Positions 1-64,000 of a stretch of 64,000 bases of DNA are shown piece after piece. Within the stretch, counting starts at the first letter, position 1; each line of letters begins with the position of its first letter. Both the position numbers and the translations under genes were made by a program. The stretch comes from Octopus bimaculoides (taxonomy: Eukaryota): the NCBI RefSeq assembly GCF_001194135.2, contig NC_068982.1:184213192-184277191 (forward strand), in the 5' to 3' direction. The notes under the pieces were generated by a model. It had not been told where the DNA came from, searched no databases, and was given only the letters and a program-made list of their open reading frames with translations.

Positions 1-45
<45 letters not shown>

Positions 46-90
46 TACGATATTACATTACAACATACACAGTGTTATTAAGGCACCGAA

Positions 91-298
91 CCCGGCTGAA
101 TGATTAACACGCTGGGTAAAATGCTTAGCGGCATTTCGTCCGTCCTTACGTTCTGACTTCGAATTCCGTCGAAGTCAACATTACCTTCCATCCTCTCGGG
201 ATCAGTAAAATAATTACCAGTCGAGTACTGGGATCGATGTAATCATCTAAACCACTCCCCCGAAATCATTGGCCTTGTGCTAAAGCTTGAAGCCAATA
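91..298 (+). mobile_element. tRNA-derived SINE family A, degenerate copy
   Basis: Aligns by eye to the copies at 17765-17975 and 61121-61350 (ATGCTTAGCGGCATTTCGTC...GTTCTGA.TTC.AATTCCG...). Confidence 0.75.
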
Positions 299-333
299 TA
301 TATTGCATTATAATATAATATAATATGATATAA

Positions 334-1640
334 TATGTCAAGACCATTAAGATTGAAATGTCCGATTTTGAATTGAAACTTTTACTTTATCTCAACAAAA
401 AACAATGCAGTTAATTAAAGTATGCGCTTAAATTATCAACACAATTTTACCATTTTATCGGTAGCTTATTTATACCGGCAGCGAAGAATTCTGGAGAGCA
501 GATGGTAATGAAATCACGAAAGGCTGTTTTTTGCATCATCTTCAGATTTGAAGATTTTTCCCTGCAAAAAGTTGTCTAATGCCTGGAAAACGTAACAGTC
601 AGTTGGTGAAAGTTCTGGTGAATACGGTGGATGACAGAGTACTTCCAAGTTCAGTTTTTGTAACTCGAGTAGCATTCTTTGGGCAACATGTGGTCGAGCA
701 TTGTCTTGCATGTCTCTATTGACCAATCTCAGCTGTTTAATTGCAAGTTCGCTCATCGTTTCATCCAATTCGTTGATGTATACATCCGCTGTATACATCC
801 GCTGTATACATCCGCTGTATACATCCGCTGTATACATAATAAAGCTGTAGCGGATGACACCAGCGCTGGACCACCAAACAGACACTATTAGCTATTTTTG
901 GTGAACATTGTTTTTTTGGATTGTGTTTTGGCACTTCGTCTCTATCCAACCACCGTGCAGAATGCTTGCTATTGTTGAAAAGAATCCATTTTTCATCGCA
1001 CGTAACAATACGATGCAAAAATAGTTCGCTTTTATGCTGTGACAGTAAAGAACAGCAAGTTTCAAGATGACGTGTCATTTGATGCTCGTTCAGTTCGTAT
1101 GGTACCCACTTGTCCAGCTTCTTTACCTTGCCGATTTGTTTCAAATGGTCCAATACAGTTGGAATCGAAACATCAAACCTTACTGTTAACTCACGTGTAG
1201 TATGAGATGTATCCGCTTCCACTACAGTTTCCAGCTCATCATTATCCACTTTGGTCCCAGGTCTACCATGGGGCTGATTTACAAGAGTAAAGTCACCAGA
1301 CCGGAACATCTCAGACTATCGACGTACAGTGTGCTCATTCGCCACATCTTCACCAAATACCTCATTGGTGTTTCGAGCTGTTGTGATGCATTGATTCCAC
1401 GACGGAACTCACATTCATAAACAACACGAATTTTTTTATCTATCCATAAGTTCACAGAAATTTATTTACAAGAGAAAACTCACAATATAATCAGACACCA
1501 AGAATTGTATTTCAAAAAGTGATGTTATAACTCTTCAATATTGTAAAACAAAAAACTGTCAGGATAAAATATTAGAGTTAACTACTGTCAAACTTGGTGC
1601 ATAAGAAAATTGGACATTTCATTCTTAATGACCTGATATA
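334..1640 (-). mobile_element. Full-length but dead mariner (DD34D) DNA transposon, about 1.3 kb
   Basis: Transposase start at 1447. Motifs WVPYEL, TCDEKW, DNARPH and HPPYSPELSPTD with exactly 34 residues between the last two Asp; frameshifts and stops. Imperfect TIRs at about 336-369 (TCAAGACCATTAAGATTGAAATGTCCGATTTT) and 1606-1638 (reverse complement TATCAGGTCATTAAGAATGAAATGTCCAATTTT). Confidence 0.9.
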
Positions 1641-1817
1641 TTATAACATATATTATAATGGGCATGAAAACAATTGTAGCTGAATTTGAGTTTGATAGTG
1701 TTCAGAATTGTATTATGTTCTAATAAATTGATGTCTATGTGCCAATTTCTTCGTTTTCTTTTTCTCATACATACATACATACATACATACGTACATATAT
1801 ATATGTGTGTGTGTATG

Positions 1818-1890
<73 letters not shown>

Positions 1891-1974
1891 TGATGTAACT
1901 CTTCAATGTTGTAAAACAAAGAAGTCGGGATAAAACATTCCACAGGTACATACATGCTCTCACATACACACGCA

Positions 1975-2240
1975 TTCGCACCTTCGTTTTGGGATCACCA
2001 CTACTTTATTATCTCCCCTTCTTCCTGGCTCTTCTGTGTGAAACCCTCTGTCTGACATTCGCCATGATAGATCGCTAGCCACTAAACCTTTTTCTATTTT
2101 TTCTCCCTGCTTATTTTTGTGTTCTTTCTGTCGAAGAGCGTAGGCTCGAAACGTAAAAGACTTTTTCACTTCCCGAGCGTTAAACTAATACATCTGTTTG
2201 TTGTTTACACACCCGTCTTCGTCTTTCTTTTTGTAAATTC

Positions 2241-2243
<3 letters not shown>
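1975..2243 (+). mobile_element. Penelope-like element terminal repeat fragment with hammerhead-like motif
   Basis: TCTTT-CTGTCGA-A-GAGC-GTAG-GCTC-GAAAC-GTA-AAAGA at 2123-2160 has minimal type I hammerhead geometry, as known for PLE termini; abuts (TA)n. Confidence 0.55.
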
Positions 2244-2296
<53 letters not shown>

Positions 2297-3570
2297 ATAT
2301 ATAATATAAATAATATCTATATAGTAAATATTATAACTTTTCTTAAAGTTCAATGCTAAACATACCAATCCTTAGATTGATGTCATTCCAGTGAAAGTTT
2401 TGTCTCGAAAGACTGTTTTATTTCAGTGTTATATTTATTATTAAGTTGTTTTTATTTATTTATTTATTGTTGTTTTTTTGTCTGCCTGTATTCAATTTCC
2501 GTTTGGGCATGTGCATTATGAAATGGCAATGGAGGAGGATATCAGATAGCATACACACAGACGCCTGTATTTACAAACAACACAGACGCCTGTATTTACA
2601 AACACACACTCGAATAGACACACATATACATATACATATACGAATAGACACACATATACACCCAGTCAGCAGCACAGTTTTATGCATTTAATTAGCGCCT
2701 ATTGTTCCTCTGAAATTAGCTAGGAGGAATTTGTTAACATGTTTCCATTTAATGAAAATTCTGGATTTTTAAAATTTTCTTTCTTTTTTTTTTTTTTTGT
2801 TAGGTATAATCATTTGGAGACTTGAGTTGATTTAAAATGAAATCTTGGAACTTTCGTAATGTGGTTTATTTTAGGTTGAGAATTGTTTTGATGAGGAATT
2901 CCTTTGCAATCTGTAAGTTCCTGCCGTTTCGGCCTGTACCTTTGGTGATAACAATATAATTTTGACCGATGGTGAATCTGTGTATGTTTGAGAGGTGGGG
3001 GTTAAGTTGGATAGGTTATAGTGGATGTGTGTGTGTGTGTGTTATGTGCGTGTGCGTGTGCGTTTATGTGTGTGTGTAGGGGGTGTTCTTTGATTCAGAA
3101 ATCAGTTGATGAATGGAGATGCTAACAGCGGATCAGTTGCATTTAGGTCACCATTCTATTTAATAGCACATGTTCGTTTTGCAGATGGGACAGTGTTGGC
3201 TAGTAGGCATAGCAGATAGTGGGATAAAGAAGTGCATATTTAGCCTCTCTCTCCCTCTCTCTCTCTCTCTCTCTCCCCCTCTCTCTCTCTCTCTCTCTCT
3301 CTCTCNNNNNNNNNNNNNNNNNNNNNNNNNNNNNNNNNNNNNNNNNNNNNNNNNNNNNNNNNNNNNNNNNNNNNNNNNNNNNNNNNNNNNNNNNNNNNNN
3401 NNNNNNNNNNNNNNNNNNNNNNNNNNNNNNNNNNNNTCTCCCTCTCTCTCTCCCTCTCTCTCCCTCTCTCTCCCTATCTCTCGCTCTCTCTCTCCCTCTC
3501 TCTCTCCCTTTCTCTTTGTACACACACACACAGAGACACACACACACATATACATATATATATATATATA

Positions 3571-3632
<62 letters not shown>

Positions 3633-3949
3633 CATTCGTATACACACATACAGCACACACACATATGTATGGTCTATTGTCCAGTTCATCTAGGTGTATA
3701 TATCACTCAGCGTGGTTATAATTCATTGTGTTGTGGTCTTACCAAAACATTTTAACCACTGACAGTCCAGTCCATCATGCTGTACATATAGACACCTTAG
3801 TATATTCATAGACACTGTACTGCATCTTTGATCACGATCAGTTCATCTAATGGTTAGTTAATTCTACATTATGGTATAGTTGATCATAGTGAGTCCAAGA
3901 CTAAGGCACTTAGCTGCTATAAGTCTCGTACCCATCGTTATAAGTATGC

Positions 3950-4460
3950 ACAGTACTGTACCAGCGAGGAAGCCTGTATCCTGCATCCGTTGTCGTCTTC
4001 TCCGCTGGGTTGTCCATGTAATCCGGATGCTGGGTAACCGGCTCCCAAAGATGGTGCTCTTCAGTGAGATAGGGACTGGAGGTTAGGCTCATGAACATCC
4101 AAAACTTCGTTTTCAGGATCATCTCAAGCGAACTCTCATTATATGCGATCTCTCCCAGTTGGTTGGAATCTCTGGCTGTTGATTGGAAAGCATGGAGGTC
4201 CGTGTGAGATGCGGGAGTGGAGCGCTTTGAAATTGGACGCAGGAGACTGCATGAAGGGAGGAGACGTTGTCATCAACTCCTGCGGCTGTTGTTCAGGGTC
4301 GCTTTCAGTTCCCTCAGTGCCACAGGATCTGCCTATCTCATACCAGTCATGTCAGTCACGCCTGCTCCAATAGGAGACATTGTGCCGCAGAGGAAGACGA
4401 ATGTCCTAGATCGACGCCGTCAACCTTTGATGGGCCGTCATCAGTAGTAAGCAAAGACTA
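3950..4460 (+). mobile_element. RTE-like LINE 3' fragment (decayed)
   Basis: LLRWVVHVIRMLGNRLPKMVLFSE (RTE C-terminal W.GHV.RM...RLPK..L..E motif), followed by a C-terminal Cys/His segment QCHRICLSHTSHVSH; frameshifted. Confidence 0.7.
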
Positions 4461-5758
4461 AGACACCCAGTTGTCATCAGCTCTGTCCACTTCGCATATG
4501 TAAGTACCACAGTGAGGTATAGTAAACTGTTGTAAAAAGTGGTACAGATTAATGAAATCAACCTTTTGTTAGGTAATGGTGTGAAAACTAAAGAGATGCT
4601 AAAATTATTCTGGACTCACAATTATATCCAAGTGTGAAGTTGTTAGTCACAGTGATTGTGTATACACGTAAGTATAGTTTCACAGTATCCATAGTCTATG
4701 CTCATGTTTTAGATTGCTAAGTTGATAATAGCGACTATAACGCTGTTAGTTCATATCACATAACCAGTACGGACCTGGATCAACGGTCATGACACTGGTG
4801 GCTTAGTATAGTTTGCTGTAAATATTTAGTTTGCTGTGCATCAGGGACCGTTCAATACACAATCTTTTGTGATGTAGTGTTACCTGTACTGTATCAATGA
4901 CCAGCGGTAAAGCCTTCATCCTTTGTCGTCTTCTCCGCAGGGTTGGCCGTGTAATCCGGATGCTGACGAACCAGCTCCCAAAGATAGTACTCTTCGGCTG
5001 CTAGAATGAAAAACAATTGTCAGCTCGAAACTGTGAGCGTAAAGGGATATTACTAAATACTTTAATGCTCTCTCCCATTTTCTATCATGGGTGACATTCA
5101 TGTCATTATTAAGACGGTTTCAGTCGGGATTACATTTCTTGATACATTTCTGGGGAATTAACGTTCCCCCAAAATTTAGCCCGATGTATCAAGATCCCCA
5201 CAAAATATAAAGTATGAATCTACCCCTAAAATATAAAGTGCCAATGTACTTTATAACCTGCAAATATAAGACGTGTATGCAACCNNNNNNNNNNNNNNNN
5301 NNNNNNNNNNNNNNNNNNNNNNNNNNNNNNNNNNNNNNNNNNNNNNNNNNNNNNNNNNNNNNNNNNNNNNNNNNNNNNNNNNNNNNNNNNNNNNNNNNNN
5401 NNNNNNNNNNNNNNNNNNNNNNNNNNNNNNNNNNNNNNNNNNNNNNNNNNNNNNNNNNNNNNNNTATATATATATATATATATACATTGCAAGGTGTTAA
5501 TTTATAAACAAAAATTCATTTGCAAGACAATAAAACATTTGAGAAAATACTTTTTCGGGAATTTATTCCAAAATATCCATTATTAAACATTTTATTAGTT
5601 TATTAACATATATCTCCTCACTTGTACATAAATAAATCTACTCGCTTATTTCAATATTCATTATTATCATCATAAAATCATTAGTAGCAATAATAATTAT
5701 AAAGGTTGCATTAATTGTTATTTTTTAAATTAGTAGTTGCAGTACTTGTACCATTCTT

Positions 5759-6406
5759 TTACAATCGATGGAGAGTTGAAAGAGCGTTCTTCCATATATA
5801 TTGGTTAAACTTGGCACCGGATATATATATTACTGTCATCATAGGCCACATGGACAAAAAGAAGAGCAAGCGAGAATTGAATTTAAATGAGTCGAGAAAT
5901 AGATAGACCCAAGAGCCAGTGTTTGTCCTCAGAAACAAAACAGTTGTCTGATAGGAAGTTGTAATCATGACAATTCCAATGAGATGAGCCAGGACCTGGA
6001 AATAAGGATGGTAAACCAGGAATTTCTCAATGAGAACCATAAAGAGAGGAAGAGAATGTATTATGTGGTTGTTAACATCTCTTAACAGGTCAATAATAAA
6101 TTCAGTGTCCATAAAAAATATACTCCAGAAGATCACGGAGACAAAGATGCCCATTGGGAAGACGATCGAATTGAAGTAGTGCGTCAGGATTTCTCGGAAG
6201 ATTCTGTGGTTTGATTTCAACGAAAGGATAATATCATAGACTAAACTCAATAAGAAGAAAAGCCACAATATCCATTGATTCCATAAACTCAATACATTTA
6301 AGTTATGCGTGATAATATACCAATTGTGCCATTTATTCTTCAGTATTCCATACGTCAGCACAAAAAAACAAGTTGAGTGAAATAATAGACGAACCTTTAA
6401 TGCCAT
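5759..6406 (-). CDS. AIG1-like: AIG1/ADTRP (FAR-17a) family membrane hydrolase, copy 1 (215 aa, single exon, Ser at the nucleophile position)
   Basis: Uninterrupted hydrophobic ORF. Family motifs recognisable against human AIG1/ADTRP: N-terminal L-x-F-H, NVLS-LWN (AIG1 KFLT-FID), FPMGIFV..FW..F.D (AIG1 FPVGVFV..FW..Y.D), NHIIH-SLP..VLIE (AIG1 NHGMH-TTV..ILIE), GSWVYLFLD (AIG1 GMWVYPFLE) and C-terminal G...NQYIW. Ser40 codon AGT at 6289-6287; His117 codon CAT at 6058-6056. Confidence 0.9.
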   Translation of the reverse strand: MALKVRLLFHSTCFFVLTYGILKNKWHNWYIITHNLNVLSLWNQWILWLFFLLSLVYDIILSLKSNHRIFREILTHYFNSIVFPMGIFVSVIFWSIFFMDTEFIIDLLRDVNNHIIHSLPLFMVLIEKFLVYHPYFQVLAHLIGIVMITTSYQTTVLFLRTNTGSWVYLFLDSFKFNSRLLFFLSMWPMMTVIYISGAKFNQYIWKNALSTLHRL

Positions 6407-6850
6407 TTCCGTAACGTATCAATTGCTTTATCCAAACTGTTCACTAGATAATGTTCTTTTGAATTAATATACGAGCAATTAGTGTTTTACACAATATATA
6501 TATATAAATACTTTTTCTTTTTTGTATGTAAGTGCTTCTGTAACGTAATTTTCTAGCTATCATAAATAACAGGAACCAGATGAAGTAAGAAGATTCAAAG
6601 TAAAAAACTGATAGACATAATATCTTTTTATCAGTTGATTTCTTTGTCGATTTGTTTTCTTTTATCTATTTTAGGCTCGATTCTTCTTGGCTTTATATTT
6701 TAGTGTAACTTCTATTTCAACCTCATTTTTCTCTTCGCCATTTTCATTTGATCCAAGTTCTAACGCAGAGTCACGAAGCTCTGATATATCGACTACTGGT
6801 GACGTCATAAAAGACACCTACTTTAGAAAGTCACTTGATTCGTGACGTTA
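6407..6850 (-). promoter_or_regulatory. Conserved upstream module of AIG1-like copy 1
   Basis: TGACGTCA at 6800-6807, second TGACGT at 6843-6848, CGCCATTTT (YY1-like) near 6736-6744, TAACGTAA at 6541-6548. Alignable to the upstream regions of copies 2 and 3. Confidence 0.6.
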
Positions 6851-7444
6851 TAATTTAGATATAGATATCAATAGATAAATGTTTTCGTCTGTTTTCTTCT
6901 CTTTCGAAAATTTTCAAATAAATAATCGCATTCTTTTTTACGATCGTTTATTTTTATTTATATATTTATATATATAGTTTTAATATAAAATGTCGGTACT
7001 TCTTTTCTGGGGTCCTGTGAAAAAGAAATTATTGACTGAAGTAGGTGGTTTTCAGATAGAAAAATGAAATGCTTCTTCTGTGTCAAAAAAGCGAAAGTGT
7101 TTTTTTTCCCTTCCAAAAAGCGAAAGTGTCTTTGATAGGGAGACGTGAAAGTGTTTTTATGAACTATAATTTTAATGTTTTCTGTGATACACGTCCAATA
7201 TTACATGAACTCGATGATTTGAAGAAGAGATAGTTTGCCTTGGGAAATGTGTTGGCAAAGACAATTTCTTACAACTTCTCCGAACTTTACATCCTCATCA
7301 AAACCAGGTCAAAACAAATGCGACAATGAAGGCTGTAATTTTACTGATATGAATCTGTTTCATATCACATGGCCACGTGACCGACCAGACTATCACATAA
7401 TGACGCCACCTCGCTGGTTAGGTGAGCAGGCTAACACACCCCCT

Positions 7445-7582
7445 TGAACGAAAGGAGACTGGAACAACGTGAAATGAAATGTTTTGCTCATGGAAACGAC
7501 GCGCCGTCCGGTCTGAGAATCGAACCCACGATCTTGCCATCATGTGTGCAACAGCCTAACTACTAGATCATGCACCTTCACT
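7445..7582 (-). mobile_element. tRNA-derived SINE (family B-related short form)
   Basis: Reverse complement shows a B-box (GGTTCGATTCTC) and the body CATTTCATTTCACGTTGTTCCAGT shared with 36558-36800 and 61390-61532. Confidence 0.65.
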
Positions 7583-8647
7583 GTCTCGTATATTTACTGT
7601 TAATTGTTTACACTCTTTTCTTCTACTAATATTCAATACACATGAGTAATAAATAACTTTGCTCTCGACATTAACTAAGAACGAATCTAACTTTAATGAC
7701 ATCACCACGCTGGATGCGAGCTGCCACTAGTTTCATTTTGAAAACAACTGACTTTTGAAAAACTATCTTATTTTTAACAGTGCAAGCGTAATATCGTAAC
7801 GAAACATTTCTCACGATAGCCTTGAGAACTCACGTGGTTGCGAAAGAAATTAACCGCCCAGTCACACTTGTGTTAAAAGACACATCTTTCATGTAAATTT
7901 TAAATATATTAATACATATTGGCAGATCATGTACCCTCATTTTCTTTTGCTTTCTGGGGAAAATTTCTTTATGATGCTGAAAAAAAAGACGCTTGCCCAT
8001 GGTCCCACACAGTGGGATTGAAGTCGGAACCAGTTGGTTGGGAAATGTACGTACGTACGTACGTATGTATGTATGTATGTATGTATGTATGTATGTATGT
8101 ATGTATGTATGTATGTATGCATGTATGTATGTATGGATGTATGGATGGATGTATGCATGCATGCATGTATACATGCATGTATGCATGTATGTATGTATAT
8201 ATGTATGTATATATGTATGTATGTATGCATGAATGTATGCATGCATGTATGCATGTATGTATGTATATATGTATGTATATATGTATGTTCCGGATTAAGG
8301 TCCCTAAGAGAGAAAATAATTTACAAGACGATTCATAATTTTTGAAATCATTTTCAGGGCATTTATTCCTAAATAAGAAATCAACATTCTGTCAGTTTGT
8401 ATTACTTCACTTACAAAGACCATGAGCACAGCACTTTCTTCCGGCTTAAACTGTGTAAAAGAGACAAAAACAAATGTATCTACATACAACTGTTGCCCGT
8501 TTACCTCAATACACTTCTTTCTCCTCATCATCATCAGCATCAACATCATGATGATCAATGATGATGATGATGATGATGATAAATAATAGCACGGATTGTA
8601 TTATTGCATTTAAGATAGTAGCAGCAGTACTTGTAATTAATGTTAAT

Positions 8648-9304
8648 TTACGATTGAGTCAAGCTTGAAAGAGCGTTCTTCCATATTAATTCATTGATTT
8701 TGGCACCGGATATATATACTGCTGCAATCATAGGCCACATAGATAAAAAGAAGAACAAGCGAGAATTGAACTTGGATGAATCGAAGACTAGATAGGCCCA
8801 AGAGACAGTATTTGTTCTCAAAAATAAAACTGTTGCTTGGTAGGCGGCTGTAATAACAACGATTCCGATGAGGTGAACTACAATTTGGAAATAAGGATGG
8901 TAGACTAGAAATTTCTCAATGAGAACTAAAATGAAAGGAAAGCAGTGTATGATGGGGTTATTCACGTCTGAGAACAGTGCCATTGCAATTTCTCTGTCGA
9001 TCAAAGATATAAGCCAGAAGGTGACGAAATCAAAGGAGCCTATTGAGAAGACGATTGAATTGAAGTAGTGTGTGAGGAGCTGTCGGAAAATCCTTTGGTT
9101 AGACCTTAACAAAAGGATAATATCGTAAAGAACGCTCAATCCGAAGAAACTCCACATAATCCATAAATTCCATTTCGTCAATATATTCAAGTTGTGCAAG
9201 ATTCCAAAGTACTTCTTCCCTTTCATCAGATGCAATGCAAACATCAACATTACGACAGAGATGATGTGAAAAACTAGACGAATCACTAACGACATTTTGC
9301 TCAT
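8648..9304 (-). CDS. AIG1-like: AIG1/ADTRP family membrane hydrolase, copy 2 (218 aa, single exon, most divergent)
   Basis: Colinear without gaps to copy 1 (130/215 identical by manual count). Thr43 (ACG, 9178-9176) and His120 (CAC, 8947-8945) retained; DRE motif as in AIG1. Met4 aligns with the start of the other copies. Confidence 0.88.
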   Translation of the reverse strand: MSKMSLVIRLVFHIISVVMLMFALHLMKGKKYFGILHNLNILTKWNLWIMWSFFGLSVLYDIILLLRSNQRIFRQLLTHYFNSIVFSIGSFDFVTFWLISLIDREIAMALFSDVNNPIIHCFPFILVLIEKFLVYHPYFQIVVHLIGIVVITAAYQATVLFLRTNTVSWAYLVFDSSKFNSRLFFFLSMWPMIAAVYISGAKINELIWKNALSSLTQS

Positions 9305-9730
9305 GTATCGATTGCTTATCCAAACTGTTCTCTAATAAATAATGTTCTGAATTGACACTTCAATAATTATTGTCCAACGCAATGTTTAGTTTTTGGTTGT
9401 GGGTGCTTTCTGTTATGTAATTTTCTGTCTATCATAGACAACAGGCAACAAATGAGTGTTAAAATTCAAAGCAAACATGTGATAGACATAAAACGTGTGG
9501 TCGTTGTACTTCCCTCTTTTTATTACATGGTGTCCTAGGCATTTCTTTTATTCCTTTCCCTTTTAGATTCAGACCTCCGGGGGGTTTGTGTCTTTTAATA
9601 AAACTTTATTTTCACCATTTTCATTAGATTCAAGTTTCAATACAATGTAGCGAAAGTTTGAGATGTCGACTACTGGTGACGTCATAGAAGACACACTTTT
9701 TGGAAATTCACCTGATTCATGACGTTGTCT
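9305..9730 (-). promoter_or_regulatory. Conserved upstream module of AIG1-like copy 2
   Basis: TGACGTCA at 9677-9684, TGACGT at 9720-9725, TTATGTAA (D-box consensus) at 9413-9420, CACCATTTTCATT near 9613. Confidence 0.6.
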
Positions 9731-9848
9731 TTAACTTTTAAACGAACTTAAGTATTGCGGTGGGTGGGTGGTGGAGGTGGTGGTGGTGGTGGTGGGGAAT
9801 ATAAATTCTGAAAATGAAATAAAAACTGCGGTGATCTACTAATGAAAA

Positions 9849-9885
<37 letters not shown>

Positions 9886-10729
9886 CATGCATGCGTAAGC
9901 ATGTGTGGGTGCGTGTTGTACATAGACACATACAATTCAAGTTAGCCAACATGTCAAAACTTCATCAGTTTTATGTTAAACATCCCTAACAGTCCACGTC
10001 TTTTACTTTTGACCCACCACAAACAACTAGGGCCTAGCTACTAGACGAATGACAGAACCCATCCATTTAAGTATATCCATCCACCTTTCTCGTACAATAA
10101 AGCTCAGTGGTCCAAGTGCCCCATGTGATTCATTCATAATCACTACAGCAGTTTAGGAATAAAACAAAGCTTACAACGCCCGAAGAAACTCATTTATTCC
10201 TGCAAACTGCATCGCATTCATCCAGCAAGACGTCTCTTGCAAGACAACTTCTTGTAAAAAATATCTTCGTGTACCCCTCAAAATGTCCCTGTCCCCAAGC
10301 TACATCTGATCTTGCTTGTCTTCAGCTTCACAGGCGATCCTTTTTATCTCAGAAAGAATTTCCACCAGCTTAACAGAATCCTCTTTTTTTTTTTTTCGCT
10401 TCCCCACAGCCATGGTTATATAAGCAATATCCCTGCAGACAAAGGCTCTACACCTTTGCCCGTTTTCCATTCGACTCCATCTGACTTGGTAAACTTCGTC
10501 CAAATCTACTCTTTGTCATCCCATTAAATTCACCACCTTACATATACATACGTACACCACACACCCATGCACATATCAAGTACAGAAGTACTTCCTCAAA
10601 ATCACTGGCCCTGTCAATATTCCTTCCATTATCCTAAAACGTTGCACTTCATAGCTTCTTCCTATAAGCATTATATTTTTTAATGCTTCACTCGCTATGT
10701 GCTGACCTTAGGAAACATGGTATAGTGTC

Positions 10730-11520
10730 CTATTCCCAAAGTTGTTAGCATGCCGGGAATAGAAAACAATCTCTCTGATTTTGCTATCGTCCTATTGCAT
10801 TAGAGTCAAGTACTAACATCAACATTGTTCAGCATCTTGAATCTTCCTCTTCCTCCCCTCCTTCTTTTTAATGGCCATTAATGCAGCATCCGTAGAACCA
10901 GATTCACTGAAGCCTTACTCACCTATGTTATACACCAGTAGGTTCTCGAATTTAAAGAAATTTGGTGAAAGCAATGTCATCTTTGATATCAGCAAAACTT
11001 TCGGCTATGTCTGATATGCAAATTTCTTACCGAAACTTCCAGCTTACGAATTACATCCATCTTTCATTTCTTGGGCTGGTAGCTTCCTATCAAGTCGCTC
11101 TATGTCACAATATGCTGACAGAACTCTTTCTATCCTCCACTTTTAGTTTTGGTGTACGCTAGGGTTCAGTTTTGTCACTACACTCTTTCTTCTCTACATT
11201 AATGACCAACATTCCATCACTTTTAAAGGCACGTACTCTTACACAAGTGATATTACACTTAATTCCACTCTAATCTCCCCAATCGCGCATCACCCCTGTA
11301 GGAGCAAGTTAATATTGTCTCTTCCAACAGTAAAAAAAAAAACGAATCCATGATATCAAGTAAACATCACTACCCTACACACCTCTTAAACATAAACATC
11401 CGGATAACTGAAGAGATGTTAGCGTGTGTTCCCACCCCGGCATCCGAAACTCGGAGTTTTATCATGGCTACCGAGCAAGTGTCATATATTTTTAGAGATA
11501 AATTCCTCTATTTACATAAT
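10730..11520 (+). mobile_element. CR1/Jockey-like LINE reverse transcriptase relic
   Basis: YRPIAL at 10785-10802, DISKTF at 10985-11002, KLPAY, (Q>stop)GSVLS and LFLLYIND near 11160-11206; many lesions. Confidence 0.75.
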
Positions 11521-11658
11521 ATCGAGGTCTCTTTCTTTCTTTTGTTGTCCTTTCTATCAATATATATATATAAAATATATAGTTTTAGGGAAAATAACCA
11601 AGTTTCAAGAACTCATCGATGAAAATCCACTATCACATATAGAAAAATTAACAATTAA

Positions 11659-11792
11659 AAGCACAATAAATGAGTATAATATAAAGCAAAGTAAATATCA
11701 TAAGATAAATATAATATAATATTATATTATATTATATTATATTTATCTTATGATATTTACTTTGCTTTATATTATACGCATTTATTGTGCTT
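11659..11792. repeat. AT-rich near-perfect palindrome (64-bp arms, 1 mismatch, 6-nt loop) abutting an assembly gap
   Basis: 11659-11722 is the reverse complement of 11729-11792 except A11673/G11778. Confidence 0.9.
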
Positions 11793-12572
11793 NNNNNNNN
11801 NNNNNNNNNNNNNNNNNNNNNNNNNNNNNNNNNNNNNNNNNNNNNNNNNNNNNNNNNNNNNNNNNNNNNNNNNNNNNNNNNNNNNNNNNNNNNNNNNNNN
11901 NNNNNNNNNNNNNNNNNNNNNNNNNNNNNNNNNNNNNNNNNNNNNNNNNNNNNNNNNNNNNNNNNNNNNNNNNNNNNNNNNNNNNNNNNNNNNNNNNNNN
12001 NNNNNNNNNNNNNNNNNNNNNNNNNNNNNNNNNNNNNNNNNNNNNNNNNNNNNNNNNNNNNNNNNNNNNNNNNNNNNNNNNNNNNNNNNNNNNNNNNNNN
12101 NNNNNNNNNNNNNNNNNNNNNNNNNNNNNNNNNNNNNNNNNNNNNNNNNNNNNNNNNNNNNNNNNNNNNNNNNNNNNNNNNNNNNNNNNNNNNNNNNNNN
12201 NNNNNNNNNNNNNNNNNNNNNNNNNNNNNNNNNNNNNNNNNNNNNNNNNNNNNNNNNNNNNNNNNNNNNNNNNNNNNNNNNNNNNNNNNNNNNNNNNNNN
12301 NNNNNNNNNNNNNNNNNNNNNNNNNNNNNNNNNNNNNNNNNNNNNNNNNNNNNNNNNNNNNNNNNNNNNNNNNNNNNNNNNNNNNNNNNNNNNNNNNNNN
12401 NNNNNNNNNNNNNNNNNNNNNNNNNNNNNNNNNNNNNNNNNNNNNNNNNNNNNNNNNNNNNNNNNNNNNNNNNNNNNNNNNNNNNNNNNNNNNNNNNNNN
12501 NNNNNNNNNNNNNNNNNNNNNNNNNNNNNNNNNNNNNNNNNNNNNNNNNNNNNNNNNNNNNNNNNNNNNNNN

Positions 12573-12617
<45 letters not shown>

Positions 12618-12974
12618 CCACTCAGGCGTTTAAATATCAATGTACCCTTGAAATATTTTATAATGTAAACTCAAAGGTGTATACATACGAAAAAAATGCA
12701 CTCATGAAAAAAAATTAATCTGTATGACAATGATATCTTCAAAGTATTCCAAAGTATTCCAAAAATATTTTCAAAGTATTTATTTCAAAACGACAATCAA
12801 GCAGTTTATTAGTTTATTTTTCTTTCCTGACATATGCCTTGGTCACAGCCCCTGCATACGCACCAAAATCATTAAAACAACAACAACAACAACAACAAAT
12901 GTACCTATACACGCCTGTTTCCATTTTATTTCATTCATCATCATCATCATCAATAAGTAATTAATAAATACATA

Positions 12975-13016
<42 letters not shown>

Positions 13017-13017
<1 letters not shown>

Positions 13018-13224
13018 GTTTCAAAGTTTGGCACAAAGCTAGCAATTTTGGGAGATAGGTTAAGTCTATTATGTTGACCCCAGTGCTCAACTGGTGCTTA
13101 TTTTATCCACTCCGGAAGGCTGAAAGGCAAAGTCGACCTCGACGGAATTTGAACTCAGAACGTAAAGATGGATGGAATGCCACTAAGCAATTTGCCCGAC
13201 GTGCTAACGACTGTGCCAGTCCAC
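13017..13224 (-). mobile_element. SINE family A copy, just downstream of AIG1-like copy 3
   Basis: Reverse complement of the 61121-61350 consensus (GGAATTTGAACTCAGAACG, AAAGGCAAAGTCGACCTCG); tail runs into (AAT)n. Confidence 0.8.
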
Positions 13225-13232
13225 TAGATTAC

Positions 13233-13276
<44 letters not shown>

Positions 13277-13343
13277 TAATAATAATAGAGATTGCATTAG
13301 TTATTACATGTGAATAAGAAGTTGTGTCACTTGTAACATTCTT

Positions 13344-13991
13344 TTACGATCGATGGAAATTTGCAAGAGCGCTCTTCCATATCATATCGTTAATTTTGGC
13401 GCCGGATATATATACTGCTGTGATCATAGGCAACATAGAGAAAAAGAAGAAGAAGCGAGAATTGAACTTATATGAATCGAGGAATAGATAAACCCAAGAG
13501 GTAGTGTTTGTCCTCAGAAACAGAACAGTTGATTGATAGGACGCTGTGATAAAGATAATTCCAATAATGTGAGACATAACATTAAAATATGGATGGTAAA
13601 CCAGGTATTTCTCAATGAGGACCATAACGAAGGGAAGACAGTGTATGATATGGTTATTAACGTCTGTGAACAGTACGATAACATGATCATCGTCGATGAA
13701 ATATATACTCCAGAAGATTAAGAAAACGAAGGTTCCCATTGGAAAGACGATCGAATTGAAGTAGTGCGTCAAGAATTCCCGGAATGTTCTTTCTTTAGAC
13801 TTCATCGAAAGTATAATATCATAAATTAAGCTTAACAGGAAGAAAATTCCTAAAAGCCATTGATTCCATATTGTTAAAACATTCAAGTTGTGTAAGATTC
13901 CAAGAAAGCTATTCCATTTATTTTTCAGTATTGTATACGTCAGCATTAAAATACAAGTAGTGTGAAATAACAGACGAATCATTAACGCCAT
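13344..13991 (-). CDS. AIG1-like: AIG1/ADTRP family membrane hydrolase, copy 3 (215 aa, single exon)
   Basis: Colinear without gaps to copy 1 (150/215 identical by manual count). Thr40 (ACA, 13874-13872) and His117 (CAC, 13643-13641) retained. A-rich context before the ATG. Confidence 0.9.
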   Translation of the reverse strand: MALMIRLLFHTTCILMLTYTILKNKWNSFLGILHNLNVLTIWNQWLLGIFFLLSLIYDIILSMKSKERTFREFLTHYFNSIVFPMGTFVFLIFWSIYFIDDDHVIVLFTDVNNHIIHCLPFVMVLIEKYLVYHPYFNVMSHIIGIIFITASYQSTVLFLRTNTTSWVYLFLDSYKFNSRFFFFFSMLPMITAVYISGAKINDMIWKSALANFHRS

Positions 13992-14410
13992 TTTTTTTCA
14001 AGTATCAAGCAAACTGTTCGTTAAATAATGTTCTTCTGAACTGATATACAAACAATTAGTTTCATTCAATACATATATAATTTCTGTTTGTTACGTAATT
14101 TTCTATTTTCTAGCAAAAGTAGATAACAGGAAACCGCTATTAAGATCCAAAGCAGGAAAAGGCAATAGATATAAATTGTACTTTTCTCCTTTTTATCAGT
14201 TATTTAAATTTCTTTCTTCTTTTATTTTACTCTTTTCGGTCTAAATTCTTCTTGGCTTCGCGTGGTTTAATGAAACTTCTGTTTCAACCGCATTCCTGCC
14301 GTCGCCATTTTCATTAGATCAACTTCTACTACAGTGTCACGAAGATTTGAAATGCTGACTTCTGATGACGTCATAGAATACATCCATTTTTTAAAGTCAC
14401 CTGAACAGTA
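13992..14410 (-). promoter_or_regulatory. Conserved upstream module of AIG1-like copy 3
   Basis: ATGACGTCAT palindrome at 14365-14374, TTACGTAA at 14091-14098, CGCCATTTT near 14303-14311. Confidence 0.6.
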
Positions 14411-14452
14411 TGCTGTTATTAACGTTTGAGCAAAATTGGTGCATTCATTTCT

Positions 14453-14454
<2 letters not shown>

Positions 14455-14550
<96 letters not shown>

Positions 14551-14555
14551 GTAGT
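14455..14555. repeat. (AAT)n-(GAT)n compound microsatellite running into a gap
   Basis: Direct reading. Confidence 0.95.
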
Positions 14556-14743
14556 NNNNNNNNNNNNNNNNNNNNNNNNNNNNNNNNNNNNNNNNNNNNN
14601 NNNNNNNNNNNNNNNNNNNNNNNNNNNNNNNNNNNNNNNNNNNNNNNNNNNNNNNNNNNNNNNNNNNNNNNNNNNNNNNNNNNNNNNNNNNNNNNNNNNN
14701 NNNNNNNNNNNNNNNNNNNNNNNNNNNNNNNNNNNNNNNNNNN

Positions 14744-14776
<33 letters not shown>

Positions 14777-14777
<1 letters not shown>

Positions 14778-15305
14778 AAAAGCCCAGATGCAGTACCAGA
14801 CAGTGGTTCTCATGGCTTCTGATCTTAACTGATTGGAAATGTTATCATGTACATTGTTTTGTCTTGGTATAAAAAGATGGGCTACAGCAAATATTCTGCT
14901 TAATACCACAGATTTGCTTGTCAGTTGTTTGACCTTAACCAGTAGAGCATGACCCTCAGTGGCTGACGATATGTGCATCTCTGATCACGAGCAGAAGTAG
15001 TGGGGGGGGGATCATAACCATGTATTGAGAGGAATTTGGAGTTTGGATAATTCACCTCTGGAAACATGGGTGTTTTGTCCAACATCCTTAAACGACCCTT
15101 ATTCAGGGACTTTTTGAGCGGGGTGGGATACTAAACCTGAAGAAAAGTCTAACTGGGCCCCACCTGCAAGGTCAGGCGCTGTTAATCTTGATTTTGAAGC
15201 ATGTGCCTGGTGTACCCTTATCAGACGGGTAGTCATGATGGGTATACTGGACTTCGTATATTTTACCCCCGTGTCACTGTGATGGTAAGCACTACTCTCT
15301 CACTC

Positions 15306-15376
<71 letters not shown>
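14777..15376 (+). mobile_element. Unclassified retroposon-like 3' segment ending in a long (AAT)n tail
   Basis: About 530 bp of non-coding, higher-GC sequence bounded by (GAT)n on the left and (AAT)n at 15306-15376 on the right; no transposase or RT motif seen. Confidence 0.4.
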
Positions 15377-15560
15377 GTTGCCTCATCTTGGTGATCTCAA
15401 TTCTCAGGTCTCCATATTTATCAACCTTTTCTCTTTCACGATATGTTGATCTCCTGATACTGCTACGTTGGTTATTAGGAACTCTTGTTTGTCCATCCTA
15501 AAAATTACTATATCCGGCCTTGGGTGCTCTAACATCATGTCTGGAAGTAAAAATCTCAGA
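15377..15560 (-). mobile_element. RLE-endonuclease non-LTR retrotransposon fragment (inverted arm)
   Basis: Minus frame reads MLEHPRPDIVIFRMDKQEFLITNVAVSGDQHIV...DKYGDLRIE, the RPD...D...K..KY restriction-like endonuclease motif of R2/R4/NeSL-type elements. Confidence 0.8.
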
Positions 15561-15577
15561 TCTTTGCCTTCCCGTTT

Positions 15578-16040
15578 TCTGAGACTTCGACTTCCCGACA
15601 GACAAGATGTTAAAGCAAAGAAGGTCGAATATAGTAACCTTAAGGAGGGGCAAACAAGAGTGCCTAATAATTGACGTGACAGTACCAGGAGATCAACATA
15701 TCATCACGGAAGAAGGAGAAAAGATTGATAAATATGGAGACCTGAGAATTGAGAACGCTAAGATGGGGTAACTACGAGAATCAAACATAAAAGGTTGTCC
15801 CTGTTGTCATCAGAGCAATGGGTTCAATACCACCCAACTTGAAGAAACATCTGGAAACTTTAGAAATACTCTGCAGTCTTGGTGTATTACAAAAATCGGT
15901 TTTACTTGGAACTGCACGCATACTGAGTAAAGTATTGTCTGTATGAGGTCCCCGTTGTGACTTGACAGACAGTACAAACCCCCCGGTAGACACAATGTCT
16001 TCAATCAACATCACGATATTGGATACTGTGTGACATCTTC
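15578..16040 (+). mobile_element. RLE-endonuclease non-LTR retrotransposon 3' end (R4/Dong-like)
   Basis: DFDFPTDKMLKQRRSNIV...CLIIDVTVPGD...EKIDKYGDLRIE...VVPVVIRAMGSIP...LQKSVLLGTARILSKVLSV*, stop at 15944-15946, then a short 3' UTR and AAT tail. Confidence 0.85.
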
Positions 16041-16051
16041 AATAATAATGA

Positions 16052-16116
<65 letters not shown>

Positions 16117-16869
16117 TACATAGACACAGACACACACACACAGACACACACACACAGACACACACACACACAGACACACACACACACAGACACACACACA
16201 TACACACATGTGCATATATACAGAGAGAGGAGGAGAGGAGGAGGAGGAGGAGAGAAAGAGAGAGAGAGTTGACCATTTTTTTGTAGATAGGATTATCAGA
16301 AAATGAAAACGATCAGTTCCACGAGAGTGAGATAATATTTTAATAATTACATAAGTTATGGGTGACATATGGGTGAATTTCATACTCGAAAAGTACAATA
16401 TCAGACCACACTTATATAAGGCTGTTCCGTGTACTATTCGGTAATCATTCAAACTCAGGGAACATAACTAGTCAATGAGAATATACGAGGGGAAACAAAC
16501 GTGAAAAAAGGAAGAAACGCTCTTAGGGAAGGGGTATAAATTTGTTCTTGAAAGTTGGTGATGCCCTTTCAATCAGGACATGAAAATTGAGTTTGTCAGA
16601 AAAGGTCTTACATGCAGAGGAAGAAAACTATTAACGTTGAGTGTATATAACGAAGAGTGATGCAATATGTTTTATCGTTGTGAATATGTGTCAGTATTAA
16701 GCTTGTAAGTCTTCAGTATATAGATAGGTCTAATATCGAGAGAATGTGGAAGCCCGTGGCTCCCAGGGGTATTTGAACAGGAGAAAGGCTAGTGTATCTA
16801 ACCTAGAGAGAAGGTTTCCTCCAATTTAACAACAGAAATTTGTCTAGATGTATACATTTCGTAAATAGC

Positions 16870-17200
16870 TCTGACCTTATGCTATTCTTTGACTTAATGA
16901 GTAGATCTAACCTCATTCATTTCGAGATCCCTACTGGAAGAAGCAACAAACTTCGCCAGAAAATACATAATCATTGAGCAAACAGAGTTGAAGATGCATG
17001 CACGCAAAACCTCCCTTTTTGTGAGGAATCAGAAAATCAGAACCAGATGACCGATTTGATGTCTCAATGGGTTCATATAACTGAACTGAAAAATGTGATA
17101 TGTTCACGCTTTTATACTGGATATTCTACAACTAAATTCCCGCCTATGATGGATTAGGAATATCTTACGGCTGCGATGATCATACGCTAGAAACATATCT
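16870..17200 (+). mobile_element. Penelope-like element RT fragment (Naiad/Chlamys-type motifs)
   Basis: LLEEATNFARKYIII...HARKTSLF and FDVSMGSY, matching the PLE FDVTMGSYDGAE motif; frameshifted. Confidence 0.65.
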
Positions 17201-17517
17201 GTGTTTAGTAGTAAATGTCTTAACAAAGATGAGTTCTTAGAGGCTTTCCTAGATCGCTTACAAGCCTTACCATAAAACAAACAAAGAATAAATAAACATT
17301 CTTGCTGTCCCTATTGTCTTTGAAATACCTTATAGCGATCCTTAACACTAAGCCCTTCAAACTCTCTTTCTCTGAAGTCATTTTCCAAAGGGCAGTCCCA
17401 TAATAAGGAATTTAAGAATTTGAACTCGGAATGTAAAGAGCCGGAAGAAATATCGCAAAGCATTTTTCTAACGATTCTGCTAGTTTCCCAATAATCATAG
17501 AAAGTTAATCTTATCAG

Positions 17518-17606
17518 GTTAAAGAAGTGATTTTAAATTCTCAATCGCAGGATAATGCTAATAATATAGCCTGAACAGGATAAGCTACCCCTATTTTGCA
17601 GAAAAA
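17518..17606. mobile_element. Truncated copy of the short MITE at 39590-39698 (opposite orientation, one TIR)
   Basis: GTTAAAGAAGTGATTTTAAATTCTCAATCGCAGGATAATGCTAATAATATAGCCTGAACAGGATAAGCTACCCCTATTTTGCAG matches the reverse complement of 39611-39697. Confidence 0.75.
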
Positions 17607-17764
17607 AGTGTAGGTGGTTAGCTGTGGACTCGAACTCACATCTCATCTTCCATCTGTTATTTTGTTCCTATAAAGGAAGTAGTCCTCAATGTGAGAGATA
17701 GTGTCTACTGGACAATAGCCAATCTGCTTTTGTCATTGCTTTCTACCTGCGGCAATTCCTACAA

Positions 17765-17975
17765 GCTCAAAGAATCGTTAGCATGCTGGACAGGATGCTT
17801 GGCGGCATTTCGTCTGTCTTTATGCTCTGAGTTCAAATTCCGCCGAGGTCGACGTTGCCTTTCATCCTTTCGAGGTCGATAAAATAAGTACCAGTCAAGC
17901 ACTGAGGTCGATGTAATCGACTTACCTTCTCCTCCAAAATTGCTGGCCTTGTACCAACACTTGAAACCATTATTA
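17765..17975 (+). mobile_element. SINE family A copy
   Basis: B-box GAGTTCAAATTCC, body and tail CCAAAATTGCTGGCCTTGTACC shared with the other copies. Confidence 0.8.
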
Positions 17976-18313
17976 AGGCTGACTTCACATCATAGAGCTT
18001 ATCAAATGAAAAGCCACGCGTTTGATTGGCAAACAGCCGACAGCCCTGACACTTTCACTATTGATCTAGAAACTTTCACGCTTCTCTTGTTACTCCTTCC
18101 TTCTCTACTATTGTGGCCACACACGTACATTTATGTAGGCGCATGTTTATCGGTAGATGTGTGTACACATTTGTGTGCATGGTTCTGCGTGAGCGTGTAT
18201 ATTTGTGTACGTATGTATGCTTATACGTGTGTGCGTGCGCATGAATTTATGTGCTTGTGTATATTTGTTCGTGTCTTTGTGTATTATCCCATGTATTTAT
18301 ACGTGTACATGTA

Positions 18314-18354
<41 letters not shown>

Positions 18355-18636
18355 CATATATATATATATGTATGTTACTGTATTTTTCATGAGTGCTTTT
18401 ATGGTGTTCCTTTATATTTGTATATGTTTATATATCGGGGTATTCGTTTGAATTTACGCGTTCATTTATATTTCTGTGTGTTTGTCATTGTATGGAAGTG
18501 TCTCTGTGTGTTTGTCTATGTGTCTGTGTACGTGTCAGCATGTGTGTGCGTGTCTGTCTGTCAGTCAATATGTGTGCGCCTGTGAGTATCTCTAGGTTTG
18601 TTAGTGTGTGTCAGCCTGTTTTTGTCAGTTTCCGTA

Positions 18637-18637
<1 letters not shown>

Positions 18638-18722
<85 letters not shown>

Positions 18723-18745
18723 TGTGTGTGTGTGTGTGTGTGTGC
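18638..18745. repeat. (TG)n microsatellite
   Basis: Direct reading; one of dozens of TG/CA, TA, TATG, GATA, AAT and ACT arrays. Confidence 0.95.
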
Positions 18746-19346
18746 GTGCATGTATCTGTCAGTGCGTGTGTCTCTGAGTGTGTCGCATACATTACTAACT
18801 CAGCGGTTGCGAGAATGAGAGACAATATTCTCCACCCAGTTCTGGTGGTCATGTTGACTGAGCAAATTCCATTTGATGTTCTGCAATCTTATTCTCTACA
18901 AAGCCAGTCTTCACTCTACCATACACCCCCCTCCCGATTCCAGTCCGCTACAGCCCCCTTTCCTATTTCCTGGACAGCTGTTTGCTATTTGTATCTTGAT
19001 TCTTGCCCCTCAGTATGTTGCACACATCAAACATCTCAATATCAGAGCGCAACAGTTCACATATTTCACTTGCGTTTTTTTTTTTATATTTGGTTTGTAA
19101 ATGTGAGCTGTGTTAATGGTGGTAATAATAGTGGTTAGTGCTGTTGCTATAGTGGTTGTGGTTTGTGGTGGTGGGGGGAGTAGTGAGAATTACAGCGCTG
19201 GTTGTAGTGGCAGTGTGCTTTGGTAGTGATGCTTGTAGAGAAGTTGTAATTGTTATTGCTGTTTTTGGTCTTGTTTAGTCCAAAGTCAGCCTTCTTCATG
19301 CAGCAGATTTACGATCAAAGGCATACAAGTTGTAAATAACACGCCC

Positions 19347-19418
<72 letters not shown>

Positions 19419-19940
19419 ACTCATTACACATTCCTCGAGCTATGTTTTTCAATGCGTCCTTCCCTTTTTAAACACAATACAATGTGATTTAGGGTAGATC
19501 TGGCTGCTACTTCTTGCAGATCGTTAGACCGCATATGTTCTCCTCAGTGGCTCCTTCGGGTGTTGTTTTTGCAGTGTTTGATGAGAATAGTGGTATGGGG
19601 ATGTGTATGTTGTATTGTTAGTGTTNNNNNNNNNNGGGGGGGGGCGGTTGTATCACCAGTGGTAGTTGTGGTGTTGAGAGTGGTTGGAGTAATGGAGGCG
19701 GTTGTGGTAGTAACGGGCGTGGTTGGATTGGTGGAGGTAGTTGTGTAGTGGTGGTGGTGGTGGTGCTGGTGGTGGTTGCAATATAAGTTTCGTGAACGTT
19801 TAGAATACGTCCATTGATCAAATGTTCACACACGCGCCGGCGCGCATGCAGTAAATCCGCTAATGAAGCGCTTAGGTACTTGTTTATTGAAAGCCAATGT
19901 CGTGATTGTCATCGTAGCAATACCTTTGAATGGGTTTAGG

Positions 19941-21720
19941 AACATTCATTGAAGGCACATTGATCGAAAGTACATTGACCGAAAGCACATTGATCGAAAG
20001 CACATTGCTCGAAACTACAATGCTGGAGGTCATCATGGTCGGAAAGCAAATTGGTCAAAAAATAAAAAAAGAAAAAGAAAAAAGAAAAAAGAAAAATAAC
20101 TATAACAAATTAATCGAAAACATAATTGCTAAAGAAAAGGCAGAATACTCATTGAAATTTTAATATTTTTCAAAGAGATAGGTATAAAAAAAACATATAT
20201 ATATATAAAAATAGTGCAATGATTTATTAATACTTGAATCGACTGTCAAAGTGCTTTAAAATTCTTGAATTTAGAAATCGATTATATATAAATCAGAATT
20301 AAGAGATCATATATAATCTACACGATTTGACGTCGGGTTAAAGAAGTTATTTATAATAACCATAAAATATGAACATTCATGTCACAAAATCATTGTCCTT
20401 TTGAAAGATATACTGGACGTTCAATAATTAATTGCGGTCCACTGCCTAAGTTTTTGTCGAGTACTAGTGGCTATTGAATTGTTCAGGTCGTGTGTCCATG
20501 ATAGAAATAGTTATTACAAGAACAATGCATTGACTTCATATAATGTGGGACAAAGTACTCTGTGTCAGTTACGTCCCTTTAGCTGCTTGTCTTGAGTATG
20601 CTTTGAATTGTATCCGGTAAATGGGACTCTGGTTTAAGAGATCCGGAATTTTGAAGAGTGTGGAACCACATGTGAGCCATTATTGTTCCCGAGTCTACTC
20701 TGACCCGGAGTTGTAGCACCTTTCAGAGTCCAACCGAGTCAGAGTATGTTGAAGTGATGGGATGTGAACTGTGGTGGATGTGAACTATTTCGGTTGATGA
20801 ACTTATTGAATCAATGGCGAATATCACTAGATGCTGAACGGATGAGCAGACAATAAACCGCCAACGACCAGGATCAACCAATTCAGTAAGCGAACTACTA
20901 CTATCATCTGTAGTCGTGGCGAGCGCAGATGGGATATTTTAGTTAGTGAAAGACCAATGTAAGTAAAACTTAGGTCAGACATTCATGCTTCATCGCTCGA
21001 TCGGGACGTCTGGCGTGGACAAGTTACATCGGTCCGAGTAAGTCACCCAACTGGATGATTTAGAGTCTATCTAACTCCGCCATAGGGAACTTCTCCATAC
21101 CCCTTGGGACCCTAAAATAAATAAATTGGATTCATCTAAACGATCATACTGCACCTAGAAAGTTTGTGGTTGTGTTCCTATTTCAGAAATCAGCATTATG
21201 GCTATTACCAGCGAAGAATATTCCAATATTTATTTTTCTTTATACACTATACGTAATAGTTACAAATAATGAATGAAAAAAAGTATTTAAAAAATGAATA
21301 AAAAGAATGAAAATATATTTAATTTCAAAGATAATTTGTTCTAATTTAAAAATTATAGTAATCTTTTTTTTTTTAAATTTAGCCGAGATTAAGTTTCAAT
21401 ATATTTTTATTTACTTTTTTGTTAAGTAATCTGAAAATTGTTTAAAATATATTCAATTTGAATTTGTTTAACTTGTTCTTGTTTAAAAATGTGCCGATAT
21501 TAAGTTTCAATGTATTTCTATATTTCTCTACGAATATCTCTTTCGATGTATTCTATGTCGATTAACACATTTTCGATCAATATGTTTTCCTATGAATATG
21601 TATTTCGACCAATTTGACTTTCTATGAATATGCCTCACGACTAATTTGCTTTTCAGTCAGAATCTATTCGACGGATATGTTTTTAAAGAATGTTTTAGCT
21701 GAATATACTGTATCACTTTC
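19941..21720. mobile_element. Degenerate foldback-type DNA element with inverted arrays of 15/16-bp subterminal repeats
   Basis: About 8 units like CACATTGATCGAAAG at 19941-20061, and inverted units such as TTTCGATCAATATGT (21571) and TTTCGACCAATTTG (21603) on the right; AT-rich interior. Confidence 0.5.
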
Positions 21721-22731
21721 GAAAACTTACTTGGAATTCTTTATTATTTTTTTTTTTTTGCCTGTTATTTATAGAATATTTCTTTGGAAGAAAAGAATCG
21801 ATTTTTCCCTCTTCGTTGTCAGTATATAGCAGATCGAACATAACATTATGAGTGACGTATATCTCCTCACAATTCGGCTTCCGTTATTAGTGAGTTGCGG
21901 GATCGAACCTGAAACTGAATGGTTGAAAAGCGACCTTCTTAATCAAACAGCGGTGCCTGAGCGCATCTATGTTTGTATATCTGTTTGATAGAAATTTGAT
22001 CGGTAGTCTCTAATCCACCCCTTCTTCATTCCACCCTCAATGAAAGAAAATCTTTTCAAAATCTGAAAGCTTTTCAGTAAAAAGGAAACGTCGCCTTATT
22101 TTAGTTAAATGATACGTAATATTGGGTAAAATGAGAAATTAATGATTTATTTTCTGAATATATGTTTTTTAAAAACTCTGAAATTATAACGTTAAATTTA
22201 ACACCAAACATATTCTGTAGAGTGGTACAGTTTTTAACTGCTTCCAGTACCCTGTTTTCTTTTTCGTTCTTTTCTCTCTTCCTTTCACCAGTCCTCTCTC
22301 TCTCTCTCTCTCTCTCTGCATGTCTGTGTCTGTATGTGAGTTGTGTAATATAAGAAAAGAAATTTACCCAGTATAACATATCAATTAACTAGAACAACGC
22401 AGCGGTTTCAATTTACCCAGAAACCTACAGCTTGCCAAAAGCATTCAGTTTTGTCGGATTTTTGAATTTCTGAGTGCCGCCTAAATGTATCACTAGAATA
22501 AAAGAAGAAAAAAAAGAGATTCTGATATTTAAAAAAAATATTAATTTAAAGATAAATCAAAGCATCTCATTACTTAGCAATATGAGTTTGAATTTATTGC
22601 AACTCTGAGGGCAGTGTCTTCGTTGATCTGAAAGTTTAAACTCGGCTTCTTTCACGTTACTAAAAATTATGTGCGTTTGCATGTATACATGCATACATGT
22701 CACCTGAAACACATTGCAGAGATATCTTCAG

Positions 22732-22855
22732 TTACTCTTTTACTCTTTTACTTGTTTCAGTCATTTGACTGCGGCCATGCTGGAGCAACGCCTTTAGTCG
22801 AGCAAATCGACCCCAGGACTTATTCTTTGTAAGCCTAGTACTTATTCTATCGGTC
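22732..22855 (-). mobile_element. SINE family C 3' tail (cut by gap)
   Basis: TTTACTCTTTTACTTGTTTCAGTCATTTGACTGCGGCCATGCTGG is the reverse complement of the tail at 40880-40930. Confidence 0.8.
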
Positions 22856-23504
22856 NNNNNNNNNNNNNNNNNNNNNNNNNNNNNNNNNNNNNNNNNNNNN
22901 NNNNNNNNNNNNNNNNNNNNNNNNNNNNNNNNNNNNNNNNNNNNNNNNNNNNNNNNNNNNNNNNNNNNNNNNNNNNNNNNNNNNNNNNNNNNNNNNNNNN
23001 NNNNNNNNNNNNNNNNNNNNNNNNNNNNNNNNNNNNNNNNNNNNNNNNNNNNNNNNNNNNNNNNNNNNNNNNNNNNNNNNNNNNNNNNNNNNNNNNNNNN
23101 NNNNNNNNNNNNNNNNNNNNNNNNNNNNNNNNNNNNNNNNNNNNNNNNNNNNNNNNNNNNNNNNNNNNNNNNNNNNNNNNNNNNNNNNNNNNNNNNNNNN
23201 NNNNNNNNNNNNNNNNNNNNNNNNNNNNNNNNNNNNNNNNNNNNNNNNNNNNNNNNNNNNNNNNNNNNNNNNNNNNNNNNNNNNNNNNNNNNNNNNNNNN
23301 NNNNNNNNNNNNNNNNNNNNNNNNNNNNNNNNNNNNNNNNNNNNNNNNNNNNNNNNNNNNNNNNNNNNNNNNNNNNNNNNNNNNNNNNNNNNNNNNNNNN
23401 NNNNNNNNNNNNNNNNNNNNNNNNNNNNNNNNNNNNNNNNNNNNNNNNNNNNNNNNNNNNNNNNNNNNNNNNNNNNNNNNNACACACACACACACACACA
23501 CACA

Positions 23505-23830
23505 TAAGTGGCGATAAACATGTTTATGACGATTACTTATGTCTCCGCTTTTCAGGAGCAGCTTGATGTATCGGTGAAAAGTCAATGGCGTAGGTGAGCA
23601 TAAAGATTCAAGTTGTAGCTGAGAAAAAGCTGACATGAGGGCCTGGAAGCCATCTGAATATTGGAAAAGAGTTACCCGTACCATTATGATTTGCGTCGGG
23701 TGTTAAAATGCCGACATCATGGCTGCTGCTATGAACACAGTAAAGGCTGTGAGACGTGATATGGACATCTTTGTAACGGAGACCACGAAGCTGTGGCCAG
23801 CAGGTAGGGACACAGGCGCTCCTCACATCT
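23505..23830 (+). mobile_element. maT (DD37D) transposon 5' fragment
   Basis: Homologous by eye to the reverse complement of 55100-55380 (GGAAAAGAGTTAC..GTACCAT.ATGATTTG...GAACAC.GTAAAG), covering the 5' UTR and N-terminal region. Confidence 0.7.
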
Positions 23831-23944
23831 TTGAACTCTAATTCAAATGGCTATGTGAAACTGTAGAAGACTGTGGTTAAACCCTGACTGAAGAGGGTTG
23901 CTGCTGGTGACACATATATGTATCATAGAAGGATTTGGCTCCGC

Positions 23945-24098
23945 TATACCTCCGGAAAGTTTCCGTTTACCAAATCCACTCACAAGGCTTTGATCGGCCC
24001 GAGGCTATAGTAGAAGACACTTGCCCAAGGTGTCACGCAGTGGGACTGAACCCGGAACCATGTGGTTGGTAAGCAAGCTACTTACCACACGGCCACTC
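23945..24098 (-). mobile_element. SINE family C tRNA-like head
   Basis: Reverse complement of GTGGCTGTGTGGTAAG...GGTTCCGGGTTCAGTCCCACTGCGTG...; matches 56352-56470. Confidence 0.8.
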
Positions 24099-24215
24099 CT
24101 TCGCCTATATATGAAATACATATATGAAATTTTGAACTTAGTTCACGGATCCCCAGTACTACCTTTGCGGACCATCAAGGGTCGGTGCCACAAGTTGGGA
24201 ACCACTGCTCTATGC

Positions 24216-24408
24216 CATCGGTTCCCAAACATTTTCAGACTGCTGCCCCCTTGGCACCCAAGCCACATTCCTAGCGCCTCCCTCACCACCACAAACGTAG
24301 ACCAATTTCCGCAGCAAATTTAATACTACCGTACTTCACAAATATATCTGAACCCAATTAACCCCCACCTAAGGGGTGGGGCAATATCGCTCACTTTTGG
24401 AACCAATG
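24216..24408. mobile_element. hAT/Charlie-like MITE (193 bp)
   Basis: TIRs CATCGGTTCCCAAAC and TTTTGGAACCAATG resemble the Charlie-type terminus CAGTGGTTCCCAAAC. Flanking 8-mers CTCTATGC/TGCTATAC look like a decayed TSD. Confidence 0.65.
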
Positions 24409-24719
24409 TGCTATACCTTTAACGCAATTCTTTCTTAGGCCCTCGGTTCTTTTTCCGCACTTCATCTTCTATAGTTAACCAGATCAACTCCTCTGTTCTT
24501 CTGTACTCTCTGATGAAGACCGAGTGTCTTGAAACATTAGGCTTTTCACTCCTCATTCTACACTTTCTTTTGTTACAGATTTTCTAACATCCGACAGTGT
24601 AACTTGAACCCTGCTCCCGTCGTTAATGAAGCATGTATTCCTGCCACAGAGGACCGTACATCTTTAGCAGCTCTGTACCTTCACAAAACAAATAACTTGT
24701 CACTCGTTACTACTACAGT

Positions 24720-24722
24720 TAT

Positions 24723-24780
<58 letters not shown>

Positions 24781-25012
24781 GTTGTTGTTGTTACTAGTAA
24801 AGCTACCAGCCCCACCGTTGCTGCAAACAGCACTACTTTCACCACTATCACTCCAAAGCAACAACAACCACCACCATCACCACTATCACCATCACCATCA
24901 CCACTAACAACAGCAATACTACCATCACCGCCACTACCAGCGCCAAAACCACCACCACCACCACCACCACCAGCAGCAGCTGTGGTGGTGGTGGTGGTGG
25001 TGGTGGTGACTG
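24720..25012. repeat. Compound (ACT)n/(ACC)n/(GGT)n low-complexity tract
   Basis: Direct reading; source of spurious poly-T/P/V ORFs. Confidence 0.9.
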
Positions 25013-25704
25013 TTGTTACTTTTGATGTTTTAAAGCAGACGGAGATGAAGGGAAGAACAAGATGGTAGGAGGAGGGAAAGACATGTAGAACAAGGATTAA
25101 AAGGAGGATGGGGAAGAGGAGGAGGAGGAGGAGGNNNNNNNNNNNNNNNNNNNNNNNNNNNNNNNNNNNNNNNNNNNNNNNNNNNNNNNNNNNNNNNNNN
25201 NNNNNNNNNNNNNNNNNNNNNNNNNNNGAGGGGAATATCTGTTCTCTTTTCCTTATCTTCTGAAACCCAATTAGTGTGGACATACACCAATGACCTCCGT
25301 TCAGCTCTGATAATCAACCAATCACCTTTCTTACGCACCACCAAGTAACCACTTGCTTAACACTTGCTAACAATTTGGCAAAACAACGGTATCGATGGAC
25401 TCCTACTCCCTAACTCTCACTCCACTTCCACCCATTCCAGCATCCCCGCCTATTTAAAATTCACTGTCTCCTCTGAACTTTGAAACTAAATCCCGTCAAA
25501 TGCATAACATTTTCACCCACCGTAGTTATGACCCGCCCATGACTTGGGTGTTAGGCTATGTGTATATGTATGCCAATGCGAACGATAATCTTTGTTAATA
25601 TTATTATTATTATCGTCATCGTCATCATCATCATCATCATCATCATTTTATCGTTCTACACCGTCCTCGATCTTTTTGTCAACCTTCGTAGCTTATAAAG
25701 AAAA

Positions 25705-25705
<1 letters not shown>

Positions 25706-25800
<95 letters not shown>

Positions 25801-25912
25801 CGCGTGCTTTCACTACACTACCGAGCGCAGCTCTGGGTGCCTTGGGTACATGCTGTGGTTTGTTATGATACTCTTATTATTATTATTACTATTATTATCA
25901 TTATTATTATTA

Positions 25913-25970
<58 letters not shown>

Positions 25971-26010
25971 GCTCTTATTTCATCATCGTCATCATCATCA
26001 TCATCATTAT
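25706..26010. repeat. (ATT)n arrays
   Basis: Direct reading. Confidence 0.95.
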
Positions 26011-27441
26011 TAAGGGAACCGGAAATTGTAACAGTATCCTTTTCCTTTCTTTATGCCCTTATGTTTGTCTACTTCTCTCCTCCTCTGTTTCTAACTCACA
26101 TTCTCTTCTTGCTTCTGTTTCTCACACTGTACGCCTGTAGTTATAAATAAATATTTATATTGTAATAAATATCGTACCAAGAGCTGCGCGTTAATGTTTC
26201 ATTAAATATTCGCATTTATAAAGCCCTTTCTACAATACGACACAGATGAAATAGGCTTATGTTTATGTTAAGAATTCCTTACTTTTCATATTCACCCATG
26301 CTTACTGTAACATTTTTGGAGATTTATTTGACCAAACATAGCGGCTCGTGAATAGAAAATGGATGTGAGCATGAACACAAATAATCCGCCACTTGAAATT
26401 TGTAATCTTGGTAAATTCAATATCTTTCGCATCACATTTGCGGATAAAACCTTCAGCCATTGTTCTATATTTACTGTGTCTGTTGATGCTACCACAATAT
26501 TTTTGTGGTTTTCTGAGTTCATCGCTGTTATGTCTTTTTTCACCGGGCTACATTCCCTAAGACTAATATAGAGGACGTCTGATACAATGCGGTGCTGTAT
26601 TCATATCCTGCAAACTTATAACGCTCTATTGCCCAATTCACTTAATTTGCAAATATCTACTACCAAGATTGCGTGACTGATGCAAAATGCTATATCACTG
26701 CATAATGAACAAGTGTATATTTATCTTGGAGCATCTTTTTCTGAATAAAACTTTTTAGTGCTTAGTTAGTGAAAGAAGGGCAACATTCAATGTCTTTTTC
26801 ACGGCCTCTGAGGCTGGTAGAAGGAAGCTATCCTCAAACCAAAGACCTCTCCTGTATGTTTGCAAGTGAAAAGATTATTTTTAAGGTGAGGAGGTGGTAT
26901 TAATCCAGGAGGGCGGAGAGATTAAGTTACGTACCAAAAAAAAAAAAAAAAAAATCAGGAGCGCTCCATCTGAGAATCTTTCAAACAGCTTCATTCTACG
27001 AAATTTCATTCACAAGTCTTTAGTTGACCGAAGATTATAGTAGAAGACACTTACCCAAAATTCCATATAGTGGGATTGGACCCTTAACCACGCAGTTGCA
27101 GGCCGAACATTTTAAATACATAACCATTTTGCAAAATCTTCAAGAATTGGTAAATTTTAGTAAACAATTAAAAGAAATTCTGAAATCAATGTCGACTATC
27201 AGTGTTAGATGCCTTTTTAGATTCCTCTTAGTTCAGTAATCCATGTCTTGAGTCACTTTCTATGATTTGTTACAGTTTCTGTTGTCAGTTAAGTTATTTC
27301 AGTGCAAAATGTAAACCCATACAGCTATCGCTAATACTATAATTACATTACTATTGCATCTACTAAACTACATTAGTTACAACGAAACTTTTATAATCAC
27401 CACAATATTTCTTTAGTCATTACGACTTTATTGGCCAACTA

Positions 27442-27487
<46 letters not shown>

Positions 27488-28655
27488 AAACACACTGTTA
27501 TAGTCACCGCTACACAACTGTAGCCAGAATTATATTTCCGTGTCAACTGAAGTCATTAAATGTGCTGAACTCTTTCCTAATTGCGTTCATTGTATGACCA
27601 CTTATTCCTCATAAAACGAAGAGTCAATCATCACGGTAGAAGTCGAAATTTTCAGAGCGGAATCTCTTCCGAAGTCTATGATGTACAATTTCATTAATTC
27701 ATAAACTTCAGAGCCAATAAATATATTTTATAAAGCAATGTTTTAAATTCTAAGTTGGTCACTTCTTTCCGTTGCAGAATATAATACTGAATAATTTGGT
27801 TTAATGTAGGTTTGGAATTTGTTATCTAGATTAAATGCTTAGATCAGAAAAAGTGAACTATTCTAAGGTTACATCTAACGATAATTTTTAGTTTCGATAT
27901 GTTAAATAGTTTAATTCGATTTTTCCTGACTTTATTTGTTGTCTGTTGATATTTTTGGAGTGCCATAAGCCATCATCTCTGTAAAGGCCATCATGAATCA
28001 AATTTAATTTAACGTTAAGCAAATTTAAACTGTATGGATGTAGGTGCTGGTTGGTTGGTTGGTTTCGGCGGATGGTAGTGGTGGCGGTGGTACTTTCAAT
28101 GGATGGTTGTGAATCTTTGCCGTTCGACTATAAAGGATAAGTTCTTCGATTGACAGAATTACCTGCTTCTCAATTGATGTGTAAGTAGTTGAGCATTCCG
28201 CAAATATGTGCCTACCCTTAATGTAGTTCTCAAAGCGTGTCAGTGTAACAAAACAGTGTACAATAATGTTATACATTTTGAATTACAAGTATAATCCACA
28301 CCTCAGGCTTCCATGCAGTTTCTATACACCCAATTTCACTCAAAAGATATAGGTCAACTCGCGGTTTTAGAAAACGGTATCTACCTAAGATGGAACGCAG
28401 TGGAATCGGATGTAGGATCTTATAGTTGCAAAGCGAACTTCCTAAATATTCGACCATACAGCCACCTTATCTTTAATTAAACTATATAAGCCAACTAAAT
28501 TTGAAAGCTACAAAGTTTCCTCTATTTACCATTTTACCAAAATGCTAGGTATAGCAGTTTACCAGTTACTTCTTGTTACTCATTATCTTCTCTCGGTGAA
28601 ATAGATTCTGTACACTGCACCCTTCTCTAATTAAAACTGATAAAGTAGAAGCAAT

Positions 28656-29051
28656 GTTGTTGTTGTTGTTGTTGGCACTCCGTCGCTTACGACGTCGAGG
28701 GTTCCAGTTGATACGATCAACGGAACAGCCTGCTCGTGAGATTAACGTGCAAGTGGCTGAGCACTCCACAAACACGTGTACCCTTAACGTAGTTTTCGGG
28801 GATATTCAACGTGACACAGTGTGACAAGGCTGACCCTTTGAATTACAGGCACAACAGAAACAGGAAGTAAGAGTGAGTGAAAGTTGTGGTGAAAGAGTAC
28901 AGCAAGGTTCGCCACCATCCCCTGCCGGAGCCTCGTGGAGGTTTAGGTGTTTTCGCTCAATAAACACTCACAACGCCCGGTCTGGGAATCGAAACCGCGA
29001 TCCTATGACCGTGAGTCCGCTGCCCTAACCACTGGGCCATTGCGCCTCCAC
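28656..29051 (-). mobile_element. Young full-length tRNA-derived SINE (family B) with TSD
   Basis: Head GTGGAGGCGCAATGGCCCAGTGGTTAGGGC...GGTTTCGATTCCC; 3' hairpin CGTCG-TAAG-CGACG and (CAA)n tail; TSD AAAGTAGAAGCAAT / AAAGTATAAGCAAT (28642-28655, 29052-29065). Confidence 0.9.
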
Positions 29052-29110
29052 AAAGTATAAGCAATAATGAAATCACAACAAACAAATATACCAAAAAATG
29101 CTGACATCAT

Positions 29111-29192
29111 CACCAATCCATTTCCTTAAACTCACTCATATCCCAGTCATTGACTCGGAAGTGACGTCATCGATGACGGTATTATATATAGA
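29111..29192 (+). promoter_or_regulatory. Orphan promoter-like cluster: CCAAT, ETS-CRE composite, half-CRE, TATA
   Basis: CCAAT at 29113-29117, CGGAAGTGACGTCA at 29156-29169, TGACG at 29174-29178, TATATATAG at 29183-29191. Confidence 0.35.
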
Positions 29193-29752
29193 CCCACGGC
29201 ATTACCAAATATACGACAGCGGTCAATTAGTCCTATGATTTTTTGTTTGTTTATAGTTCATAAACTCCAGCGACATCTGTCCGACATCTGTGAAGTTTAT
29301 CATCCCCACCCTACAGTTATCACTTCTAATATCACTTTTTCCTCTCCCCCTCATCTTCCCATTTATCACGACAGAAAAAAAGAAAAGAAAGAAACCCGGC
29401 CCTCTAACGACCATTGCACACCATCAATGCGACCATTACTCACACCACCATTACCACTAAGCAATAGCCATCATTTTAACTATCCCCACCAGTACGATAT
29501 GACAACATTACAACGACCAATCTCCGATAGATACCTTCACCACAAACCGCCGCCATCCCCCCCCACTATCACCATTATCAACACTAGCACCGTGACCAAC
29601 CACTGCAGCCACCACGGCCACTTGCAACACCATCACCACCATCATACCAACACCGTATCACAGCTACACTCCGATAAACACTAGCAGTAACGCCCTCCCA
29701 CGACCACCACCAAAGTCATGATCACCGAACCTGATCACCGCTATGCGAGTGA

Positions 29753-29969
29753 ACGGGGGTAGGATGAAAAGTTCCTGGCTTTGAATAAAAGAAAATACAG
29801 GAGGATCAGTTAATCGCGATTTTATTCAACATATTCCCCCTTCTCAGATTCGCACTTATCGCAGCGGTCCTTCAGTTTTTCTAAGTCTTGTAAAAGAACT
29901 CGGAAGGTTGGGCCTTCAAGCCGGGCCTTTCGTGACACCCTTACAGCCAGGAAGTTTTCAGTACCTCGT
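29753..29969. mobile_element. Mariner-like MITE (about 215 bp)
   Basis: TIRs ...GGATGAAAAGTTCCTGGCT (to 29780) and AGCCAGGAAGTTTTCAGTACCTCGT (29945-29969); no coding capacity. Confidence 0.7.
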
Positions 29970-30366
29970 CATAATCATTACTACCAACACCTGACTAACG
30001 TATGACAATCACCACCAACACCACCACCACCACCAACACCACCACCACCACCACCAACACNNNNNNNNNNNNNNNNNNNNNNNNNNNNNNNNNNNNNNNN
30101 NNNNNNNNNNNNNNNNNNNNNNNNNNNNNNNNNNNNNNNNNNNNNNNNNNNNNNNNNNNNNNNNNNNNNNNNNNNNNNNNNNNNNNNNNNNNNNNNNNNN
30201 NNNNNNNNNNNNNNNNNNNNNNNNNNNNNNNNNNNNNNNNNNNNNNNNNNNNNNNNNNNNNNNNNNNNNNNNNNNNNNNNNNNNNNNNNNNNNNNNNNNN
30301 NNNNNNNNNNNNNNNNNNNNNNNNNNNNNNNNNNNNNNNNNNNNNNNNNNNNNNNNNNNNNNNNNN

Positions 30367-30416
<50 letters not shown>

Positions 30417-30434
30417 AGTTACTACTACTACAGT

Positions 30435-30467
<33 letters not shown>

Positions 30468-30485
30468 AGTTACTACTACTACAGT

Positions 30486-30539
<54 letters not shown>

Positions 30540-30772
30540 GTACATGACCATCAAACTACCACCACTGTCTCCACCACCACCACCAGTATCAGGACTACAA
30601 ATAACATCACTACGAATAATGCCACTGTCACAACCAGCCAACATTAGATTCTACAACACCGGTAATACTAGCACCGCTGCTATTAACATACCACTAACAC
30701 CAACAACACTGCTTCTCGTACCACAACCACCACAGCCATTGCTTCTACCACCACCATCACTAATACTGCCAT

Positions 30773-30805
<33 letters not shown>

Positions 30806-30854
30806 TATTATTGCTACTACTACAACTATCACCTACACCACTACTACCACCACC

Positions 30855-30885
<31 letters not shown>

Positions 30886-31250
30886 ATACTACTACTACTA
30901 CTGCTACCACCATTACTACCACCATTACTATTACTACTACTACTACTATCACCACCACTACTACCACCACCACTACTACCACCACCACCACTACTACTAC
31001 TACCACCACCACTATCACCACCACTACTACCACCACCACTACTACCATCACCACTACTACCACCACCACTACTACCACCACCACTACTACCACCACCACT
31101 ATTACTACTACTAATACTACTACTACTACTGCTACCACCATTACTACCACCATTACTATTACTACTACTACAACTACTATCACTACTACTACTACTTACT
31201 ACTACTACTACTACTAATTCTAATACTACTACCTACACTATCAGGATTGC
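30367..31250. repeat. Long compound (ACT)/(ACC) trinucleotide tract between gaps
   Basis: Direct reading; underlies the 530-aa poly-L/P pseudo-ORF. Confidence 0.95.
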
Positions 31251-32194
31251 AANNNNNNNNNNNNNNNNNNNNNNNNNNNNNNNNNNNNNNNNNNNNNNNN
31301 NNNNNNNNNNNNNNNNNNNNNNNNNNNNNNNNNNNNNNNNNNNNNNNNNNNNNNNNNNNNNNNNNNNNNNNNNNNNNNNNNNNNNNNNNNNNNNNNNNNN
31401 NNNNNNNNNNNNNNNNNNNNNNNNNNNNNNNNNNNNNNNNNNNNNNNNNNNNNNNNNNNNNNNNNNNNNNNNNNNNNNNNNNNNNNNNNNNNNNNNNNNN
31501 NNNNNNNNNNNNNNNNNNNNNNNNNNNNNNNNNNNNNNNNNNNNNNNNNNNNNNNNNNNNNNNNNNNNNNNNNNNNNNNNNNNNNNNNNNNNNNNNNNNN
31601 NNNNNNNNNNNNNNNNNNNNNNNNNNNNNNNNNNNNNNNNNNNNNNNNNNNNNNNNNNNNNNNNNNNNNNNNNNNNNNNNNNNNNNNNNNNNNNNNNNNN
31701 NNNNNNNNNNNNNNNNNNNNNNNNNNNNNNNNNNNNNNNNNNNNNNNNNNNNNNNNNNNNNNNNNNNNNNNNNNNNNNNNNNNNNNNNNNNNNNNNNNNN
31801 NNNNNNNNNNNNNNNNNNNNNNNNNNNNNNNNNNNNNNNNNNNNNNNNNNNNNNNNNNNNNNNNNNNNNNNNNNNNNNNNNNNNNNNNNNNNNNNNNNNN
31901 NNNNNNNNNNNNNNNNNNNNNNNNNNNNNNNNNNNNNNNNNNNNNNNNNNNNNNNNNNNNNNNNNNNNNNNNNNNNNNNNNNNNNNNNNNNNNNNNNNNN
32001 NNNNNNNNNNNNNNNNNNNNNNNNNNNNNNNNNNNNNNNNNNNNNNNNNNNNNNNNNNNNNNNNNNNNNNNNNNNNNNNNNNNNNNNNNNNNNNNNNCAC
32101 CGCCGTCACCACCACCACCGCCACCACCAACAGTAACACTAACAATAATAATGCTACCAACACCACCGCTATCATTAATAAGAATACCTACAGG

Positions 32195-32390
32195 CCGGTG
32201 GGAGGGCCTTTATGTGATCGCTCCATCTGCTAGAAATAGTAACCCATTTTCTCGGATCTATTCCAACCTGGACTACCATTTAAAGAAATGAACACATTTG
32301 ATAATAAGTTACTTATGCTAAGTTAGAATTTAAAAAAACAAAACAAAAAAAAACGGGATGGTCACGGTTGGAATGCTTTTTAATCGTTGG
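32195..32390 (+). mobile_element. Dispersed repeat family E (…CTGCTAGAAATAG…CGGGATGGTCA.GG.TGGAATG…)
   Basis: Reverse-complement relatives at about 19265-19560, 38150-38300 and 58980-59200, two of them split by CA/TG arrays. Confidence 0.5.
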
Positions 32391-32733
32391 ATGGTAATTT
32401 AATTTATCATGACCTGATTTAACTCCACCAGCAGCTGTCTTTAAAGAAACACATGAGAGAGGAAGATTTATTCCGCTGTGGCCCAGGTTAAAATCAAGAC
32501 CAGGTCTTTGAGTGTCCTTAGAAGAGCACATTAGGCTAAAAGAAAAACTTAGCCGGTCATGGTCTACTCTGATGCTACCGCCTGGTCCATTGAAAGCTGT
32601 TGTTGCCAGAGTGAGGAACTTGAACGTATGCTACATTGAAAGCACGCACATGTAGACAGACAGGTAGGTGGGCAGGCCGACAGACAGACAGACAGACAGA
32701 TAGATAGATAGATAGAGAGATAGATAGATAGAG

Positions 32734-32802
<69 letters not shown>

Positions 32803-33207
32803 CACACATACATACTGTATCGAGATGTAGAAATTACTTCAGTGTTAATGTATAAAATAGCATGTTATATACTGTAATGTTATATACTGTATATAATGTT
32901 ATATATACTGTATATAATGTTATATACTGTAATGTTTATATATATATGTATCCCCAGCATGGCCACAGCTCATGAGCTGAAACTAGATAAAAAAATATAT
33001 ATATGTATGTATGTGTGTGTGNNNNNNNNNNTATATATATATATATATATATATATATTGACATATATATATGTTAATATATATATATACCGTACATATT
33101 CAAGTGATAGTCGATCTCATGTAAAAGTCGAACCCCTATTTTGGACCAAAAATTAGATCTCGTGTGTGTGTGTGTGTGTGTGTGTTTTCATATGTTTATA
33201 TATACAA

Positions 33208-33238
<31 letters not shown>

Positions 33239-34098
33239 CACACACACATATAGAGAGGGAGGTTGTTTCTTATGGCCAGTCAGAGAGTGACCATAGGTTT
33301 CGCACCTATAAAGCTTTTAGCTGAATAGGCGACGCATCAGACTCGTAGACTAAAGGTACATAACTTCTCTATAACTGGAAGAAGGAACAAATATTGGTCA
33401 GTTAAGGTTGTAAATAAAAAATTCCGGAACTAAATTCTATTGAGAATAAATCTGGGTGAGGTAGATTTAACCTTCTAAACAATTACTTTTCCCTAGACGG
33501 CAAACAGGGAATTCCATGCTTTTAACATGAATTTCCTCTGATGAAGGCACCGATTAAACATCGCTTTTTTAGGGTTTAAGAAGGCCCCCGAAGCAAGCGA
33601 GTTTTTCAGGATTCTTGCTCTCTCGGTCAAGCAAAGTTTATATCGTTTGCTCTCGTTGAGGTACAGTCTTGGTTGTTTTAAGAGCCTTCCTTTAATAATG
33701 CCTGGTGTACCTTCGTCTTTTGAATGCCATACGCAGCTGACCAGGGATTTGATGTCGCGCCTCTCTGACCAAGACGTGTTCCTTCCTCCAGTTGTGGGAG
33801 GATTATGTGCCCCCGGCTAAAAAATCTGGTGAATCGCCTATACAACTAAGAGTTTTATAGATGGAAAACCAAAGGTCACTCTAAAACAACCATCTAAGTA
33901 TTACCGCTCTAATGTTTCAAGAATAGTTCTTTCCGGATTTATGAACCATTGACCGATTATATGTGGTGTGAGTGTGTATGTATGTATGTATGTATGTATG
34001 TATGTATGTATGTATGTATGTATGTATGTATGTATATATATATATATATGTATGTATGTATGTATATATATATATATATATACATACACATACATACA

Positions 34099-34134
<36 letters not shown>

Positions 34135-34373
34135 CACTGCTGTGAGTTTGAGGAATTTAAACTTATGTTGAGATAAACACATATATAGGCGGGCAGACAG
34201 AAAGACCGACAGACACATACATATATACATACATTCATACATACTATACATACGTACATAATACATACATACATACATACATACATACATACGTACATAC
34301 ATACATACGTACATACATACGTACATACATACATACATACGTACATACATACATACATACGTACATACATACA

Positions 34374-34406
<33 letters not shown>

Positions 34407-34612
34407 CAATGTACATCTCTTGAGTTTTTTCTGAGGCTCTAAACTTGGTATTCTAATTCTGGATTCTTTTGAACGCTGTCGTAAAATGCTCCACGAAAAT
34501 ATATTTCCATGAATCTTCGAATATATCTGTGTGTGAGTGTGTGTGTGTATGTGTGTGTGTGTATGTGTGTGTGTGAGTGAGTGTGTGTGCGTGTATCTGT
34601 GTATGCATAATG

Positions 34613-34649
<37 letters not shown>

Positions 34650-34695
34650 TATTATTATATATACATATAAATATCAATTATCTATCTATCTATCA

Positions 34696-34766
<71 letters not shown>

Positions 34767-35039
34767 TATACACATACCTCTATATGTACATCTATTCAAG
34801 AGCACTAAAGCTTCGGCTTGCTTACGTGTGACATTTTTAGCAGTGTTTCTGGAGACATGAAAGATCACGTGTTTCCGTACGTGAATAGGAAAAAAAATAT
34901 GGCATGTTCTGATTATCATAATGAATAAATATGGGAAACACTTCATTCTTTTTTTAATTTTTTGGTGTGGGGGTGTGATCAATCAAATCACTATGTTCTG
35001 TTTACAAATCATGTTTCGATGTGTTTGCGAATATTTTGA

Positions 35040-35112
35040 ATTATATATTTTCACGCTGCTTTTCTGGTTCAATCGTCAAAATAATGAGTTATATTTCACT
35101 GTACATATGTAC

Positions 35113-35143
<31 letters not shown>

Positions 35144-35307
35144 TGTATGTATGTATGTATGCATGCATGTAAGTATGTATGTATGTATGTATGTATGTAT
35201 GTATGTATGTATGTATGTATGCATGTATGTATCTATGCATGTATGTAGTGAAATATAACTCATTATTCTGACGAGTGAACCAGAAAAGCAGCTTGAAAAT
35301 ATATAAT
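35040..35307. repeat. 61-bp inverted repeat (3 mismatches) enclosing a (TATG)n spacer
   Basis: 35040-35100 matches the reverse complement of 35247-35307; the spacer 35101-35246 is (TATG)n. Confidence 0.9.
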
Positions 35308-35343
35308 GAGAAATATTAGAAAATGGGCGTGGCTGTGTGGTAA

Positions 35344-35560
35344 CTTATTCTCTGTAAGCCTAGTATTTATTCTATCGCTCTCTTTGCCGAGCCGCTATGT
35401 TACAGGGACGTAAACACACCAACATCAGTTGTCAAGCGATGGTGGGGGACAAACACAGACGCACAAACATATATACGACGGGCTTCTTTTAGTTTCCGTC
35501 TACCAAATCCGCTCACAAAATTTTGGTCGGCCCGAGGCTATAGTTGAAGACGCTTGCGCA
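35344..35560 (-). mobile_element. SINE family C, partial
   Basis: Matches the reverse complement of 40631-40870. Confidence 0.8.
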
Positions 35561-35657
35561 TACGCACCTCTCCCCCCCCCACACACATCTGAGCGCATAG
35601 GGGCAAAACAAGATAGAGAAAAATGTAGAGTGAAATTTAGTTTTATAGAAGCTGCAC

Positions 35658-35692
<35 letters not shown>

Positions 35693-36557
35693 TACGCACA
35701 CATACACTTACACACACATGCGTATACATACATACATACATACATACATACATGCATACATAATACTTACCTACCTACTTACCTACCTACATACACACAT
35801 ACATACATACATACATACGTAAATACATACATACATACATACATACATACATGCATACATACATACATACATACATACATACATACATACATACATACAT
35901 ACATAGACTAATCCGATATTTAATTCCAATGTAATATCGAGGAAGTCAACTGCATCAATCGGCCAATATTCTTTAAAAAAATTTCCTTTACTTCTTCCTA
36001 GTCCTATGTATTTCTACTTTACTATACTTGCTAACAGAGAAAAATGCGTCGTTCCTATACAGGCCACCCAAGAGATTCACGAAATCTTTATACAAATTAC
36101 GCAATATATATACTCACCCGGCGGGGTGTTGTTATATAAATAAATTGTTGAGTTAGGTAATATAATAAAACACATCATATGTTCTATACCATTATATCAT
36201 ACACGAAATTTGATTATTACCCAATATTCTTTGGGAGGAGGAATGGCACGGTCGTTAGAGCAGCGGAGAAAAATGCTTTGAAGTATTTCGTCTGATTCTC
36301 TGCGTTCTTCATTCAACTCAGCTTTTCCGTTCATCCTTCTGCAGTCGATAAAATGAAAATATCAATCAAGTGCTAATACCAATATAATTGATTGTTCATT
36401 TCTCCCAAAATTTGAGGCTTTATGCCTTATCTATCAAACCAATACTATTCTACATTACGGAATATATTACCTAACCTTACAACATATACTACATGATATT
36501 ACATCATCATACTACGCTACACTTCATTACACAATATATTACATTATATGATTGGTT

Positions 36558-36800
36558 GCGTGGAGGCGCGTGGCTTAGTGGGGCTTAGTGGTTAGGGTGT
36601 TGGACTTACGATCATAAGATTGTGGTTTCAATTCCCTGATTAGGCGACGAGTTGTGTTCCTGAGCAAAACACTTCATTTCACGTTGCTCCAGTCCATTCA
36701 GCTGGCAAAAACGAGTAATCCTGCGATGGACCGGCGTCCCGTCTAAACGCCAAAGAAACTGGGAAACCGGCCCGATGAGTCAATACGATTCGGGAAGGAT
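36558..36800 (+). mobile_element. tRNA-derived SINE (family B head, alternative body)
   Basis: GTGGAGGCGCGTGGCTTAGTGG(GGCTTAGTGG)TTAGGG head with a small internal duplication; body shared with 61390-61532. Confidence 0.75.
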
Positions 36801-36959
36801 CTTTGATTGTCTCCTATACGATTGGTTGTACGGCACTGCATTATAATACTACACTATATCACTCTTGTACTATACTATACTATACTATACTATACTATAT
36901 TATGCCAGTGTGACAGATTGTTAACAGTAGGCTACATAACAGCTGCCGTAAATTTGCTA

Positions 36960-37500
36960 CTCCTTTATTGGCAGGATAAAGTCCCAGGCACTGAAATCCT
37001 CAATCACGTGTTGCTACCCAGCATCCACACCCACTTATATGTTGTGTTTTATGCTGATGTACTCAGAGACATTCTTGACCGCATCCAGAAAACTGCTACA
37101 CGGCGGATTAGCATTAAGACACTGAGAGATATACTCCAACCTCAGCTTTACAGATGAACTGTCTCATCGATCCGTCTTTGTTACTGTTATGCTGCTACAG
37201 TATTCCTCTTGAAACCGGATGGCTTTGTGTCACCTCTATCCTGGCACTCCCAATATACCCTTTTATTTTTATCCCTTTATCACTCATGTTGTCTCAAATC
37301 CTCACTGACCTCGCATTCCTCACTACACTAATTATTACACTCAGTCCTTTCTCCCTTCTGTAATTCTTACCTTACTCAAATCTTTCTTGCCATTATCGAC
37401 AACTACACGTTTAAGCGGAATGTTAATGGCATCAATCTTACTGATTTCAGAAGACCTGCAAAGACTATTTATACTGCTTCTCCTTCCAGATTTAAAAAAA
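36960..37500 (+). mobile_element. CR1/Jockey-like LINE 3' region relic
   Basis: ILDRIQKTATRRI...LQP...R.TVSSIRLCYCY corresponds to the LDRIQ.RA.R...L.HRR.V.SL..FY segment of these RT C-termini. Confidence 0.6.
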
Positions 37501-37665
37501 AAAGTGTGACATCGAATCAAAGCAGCCAGAAGTTGTGGAACTAAACTAAAGAGAAGGCTGAGAAATTCAGAATTGGCGGCACACTGGCAAAAAATGGACC
37601 TCTGAGGTATTTCCTGACACATCCATGAGTGATGCCATAGTTATTACTTATATGAATGGATAAAG

Positions 37666-37797
37666 CGGTGAGCTGACAGAATCGTTAGCAGCATTTCTTC
37701 CGACCCTTAGGTTATGGGATCAAATTCCGTGGAGGTTGACTTTGCCATGCTCCACTCAAAATTGCTGGCCTTGTACCAAAATTTAGAACTATTATCA
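37666..37797 (+). mobile_element. SINE family A, internally deleted copy
   Basis: GGTGAGCTGACAGAATCGTTAGC head and CAAAATTGCTGGCCTTGTACC tail. Confidence 0.7.
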
Positions 37798-38763
37798 ATA
37801 TGAATTGAAGAACAAAAGATAATATCGTATCACACTAGTGGACAATATCACACAGTACTACATTACACTGCATCGAACCACATTACGCCATTCTACGCTA
37901 TTATATGCCGCACTGTGCTACTCAAAATCTCTGGCGGTGGATTGGAAGAATCAGAAGAACTTCGCTAAAAGTTACCTGTCAGCGTTTTACTTTCAGAGTT
38001 CAAATCCCACTGAGGTCAGCTTTGCTTTTCAACGTCCCGAAATCAACAAGATAAGGAACATACCAAGTAGTGGGGTTAATATAATCGACTGTTCCATTTC
38101 TTTCATTTTTGGCTTCATGCCTGTATTACAAACAATTATTATTGCTTTTATTTAACCCAAGGTCAGCAATAATCGAGTAGTTCGATGATCAAAGCCGTCC
38201 CAGCCATGACCTGATCATCTCGTCTTTTATCCAAGCAATGTATTTTTTTTCTTCTTAAATGTGACATTGAGAAAATTTAGCTACTATTTCTAGGATGGCT
38301 TATTGGTTGGTTTCTGTATTAAGGAAGTTTCGCGTTTCGGATCATAGACGAAACAAACCTCTGTGGTTGTGATGTAGATAATATAATGATTAGCACTACT
38401 ATAATTAATACTACGATAATTAGTACTACTAATAATAACGTTCTCGTGGGAATGTGATTAGCTCATATCAGATATGTGTTTTATTTGAATAGAATCACGA
38501 CTCACGCAATGAATATCGGTATGAAATGCTCTATTTACTGTCCTTGATAATGATAAATTCTACAAGTGCCTTGGAATTGAAGAAAATGTGAGCCATGTGT
38601 GGCTTCTTGTAATGCCATCGCTGTCTTTCGCAACTGTCTTTTGTTGCCTTCATACTATTCAGACATATTGGGTTTCTGGCTTTAAAGAGCGTGTTATGTC
38701 AAGAGAAATTAAAATACATTTCTAGATATATTGTAAACTTCGAAACCTAAATCAAGCCGAAGC

Positions 38764-38814
<51 letters not shown>

Positions 38815-39589
38815 GGGCTGTTGTTGTTGTTGATGATTTTGTTTCGTCCTATGCCATTCTTCATCCAGTAGATTAAGATCTGAAATATTTCAGACGGGAC
38901 CATCCGGTTATATAAATATAAATATANNNNNNNNNNNNNNNNNNNNNNNNNNNNNNNNNNNNNNNNNNNNNNNNNNNNNNNNNNNNNNNNNNNNNNNNNN
39001 NNNNNNNNNNNNNNNNNNNNNNNNNNNNNNNNNNNNNNNNNNNNNNNNNNNNNNNNNNNNNNNNNNNNNNNNNNNNNNNNNNNNNNNNNNNNNNNNNNNN
39101 NNNNNNNNNNNNNNNNNNNNNNNNNNNNNNNNNNNNNNNNNNNNNNNNNNNNNNNNNNNNNNNNNNNNNNNNNNNNNNNNNNNNNNNNNNNNNNNNNNNN
39201 NNNNNNNNNNNNNNNNNNNNNNNNNNNNNNNNNNNNNNNNNNNNNNNNNNNNNNNNNNNNNNNNNNNNNNNNNNNNNNNNNNNNNNNNNNNNNNNNNNNN
39301 NNNNNNNNNNNNNNNNNNNNNNNNNNNNNNNNNNNNNNNNNNNNNNNNNNNNNNNNNNNNNNNNNNNNNNNNNNNNNNNNNNNNNNNNNNNNNNNNNNNN
39401 NNNNNNNNNNNNNNNNNNNNNNNNNNNNNNNNNNNNNNNNNNNNNNNNNNNNNNNNNNNNNNNNNNNNNNNNNNNNNNNNNNNNNNNNNNNNNNNNNNNN
39501 NNNNNNNNNNNNNNNNNNNNNNNNNNNNNNNNTTTTTTTTTTTTTTTTGCTTTCGTTCATATAAAAGCAAAAATGCTATAATGTTAAGA

Positions 39590-39698
39590 AAGTTAAAGAA
39601 GTGATTTTTCTCTGCAAAATAGGGGTAGTTTATCCTGTTCAGGCTATATTATTAGCATTATCCTGCGTTTGAGAATTTAGAAATCACTTCTTTAACTT
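39590..39698. mobile_element. 109-bp MITE with perfect 18-bp TIRs
   Basis: AAGTTAAAGAAGTGATTT (39590-39607) and AAATCACTTCTTTAACTT (39681-39698); second partial copy at 17518-17606. Confidence 0.75.
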
Positions 39699-40169
39699 CC
39701 TAAGACATCTCAACGCTTCTAAAAGCAAACTTCGTTTGTTTGTTTACGTTTGTCGTAATTTGAATTTAACGTATAATGTTAAGTATCTTTTGAGGAGTTG
39801 AAGAGAAAAGCTATTCTTTAACTTGGGGAATTGTTCGCAAGAAGTAGAAGACGTGAAATGTTTTACAGCTACAGTGGTGCATTTCTTTCTAACATAGCAA
39901 ATCAATCCTCTGCAAATGGCTACAACCAAAAGACAGTAGCCATCATTATTTAGTTTATCTACCATTTAGAAATTTCATGTACAGTGAACAAAGTATCAAA
40001 TACTCAGCAGCCCTGGACATGCCCAAAGATTACTCAAAGGATATCGCATATTTAGGTCTTGTACCAACATGAACTTAACTATGATCTTTTATCTTTTGTT
40101 TTTTTTACTTGATTCAGGCTGTAGCATCGCCTGGAAGAAAATTTTTTTTTAGTTGTATGAGTTGATCCT

Positions 40170-40330
40170 AGTACTTTTGTCTTCTAAGAGCCTAGTACTT
40201 TTTTTTTGTCGGTGTCTTTTGTCGAACGGCGAAGTTCCGGAGACATAACGATACCAGCACCGTTGTGAAGCGATGGTAGGAGACAAACAGACACAAAGAC
40301 AAGTAAACACACACAAACTCATATATATAT
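40170..40330 (-). mobile_element. SINE family C 3' half (degenerate)
   Basis: AGCCTAGTACTT...GCGATGGTAGGAGACAAACAGACAC, reverse complement of 40720-40840. Confidence 0.7.
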
Positions 40331-40348
40331 ATCTATATGTGTGTGTGT

Positions 40349-40424
<76 letters not shown>

Positions 40425-40630
40425 NNNNNNNNNNNNNNNNNNNNNNNNNNNNNNNNNNNNNNNNNNNNNNNNNNNNNNNNNNNNNNNNNNNNNNNNNNNN
40501 NNNNNNNNNNNNNNNNNNNNNNNNNNNNNNNNNNNNNNNNNNNNNNNNNNNNNNNNNNNNNNNNNNNNNNNNNNNNNNNNNNNNNNNNNNNNNNNNNNNN
40601 NNNNNNNNNNNNNNNNNNNNNNNNNNNNNC

Positions 40631-40930
40631 GGCCTGACAAAAGCCTTGTGAGTGGATTTGGTAGATGGAAACTGAAAGAAGCTCGTCGTATATATATATA
40701 TATATATATGCGTATGTGTGTGTGTATTTGTGTGTCTATGTTTGTCCTCCCACCATCGCTTGACAACCGATGTTGGTGCGTTTACGTCGCCGTAAATTAG
40801 TGGTTGGACACAAGAGTCCGATAGAATAAGTACTAGGCTTACAAAGAATAAGTCCTGTAGTCGATTTGTTCCACTAAAGGCGGTGCTCCGGCATGGCCGC
40901 AGTCAAATGACTGAAACAAGTAAAAGAGAC
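40631..40930 (+). mobile_element. SINE family C with internal TA/TG microsatellite
   Basis: AAAGCCTTGTGAGTGGATTTGGTAG...(TA)n(TG)n...CATCGCTTGACAACCG...GACTGAAACAAGTAAAAGAG. Confidence 0.85.
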
Positions 40931-40947
40931 CTGTCATATATACATAC

Positions 40948-40984
<37 letters not shown>

Positions 40985-40985
<1 letters not shown>

Positions 40986-41137
40986 GACAGGTTTCTTTCA
41001 GTTTCCGTCTACCAAATCCACTCGCAAGATTCTGGCAGGCCAGAGGCTATTGTAAGAAGATACTTGCCCAAGGTGCCACGCAGTGGGACGGAACCCGGAA
41101 CCATGTGGTTGGGAAGCAAGCTTCTTACCACACAGCC
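40985..41137 (-). mobile_element. SINE family C head
   Basis: Reverse complement of the head at 56352-56470. Confidence 0.8.
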
Positions 41138-42939
41138 CCAGCATGGCCACAGTCTAACGGCTGTAACAAGTAAAAGATAAAAAGTAAAGTAAAAGATACA
41201 CACGCACACACACAGTGGCATGTGCATATACACACATATTTGCATACCTACACACATACATAAATGCATACATAGACGTACATATGTTAATGCATATATG
41301 CATACAAATGTGCATAATACACAGAGACTTACATACCCACACATACACGCATTAACTTGTGCGTACATACCACCTGATCTATATACATGCGTGACAACGT
41401 TATTATGCATCCACGTCACACACACACACACACACACACGCACGAGCACATACACGCATGCACATATGTGTGTGCGTATGTGTAACTGAATCTACACATA
41501 TTTAATTATATCTGTAAAAAGATGATTTATCCAGTACATTGGTTGATTCCTGTTTTAAAGATATAGTCTTGACGTATTCTATAAAATTATATATTTATAT
41601 CCGGTGTACGCATCTGAGGCAGTATCTAATTAAGATAGCCATCTATGTATCATACTTAATGTATATATACTCCGTTGACAGGCTATGTACTTTTGTTTTC
41701 GTCCGAGACAAAAGTTTCATAGACGTGCAATGTTAAAAACAATATATATCTGAGGGAATCGAAAAATAGTTCCGGCAACGGCTAGCGTGAACTCTAGATT
41801 GCATTTTAGCCTTTTTCAAACCTTGTCAATGGATGTGTTCTCACAGCGGCTGCGAAATGCATCTAACGTTTCTGCTAAGCAGCTACCGGTTCAATTTTTC
41901 GTCTCCCTCTGAAATATAATTCTATTTTTAACACAGCACGTCTTTAAGAGATTTTATCTTGAACGAAAATCCCAGTGTATTGTATGTGAACAATGTATAT
42001 ACATTAAGTTTGAAAAATAAATGGCTATCGTGTGCAACGAATTTTTATTCAGCTCAGCAGCTATTGGCAATGTCAGTGAATGTATTGACCACTGTTTCCT
42101 ATCAATATCGGTGGTGACAGATTTCATTTATGCATGTGACGGTATGTACATGTCATTGACAAGGCCCAATGATTGGTTGTTCCTTGATGAAAACGCTTTC
42201 ATTTTACACATTCTTCGCATCATCTCAGACATACATTTCAGTTGAAGTGGTTTTAGTTTCCAACGACACTTTCTTTTCCCATAGCTACCAATATGTCTTG
42301 GATACATTTTATCAGCGTTGTTGGAGTTGAGCTAACATATCCATGTTTCTCTTATGGTCAGCTCTATGTTGCAAATTTACTTGTTGAGTCGAGCGGATAT
42401 CTTTTCATCAGATCATTAATCCGCAATACAAGAAAGGTTGTTCGTCATTGAGCTCTTGCTAAAAAGAAGAAGAAAAAAAAGAATATAAAATAAAAGAAAC
42501 ATTTGTAATAAAATTACTTCTGTTTTATGTGTTGCATTTCAATTCAGAATGGCAAGAAAATACAGAAAGTAAAACAAAATGATAGCATTTAGTTAACTCA
42601 CAAAAATATAATCACCAATAAAAGCAGAAACTCAAAAAGCTTCCTACATCATAGAATCCTGAAAAATTCAACGATAAGCATGTTGCAATACAATAAAACG
42701 TATGCAAGAGAAATTACATAGTAAAATCATAGAAAAAGCTGCTATAAGTTAAAACATTTAATATTAATAACAACACAAAATTAATAATAAATGATACATA
42801 TTTGGCACCTGGACAATGGCGAATACCTCAGCTAATATATATATAGATTTATTCAAATATTACAAGTTGCATTTAACCATTTTCGCCATTTTTGGCCTTT
42901 TTCACCTTTTTCTTTATTTAAAGCAACCGATTTTCCAGA

Positions 42940-43515
42940 GGTCAATATCTGGTGTGGTGTGTCATCAAGAGTGCTCACAGGACCATTTTTCTTTGAAGCT
43001 ATTGTTACTGGTCAAGTATACCTAGACATAAAACGTACGTCCATTTGACCTGCCGTACATGAACTTAATGGAAATAATGAATTTTTCTTTCAACAAGACG
43101 GTGCTCTGTCACACAACTGCCGAGACGTGTGACCTTACTTGAACGAGAATTTGCAAGGACATTGGATAGGACGAAGAAATGCAGTTCAGTTCCCAGCACG
43201 TTCTCCACATTTAACAACTGCAAACTTTATTTACGAGGCATACTAAAGTATCGCAGAAAACCGGCTACACTCACGGCCCCTCAGGGAAAAACTGAGACGG
43301 CATGTGCAGCAATCCCACAGGACGCTTTGGCCAGCATTACCCAAGCAGCAGTTCACCTTACTAACAAGTGTCTGGAAGCCACCAGTTTGAGCACCTCTTG
43401 CAACGGTGGATGTTAAAGGTAACTTCTTTTAATCTTGTGTTGTCTGAATAAATTTAGTATTAAAATATTTCGACACATATTTCTTTCACGTGTATATATT
43501 TTTTGGGGCGGACTC
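42940..43515 (+). mobile_element. Tc1/mariner DD41D (rosa/Visitor-type) transposase relic
   Basis: VNIWCGVSS..LTGPFFFE...TGQVYL, QQDGALSH...WIGR...FPARSPHLTTAN-F: 41 residues from the QQD Asp to the last catalytic position (now AAC, Asn). Ends ...FEHLL; stops and frameshifts. Confidence 0.75.
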
Positions 43516-43594
43516 TTCCTCCCTCTCTCTCTCTCCTCCTCTCTTTCTCTCTCTCTCTCTCTCCCCCTCTCTTTCTCTCTCTCTCTCTCTCACA

Positions 43595-44816
43595 CACACA
43601 CATTCTTATACACATAGGTATGTATGCATAAATGATTTCTACAGCTATATATTTACGCACATCACATATATATCTTTCTGTTATGTTTGTGTTGATATAT
43701 GTATATATATATAAGTATATGCATTTGTTTATTATATATGCACATTACACACATACACACACACACATTCTTATACACATAGGTATGTATGCATAAATGA
43801 TTTCTACAGCTATATATTTACGCACATCACATATATATNNNNNNNNNNNNNNNNNNNNNNNNNNNNNNNNNNNNNNNNNNNNNNNNNNNNNNNNNNNNNN
43901 NNNNNNNNNNNNNNNNNNNNNNNNNNNNNNNNNNNNNNNNNNNNNNNNNNNNNNNNNNNNNNNNNNNNNNNNNNNNNNNNNNNNNNNNNNNNNNNNNNNN
44001 NNNNNNNNNNNNNNNNNNNNNNNNNNNNNNNNNNNNNNNNNNNNNNNNNNNNNNNNNNNNNNNNNNNNNNNNNNNNNNNNNNNNNNNNNNNNNNNNNNNN
44101 NNNNNNNNNNNNNNNNNNNNNNNNNNNNNNNNNNNNNNNNNNNNNNNNNNNNNNNNNNNNNNNNNNNNNNNNNNNNNNNNNNNNNNNNNNNNNNNNNNNN
44201 NNNNNNNNNNNNNNNNNNNNNNNNNNNNNNNNNNNNNNNNNNNNNNNNNNNNNNNNNNNNNNNNNNNNNNNNNNNNNNNNNNNNNNNNNNNNNNNNNNNN
44301 NNNNNNNNNNNNNNNNNNNNNNNNNNNNNNNNNNNNNNNNNNNNNNNNNNNNNNNNNNNNNNNNNNNNNNNNNNNNNNNNNNNNNNNNNNNNNNNNNNNN
44401 NNNNNNNNNNNNNNNNNNNNNNNNNNNNNNNNNNNNNNNNNNNNNNNNNNNNNNNNNNNNNNNNNNNNNNNNNNNNNNNNNNNNNNNNNNNNNNNNNNNN
44501 NNNNNNNNNNNNNNNNNNNNNNNNNNNNNNNNNNNNNNNNNNNNNNNNNNNNNNNNNNNNNNNNNNNNNNNNNNNNNNNNNNNNNNNNNNNNNNNNNNNN
44601 NNNNNNNNNNNNNNNNNNNNNNNNNNNNNNNNNNNNNNNNNNNNNNNNNNNNNNNNNNNNNNNNNNNNNNNNNNNNNNNNNNNNNNNNNNNNNNNNNNNN
44701 NNNNNNNNNNNNNNNNNNNNNNNNNNNNNNNNNNNNNNNNNNNNNNNNNNNNNNNNNNNNNNNNNNNNNNNNNNNNNNNNNNNNNNNNNNNNNNNNNNNN
44801 NNNNNNNNNNNNNNNN

Positions 44817-44848
<32 letters not shown>

Positions 44849-44930
44849 GTATATACATATGTATATATATATAAGTATATGCATTTGTTTATTATATATG
44901 CACATTACACACATACACACACACACATGT
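43595..44930. repeat. About 165-bp tandem repeat unit, probably an array collapsed into the gap
   Basis: CATTCTTATACACATAGG... recurs at 43601 and 43766; ATAAGTATATGCATTTGTTTATT recurs at 43711 and 44871 across the gap. Confidence 0.7.
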
Positions 44931-45001
44931 ATATGTATGTATACATACGCACACACATATATATGTATATATGTATGTATGCATATCTGTCTAACTATCT
45001 A

Positions 45002-45039
<38 letters not shown>

Positions 45040-45049
45040 NNNNNNNNNN

Positions 45050-45091
<42 letters not shown>

Positions 45092-45219
45092 ATGCATATG
45101 CATATTGATATGTATATATATATATATATATATATGTCACACATACACACACATATATACATACACAAGCACACGCATACACATTGACAGACGTGTGCAT
45201 GTATCTATATGTATGTTTA

Positions 45220-45250
<31 letters not shown>

Positions 45251-45447
45251 GTGTGTGTGTGTGTGTGTCTGTCTGTGTGTGTGCGCGCGCCTGCGTGCAT
45301 ATACAGGCTAATCTCACACTCAGGCAGAACGGTGAGGACACGCCCACCCATCTTTCAGAGGGGACAAAAATCACTTGTCAACACGCAACATATATACGGT
45401 TGACTGACCTGAACAGTACTACCCAGAAAACTCTAACAACAACACGG

Positions 45448-45503
<56 letters not shown>

Positions 45504-47956
45504 CAGTGATAAGAATTATGACAATGCTTTCGACACAGAATAGTAGTAGTAGTAGTAGTAGTAGCAGGAGGAGGAAGAGGAGGAGGAGGAGGAGGAGGAG
45601 GAGGTATATTTCACCTCAATATTAGAATTTTTCAATCACGTGAGAAATAGCAATGTTAGCTTCGGCGTGAATTGAACTCAGAACATAAATGTATATAACT
45701 AAATGGTAAACCGCATGTTATCATACCAGCGTTCAGAATAGTTATTTCTGTATTTGCCACGAGGGAATCTGATGAGATGGCATTACATGGACAATGATGA
45801 TGGTTTGCGTGGAATAGATTATGAAAAGATGAAAAATAAGAGCGTAAAACTAAATGTAAAACGCCCTGCGCTGGTCCCAGTCAAGGAACCTCAATGGTCC
45901 CAGAGAATCCTAATTACCAAGAACAAAATATCTTTCTAGTTGTGTTCCCTAGTTTTTTGGTGTATGCCGAGTGTAGGCCTATCCCCCGAGTCATCTTGGC
46001 ACTATTATAGGCCCTAGGGTAAACCAATGCACTGGGCCCATAGTATTTATTTTATGTATACCAACATCATTATTGGTCTCCTAGACCTTTGTGGTCCCTG
46101 GGCAACATCCAAGTGTGCCCATATCGTAAGACGGCATTGCTGTTTCCCTGAGCCTGGCTCGCTTCACATTTTAGTAAATTCACTGGAGGCTGAGCCGGTG
46201 CTTCACACTTAGCAAAGTAAGCGAACCCCTAAAGCGCTGAAATTTTGGTGCACCCATATAAGTGCTGGACAACATAGACATAATTTCTAAGACATGATCC
46301 AATAAAAAACATGAAAAATTAGTTTAAAAAAAGGTGAGGTCATTCTTAGAATGGAGGAGCAGAGACAAGGATTATGAAGGATAGTCAAAAGGACCATGTG
46401 TTGTTATGACCTGTCACGTGATTTGGCTTGAAACATTTTAAATTTCTCCAGATAGTACATTTACTCTGTGATACACATTGATCATACAATTATAGAGTTC
46501 TTCTTTGCAAGTTAATTATAATTTTGGGGTTATGATTTGCGGGAGCTTTAGAAAAAAGTTAGAGAGGACTGTACTGTTTAGTCCTGGGAGAAGGTACACA
46601 TTGCAGGGGCTAGCCTAGACTGCTGAATACCATCGTACAAGCTTTAATTGGAGGGTAGCATCTTCTTCACCCTCAACAGCTGTATCGCCACATGTCAGTA
46701 AATGCTCGGGCACTGTAAGAGATCGTGTATCCACGAGAGTGGGGAAGTCTTGTTGTCGTGGGTGTATGTACTTTGAAAGTGTCTCTGAGGTGTAAGTAAA
46801 GCAAAATGAAAATATAAGACTTTAATTTACTGAAAGTTACATTATCATCAACTGATAGATTGCAGCGATAGTAATTTTCAGGAATATTTATAACAGTACT
46901 GTCAGTAATTACGGAAACTCGTGGAAATTCAAGGACTGGGTGATGAACAAGCATAGAAAATGATAGCAAAGGGACTCATTATCTTGCTTGAACAAGCCAA
47001 GCTTGCAGCCTCTTCCAAAATAATGTGTCTGTCTGCACACTTTTACAACAGGCATCTTCTCTGGCAAGCCTTTTGGTCAGTTTCACAGATATATCAAGCA
47101 GCTGTTCTGAGGTATTGTAATAATGAAGAGCCATGTTTATTGAGCAAATCGCTGACATATATCAATAGGTTATTTAAATTTCTCATTTAAAAGTAATTTC
47201 TTCAAAATGCTGGTATACGGTTTCCAATATTACGTAAGACATAAAATTATATATTTTCCACGTTTTTACATTTAAATTCATATGTAATTAATTATATAAA
47301 ATTAGATTTCTTCAAAGTATTCTACCAGTATTTTAACAATACCTGGAAACAAATTTCACAAAAAATATACACACAGTATACACTCAAACATTCATTATCA
47401 AAGTTTCTCATTAAAAATATTATCGTCAAAAAGTTGGTACGCAGTTTCAAGTACCAGGGAAGATGAAAAGTAATTCTTTGACTGTTTCACGTCTAAATTT
47501 GTTTATACTAATAAAATATTCTGTTATTATATCCTATGAATCGGACTGTTAATTTTTATTAAATTGAAATATATTCAAACATTATAAAAATTAACCGTCC
47601 GATTTATAGAACATAAAATCTGAATATTTTAGAAATATGCAAATTTAAAGGTGAAACAATATATTTGAAAACGAGTGTTAATTTTTTGATGATTTCACCA
47701 TTTTGATGTGCAATTTCAATAACGGCAGCTTTACAAGTATATACTGTGGGGGCGGGGAGTGCATATACGTATATACATACATATTTATAAATATAAATAT
47801 AAATATATATATATGTATGTATGAANNNNNNNNNNNNNNNNNNNNNNNNNNNNNNNNNNNNNNNNNNNNNNNNNNATATATATATATATATATAAATACA
47901 TATGTATGTACATATCATGAGAGTTGAGGGAGATTGTGTGTTTGTGTGTGTGTGTT

Positions 47957-47993
<37 letters not shown>

Positions 47994-48751
47994 AAGAAAG
48001 AGGGAGAGAGACAAATTTAGAAAAGAATAAAGGGAAAGTAGGACAGAATCTGACGTGATACACTGATAACGTTTCTCTACCTCACACTAACACTCCTATT
48101 CAGCAACTACCTCATTACAACTTTCAGCTCTTCTACATCTTTTTCTTGACTCATCTCTATTTCACACCAACCATTCCACGAAACTGGGTCCTTTTTATAT
48201 ACATAACTTTTATTTGCATTTACATATGAATATATATATAGATACATACATAAAACACAACACACACACATAACCTCATACAAACATGCACACTCACTTA
48301 CGCACACGCGCACGCACACGCACACGCGCACGCACACGCACACGCACACACACACACAAAATGATAATCGATCCTACTGTCGAGTCAAATATTCTATGGA
48401 CACTGACTTAAAAGTTTTGCCAGCAGTTGGCTTTGTCACACAGCAAAATGTAGTCAGGTTTTATAGGATGTTTCTGACGCTGCGCGGATATGGTAGATGA
48501 TCGGCGGAGACCGTCCTAGTAATTGAAATGTAAGAGTTAGGGCTGGTAATTGCATAATTAGTAACTATGTTGTACATATTTAAATAAAGAGGAATATGTA
48601 CGCACACATGTACATACATCTATACATAGAAATACATATACTTACCCAAATGTATATATATCTGTACATATATAAGCAAGCACACATCCACACACATCCA
48701 CACACATAAATACATACATTCAGAATGTCTATAATATAATCATTTCTACCA

Positions 48752-48946
48752 GAGACACAAAGCCTAAAATTTTGTGGGTAGGGGCTAATTCAATCACGTC
48801 GATCTCAGTACTCAACTGATATTTATTTCATCGACACCGAAAGATGGAAGGCAAAGTCAACCTTGACGGAATTTGAATTCAGTGCGTAAAGAGAGACGAA
48901 ATGCTGCTAAGCGTTTTGTTCGGCGTGTTAACGTTTCTGCCAGTCT
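48752..48946 (-). mobile_element. SINE family A copy
   Basis: GGAATTTGAATTCAG...GACGAAATGCTGCTAAGC...CGTTTCTGCCAG, reverse complement of the family A head. Confidence 0.75.
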
Positions 48947-49129
48947 TACTATATTATGATATGATATAATGTAATATAATATAACATAATATAATATAAA
49001 GTAATGTAATATATAATATAATATAATATAATATAATATAATATAATATGTATACATACGTACATACACAAGCGTACTGATAATTACTTATATCTCTCAA
49101 AGATGTACATATATACATAAGCGCGCGCG

Positions 49130-49212
<83 letters not shown>

Positions 49213-49399
49213 TAATTATAGTACAAGAGTGGTATGTATATGTAGTAGTGTGTCTATACACATTAAAAAACGGAAAACAAACCGCAAGTAGGTGTGCACA
49301 GATACACTCGTAAATTGAAAATTGTTGGGTATAAGCAATGTTTATCACTTTGTGAAATTTATTGGTTCATAATAATGATTCAACATTCTGTGTTTTTTA

Positions 49400-50880
49400 T
49401 GTTTGTATGGAGGTATTTGTTCATACTATTTATTTTAAAGTTTTTGCTTTGAAAACAGCATTTCGAAGGACTCATTAATACATAGCTGACATGGTTTATT
49501 GCTGTATTGGTATAGTTTAGCTTTTGAAAGGATTTTCCAAGAAATGTTGTATGAAATACTAAAGGATTTTAAAGATCATATCTACTGTGGTTAATATATT
49601 GTAGATGTTTTTATTTGATTTCTTGAAAGAGATTTAATGCGGAATAAATCGATTTTTAAAGAAGTTCGCAGTTAGCGTTGAGTGGGAGAAAGATGGAAGA
49701 TGATGTTGGGGAAAAGAAGAAGTGGTTTGAGTTAGAGGGTTTGCTTTAACTCTTGCGCTACGTATTTATTCTTTTGCTAAATATTTTTCTTTGTATAGGG
49801 CATTTGTTTCTGTTTGTACAATTGCAATTTGGAGCATTCATATTGATGTATTAGGAATATATAATCTTTTTAAATGCAGCGAAAAGATGAGAGATGTTTG
49901 GAGCAGTTGAGTATAAGATTTCTGTATTTTTGTTAATCAGTTTATGATATCTATACTCAGAAGTAAATTGTTAGTTTATTAGCTTGGAAATACTTTTAGC
50001 ACTATGGGTTGACAGGTGGGTTATACCATTCTATATTTTTGCTTTTGTTTCTGCGTTTGGTAGGTGTATTTTCTGTATTGGAGTAGTAATTCAGCTTTTC
50101 TGTAAAACTGCTTTCTTTACGAGTCATTTTACTGATGGTAAAATAAAAATATCCAGAATTTCCAAATAATTCTCATTTGAGAACAATTTGGGAATTTTAA
50201 TTGATATTCTACGGACTAGATTGTCGATGCTTTGAGGGTAGCTTTGTGCATATTTTAGTACTCAATTGTCTTTTGTAATAGTAGGTTGAATTTTAATAAA
50301 TTGATAGATTTCGGAGTATCTCGACCAGAATCACAAAACCTAGTTTCCGAAAAACATTTATAGAAATCCTTTCTCGATTAATTGGTTATCGTCCTATGAA
50401 TTTCCGGAGATTGATGAGGCTGTCGTCCTTGTATAAACCATTAGATATGAACGGGACTTTGTCATGTAGGAGATTTAATACATATAAACCGACAAGTTCG
50501 TTTATATCGGCTGAAGTTTTGATATTATAGTGCTATCTTATCTTCTTTTCTTGTTTTTTTTTAAATTTTATAGAGCAGTGTTTTAATAAAGTAGAATGCG
50601 GATTTTCGTGCTTTGAAGAACGTTTCAATAATCGTTGGCTTTATGGGGTGATGGTATTTGCAAAATTAATGGCATCTTTACATATGGATTTCGTAATTGA
50701 CGGTTAAAAAGTCACAGATAACGAATTGGAAACAACAATAATATTTTGTGTTATTTTGAATGGAGTGAAACCAATTGATGATAGTTGTTGAACGGTTCTA
50801 AGGTGGTTGAGAGGCCATTTAATATGGGGATTAAAAAAAATCAATAATTGATTTGCAATTTCGCTATCAGCTCTTAATAG
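49400..50880 (-). mobile_element. Decayed Penelope-like element (RT + GIY-YIG; Naiad/Chlamys-type motifs)
   Basis: Minus-strand fragments in order: IINWFHSIQ..VICDF*PSIT, ELVGLYVL (50476-50499), GLYKDDSL (50416-50439), KNIEWYNPP, YHKLINKNT.ILYS, and an endonuclease segment TANFFKNRF..H..SF..SWKILSKA...CQLCINE (49471-49491). Confidence 0.8.
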
Positions 50881-51254
50881 GTTAATGAGTGTGTTTAATG
50901 TGTGTATGTGTGTCAATGAATACAAATGAATTCTATACTTACACTTACATATATGCATATATATATATGTGTACGAGTGTACATAGACACACACACACAC
51001 ACACACCTACACACACACACACCTATACATATACACAGAAGTTTGGCGGTATGAACGAGAAAAAGAACTCAATATGTAAAGTAGAGCTTGTGTATAAATT
51101 TATTAGCTGTAAAGAACGCTACATAAGTCAGAGGTGCAAGGCACATTTGTTTGTACGAAACTCCTTCCCTCTGAATCACTTATGTAGTTTTACAGACCTC
51201 TCTCGCTCTACCCATCTCTGACTGAATGTGTGTGTGTACATTATTTTATTAGTT

Positions 51255-51440
51255 ACCTTTGACTTGTTTCAGTCATCAGACGGCGGCCATGCTGGAGTAT
51301 CGCCTTGAGGAATATTAGTCGAACGAATTATTTTTTAAGCCTGGTACATATTCAATCGTACTCTTTTGCTGTTTTACTGAACCGCTATTTATGGGGGCGT
51401 AAACACACCAACACGGGTTAGCAAACGGTGGCCATACACA
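51255..51440 (-). mobile_element. SINE family C 3' half
   Basis: GACTTGTTTCAGTCATCAGACGGCGGCCATGCTGGAG...CGTAAACACACCAACACGG. Confidence 0.7.
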
Positions 51441-51478
51441 CACACACACACACACACATGCATATAATATACATTCCT

Positions 51479-51513
<35 letters not shown>

Positions 51514-52020
51514 GGAGGGAGAATGTACGAAAAAACAACAACAGACGAGGGCAGGTGGTGTAAACAACAAAAGGATATATATATATATGTATNNNNNNNN
51601 NNNNNNNNNNNNNNNNNNNNNNNNNNNNNNNNNNNNNNNNNNNNNNNNNNNNNNNNNNNNNNNNNNNNNNNNNNNNNNNNNNNNNNNNNNNNNNNNNNNN
51701 NNNNNNNNNNNNNNNNNNNNNNNNNNNNNNNNNNNNNNNNNNNNNNNNNNNNNNNNNNNNNNNNNNNNNNNNNNNNNNNNNNNNNNNNNNNNNNNNNNNN
51801 NNNNNNNNNNNNNNNNNNNNNNNNNNNNNNNNNNNNNNNNNNNNNNNNNNNNNNNNNNNNNNNNNNNNNNNNNNNNNNNNNNNNNNNNNNNNNNNNNNNN
51901 NNNNNNNNNNNNNNNNNNNNNNNNNNNNNNNNNNNNNNNNNNNNNNNNNNNNNNNNNNNNNNNNNNNNNNNNNNNNNNNNNNNNNNNNNNNNNNNNNNNN
52001 NNNNNNNNNNNNNNNNNNNN

Positions 52021-52052
<32 letters not shown>

Positions 52053-53649
52053 AATAGTTAAACAAGAGAGGTGGCAGTTAGGCGACATTGTCATCATAAC
52101 AAGATAATGACTGATGGATGTTAGACAGGACGGTGTCCGCAATGGCGGCAACGGTGGCGCATGCGCAGCTCAAGTAAAAGAGATGGTGGATCGGAGTCGG
52201 TGTGGTGGCGTTGATGGTGGTCGAAGGCGATATACTGGTGATATTGGTGTTGGCAGAAGCAAGGGTTTAGTATCGAGGAAGGGGCTGTTGTTGTTGTTGT
52301 TGTTGTTAGTGGTGGTTCTGGTGATAGTGGTGGTACTGATGGGAGTAGTGGAGCTGGTGGTAGTTATGGTGCTGGCAGTAGTAGCGGTGGTGTTGATGGT
52401 GGGGGTACTGGTGGTAGTGGTGGGAATGATAGTACTGGTGGTAGTGGTGGGAGTGATAGTACTGGTGGGAGTAGTGGTACGCGTGCTAATAGTAGTGGTG
52501 GTGGTGGTGGTGGTGGTGATTTAGAGGATTGTTGTTGTTGCTGTTGTCATTTGGTTGCGGNNNNNNNNNNNNNNNNNNNNNNNNNNNNNNNNNNNNNNNN
52601 NNNNNNNNNNNNNNNNNNNNNNNNNNNNNNNNNNNNNNNNNNNNNNNNNNNNNNNNNNNNNNNNNNNNNNNNNNNNNNNNNNNNNNNNNNNNNNNNNNNN
52701 NNNNNNNNNNNNNNNNNNNNNNNNNNNNNNNNNNNNNNNNNNNNNNNNNNNNNNNNNNNNNNNNNNNNNNNNNNNNNNNNNNNNNNNNNNNNNNNNNNNN
52801 NNNNNNNNNNNNNNNNNNNNNNNNNNNNNNNNNNNNNNNNNNNNNNNNNNNNNNNNNNNNNNNNNNNNNNNNNNNNNNNNNNNNNNNNNNNNNNNNNNNN
52901 NNNNNNNNNNNNNNNNNNNNNNNNNNNNNNNNNNNNNNNNNNNNNNNNNNNNNNNNNNNNNNNNNNNNNNNNNNNNNNNNNNNNNNNNNNNNNNNNNNNN
53001 NNNNNNNNNNNNNNNNNNNNNNNNNNNNNNNNNNNNNNNNNNNNNNNNNNNNNNNNNNNNNNNNNNNNNNNNNNNNNNNNNNNNNNNNNNNNNNNNNNNN
53101 NNNNNNNNNNNNNNNNNNNNNNNNNNNNNNNNNNNNNNNNNNNNNNNNNNNNNNNNNNNNNNNNNNNNNNNNNNNNNNNNNNNNNNNNNNNNNNNNNNTA
53201 TATATATATAAATATATATATATATGTATAGTGAGAGAAAGGAAGAAAGAGAGAGAGAGAGAGAGCGGGGAAAGGAGGATGAGGAGGGAGTGAAGGAGGA
53301 GTATATTTATGGGAAGATAGATAAGAATGGTTAGAATGACGTGGTGTACGGGTGGGTGATGTAGTATGTAATTAATTAGTGTCTACTTTGTTATGCCAAC
53401 ATCACTTACATCTTCTTTGATGACTGGCCCACTAACACATCACACACACACACACACACACACACATCACACACCACAAGCGCACACATACATATTTATT
53501 CATATACATTTGTGTAAGTGTGTATGTAAATGCATGTGTATGTGTACTGTCTATATTTGTGCGAAAGTGTGTATGTAAATAGTCATCGTCTTTTATACAT
53601 ACCAAGAGAAAACAGCGGTCGAGCTTATAAAGTAGCGAATAGAATCAGG

Positions 53650-53705
<56 letters not shown>

Positions 53706-54220
53706 GTATGTATGTATGTATGTGTGTATGTATGTGTGTAATATATCAGAGACAGAGAGCGAGAGAGGGAGACAGAGATGGCGTAGGATAGAGAGGGAGG
53801 GAGATGTGTGCGTGTGTGTGCATGTGTACATGAATGTGGGTAAGAGATGAAAAAGACGTACATGTACATACATGCATATAGATTTATGTGTGTATGTTTG
53901 TATCTATGCACATATCACGTATTTATTGAGATATTTATACATTATAATGATATACATTTCTTGTGAAGCGATCCTCACATGAGAAAATAATGACATAAAT
54001 ATATCATAAATTATATATTACATACATCTTTAACAGACCTGCACAAAGAATGATTCTTTGCTGTACACCTCAACCCTACCATCCACTGCAGCTGCCTAAA
54101 CTGCTAAGTCTAACTTTGTCTTCTCCCTCCCTCTATCTGTCTTATCCCATGTCTCTTTTTTCCCTTCCTATCTCTTTTCCCTGTTCTATCTCTCTCCTTT
54201 TCTATTCCCCCTTCTCTCTC

Positions 54221-54265
<45 letters not shown>

Positions 54266-54448
54266 CTTCATCAAGCTATGGCGCTTGCAATGTCTTTTTA
54301 TACACATACACGAAATAAGGCCATGTTCGTATTTATTCCATCGTAAATTTCATGGGACGAGGAAGATATCTTCGTGATTGTGGATGGTTGTCTTGCGTGT
54401 GATGAGTCTAATGTGGAATGGACTCTAGTATCTTTACGCGCGCGCGCT

Positions 54449-54517
<69 letters not shown>

Positions 54518-54532
54518 ATTCATATATTCATA

Positions 54533-55409
54533 TACAGTGTTCGGGCTAAAATTTACATTATGTATAAAAGGAAAAGAAAATACTAAATCCTATCCAAAAT
54601 TAAAGTGTTTTTTTGTAAAGTCAAAATATATAAACTAGATCATGATAGCAGTTTATTCAAAGTAGCTGCCCTCAGCTTCCACCACGGCTTCAAGACGGTT
54701 CCGGAAACTGGTGCATGCGTTCCTCACTATGTCGCTGGGAAGATCTTCGAACAACTCCTTGATCTTGGCCTCCAGTTTGGCCTTACTATTGTAGTCAGAG
54801 CGGTTCGTGTCTTTCTCAAATGCGCTTCACACATTGTAATCCAAGGAATTACAGTCGAAGAAATTAGAAGACCTGAAACTGACCCTCATGAAGTCGTAGA
54901 AATTTTCCGACAACCACTTCTGACTCTTTCCGTAGATATGGCAAGGAGCCAAATCCTGATGCCACACATATGGCCTTGCAGCAGCAACCCTCTCCAGCTT
55001 GAGATTGGCCAAATGTCTCCTGCATCTTCAATTGAACCTAAGAACATGTTTAAAGATGTGGAGTCGAGTTTTGGTGTGTGGACGCAGTAAGGATGTCTGC
55101 TTTGTCCTTTTCCGTTGGCCACGGCTTCGTTGTCTCCTGTCCGTGCCACGTCTGACATACTTTACAGTGTTCACAGAGCATAAAGCAGCAGTCATAGTAT
55201 CAACATTTGATACCCGGCACAAATCATCATGGTACTCGTAACTCTTTTCTAATACTCTGTTCGTTTCCATTCCTCCATGTCAGTTAACTTTTTCCAACTA
55301 CAACTTTAGTCTTTATGCTCTCCAACACCGTTGACTATTCACCAATACATCAAACTGTGCCTGGAAAAAGGAGACGAAGAAAGATTGTCAAATTCAACCC
55401 GAACATGTA
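54533..55409 (-). mobile_element. Internally deleted maT (DD37D) transposon with both TIRs
   Basis: WHQDLAPCH...DCNSLDY with 37 residues between the Asp residues; C-terminus FRNRLEAVVEAEGSYFE*. TIRs TACAGTGTTCGGGCTAAAATTTACATT (54533-54559) and ATTGTCAAATTCAACCCGAACATGTA (55384-55409). Confidence 0.85.
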
Positions 55410-55458
55410 TGAAAACACGCACGTGCATATACACACAAATACAACACGCACGCATTGT

Positions 55459-55840
55459 TGTTGGCACTCCGTCGCTTACGACGTCGAGGGTTCCAGTTGA
55501 TCTGATCAACGGAACAGCCTGCCCGTGAAATTAACGTGCAAGTGGCTGAGCACTCCACAGACACGTGTACCCTTAACGTAGTTCTCGGGGATATTCAGCA
55601 TGACACAGTGTGACAAGGCTGACCCTTTGAATTACAGGCACAACAGAAACAGGAAGTAAGAGTGAGAGAAAGTTGTGGTGAAAGAATACAGCAGGGTTCA
55701 CCACCATCCCCTGCCGGAGCCTCGTGGAGCTTTAGGTGTTTTCGCTCAATAAACACTCACAATGCCCGGTCTGGGAATCGAAACCGCGATCCCATGACCG
55801 CGAGTCTGCTGCCCTAACCACTGGGTCATTGCGCCTCCAC
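55459..55840 (-). mobile_element. Young full-length SINE (family B) with perfect 12-bp TSD
   Basis: 18 substitutions and no indels versus 28672-29051 (manual count); TSD CGCACGCATTGT at 55447-55458 and 55841-55852. Confidence 0.9.
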
Positions 55841-56351
55841 CGCACGCATTGTACACAGACTAATACACACATTCACGCAATCACGTTCATTCTCCACACA
55901 AATACATTCCAGCAATCACTGGAGCCAACAATCAAGGAGATCCAGCAGTGAGTAGACTGAGGAAACTCTGGTCTAAGACTGACCCCCAGAGTGACTTCTT
56001 TATCGTCACGGCTAGACTGTGACCTGAGTCCGATTCTGGTGTGGCTCGTTTCCACCCTTTCCTTGAAGCCCTAAGCACGTGCATAGATTTTTTAATGGTT
56101 AATCCAGTGCTGCCTCAAACTATATATAAAAATGATACAGACTTAGATTGTGTTTTCCGAATATTAGAAATATTTAGTTGGAAGAGAGTCAGCTGTGCCG
56201 GTTCTAGTATTGTGTATTCGTTTTCAAGAGAGTGAGAAGACTGGAGTAACATGAAGTGAGACACCTTGCACAAGGATACGACGCGTTGCCCGGTCAAAGA
56301 ATCAAACACACGAACTTATGATCCTAAATCCAACACCGTAACCATAGAACT

Positions 56352-56513
56352 CGCAGTGGCTGTGTGGTAAGAAGTTTGCTTCCCAAACCCCATGGTTCCG
56401 GGTTCAGTCCCACTGCGTGACATCTTGGGCAAGTGTCTTCTACTATAGCCTCGGGCCGACCAAAGCCTCTGTGTGTGTGTGTGTGTGTCCCACCATCGCT
56501 TTACAATCGATGT
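56352..56513 (+). mobile_element. SINE family C (head plus start of tail, cut by gap)
   Basis: GTGGCTGTGTGGTAAGAAGTTTGCTTCCC...GGTTCCGGGTTCAGTCCCACTGCG. Confidence 0.8.
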
Positions 56514-58170
56514 NNNNNNNNNNNNNNNNNNNNNNNNNNNNNNNNNNNNNNNNNNNNNNNNNNNNNNNNNNNNNNNNNNNNNNNNNNNNNNNNNNNNNNN
56601 NNNNNNNNNNNNNNNNNNNNNNNNNNNNNNNNNNNNNNNNNNNNNNNNNNNNNNNNNNNNNNNNNNNNNNNNNNNNNNNNNNNNNNNNNNNNNNNNNNNN
56701 NNNNNNNNNNNNNNNNNNNNNNNNNNNNNNNNNNNNNNNNNNNNNNNNNNNNNNNNNNNNNNNNNNNNNNNNNNNNNNNNNNNNNNNNNNNNNNNATATA
56801 TATAGATAGATAGATAGATATAGATAGATAAATAGATGCATACATATATTTAAAAAATATTTTTGTATTTGTTTTGCAGCATTCTTCATGTGAAGTGGTA
56901 TGTTGAAAGTAGATATTGTGCTTTGTTAATTGTATATTGTCAATAAAACACATAAGGGGCACATCATCGTCGATAACGTCTCACTGCGTGATACTGAACT
57001 TTGGCAAGTCAATTAATCAATTTATTTATTCATTTATTTATTTATTATCTAATTATCTAATCAATTGATAAAAGAACAAGTGGAATACAACTATACAACT
57101 ACATGTGATTTAATTGGTAGCATGACTCTTCCAAAATAATATATATATATCATTATGAATGACGGCAGAAGTATTAGCTCAAAATAGCAATCTGTATATC
57201 ATACTTTAAGCAGATATATTGTAGAAAGCCTGCTAAGCTGCAACACTTGTCTCGACGAAGCATCTCTTATAGACGCAGTGTTAAAAACATAAATATATCA
57301 AAAGCAGACAAAAATCTTCCAGCAGCGATGGATAGCAACACGGATAGCAATGTCACCGGAGTAGCAAAAGGAACTACAAGGGAGAGGAAGCGGGTATTTT
57401 ATAAATAATGCGCCATACCAAAACATGTGCGCAATAAACCTAGATACTATTTTGTGGGAAGTGAAAACAGTGCTTAGACAGTTTGAATCTGAATACATCT
57501 GAGACGAAAATACGCGTATATGTTTGGTGCATAAATAGGCACGTAAATACGTCTCCTCTCTTTTCTCAGAGTCAATAATTTTAGAAACGTTAGCACGCCA
57601 TTCACATTTGAAACATCTGTTCTTTGCACAAGTTCCTTTTCAAGGCACTTATTGTCGTGGAAGTTCAATTGTTCCGTTTCCGCAGTTGCTCAGCGTCCGG
57701 ACATTGTTGACTTTGCGGAAATTATCTCGAACAGTTAGAATTGTGCGCAGGGTGGCGGTAGAGAGAGAATTATTGCTTTCCAGTAAATTTGCTGAAAGGT
57801 GTGCGACAGCGGCATGAATGTTACTTTTCGCCGGGGAACACGGCTAGGAGAAAGATCTTACACTTGGTAGTAAGGATTTTTTAAAACTTCCTTGTTGGGT
57901 CTAGAGGAAGTAACGGGCTCATAATCGTTGCAGGCCCTCAAAGCCTAGTGAAATTGGTTCCGTTAACCTTTCTAGGTATTTTGTATTATATTCCCACCCG
58001 TATACACATTTGTACATTTACGTACATCTCCATATGTTTTGTAGTTTCTTTTGTAGGACATTATCTATGTAGCCCATGAGGGTATGTAGTAGTGGTAGTG
58101 GTAGTAGTAGTAGTAATAGTAGTAGTAGTAGTAATAGTAGTGGTAGTAGTAGTAGTAGTAGTAGTAGTAG

Positions 58171-58209
<39 letters not shown>

Positions 58210-58315
58210 ATTTCACCAGGCGTGTCCATGTATACTACCATATAATTGATTCATATTACCTTACATCTCTCTATCTCTCTTTCCATATATACACCCACTC
58301 CACACGTATATGGAC

Positions 58316-58377
<62 letters not shown>

Positions 58378-58502
58378 AGATGTGTGTGTGTATGTATGTA
58401 TATATACACACACACACACTCACATACATATATGTGAGTGTGTATATATGCATATATATGTGCGTATGTGTGTGTGTGTGTGTGTGTATGTATGTGTCTA
58501 TA

Positions 58503-58601
<99 letters not shown>

Positions 58602-59105
58602 AAATATATATATATATATACCAAATATATATTACCATTAAATAACAAAGCTATTCGACGCTAGATACCTTAAACAAACAAACAAAAGAAGTATATAAAA
58701 GAAAAACTGTGTGAAGAAAAACTTGGCTTCAAATCTTGCATTGTTATGAATTTTCCAGCAGTATTCTACGGTCTAATGATTCTTAATAGACATTCACCAT
58801 ACCTGGTCGGGTTTGATAACGATATGGTCGCCTCTTTTGTGCTGTACACGAATATAAGGACATCTATTAGTTATAATTGAGTTATCTATACCAAGAATAG
58901 CTAGCATACATACCTGTGTTACTGTTATTGTTGTTGTTGCTGTTGCTGATGATGATAATGATGTTGTTGATGTTGATGTTTAGTCTCGGTTTTATCATGC
59001 TAGGCATATGAACAAAGCCATACCAGTCATGACCATCCTGTCTTAATTACAGGTAGCGGCTACCCTGGACGACATTAATGCGTTTCTTACTTTGAGACTA
59101 TAGGG

Positions 59106-59140
<35 letters not shown>

Positions 59141-60429
59141 TTTGAAGTGGGGATTTGGCTACTATTTCTACAAGATCGAACAATGCCGTTCAGGCGTTCA
59201 AGTTGGCTCACCTGCGTTACTGTCGTTCATTGTTAATGGTGGNNNNNNNNNNNNNNNNNNNNNNNNNNNNNNNNNNNNNNNNNNNNNNNNNNNNNNNNNN
59301 NNNNNNNNNNNNNNNNNNNNNNNNNNNNNNNNNNNNNNNNNNNNNNNNNNNNNNNNNNNNNNNNNNNNNNNNNNNNNNNNNNNNNNNNNNNNNNNNNNNN
59401 NNNNNNNNNNNNNNNNNNNNNNNNNNNNNNNNNNNNNNNNNNNNNNNNNNNNNNNNNNNNNNNNNNNNNNNNNNNNNNNNNNNNNNNNNNNNNNNNNNNN
59501 NNNNNNNNNNNNNNNNNNNNNNNNNNNNNNNNNNNNNNNNNNNNNNNNNNNNNNNNNNNNNNNNNNNNNNNNNNNNNNNNNNNNNNNNNNNNNNNNNNNN
59601 NNNNNNNNNNNNNNNNNNNNNNNNNNNNNNNNNNNNNNNNNNNNNNNNNNNNNNNNNNNNNNNNNNNNNNNNNNNNNNNNNNNNNNNNNNNNNNNNNNNN
59701 NNNNNNNNNNNNNNNNNNNNNNNNNNNNNNNNNNNNNNNNNNNNNNNNNNNNNNNNNNNNNNNNNNNNNNNNNNNNNNNNNNNNNNNNNNNNNNNNNNNN
59801 NNNNNNNNNNNNNNNNNNNNNNNNNNNNNNNNNNNNNNNNNNNNNNNNNNNNNNNNNNNNNNNNNNNNNNNNNNNNNNNNNNNNNNNNNNNNNNNNNNNN
59901 NNNNNNNNNNNNNNNNNNNNNNNNNNNNNNNNNNNNNNNNNNNNNNNNNNNNNNNNNNNNNNNNNNNNNNNNNNNNNNNNNNNNNNNNNNNNNNNNNNNN
60001 NNNNNNNNNNNNNNNNNNNNNNNNNNNNNNNNNNNNNNNNNNNNNNNNNNNNNNNNNNNNNNNNNNNNNNNNNNNNNNNNNNNNNNNNNNNNNNNNNNNN
60101 NNNNNNNNNNNNNNNNNNNNNNNNNNNNNNGAGGTTTACAAAAGTGGAAAAGTTCAAAAGTTTTTTAGACGTCGTGGTATATTGAAGCGATTTCTAATCA
60201 GAAGATGGGTCCAGTGTAATCCGTGGGTAGGAGAGGTGCAGCCGGAGGGTATAAAGTTCAGAATCAAACAGTCCAGATCCAGAAGGAAAGAAGGTAGAAT
60301 CCAAAAGTTGGTAGTGTGTGATGAGAGGAGACAGGATTAGCTGGTGCGACCACGTGAGCGTGTATTATATGTGGGAGAATATACAAATAATAACAACAGA
60401 CGAGGACAGGTGGTGTATATATATATATG

Positions 60430-60463
<34 letters not shown>

Positions 60464-60490
60464 TGTATGTATGTATGTATGTTCTGTATG

Positions 60491-60521
<31 letters not shown>

Positions 60522-61120
60522 ATCATGCGCTCAGAAGTGAAAACCTGCTAAGCTGCGGTATTCGCTTCAAATCCAATAAACAGCCACCCAACGGCAGCAG
60601 GTGGCTCAAATCCTTCGAGAATGATCTGTTTGAAGTCATTGCAAACATTTGGATGTGTGTTTGTGTGTGTGTGTGTGTGCTTGTTCCAATCAACCTTACC
60701 TCTTCTCGTGTATGATGATGATGGCAAAGTGAACTAAGGAAAACCAAAACAATGATTTTCGTAATAGATGAAAGGAAGTCAGGAAATAATTGAATGCAGG
60801 AAACCAAAAGGAGTAATAAAGAGAGACAGATGTACTGTGAAGGAATGAAGAATGGAGAGAAATCAAAATGAAAACGCTCGAATAAGGTAGAATTTTGGTA
60901 GACGATAAAAGATTAAGACGATGGAAGATCGATAAATGGAATTGAAGAATGATACGTCAGAAGAGAAAGACACAATGGAGGGAGATATTAAAGAAATAAA
61001 GAGTTTAAACAGAAGAAAGAAAAGGGATAATTCAAAGGAAGGAAAAAGAAAAATAATGACTGATCTGTTGTTATCACTGGTGGAAGGTTCGTTAAACAGA
61101 AAGGCGGAAAACAGAAACGG

Positions 61121-61350
61121 CGGCGAGCTGGCAGAAACGTTAGCACGCCGGGCGAAATGCTTAGCGGTATTTCGTCTGCCGTTACGTTCTGAGTTCAAAT
61201 TCCGCCGAGGTCGACTTTGCCTTTCATCCTTTCGGGGTCGATTAAATTAAGTACCAGTTTCGCACTGGGGTCGATGTAATCGACTTAATCCGTTTGTCTG
61301 TCCTTGTTTGTCCGCTCTATGTTTAACCCCTTGTGGGCAATAAAGAAATT
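61121..61350 (+). mobile_element. SINE family A, best-preserved copy
   Basis: A-box-like TGGCAGAAACGTTAG and B-box GAGTTCAAATTCC. Confidence 0.85.
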
Positions 61351-61389
61351 AGAAAGGCGGAATACTGGATTTAATCGATATTACTGGTG

Positions 61390-61532
61390 TGAAGACGTGT
61401 GGCTTAGTGGTTAGGGTATTACACTCACGATGGTAAAATCGTGATTTCAAATCCCAGGCTGGGTGCTGCATTGTGTTTCTGAGCAAAACACTTCATTTCT
61501 TGTTGCTCCAGTCCATTCAGCTGTAAATGGGC
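61390..61532 (+). mobile_element. SINE (family B head, short body)
   Basis: GTGGCTTAGTGGTTAGGG...TTTCAAATCCC...GAGCAAAACACTTCATTTC. Confidence 0.7.
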
Positions 61533-62003
61533 TCCAGCAATAGCAGAGGAGAGGTGTTGTAAACTAAGTCATTAATACGCTATGAGAATAGCTCATGACA
61601 TGCCTAAGTATATAACTGGTATATATTTATCGTGCAGTTACTGTTAATACCTCGTTCAGAGATTTAACATTGGTATATATTTAATTAACCCTCAAAGATG
61701 CAAAATAAAACTGGGCCAGGTGGAATTTGAACTCCGAAAGTAAAGTAAAAAAATTATATTTCGGTACTCAAACCGTTTCTTCGGAATTGGGAAGTCATAA
61801 AGTATTAGGAGCTGGGAGTAGGGTCTATGATTGATTTATCGAATCAGATATGAAGGGGACTGCAACGATGAGATTTTCTGGTCCTTTTGGACTTTAGGTT
61901 GATTCATCGAAAATTTGGGAGGGATTTCTAGAGTTACGTGGATCTGGAGAGAAAGGACTGCGAAACGTGCCTCATGTAAAGTCTGGAAGGTTAGAAACGT
62001 GGA

Positions 62004-62055
62004 GATAATAAGATACAGGTAGATGGGGTGATAATAAGATACAGGTAGATGGGGT
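62004..62055. repeat. Perfect 26-bp tandem duplication
   Basis: GATAATAAGATACAGGTAGATGGGGT x2. Confidence 0.9.
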
Positions 62056-62496
62056 GAGTTAGCATGACTGTCAGGGTACTAGTGATGACCATAGTGTTGT
62101 TGTCGTGGTGGTGGTAGTGGTGGTGGTGGTGGTTCTTGTAAGGTGTTGGTGACTGTGGTATCGGTTGTAGTAGTAGTGGCAGTGTTAGTAATGGTGTCGT
62201 GGTGGTGATGATAGTGTTCGCGTTGATGATGGCAATGCTGATGGGGATGGTGGTATTAAGAATGGATGTTGAGGTGGTGGTGATGGTGACAGCGATGGTA
62301 GTATAGTAGTAGTGATAGTGATGTTGGTATTAGTGGTGGTGATGATGATGATGATGATGATGATGACGATTAAGGTGTTGATTGTGGTGGTGGTTTTAGT
62401 GGTGGTCACGGTGATCGTGATGTTTTAGTGGATGGACTTATAAAAATGGAAGTGGTATTGGTGTGTATACGTATTGTATGTATGTGTGTCTGTTTG

Positions 62497-63244
62497 GGAT
62501 CTAGTTCAAAACGGGGGCACCAGTTTTCATTTATGTTTTATGTAGTGTTTTTGGTACCGAAAGACTTTCAAACTTCGTATACTTATCTATTTTGTGTTAT
62601 AGAACAGAAAAAAAATTTTTGTATTCGAAGTTATTTCATGTAAAAAAATTGTCTTATTTCGATAATTTCAACCAATCACTGACAAGTATTCAGCTGTTTA
62701 CAGTTACTCCTTTGGCAGTTTAAGCGGTTCCTTTGGCAGTTTAAGCGGTGTAAAGCGTATTTAATTTCCATTACTTCTGACATTTTGCAGAGAGGCAACA
62801 CACGTGTGTTCGTTTTCCTTCGTTTTATTTTTAATATAATTTCGTTAACATGCCTGAACTGTATGTGTACAACATTTGCCCTAGCCCTAACCCTAACCCT
62901 TCCCTCAAAAACCAGGCCTTGTGCCTATAATAGAAAGGTTTATTAGCTACTGCCAATATGCTTCAGCCATTTTTTGACAAGGAAATAATAATTTTATCAC
63001 CGCCAGAATCGTTTGAGAATCGTTTGTTTACGTAGTCAGCACTTAATGTATTCAGCTGAATGGACGTCAGTCATTGGTTGAAATTACAGAAATACAACTT
63101 TAACATGAAATAAGTTGCAATATAATAATTTTTCTTAAGAAGACTAAGAGAAAAAGATGTTTTATATGACACATTCTACCAGTGTCCCAAGTTTCAAAGT
63201 GTTTCGTTAAGAAAATACTGGTGCCCCCGTTTTGAACTAGATCC
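62497..63244. mobile_element. 748-bp non-autonomous DNA transposon with perfect 28-bp TIRs and 6-bp TSD
   Basis: GGATCTAGTTCAAAACGGGGGCACCAGT at 62497-62524 and its reverse complement at 63217-63244; TGTTTG on both flanks (62491-62496, 63245-63250); imperfect inverted similarity continues inward (TTTCAACCAATCACTGAC / GTCAGTCATTGGTTGAAA). Confidence 0.85.
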
Positions 63245-63905
63245 TGTTTGTGTATNNNNNNNNNNNNNNNNNNNNNNNNNNNNNNNNNNNNNNNNNNNNN
63301 NNNNNNNNNNNNNNNNNNNNNNNNNNNNNNNNNNNNNNNNNNNNNNNNNNNNNNNNNNNNNNNNNNNNNNNNNNNNNNNNNNNNNNNNNNNNNNNNNNNN
63401 NNNNNNNNNNNNNNNNNNNNNNNNNNNNNNNNNNNNNNNNNNNNNNNNNNNNNNNNNNNNNNNNNNNNNNNNNNNNNNNNNNNNNNNNNNNNNNNNNNNN
63501 NNNNNNNNNNNNNNNNNNNNNNNNNNNNNNNNNNNNNNNNNNNNNNNNNNNNNNNNNNNNNNNNNNNNNNNNNNNNNNNNNNNNNNNNNNNNNNNNNNNN
63601 NNNNNNNNNNNNNNNNNNNNNNNNNNNNNNNNNNNNNNNNNNNNNNNNNNNNNNNNNNNNNNNNNNNNNNNNNNNNNNNNNNNNNNNNNNNNNNNNNNNN
63701 NNNNNNNNNNNNNNNNNNNNNNNNNNNNNNNNNNNNNNNNNNNNNNNNNNNNNNNNNNNNNNNNNNNNNNNNNNNNNNNNNNNNNNNNNNNNNNNNNNNN
63801 NNNNNNNNNNNNNNNNNNNNNNNNNNNNNNNNNNNNNNNNNNNNNNNNNNNNNNNNNNNNNNNNNNNNNNNNNNNNNNNNNNNNNNNNNNNNNNNNNNNN
63901 NNNNN

Positions 63906-63966
<61 letters not shown>

Positions 63967-64000
63967 ATATTCACACGTGAATGTATATGTGCTAGCTGTG

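What the first reader, a model, noticed from the sequence alone, without database searches (positions are those of the whole stretch)
5759..13991. Tandem array of three intronless AIG1/ADTRP-family lipid hydrolase paralogues
Seen: three co-oriented single-exon ORFs within 8.3 kb, colinear without indels, 60-70% identical (130/215 and 150/215 by manual count), all intact in otherwise decayed repeat DNA. Established: human AIG1 (Thr43/His134) and ADTRP (Thr47/His131) are multi-pass membrane Thr-His hydrolases of FAHFA lipids. Inference: this is a lineage-specific expansion kept intact by selection, giving a small set of diversified membrane lipid-ester hydrolases.
Basis: partly seen in the sequence, partly recalled or inferred. 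Interest (0 to 1): 0.75.

Follow-up and report, generated by a model that had tools for sequence, protein, structure and literature searches.

The report
Three tandem intronless AIG1-like membrane genes
Three neighbouring single-exon genes encode intact, transcribed, selectively maintained members of a divergent branch of the AIG1/ADTRP membrane hydrolase family; this is a real but fairly ordinary family expansion, with a shared conserved upstream control element and expression seen in very few samples.

Summary
Three co-oriented ORFs lie on the minus strand: 5759-6406, 8648-9304 and 13344-13991 (215/218/215 aa, 60-70% identical). The assembly gap (11793-12572) is intergenic and touches no ORF or transcript.

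All three score far above the PF04750 (Far-17a_AIG1) cut-off and model as six-helix membrane proteins. All keep the catalytic His. ORF2 and ORF3 keep the nucleophile Thr; ORF1 has Ser.

RNA contigs are colinear with the genome, so no introns. They are deep in one RNA run and absent from the others examined.

Paralogue dN/dS is about 0.3 at dS 0.6-0.75. All three have expressed orthologues in another species (dS 0.16-0.25), so the triplication is old and shared by several related species. ORF1 is far more constrained (omega 0.04).

The trio, with two distant relatives, forms a 100%-bootstrap clade separate from canonical AIG1/ADTRP-like proteins. The clade has a 5-residue deletion beside the catalytic His and a conserved TGACGTCA (CRE-like) element upstream of each gene.

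Hydrolase activity and substrate are inferred only. Verdict: a new member, a divergent subclade, of a known family; modest interest.

The parts
5759..6406 (-). ORF1 CDS, 215 aa, PF04750. Nucleophile position is Ser40 (codon AGT, 6287-6289); catalytic His117 (6056-6058).
   Evidence: 99% identical orthologue P0254 (omega 0.04). Intact with Ser40 kept in organism C.
8648..9304 (-). ORF2 CDS, 218 aa, PF04750. Thr43 (9176-9178); His120 (8945-8947). Pro replaces the first His of the NHxxH motif (8954-8956).
   Evidence: Orthologue P0003 84% identical, omega 0.31. The public gene model P0004 starts at internal Met27.
13344..13991 (-). ORF3 CDS, 215 aa, PF04750. Thr40 (13872-13874); His117 (13641-13643).
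   Evidence: Orthologue P0001 89% identical, omega 0.24.
5608..7300 (-). ORF1 transcript, part shown. One X8 contig of 2,458 nt at depth 384 is colinear with the genome from 5608 to about 8065 (extrapolated past 7300).
   Evidence: The 3' end lies beside the AATAAA cluster at 5604/5596/5567.
8403..9686 (-). ORF2 transcription unit, unspliced. X8 contig 8559-9663 at depth 642; organism B contigs 8403-9686 and 8403-9675.
   Evidence: Zero depth at 9954-10323 in the RNA runs, while DNA-type run X4 stays at about 11.
13259..14400 (-). ORF3 transcription unit, unspliced. X8 contig 13259 to at least 14400 at depth 139; organism B contigs 13294/13300-14194.
6747..6857 (-). Conserved upstream block of ORF1, with TGACGTCA at 6800-6807 (ATG-401) and half-site CGTCA at 6843-6847.
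9624..9734 (-). Conserved upstream block of ORF2, with TGACGTCA at 9677-9684 (ATG-380) and half-site CGTCA at 9720-9724. Most RNA contigs begin here or just downstream.
14313..14423 (-). Conserved upstream block of ORF3, with TGACGTCA at 14366-14373 (ATG-382).
11793..12572 (.). Assembly gap (780 N, length estimated) in the ORF2-ORF3 intergenic space. Not part of any gene.

Best explanation
The region holds three functional, single-exon, tandemly duplicated genes on the minus strand. They encode about 215-aa six-helix membrane proteins of the Far-17a/AIG1 family (PF04750).

They belong to a divergent, taxonomically narrow subclade. It is marked by a 5-residue deletion next to the catalytic His and by the motifs LTHYFNSIVFP, VYHPYF and DSxKFNSR.

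The copies arose by DNA-level tandem duplication of a ~1.2-kb unit comprising the promoter block, 5'UTR, CDS and the start of the 3'UTR. This happened well before the divergence of several related species, and purifying selection has maintained the copies since.

Most likely mechanism (inferred, not shown): like human AIG1 and ADTRP, they are integral-membrane hydrolases that use a Thr (Ser in ORF1) nucleophile at the start of helix 2 and a His at the start of helix 4 to cleave lipid esters. The substrate is unknown.

All three carry a conserved upstream block containing a perfect TGACGTCA palindrome. They are transcribed together at high level in very few samples. This suggests (inference) co-regulation by a bZIP (CREB/ATF/CREM-type) factor in one tissue or state.
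For: SHOWN:
- Family: PF04750 at 59-78 bits against a cut-off of 24.5, over profile positions ~2-205 of 206.
- Fold: the AF2 model from 53 sequences has pLDDT 87.7 and pTM 0.85, with six long helices. This agrees with the six TM segments described for ADTRP (PMC8123165).
- Catalytic His: invariant in 53/53 family members.
- Nucleophile: Thr in 50/53 and Ser in 3/53, the latter including ORF1, a platypus ADTRP and an amphioxus AIG1.
- Transcription: unspliced, colinear RNA contigs at depth 139-642 in run X8, and in several runs of a related organism. Zero of about 36 million sampled raw reads in three other RNA libraries.
- Paralogue selection: dN/dS 0.28-0.33, dS 0.62-0.75.
- Orthologue selection: dS 0.16/0.25/0.21 with omega 0.04/0.31/0.24 for ORF1/2/3.
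- Intactness: ORF1 in organism C has all indels outside the CDS.
- Phylogeny: NJ tree bootstrap is 100 for the subclade, 100 for the trio plus orthologues, and 91 for ORF1+ORF3 as sisters.
- Duplication unit: homology between copies starts ~430 nt 5' of the ATG and stops ~35-100 nt 3' of the stop.
- CRE element: 3 of the 4 TGACGTCA sites in the window sit at ATG-380 to -401 (0.76 expected in the window). The motif recurs upstream of the distant relatives P0005 and P0006, where ~0.005 is expected per region. It is absent upstream of the canonical genes.
Against: - No enzymatic evidence exists. Identity to human AIG1/ADTRP is only 22-28%.
- Several motifs conserved in canonical members are changed: DRELIFP is lost, WVYP becomes WVYL, and 5 residues are deleted just before the catalytic His. 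The active-site environment may therefore differ.
- The distant subclade member P0006 has lost the catalytic His, so catalysis is not universally retained in this clade.
- ORF2 replaces the first His of NHxxH with Pro.
- The CRE's position relative to the transcription start is unresolved. Some contigs include it: L001, the P0006 transcripts, and the 2.4-kb ORF1 contig.
- Run X8 is labelled 'RNA?' (guessed). Its RNA nature is inferred from its coverage pattern.
- The tissue is unknown.
Confidence: 0.75

Rival explanations
1. The proteins are real and under selection, but they are not hydrolases. The divergent clade has been re-purposed as non-catalytic membrane proteins (scaffold, regulator or transporter-like), with the Thr/His pair kept for structural reasons.
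For: Canonical motifs are lost and 5 residues are deleted beside the catalytic His. P0006 lacks the His altogether. The clade evolves fast: P0005 and P0006 are 35% identical, while the canonical proteins from the same two sources are 84% identical. ADTRP was first described through a non-enzymatic role (PMC8123165).
Against: The His is invariant and the nucleophile is Thr or Ser in every copy and orthologue of the trio, despite dS up to 0.75. Thr to Ser is the one substitution that keeps a hydroxyl nucleophile. ORF1, which carries it, is the most constrained copy (omega 0.04).
Confidence: 0.2
2. The copies are recent, species-specific duplicates or an assembly artefact (haplotypes or repeats mis-assembled around the gaps).
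For: The window is a gappy draft with 20 N runs, three of them near the array.
Against: The copies are only 74-79% identical in DNA. Each has its own distinct RNA contig and its own orthologue in other organisms. Paralogue dS of 0.62-0.75 far exceeds orthologue dS of 0.16-0.25.
Confidence: 0.01
3. They are decaying processed pseudogenes (dead retrocopies) that happen still to be open.
For: They are intronless and sit in repeat-rich, gene-poor DNA. No other Pfam domain is found in the window's other long ORFs.
Against: dN/dS is well below 1 on both paralogue and orthologue branches. About 0.04 open frames of this length are expected by chance. Transcription is high and regulated. The promoter block is shared, which indicates DNA-level duplication of a working gene and not independent retropositions.
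Confidence: 0.02
4. The founder of the divergent clade was a retrogene derived from a multi-exon canonical AIG1-like gene, and this explains the lack of introns.
For: All divergent-clade loci seen as genomic DNA are single ORFs (window; P0005 in L006). Vertebrate AIG1 and ADTRP are multi-exon genes (general knowledge, not tested here).
Against: In the one other genome where both types are visible, the canonical-type gene P0161 is also one uninterrupted ORF (L015 10001-10735). Intronlessness is therefore not specific to the divergent clade there. No poly(A) remnant or target-site duplication was sought or seen.
Confidence: 0.3

Closest known systems
Human AIG1 (androgen-induced gene 1 protein), a FAHFA hydrolase with catalytic T43/H134
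   Same: Same Pfam family (PF04750) and the same predicted six-helix membrane architecture. The catalytic His aligns in all three ORFs, and the nucleophile Thr aligns in ORF2 and ORF3. The T43/H134 sequence context is confirmed by the mutagenesis primers in PMC11139994.
   Different: 24-28% identity. Ser replaces Thr in ORF1. Five residues (IPxWL) are missing before NHxxH. The DRELIFP and WVYP motifs are not kept. The ORFs are shorter (215 vs my recalled 238-aa human sequence). They are single-exon and fall in a separate clade. Activity is untested.
Human ADTRP (androgen-dependent TFPI-regulating protein), a FAHFA hydrolase with catalytic T47/H131
   Same: Same family and dyad alignment. The ADTRP sequence I wrote out from memory matched 11 residue positions and the length given in PMC8123165.
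   Different: 22-24% identity, with the same motif and indel differences as for AIG1. No evidence of any link to TFPI or to androgen regulation.
Invertebrate 'AIG-L' genes (PMC8394805)
   Same: That paper reports phylum-specific diversification and tandem duplication of AIG-family genes outside vertebrates. It states that the AIG1/ADTRP/AIG-L classification does not transfer to other phyla. The present array fits that pattern.
   Different: That study held no molluscs. The clade here is much more divergent than the canonical AIG-L type found in the same kind of samples (P0007/P0161: about 98 bits against the trio profile, versus 209 and 156 for P0005 and P0006).
Canonical AIG1-like proteins P0007 / P0161 (unnamed, from transcript and genome assemblies that also hold divergent-clade members)
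   Same: PF04750. Co-occur with divergent-clade members in the same samples or assembly. P0161 is also a single ORF.
   Different: They keep the IPAWLNHIMH, DRELIFP and WVYP motifs and are 84% identical to each other. There is no TGACGTCA upstream. They are 27-31% identical to the trio.
AIG1-domain GTPases / GIMAPs (avrRpt2-induced gene 1; e.g. PMC7053062 in a snail)
   Same: Only the name 'AIG1'.
   Different: An unrelated soluble GTPase family. Listed here because literature searches for 'AIG1' in molluscs return it.

Membership tests
Far-17a/AIG1 family (Pfam PF04750) | Full-length match to the family HMM above the gathering threshold | tested here: met
   77.5, 59.2 and 70.6 bits against a cut-off of 24.5; profile positions 2-10 to 205 of 206.
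Far-17a/AIG1 family (Pfam PF04750) | Multi-pass (six-helix) integral membrane architecture | tested here: met
   AF2 model with pLDDT 87.7 and pTM 0.85; six long helices at 2-28, 35-62, 68-99, 112-130, 138-162 and 176-214. This is a prediction only. No solved homologue exists in the PDB.
AIG1/ADTRP-type Thr-His hydrolases | Nucleophile Thr (hAIG1 T43 / hADTRP T47) | tested here: inconclusive
   Thr in ORF2 (T43) and ORF3 (T40). ORF1 has Ser40 (AGT), conserved in its orthologues. Ser also occurs in 2 other family members out of 53. Whether Ser supports catalysis in this fold was not tested here.
AIG1/ADTRP-type Thr-His hydrolases | Catalytic His (hAIG1 H134 / hADTRP H131) | tested here: met
   H117/H120/H117; invariant in 53/53 aligned members.
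AIG1/ADTRP-type Thr-His hydrolases | Fluorophosphonate-probe reactivity and FAHFA hydrolysis | not testable with these tools
   Requires expression, ABPP and lipid assays.
Vertebrate AIG1 or ADTRP orthogroups | Groups with vertebrate AIG1 or ADTRP in a phylogeny | tested here: not met
   The trio, P0005 and P0006 form a separate 100%-bootstrap clade outside all canonical sequences, including human AIG1 and ADTRP. NJ tree only.
Processed retrogene | Intronless copy of an intron-containing parent, with poly(A) remnant or target-site duplications | tested here: inconclusive
   Intronless: yes. However, the canonical relative P0161 is also a single ORF in another genome. The copies share promoter sequence, which indicates DNA-level duplication. 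Poly(A) remnants and TSDs were not examined.
CRE (cAMP-response-element)-regulated promoters | Conserved TGACGTCA close to the transcription start, bound by CREB/ATF/CREM | tested here: inconclusive
   The motif is perfectly conserved in all three copies and recurs in distant relatives. Most RNA contig 5' ends fall 0-45 nt downstream of it, but some contigs include it. Factor binding is not testable here.

The most novel reading that the evidence does not exclude
A fast-evolving, taxonomically narrow clade of AIG1-like membrane hydrolases has been recruited to a single tissue or physiological state under a conserved dual-CRE promoter. Its active-site region is remodelled (5-residue deletion beside the His). 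One paralogue (ORF1) is fixed as a natural Ser-nucleophile enzyme under very strong constraint (omega 0.04). On this reading it is a small enzyme set with a new lipid-ester substrate range, not FAHFA housekeeping.
Probability: 0.2. Interest if true: 0.5.

Novelty: new member of a known kind. Interest (0 to 1): 0.3.

Why it matters
AIG1 and ADTRP are the only known Thr-nucleophile integral-membrane lipid hydrolases. No structure is solved, and almost nothing is known about them outside vertebrates.

This array offers three things:
- A compact natural experiment. Three paralogues differ in nucleophile (Thr or Ser), in the NHxxH motif (His or Pro) and in constraint (omega 0.04 to 0.31). A related protein has lost the His altogether.
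- A clade-defining deletion next to the catalytic His, which may inform how substrates reach the active site.
- A simple, conserved candidate regulatory element tied to expression that is either strongly on or undetectable in the runs examined.

It is useful material for enzymologists and for studies of gene-family evolution. It does not overturn anything. Automated annotation would already label these genes AIG1-like, and the proteins already sit unnamed in UniRef.

Tried and rejected
- Further copies in the window: none found by tblastn or blastn.
- Other genes in the window: ten other long ORFs have no Pfam domain. The 219-aa frame at 33957-34616 is microsatellite-encoded. Rfam finds nothing in the window.
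- First AF2 run on 5 close sequences: unusable, pLDDT 45.7. Replaced by the 53-sequence run.
- PDB by sequence: nothing for the single protein. The family profile weakly hits TMC-1 (7usw_A, E = 7e-5). Foldseek on the good model gives only generic helical-bundle/GPCR matches at E > 0.4 and TM ~0.3, and no TMC match. I treat the TMC-1 hit as transmembrane composition bias.
It was done gene by gene instead.
- Exact-sequence look-up of ORF1's contig found nothing, so the array could not be extended beyond the window's left edge.
- I briefly suspected P0001 and P0003 were extra paralogues, because ORF1's counterpart in the same study is 99% identical. I rejected this: the dS values are comparable (0.16-0.25) and the UTRs align full-length. 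The difference lies in dN.
- Identifying the host organism and the expressing tissue failed. Names are coded, and the accession search in papers found nothing.
- No paper links this family to cephalopods or molluscs.


Full report
OBSERVATION. The window (64 kb, 37% G+C, 20 runs of N) holds three long ORFs on the minus strand at 5759-6406, 8648-9304 and 13344-13991, of 215, 218 and 215 aa. tblastn and blastn with each ORF find these three copies and no fourth, not even a decayed one. The proteins are 70% (ORF1/ORF3) and 60% (ORF2 against either) identical. They are colinear without internal indels, and ORF2 has only three extra N-terminal residues. With a stop frequency of 0.067 per codon, about 0.04 open frames of this length are expected in the whole window. 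The only other frame as long (33957-34616) is microsatellite-encoded low complexity.

THE GAP. The flagged gap (11793-12572) was tested first. It lies in the ORF2-ORF3 intergenic space, 2,489 nt 5' of the ORF2 start and 772 nt 3' of the ORF3 stop, outside every ORF and RNA contig. No frame depends on it. It leaves open only the true ORF2-ORF3 spacing and whether another ~1.2-kb unit hides inside it.

FAMILY AND FOLD. All three ORFs match Pfam PF04750 (Far-17a_AIG1) at 77.5, 59.2 and 70.6 bits against a gathering cut-off of 24.5, over essentially the whole profile. A first AlphaFold run on five close sequences was useless (pLDDT 45.7). With a 53-sequence family alignment the ORF3 model reached pLDDT 87.7 and pTM 0.85. 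It shows six long helices, matching the six transmembrane segments described for ADTRP (PMC8123165). No member of the family has a solved structure:
- phmmer finds nothing in the PDB.
- Foldseek returns only generic helical bundles at E > 0.4.
- A weak profile hit to TMC-1 (E = 7e-5) is not backed by fold and is probably compositional.

CATALYTIC RESIDUES. The literature gives T43/H134 (AIG1) and T47/H131 (ADTRP) as the residues required for FAHFA hydrolysis (PMC8123165; PMC11139994). I wrote out the human sequences from memory. ADTRP then matched 11 residue positions and the length given in PMC8123165. The AIG1 T43 and H134 contexts match the mutagenesis primers in PMC11139994. In the alignment:
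- The His corresponds to H117/H120/H117 of ORF1/2/3. It is invariant in 53 of 53 family members.
- The nucleophile is Thr in ORF2 (T43) and ORF3 (T40), but Ser in ORF1 (S40, codon AGT at 6287-6289).
- Ser40 is not an error. It is kept in ORF1's counterparts in two other organisms. Ser also occurs at this position in a platypus ADTRP and an amphioxus AIG1.
- ORF2 replaces the first His of the NHxxH motif with Pro.
- Identity to the human enzymes is only 22-28%.

A DIVERGENT CLADE. A HMMER profile search of 1.84 billion representative proteins found 273 relatives. Only two were close: P0005 (209 bits) and P0006 (156 bits). Scores then dropped to about 98 bits for ordinary AIG1-like proteins. An NJ tree gives the following bootstrap supports:
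- 100% for the clade of the trio, its orthologues, P0005 and the P0006 group, placed outside all canonical sequences including human AIG1 and ADTRP.
- 100% for the trio with its orthologues as a monophyletic group.
- 91% for ORF1 and ORF3 as sisters.

The clade is marked by a 5-residue deletion (canonical IPxWL) directly before NHxxH. It has its own motifs (LTHYFNSIVFP, VYHPYF, DSxKFNSR) and has lost the canonical DRELIFP and WVYP. P0006 has lost the catalytic His. Canonical proteins from the two other source datasets are 84% identical, while P0005 and P0006 are 35% identical. The divergent clade therefore either evolves much faster or already contains old paralogues. This fits the report that invertebrate AIG-family genes diversify phylum by phylum and do not map onto vertebrate AIG1/ADTRP/AIG-L (PMC8394805). 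That study included no molluscs, and I found no paper on this family in cephalopods or molluscs. The mollusc 'AIG1' papers concern unrelated GTPases.

TRANSCRIPTION AND GENE STRUCTURE. One run of the same organism (X8) holds all three genes as contigs colinear with the genome, with no splice joints:
- ORF1: 5608 to about 8065, depth 384.
- ORF2: 8559-9663, depth 642.
- ORF3: 13259 to beyond 14400, depth 139.

X8 is labelled 'RNA?'. I treat it as RNA because its coverage drops to zero in the intergenic DNA (for example 9954-10323), where a DNA-type run stays at about 11. Runs of a related organism B carry contigs about 96.5% identical to ORF2 and about 97% identical to ORF3, with the same boundaries (8403-9686; 13300-14194). 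The genes are therefore single-exon units of about 1.1-1.3 kb. ORF1's 3' end lies at an AATAAA cluster.

Expression is either strongly on or undetectable. Eight other RNA runs of the organism hold none of the ORF2 words in the index. Raw reads from three RNA libraries (about 36 million sampled) give zero reads on ORF1 and ORF2. The tissue could not be identified because sample names are coded.

SELECTION AND AGE. Between paralogues, dN/dS is 0.28-0.33 at dS 0.62-0.75. Transcripts from another species (runs SRR118693xx) provide one orthologue for each copy. They align over CDS and UTRs:

| Copy | dS | omega |
|---|---|---|
| ORF1 | 0.16 | 0.04 |
| ORF2 | 0.25 | 0.31 |
| ORF3 | 0.21 | 0.24 |

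(All.) In organism C, ORF1 differs by 10 substitutions (3 amino-acid changes), and all indels fall outside the CDS. The triplication is therefore roughly three times older than that species split. It is shared by several related species, and all copies remain under purifying selection. The Ser-nucleophile copy ORF1 is the most constrained. The expansion is clade-specific, not species-specific.

HOW THE ARRAY AROSE. Similarity between copies begins abruptly about 430 nt upstream of each ATG and fades 35-100 nt after each stop. A ~1.2-kb unit including promoter-proximal sequence was thus duplicated at the DNA level. A retrogene founder is possible but not supported. In the one other genome where both types are visible as genomic DNA (ENA ERZ21867824), the divergent P0005 and the canonical P0161 are both single uninterrupted ORFs.

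SHARED UPSTREAM ELEMENT (new here).
- The best-conserved non-coding stretch is a ~110-nt block 340-420 nt upstream of each ATG. It is 71-74% identical between paralogues, against 52-59% for the rest of the 5' region and unalignable sequence beyond it.
- The block contains a perfect TGACGTCA palindrome in all three copies (6800-6807, 9677-9684, 14366-14373). These are three of only four occurrences in 64 kb, where 0.76 are expected.
- In ORF1 and ORF2 a CGTCA half-site lies 40 nt further upstream.
- The same palindrome recurs, in unalignable sequence, upstream of P0005 (-189, half-site at -224) and twice upstream of P0006 (-164, -130). About 0.005 is expected per region.
- It is absent upstream of the canonical genes.
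- Most RNA contig 5' ends for ORF2 and its orthologue fall 0-45 nt downstream of the motif. Some contigs include it, so its position relative to the start site is unresolved.

TGACGTCA is the consensus cAMP-response element (general knowledge). The inference, untested, is that a bZIP factor of the CREB/ATF/CREM type drives the restricted co-expression.

MECHANISM AND CONFIDENCE. It is shown that these are intact, transcribed, selectively maintained PF04750 genes with the family's His, and with a hydroxyl nucleophile at the right position in a six-helix membrane fold. It is inferred that they are integral-membrane Thr/Ser-His hydrolases of lipid esters, about 0.6 likely. FAHFAs as the specific substrate are less likely, given the remodelled region beside the His. 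The main rival, at about 0.2, is that the clade has lost catalysis, as P0006 apparently has. Pseudogenes and assembly artefacts are effectively excluded.

VERDICT.
- The genes are on the minus strand.
- ORF1 has Ser, not Thr, at the nucleophile position.
- The genes form a separate divergent clade and are not AIG1 or ADTRP orthologues.
- The expansion is old and shared among related species.
- The enzymatic function is inferred, not shown.

It is a new member (a divergent subclade) of a known family, of modest interest. The proteins already exist as unnamed entries in UniRef.

Noticed in passing
window 6800-6807, 9677-9684, 14366-14373; L006 ~9812; L012 140 and 174; L001 174: A perfect TGACGTCA palindrome, usually with a second CRE or half-site 34-40 bp away, lies upstream of every divergent-clade gene, including distant relatives. 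It is absent upstream of canonical AIG1-like genes. This is a candidate conserved regulatory module.
   Followed up: yes
window 29162-29169: The fourth TGACGTCA in the window, not next to any recognisable ORF.
   Followed up: no
window ~12870-13330: A very high-copy repeat sits directly 3' of ORF3. Contig depths reach 10^5-10^6 in DNA-type runs, and it is abundant in RNA runs of several organisms. It looks SINE-like. Rfam (gathering threshold) finds no tRNA or other family there.
   Followed up: partly
window 9732-9953 and 8474-8621: High-copy simple repeats flank the ORF2 unit: a TG-rich repeat 5' of it and an ATC/ATG trinucleotide repeat in its 3'UTR. They produce many spurious 'joints' when reads are laid.
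   Followed up: no
window 5608-~8065: The X8 contig covering ORF1 runs about 1.66 kb upstream of its ATG, into the microsatellite at 7830-8340. ORF2's 3' contig reaches down to about 8259. This suggests either read-through from ORF2 into ORF1 or a distal ORF1 start site.
   Followed up: partly
L015 10001-10735 (ENA ERZ21867824 ctg97557l): The canonical-type AIG1-like gene P0161 is also a single uninterrupted ORF, in the same assembly that holds the divergent P0005. Intronlessness is therefore not peculiar to the divergent clade there.
   Followed up: partly
P0006 (L011-L014): This distant member of the divergent clade has Val in place of the catalytic His and a further deletion in that loop, yet it is transcribed in several samples. 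It may be a natural non-catalytic member.
   Followed up: partly
ORF1 vs ORF2/ORF3 orthologue pairs (L016, L001, L004): Protein-level constraint differs about 6-8 fold between neighbouring paralogues: omega is 0.04 for the Ser-nucleophile ORF1 and 0.24-0.31 for the others, at similar dS.
   Followed up: yes
window 761-1309 (-): This 182-aa ORF contains '...RIVTCDEKWILF...', which from memory resembles mariner-type transposase sequence. Pfam gave no hit at E <= 0.01.
   Followed up: partly
window 5600-6900, runs X14/X15: The word index says these organism-B RNA runs hold 45-49% of the ORF1-region words. Laying their contigs at >=85% likeness placed none. Unexplained tool discrepancy.
   Followed up: no
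profile A3 vs PDB 7usw_A: The family profile hits TMC-1 residues 270-445 at E = 7e-5. Foldseek on the good model does not support it. Probably transmembrane composition bias.
   Followed up: partly
window 8648-9304 / P0004: The public gene model for ORF2 (P0004, 192 aa) starts at internal Met27. This drops most of helix 1, whereas the orthologue P0003 and the RNA contigs support the full 218-aa ORF. Probably a mis-annotated start.
   Followed up: partly

What the first reader, a model, noticed from the sequence alone, without database searches (positions are those of the whole stretch)
6287..6289. Copy 1 has a natural Thr-to-Ser swap at the catalytic nucleophile while keeping the His
Seen: the aligned motif is NVL-S-LWN (AGT) in copy 1, NIL-T-KWN (ACG) in copy 2 and NVL-T-IWN (ACA) in copy 3; His117 is kept. 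AGT is one transversion from ACT (Thr). Established: the family is unusual in using an internal Thr nucleophile. Inference: copy 1 is a Ser-His dyad variant that could differ in rate, substrate or inhibitor sensitivity, so the array offers a natural test of why the family uses Thr. It could also be a tolerated or inactivating change.
Basis: partly seen in the sequence, partly recalled or inferred. Interest (0 to 1): 0.7.

Follow-up and report, generated by a model that had tools for sequence, protein, structure and literature searches.

The report
Ser-for-Thr nucleophile in AIG1 paralogue
One of three tandem, intronless AIG1/ADTRP-like membrane-hydrolase genes really does carry serine where the family's catalytic threonine sits; the change is fixed, expressed and under purifying selection, but it is not unique, because all advanced-snake ADTRP orthologues sampled carry the same swap.

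Summary
Copy 1 (5759-6406, minus strand) encodes NVL-S40-LWN, with codon AGT at 6287-6289. Copy 2 has ACG and copy 3 has ACA, both Thr. S40 and H117 align with T47/H131 of human ADTRP and with the Thr/His of a mammalian AIG1.

The codon is not an assembly error. Contigs of four runs of the same organism match exactly, including an RNA run. AGT is also kept in three related taxa. Copy 1 is intact and constrained (dN/dS 0.04-0.11). All three copies appear in one RNA run.

Ser is rare at this column: 2 clear and 2 ambiguous cases among about 134 family representatives, and 0 of 87 in a second set. It is not unique, though. Every snake ADTRP orthologue that covers the site has Ser (viperids, colubrids, elapids, a dipsadid), and so does a springtail homologue. 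The wider AIG1/TMEM164/GPC1/YwaF/YpjA superfamily is already described as nucleophile-variable and His-invariant.

The most likely reading is a tolerated, conservative swap that leaves a working Ser-His dyad. Nothing found here shows a change in rate, substrate or inhibitor sensitivity. RNA contigs show no majority editing of the codon; low-level editing could not be tested. Interest is modest.

The parts
6287..6289 (-). Codon AGT = Ser40 of copy 1, in the column of the family's catalytic Thr (ADTRP T47, AIG1 T43)
   Evidence: unchanged in contigs of organisms A, B and C and in L001-L003
6056..6058 (-). Codon CAT = His117 of copy 1, in the column of the catalytic His (ADTRP H131, AIG1 H134)
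5759..6406 (-). Copy 1: intronless 215-aa PF04750 (Far-17a/AIG1) ORF
   Evidence: E 1.3e-21, 77.5 bits; AlphaFold2 model with pLDDT 87.3 and pTM 0.85, all-helical; RNA contig depth 384
8648..9304 (-). Copy 2: 218-aa PF04750 ORF with Thr43 (ACG, 9176-9178) and His120 (8945-8947)
   Evidence: RNA contig depth 642
13344..13991 (-). Copy 3: 215-aa PF04750 ORF with Thr40 (ACA, 13872-13874) and His117 (13641-13643)
   Evidence: RNA contig depth 139
5653..6849 (-). Duplicated DNA unit around copy 1: the CDS plus about 440 bp upstream and about 100 bp downstream. It is 70-74% identical to 8609-9726 and 13239-14404
   Evidence: blastn between the three regions

Best explanation
Copy 1 is a functional, expressed paralogue of the AIG1/ADTRP family of six-helix membrane acyl-hydrolases. 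The TM2 nucleophile Thr was replaced by Ser through a single ACT-to-AGT transversion, after copy 1 split from copy 3 and before the four sampled taxa diverged. The partner His on the fourth helix and every other near-invariant family residue remain. The most likely mechanism (inferred, not shown) is unchanged chemistry: His117 activates the Ser40 hydroxyl, which attacks a lipid ester to give an acyl-enzyme that is then hydrolysed or transferred. On this reading it is a Ser-His dyad version of the Thr-His enzyme. The swap is best read as a conservative, tolerated change, not a demonstrated functional innovation.
For: Shown. The codon and its alignment to ADTRP T47/H131 and to the AIG1 Thr/His are confirmed. 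Thr is present in copies 2 and 3, in L004 and L006, and in the distant clade members P0005 and P0006, so Ser is derived. AGT is kept in organism A (4 runs), organism B (a DNA-type and an RNA run), organism C, and contigs L001-L003 of a more diverged taxon. Copy 1 is under purifying selection: 3 nonsynonymous against 19 synonymous changes versus L001 (omega 0.04, binomial p 1e-10), and 3 against 7 versus organism C (omega 0.11, p 0.001). Among 32 family columns that are at least 80% conserved, all departures of copy 1 but one are shared with copy 3 and nearly all with copy 2. T40S is its only private departure from a family-conserved residue that the rest of the clade keeps, whereas copy 2 also departs at P87S, V92D and H117P. 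Copy 1 is in RNA contigs of X4 (depth 384) and X16 (depth 62.5). The AlphaFold2 model is confident (pLDDT 87, pTM 0.85), with S40 inside helix 35-62 and H117 at the helix 111-117 / 119-130 junction, as published for the family (TM2 nucleophile, TM4 His). Independent precedent for a lasting Ser at this position comes from snake ADTRP orthologues of ten species in four families plus a springtail protein, all with the His motif intact where the chain reaches it. The superfamily is described as using Ser, Thr or Cys with an invariant His.
Against: No enzymology exists for this protein or for any Ser-bearing family member. In the related enzyme TMEM164, a C123S nucleophile mutant had negligible activity, so nucleophile swaps are not always tolerated. 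The octopus-like clade is divergent, only about 25% identical to vertebrate AIG1/ADTRP. It lacks several family-conserved residues in all three copies, including the W-K motif before the nucleophile and the P after Y168, so even the Thr-bearing copies are not proven hydrolases. Purifying selection shows that the protein matters, not that catalysis does. The Ser40-His117 distance could not be measured, because the tool returns no coordinates.
Confidence: 0.6

Rival explanations
1. Adaptive sub- or neofunctionalisation. The less hindered primary hydroxyl of Ser changes acylation or deacylation rate, substrate range or inhibitor sensitivity, and this difference is why copy 1 is kept alongside the Thr-bearing copies.
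For: Copy 1 evolves most slowly of the three copies in both species comparisons: 1.5% against 2.3% and 3.4% DNA divergence to organism C, and 3.4% against 10.2% and 7.6% to the L001/L006/L004 taxon. Its omega against that taxon is lower (0.04 against 0.31 and 0.23; Fisher p 0.0005 and 0.007). Ser has been kept across four taxa.
Against: There is no sign of positive selection: omega between paralogues is 0.28-0.33. In the closest comparison (A against C) all three copies are similarly constrained, with omega 0.11, 0.15 and 0.05. Orthology of L004 and L006 to copies 3 and 2 is not proven. All three copies are found in the same single RNA run, so no expression divergence is visible. Ser-for-Thr is among the most conservative exchanges.
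Confidence: 0.18
2. Copy 1 is catalytically impaired or dead and is retained for a non-catalytic role such as lipid binding or scaffolding.
For: TMEM164 C123S is inactive. Family members with non-nucleophilic residues at this column exist, for example Glu in P0097 and Pro in P0086. A related clade (P0006, P0157, P0158) has lost the His motif yet keeps an open reading frame in several contigs, so non-catalytic members plausibly occur.
Against: Ser is a competent nucleophile in most hydrolases. His117, N113, H114 and the other conserved residues are retained under strong constraint. The same swap has persisted across a large snake radiation in the ADTRP orthologue.
Confidence: 0.17
3. The Ser codon is recoded at the RNA level: A-to-I editing of AGT to GGT would give Gly, so the protein differs from the genomic prediction.
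For: None was found. It remains possible only because editing at low or tissue-specific levels cannot be seen in assembled contigs.
Against: RNA-run contigs of organism A (X4, depth 384) and organism B (X16, depth 62.5) read AGT and show no difference from the DNA across the codon.
Confidence: 0.03
4. Sequencing or assembly artefact, or a private mutation of the reference individual.
For: The window is a gapped draft assembly with twenty runs of N.
Against: Contigs from four runs and four samples of organism A are identical. The k-mer index finds all sampled words of 6215-6406 in 14 runs from 10 samples. The same codon is present in three other taxa.
Confidence: 0.01

Closest known systems
Mammalian AIG1 and ADTRP (PF04750), Thr/His integral-membrane FAHFA hydrolases
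   Same: Significant Pfam match. Predicted multi-helix membrane fold. The His aligns with H131/H134 and the nucleophile column is shared. T43A and H134A are used as catalytic-dead alleles of AIG1 (PMC11139994). The active-site Thr is stated in PMC11139994 and in bioRxiv 10.1101/2022.07.06.498872.
   Different: Ser replaces Thr at the nucleophile. Identity is only about 25%. The genes are intronless and tandemly triplicated. The W-K-[FY]-L-T context is N-L-N-V-L-S. The residue after the His is Ser in copy 1 and Cys in copies 2 and 3, not Thr. No activity data exist.
Snake ADTRP orthologues (Crotalus tigris, C. horridus, C. adamanteus, Agkistrodon contortrix, Vipera latastei, Pantherophis guttatus, Ahaetulla prasina, Notechis scutatus, Pseudonaja textilis, Erythrolamprus reginae)
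   Same: The same Thr-to-Ser replacement in the same column: WKYLS(F/V)L against human WKYMT47LL. NHGMHT is kept in the nine that reach it; the truncated Pseudonaja chain (P0266) ends at NHGM. The state is fixed across a clade.
   Different: They are orthologues of a characterised enzyme, multi-exon vertebrate genes, and an independent origin of the swap. They are arguably a better natural T-to-S test than the gene in this window.
ATGY superfamily (AIG1/TMEM164/GPC1/YwaF/YpjA), described as nucleophile-variable and His-invariant
   Same: Six-TM core with the nucleophile on TM2 opposite a His on TM4. Ser, Thr or Cys are reported at the nucleophile position in YwaF/YpjA, and Cys in TMEM164 (bioRxiv 10.1101/2022.07.06.498872).
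   Different: That variability was described between distant families at 10-15% identity. Here it occurs inside PF04750, between paralogues that are 60-70% identical and lie 3-8 kb apart.
Orchesella cincta 'Androgen-induced protein' (ODM96578.1, P0147)
   Same: A PF04750 member with GRWKFLSVWN, giving Ser at the nucleophile column with the His kept.
   Different: An arthropod protein and an independent origin. It is known from a single sequence only.

Membership tests
PF04750 Far-17a/AIG1 family (homology) | Sequence match to the family HMM above the curated gathering score over nearly its full length | tested here: met
   77.5 bits against a 24.5 cut-off, profile positions 10-205 of 206. Profile search retrieves named AIG1 and ADTRP proteins.
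PF04750 Far-17a/AIG1 family (homology) | Multi-pass helical membrane core (six TM helices) | tested here: met
   AlphaFold2 model with pLDDT 87.3 and pTM 0.85. Helices at 2-26, 35-62, 68-99, 101-130 (kinked), 138-163 and 176-214. This is a prediction only. No solved structure of the family was found.
AIG1/ADTRP-type threonine hydrolases (Thr/His dyad enzymes) | Thr nucleophile on TM2 (AIG1 T43, ADTRP T47) | tested here: not met
   Copy 1 has Ser40 (AGT) in that column, while copies 2 and 3 have Thr. Copy 1 is therefore a homologue of the family but not a threonine hydrolase in the strict sense.
AIG1/ADTRP-type threonine hydrolases (Thr/His dyad enzymes) | Invariant His on TM4 (AIG1 H134, ADTRP H131) | tested here: met
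   H117 aligns with H131 of human ADTRP. The column is His in 155 of 157 and in 89 of 90 non-gap sequences.
AIG1/ADTRP-type threonine hydrolases (Thr/His dyad enzymes) | Fluorophosphonate-probe labelling and FAHFA ester hydrolysis that depend on the dyad | not testable with these tools
   This needs expression and biochemical assay.
ATGY superfamily (nucleophile-variable, His-invariant membrane acyl enzymes) | Ser, Thr or Cys on TM2 opposite an invariant His on TM4 in a six-TM core | tested here: met
   Ser40 lies in helix 35-62 and His117 at the start of the fourth long helix. The definition is taken from bioRxiv 10.1101/2022.07.06.498872. Spatial proximity of the two side chains could not be measured.

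The most novel reading that the evidence does not exclude
Copy 1 and, independently, snake ADTRP are natural Thr-to-Ser nucleophile conversions that measurably change catalysis, for example faster acylation, altered deacylation or transacylation balance, or different carbamate or fluorophosphonate sensitivity. If so, a closely related Ser/Thr paralogue trio in one locus could be used to explain why the family otherwise holds on to Thr.
Probability: 0.18. Interest if true: 0.55.

Novelty: new variant of a known kind. Interest (0 to 1): 0.3.

Why it matters
AIG1 and ADTRP are among the few hydrolases thought to use an internal threonine, and why Thr is used in place of Ser is unknown. Here a fixed, constrained Ser version sits next to two Thr paralogues of 60-70% identity, which gives a compact set for swap experiments (S40T in copy 1, T-to-S in copies 2 and 3). 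The wider result found here is probably more useful. The same swap is fixed in snake orthologues of ADTRP, which are directly comparable with the characterised human and mouse enzymes. So Thr is not obligatory in this family. Inhibitor or probe work that relies on an 'active-site threonine' should not assume it across species.

Tried and rejected
- **Primary paper:** Parsons et al. 2016 (PMC4837090, doi 10.1038/nchembio.2051) is not held. The T43/H134 and T47/H131 assignments therefore rest on PMC11139994, PMC8394805 and the TMEM164 preprint, on my own recollection, and on the numbering recovered in alignment. PMC8394805 numbers the His differently (His181 and His149), apparently from other isoforms.
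- **T43S data:** no paper with T43S data on AIG1 was found.
- **Solved structures:** a PDB sequence search and a Foldseek search found no solved relative. The best hits were chance matches to cohesin SA-2 and to GPCRs at E > 0.05.
- **Structure geometry:** the model tool returns no coordinates, so the Ser40-His117 geometry could not be measured.
- **First protein search:** the search with copy 1 returned only 4 proteins.
- **Wide read layout:** The 5' end and any UTR intron of the 2458-nt RNA contig remain unknown.
- **Population check:** a last layout on four more organism-A runs laid nothing, although the index says they hold the words. Direct population evidence is therefore four runs.
- **Editing:** only assembled contigs were available, not raw reads, so low-level RNA editing and rare alleles cannot be assessed.
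- **More distant taxa:** the organism F contig ends at 6285, two bases short of the codon. Contigs of organisms G and I do not reach it and organism J laid nothing, so the swap could not be dated further back.
- **'Copy 1 is the most constrained copy':** considered and held back. It holds against the L001/L004/L006 taxon, but not in the A-C comparison, and orthology of L004 and L006 is unproven.
- **Human AIG1 anchor:** It was afterwards replaced by database proteins P0096 and P0226.

Full report
**What is in the sequence.** The window is a gapped, AT-rich, microsatellite-rich draft eukaryotic assembly with twenty runs of N. The source organism is coded.

Three uninterrupted ORFs lie on the minus strand:
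- copy 1 at 5759-6406 (215 aa);
- copy 2 at 8648-9304 (218 aa);
- copy 3 at 13344-13991 (215 aa).

All three match Pfam PF04750 (Far-17a/AIG1) at 77.5, 59.2 and 70.6 bits against a cut-off of 24.5. tblastn finds no fourth copy in the window. The copies are 60-70% identical in protein. The duplicated DNA unit is about 1.1-1.2 kb: the CDS, about 440 bp upstream and about 100 bp downstream. They therefore arose by tandem DNA duplication of an already intronless gene. A distant relative on a contig from another organism (L009) is also a single ORF.

**The observation.** The plus strand at 6287-6289 is ACT, so the coding strand reads AGT, Ser40, within N-V-L-S-L-W-N. Copy 2 has ACG (9176-9178) and copy 3 has ACA (13872-13874), both Thr. 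His117 is CAT at 6056-6058.

**Is it the nucleophile column?** I aligned the three copies with 150 representatives of 50%-identity clusters retrieved by a profile search of 1.84 billion proteins, and separately with 91 mostly named proteins from a second search.

S40 and H117 fall in the same columns as T47 and H131 of a protein named human ADTRP (P0226). They also match the ...WKFL-T-FIDL... and ...NHGM-H-TT... residues of a protein named AIG1 of Manis javanica (P0096). T47/H131 and T43/H134 are the numbers I recall from Parsons et al. 2016, which the library does not hold. PMC11139994 uses AIG1 T43A and H134A as catalytic mutants and speaks of the active-site threonine. PMC8394805 gives Thr43 and Thr47, with the His numbered for other isoforms.

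Pairwise BLASTP of human ADTRP against copy 1 aligns NHAMH131T with NHIIH117S. Its ungapped offset of 7 also puts T47 on S40. The AlphaFold2 model is confident (pLDDT 87.3, pTM 0.85). It places S40 inside helix 35-62 and H117 at the junction of helices 111-117 and 119-130. This agrees with the published description of a TM2 nucleophile facing a TM4 His.

**Is it real, fixed and old?** Contigs of three DNA-type runs and one RNA-type run of organism A, from four samples, are identical to the window over 5700-6460. The k-mer index finds every sampled word of 6215-6406 in 14 runs from 10 samples of organism A.
- Organism C differs at 10 coding positions, none in the codon.
- Organism B differs only at 6386 within 6180-6420, in both a DNA-type and an RNA-type run.
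- Contigs L001-L003 from a more diverged taxon are 93% identical over 1064 bp, have 22 coding differences and also read AGT.

Thr is present in copies 2 and 3, in their best-matching genes in that taxon (ACT in L004, ACG in L006) and in the two distant clade members P0005 (ACC) and P0006. Ser is therefore derived on the copy-1 lineage and predates the split of these taxa. More distant taxa could not be scored. One contig ends two bases short of the codon.

**Is the gene alive?** Copy 1 has an intact frame in all four taxa. Against L001 it shows 3 nonsynonymous and 19 synonymous differences (dN/dS 0.04; binomial p 1e-10 against neutrality). Against organism C it shows 3 and 7 (0.11; p 0.001).

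Among 32 family columns that are at least 80% conserved, all departures of copy 1 but one are shared with copy 3 and nearly all with copy 2. T40S is its only private departure from a family-conserved residue that the rest of the clade keeps. Copy 2 additionally departs at P87S, V92D and H117P.

All three copies are present in contigs of one RNA-type run, X4, at depths 384, 642 and 139. Copies 2 and 3 were absent from X36 and copy 2 from X37, two further RNA-type runs of the same study. The k-mer index finds no copy-1 words in either run. This suggests tissue-restricted co-expression.

Against the L001/L006/L004 taxon, copy 1 looks significantly more constrained than copies 2 and 3 (omega 0.04 against 0.31 and 0.23). 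In the A-C comparison the three copies are alike (0.11, 0.15, 0.05). Orthology of L004 and L006 is not proven, so I do not rely on that contrast.

**How unusual is Ser here?** In the first set the column holds T 123, S 5 and other residues 9, out of 137 non-gap sequences. One of the five Ser is copy 1 itself. Two are clear: P0105, pit-viper ADTRP, and P0147, a springtail protein. Two are ambiguous: a sawfly isoform with an alternative N-terminus, and a fragment. In the second set, 87 of 87 non-gap sequences have Thr.

The swap is nevertheless not unique. A follow-up search with the viper protein showed W-K-Y-L-S at the position of human W-K-Y-M-T47 in every snake ADTRP orthologue that covers the site:
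- Crotalus tigris, C. horridus and C. adamanteus;
- Agkistrodon contortrix;
- Vipera latastei;
- Pantherophis guttatus and Ahaetulla prasina;
- Notechis scutatus and Pseudonaja textilis;
- Erythrolamprus reginae.

NHGMHT is intact in the nine that reach it; the truncated Pseudonaja chain ends at NHGM. The orthologue of a characterised FAHFA hydrolase has thus carried Ser through a large radiation.

The TMEM164 preprint already describes the AIG1/TMEM164/GPC1/YwaF/YpjA superfamily as nucleophile-variable and His-invariant, with Ser, Thr or Cys in the bacterial branches. It also reports that TMEM164 C123S is inactive.

**RNA editing.** RNA-type contigs of organisms A and B read AGT, so there is no majority recoding to Gly. 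Contigs drop minor variants and no raw reads were available, so low-level editing is untested.

**Interpretation.** The best-supported reading is a conservative, tolerated Thr-to-Ser change that leaves a working Ser-His dyad in a constrained, expressed enzyme (confidence about 0.6; the chemistry is inferred). Rival readings are:
- an adaptive shift in kinetics or specificity, about 0.18; nothing supports it beyond retention and slow evolution;
- a non-catalytic protein, about 0.17; a sister clade, P0006, has lost the His motif, which shows such members can exist;
- recoding by RNA editing, about 0.03;
- an artefact, about 0.01.

By homology copy 1 is a member of PF04750. It is not a 'threonine hydrolase' in the strict sense, because that feature was tested and is not met. 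It fits the broader definition of the nucleophile-variable superfamily.

**Verdict.** The proposed significance shrinks, because the same natural swap exists and is fixed in snake ADTRP, and because nucleophile plasticity is already described for the superfamily. This is a new variant of a known kind and of modest interest. Its practical value is as one arm of a simple set of swap experiments.

Noticed in passing
P0105, P0162-P0166, P0258-P0262, P0266 (database proteins, not in the window): Every snake ADTRP orthologue that covers the site (viperids, colubrids, elapids, a dipsadid) has Ser where human ADTRP has the catalytic T47; the His motif NHGMHT is kept in all that reach it (P0266 is truncated at NHGM). 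I found no mention of this in the papers read.
   Followed up: yes
P0006, P0157, P0158 (Logan contigs; relatives about 40% identical to copy 1): A related clade keeps the Thr (FLFLTFWN) but lacks the NNHIIH segment, through a deletion of about 9 residues with Val in the His column. It is still an open 206-aa frame in several contigs, and its Pfam score is lower (33.5 bits). It is a candidate non-catalytic member.
   Followed up: partly
window 8648-9304 (copy 2); 9304: Copy 2 departs from near-invariant family residues at P87S, V92D and H117P (the NH motif before the catalytic His). In organism C its ATG is TTG (9304 T>A), so translation there may begin at the Met that corresponds to Met1 of copies 1 and 3.
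   Followed up: partly
window 6053-6055, 8942-8944, 13638-13640: The residue after the catalytic His is Thr in 84% of the family. It is Ser in copy 1 and Cys in copies 2 and 3. PMC8394805 states that mutating the corresponding AIG1 Thr to Ala did not affect activity.
   Followed up: partly
window 5700-6460, 8600-9350 and 13300-14040 compared with organisms B and C and with L001, L004, L006: Divergence for the same species pair differs about threefold between the copies: synonymous divergence A-C is 0.054, 0.072 and 0.149, and DNA identity to the L-contig taxon is 93%, 84% and 86%, flanks included. The cause is unexplained. It could be local rate variation, gene conversion or hidden paralogy.
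   Followed up: partly
window 13300-14040: Half of the differences between organism A and organisms B and C in copy 3 are plus-strand A>G (12 of 24 in X20). That is T>C on the coding strand, so it is not the direction expected of A-to-I editing, and these are DNA-type runs.
   Followed up: no
window 5700-6460, 8600-9350, 13300-14040 in runs X4, X36, X37: All three copies appear in contigs of one RNA-type run (depths 384, 642 and 139). Copies 2 and 3 are absent from X36 and copy 2 from X37, and the k-mer index finds no copy-1 words in either. This suggests tissue-restricted co-expression. The copy-1 RNA contig is 2458 nt and extends about 1.6 kb 5' of the ORF; its structure was not resolved.
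   Followed up: partly
window 514-1309, minus strand: Overlapping ORFs with weak matches to mariner-type transposase domains (PF01359 at E 1e-4 and PF13358 at E 4e-3, both below the gathering score). This is probably a decayed transposon.
   Followed up: partly
P0097, P0086, P0140 (database proteins): A few PF04750 representatives have non-nucleophilic residues in the Thr column with the His kept: Glu in LKFLEFWN, Pro in FKYIPYIN and Phe. These are either inactive members or gene-model errors.
   Followed up: no
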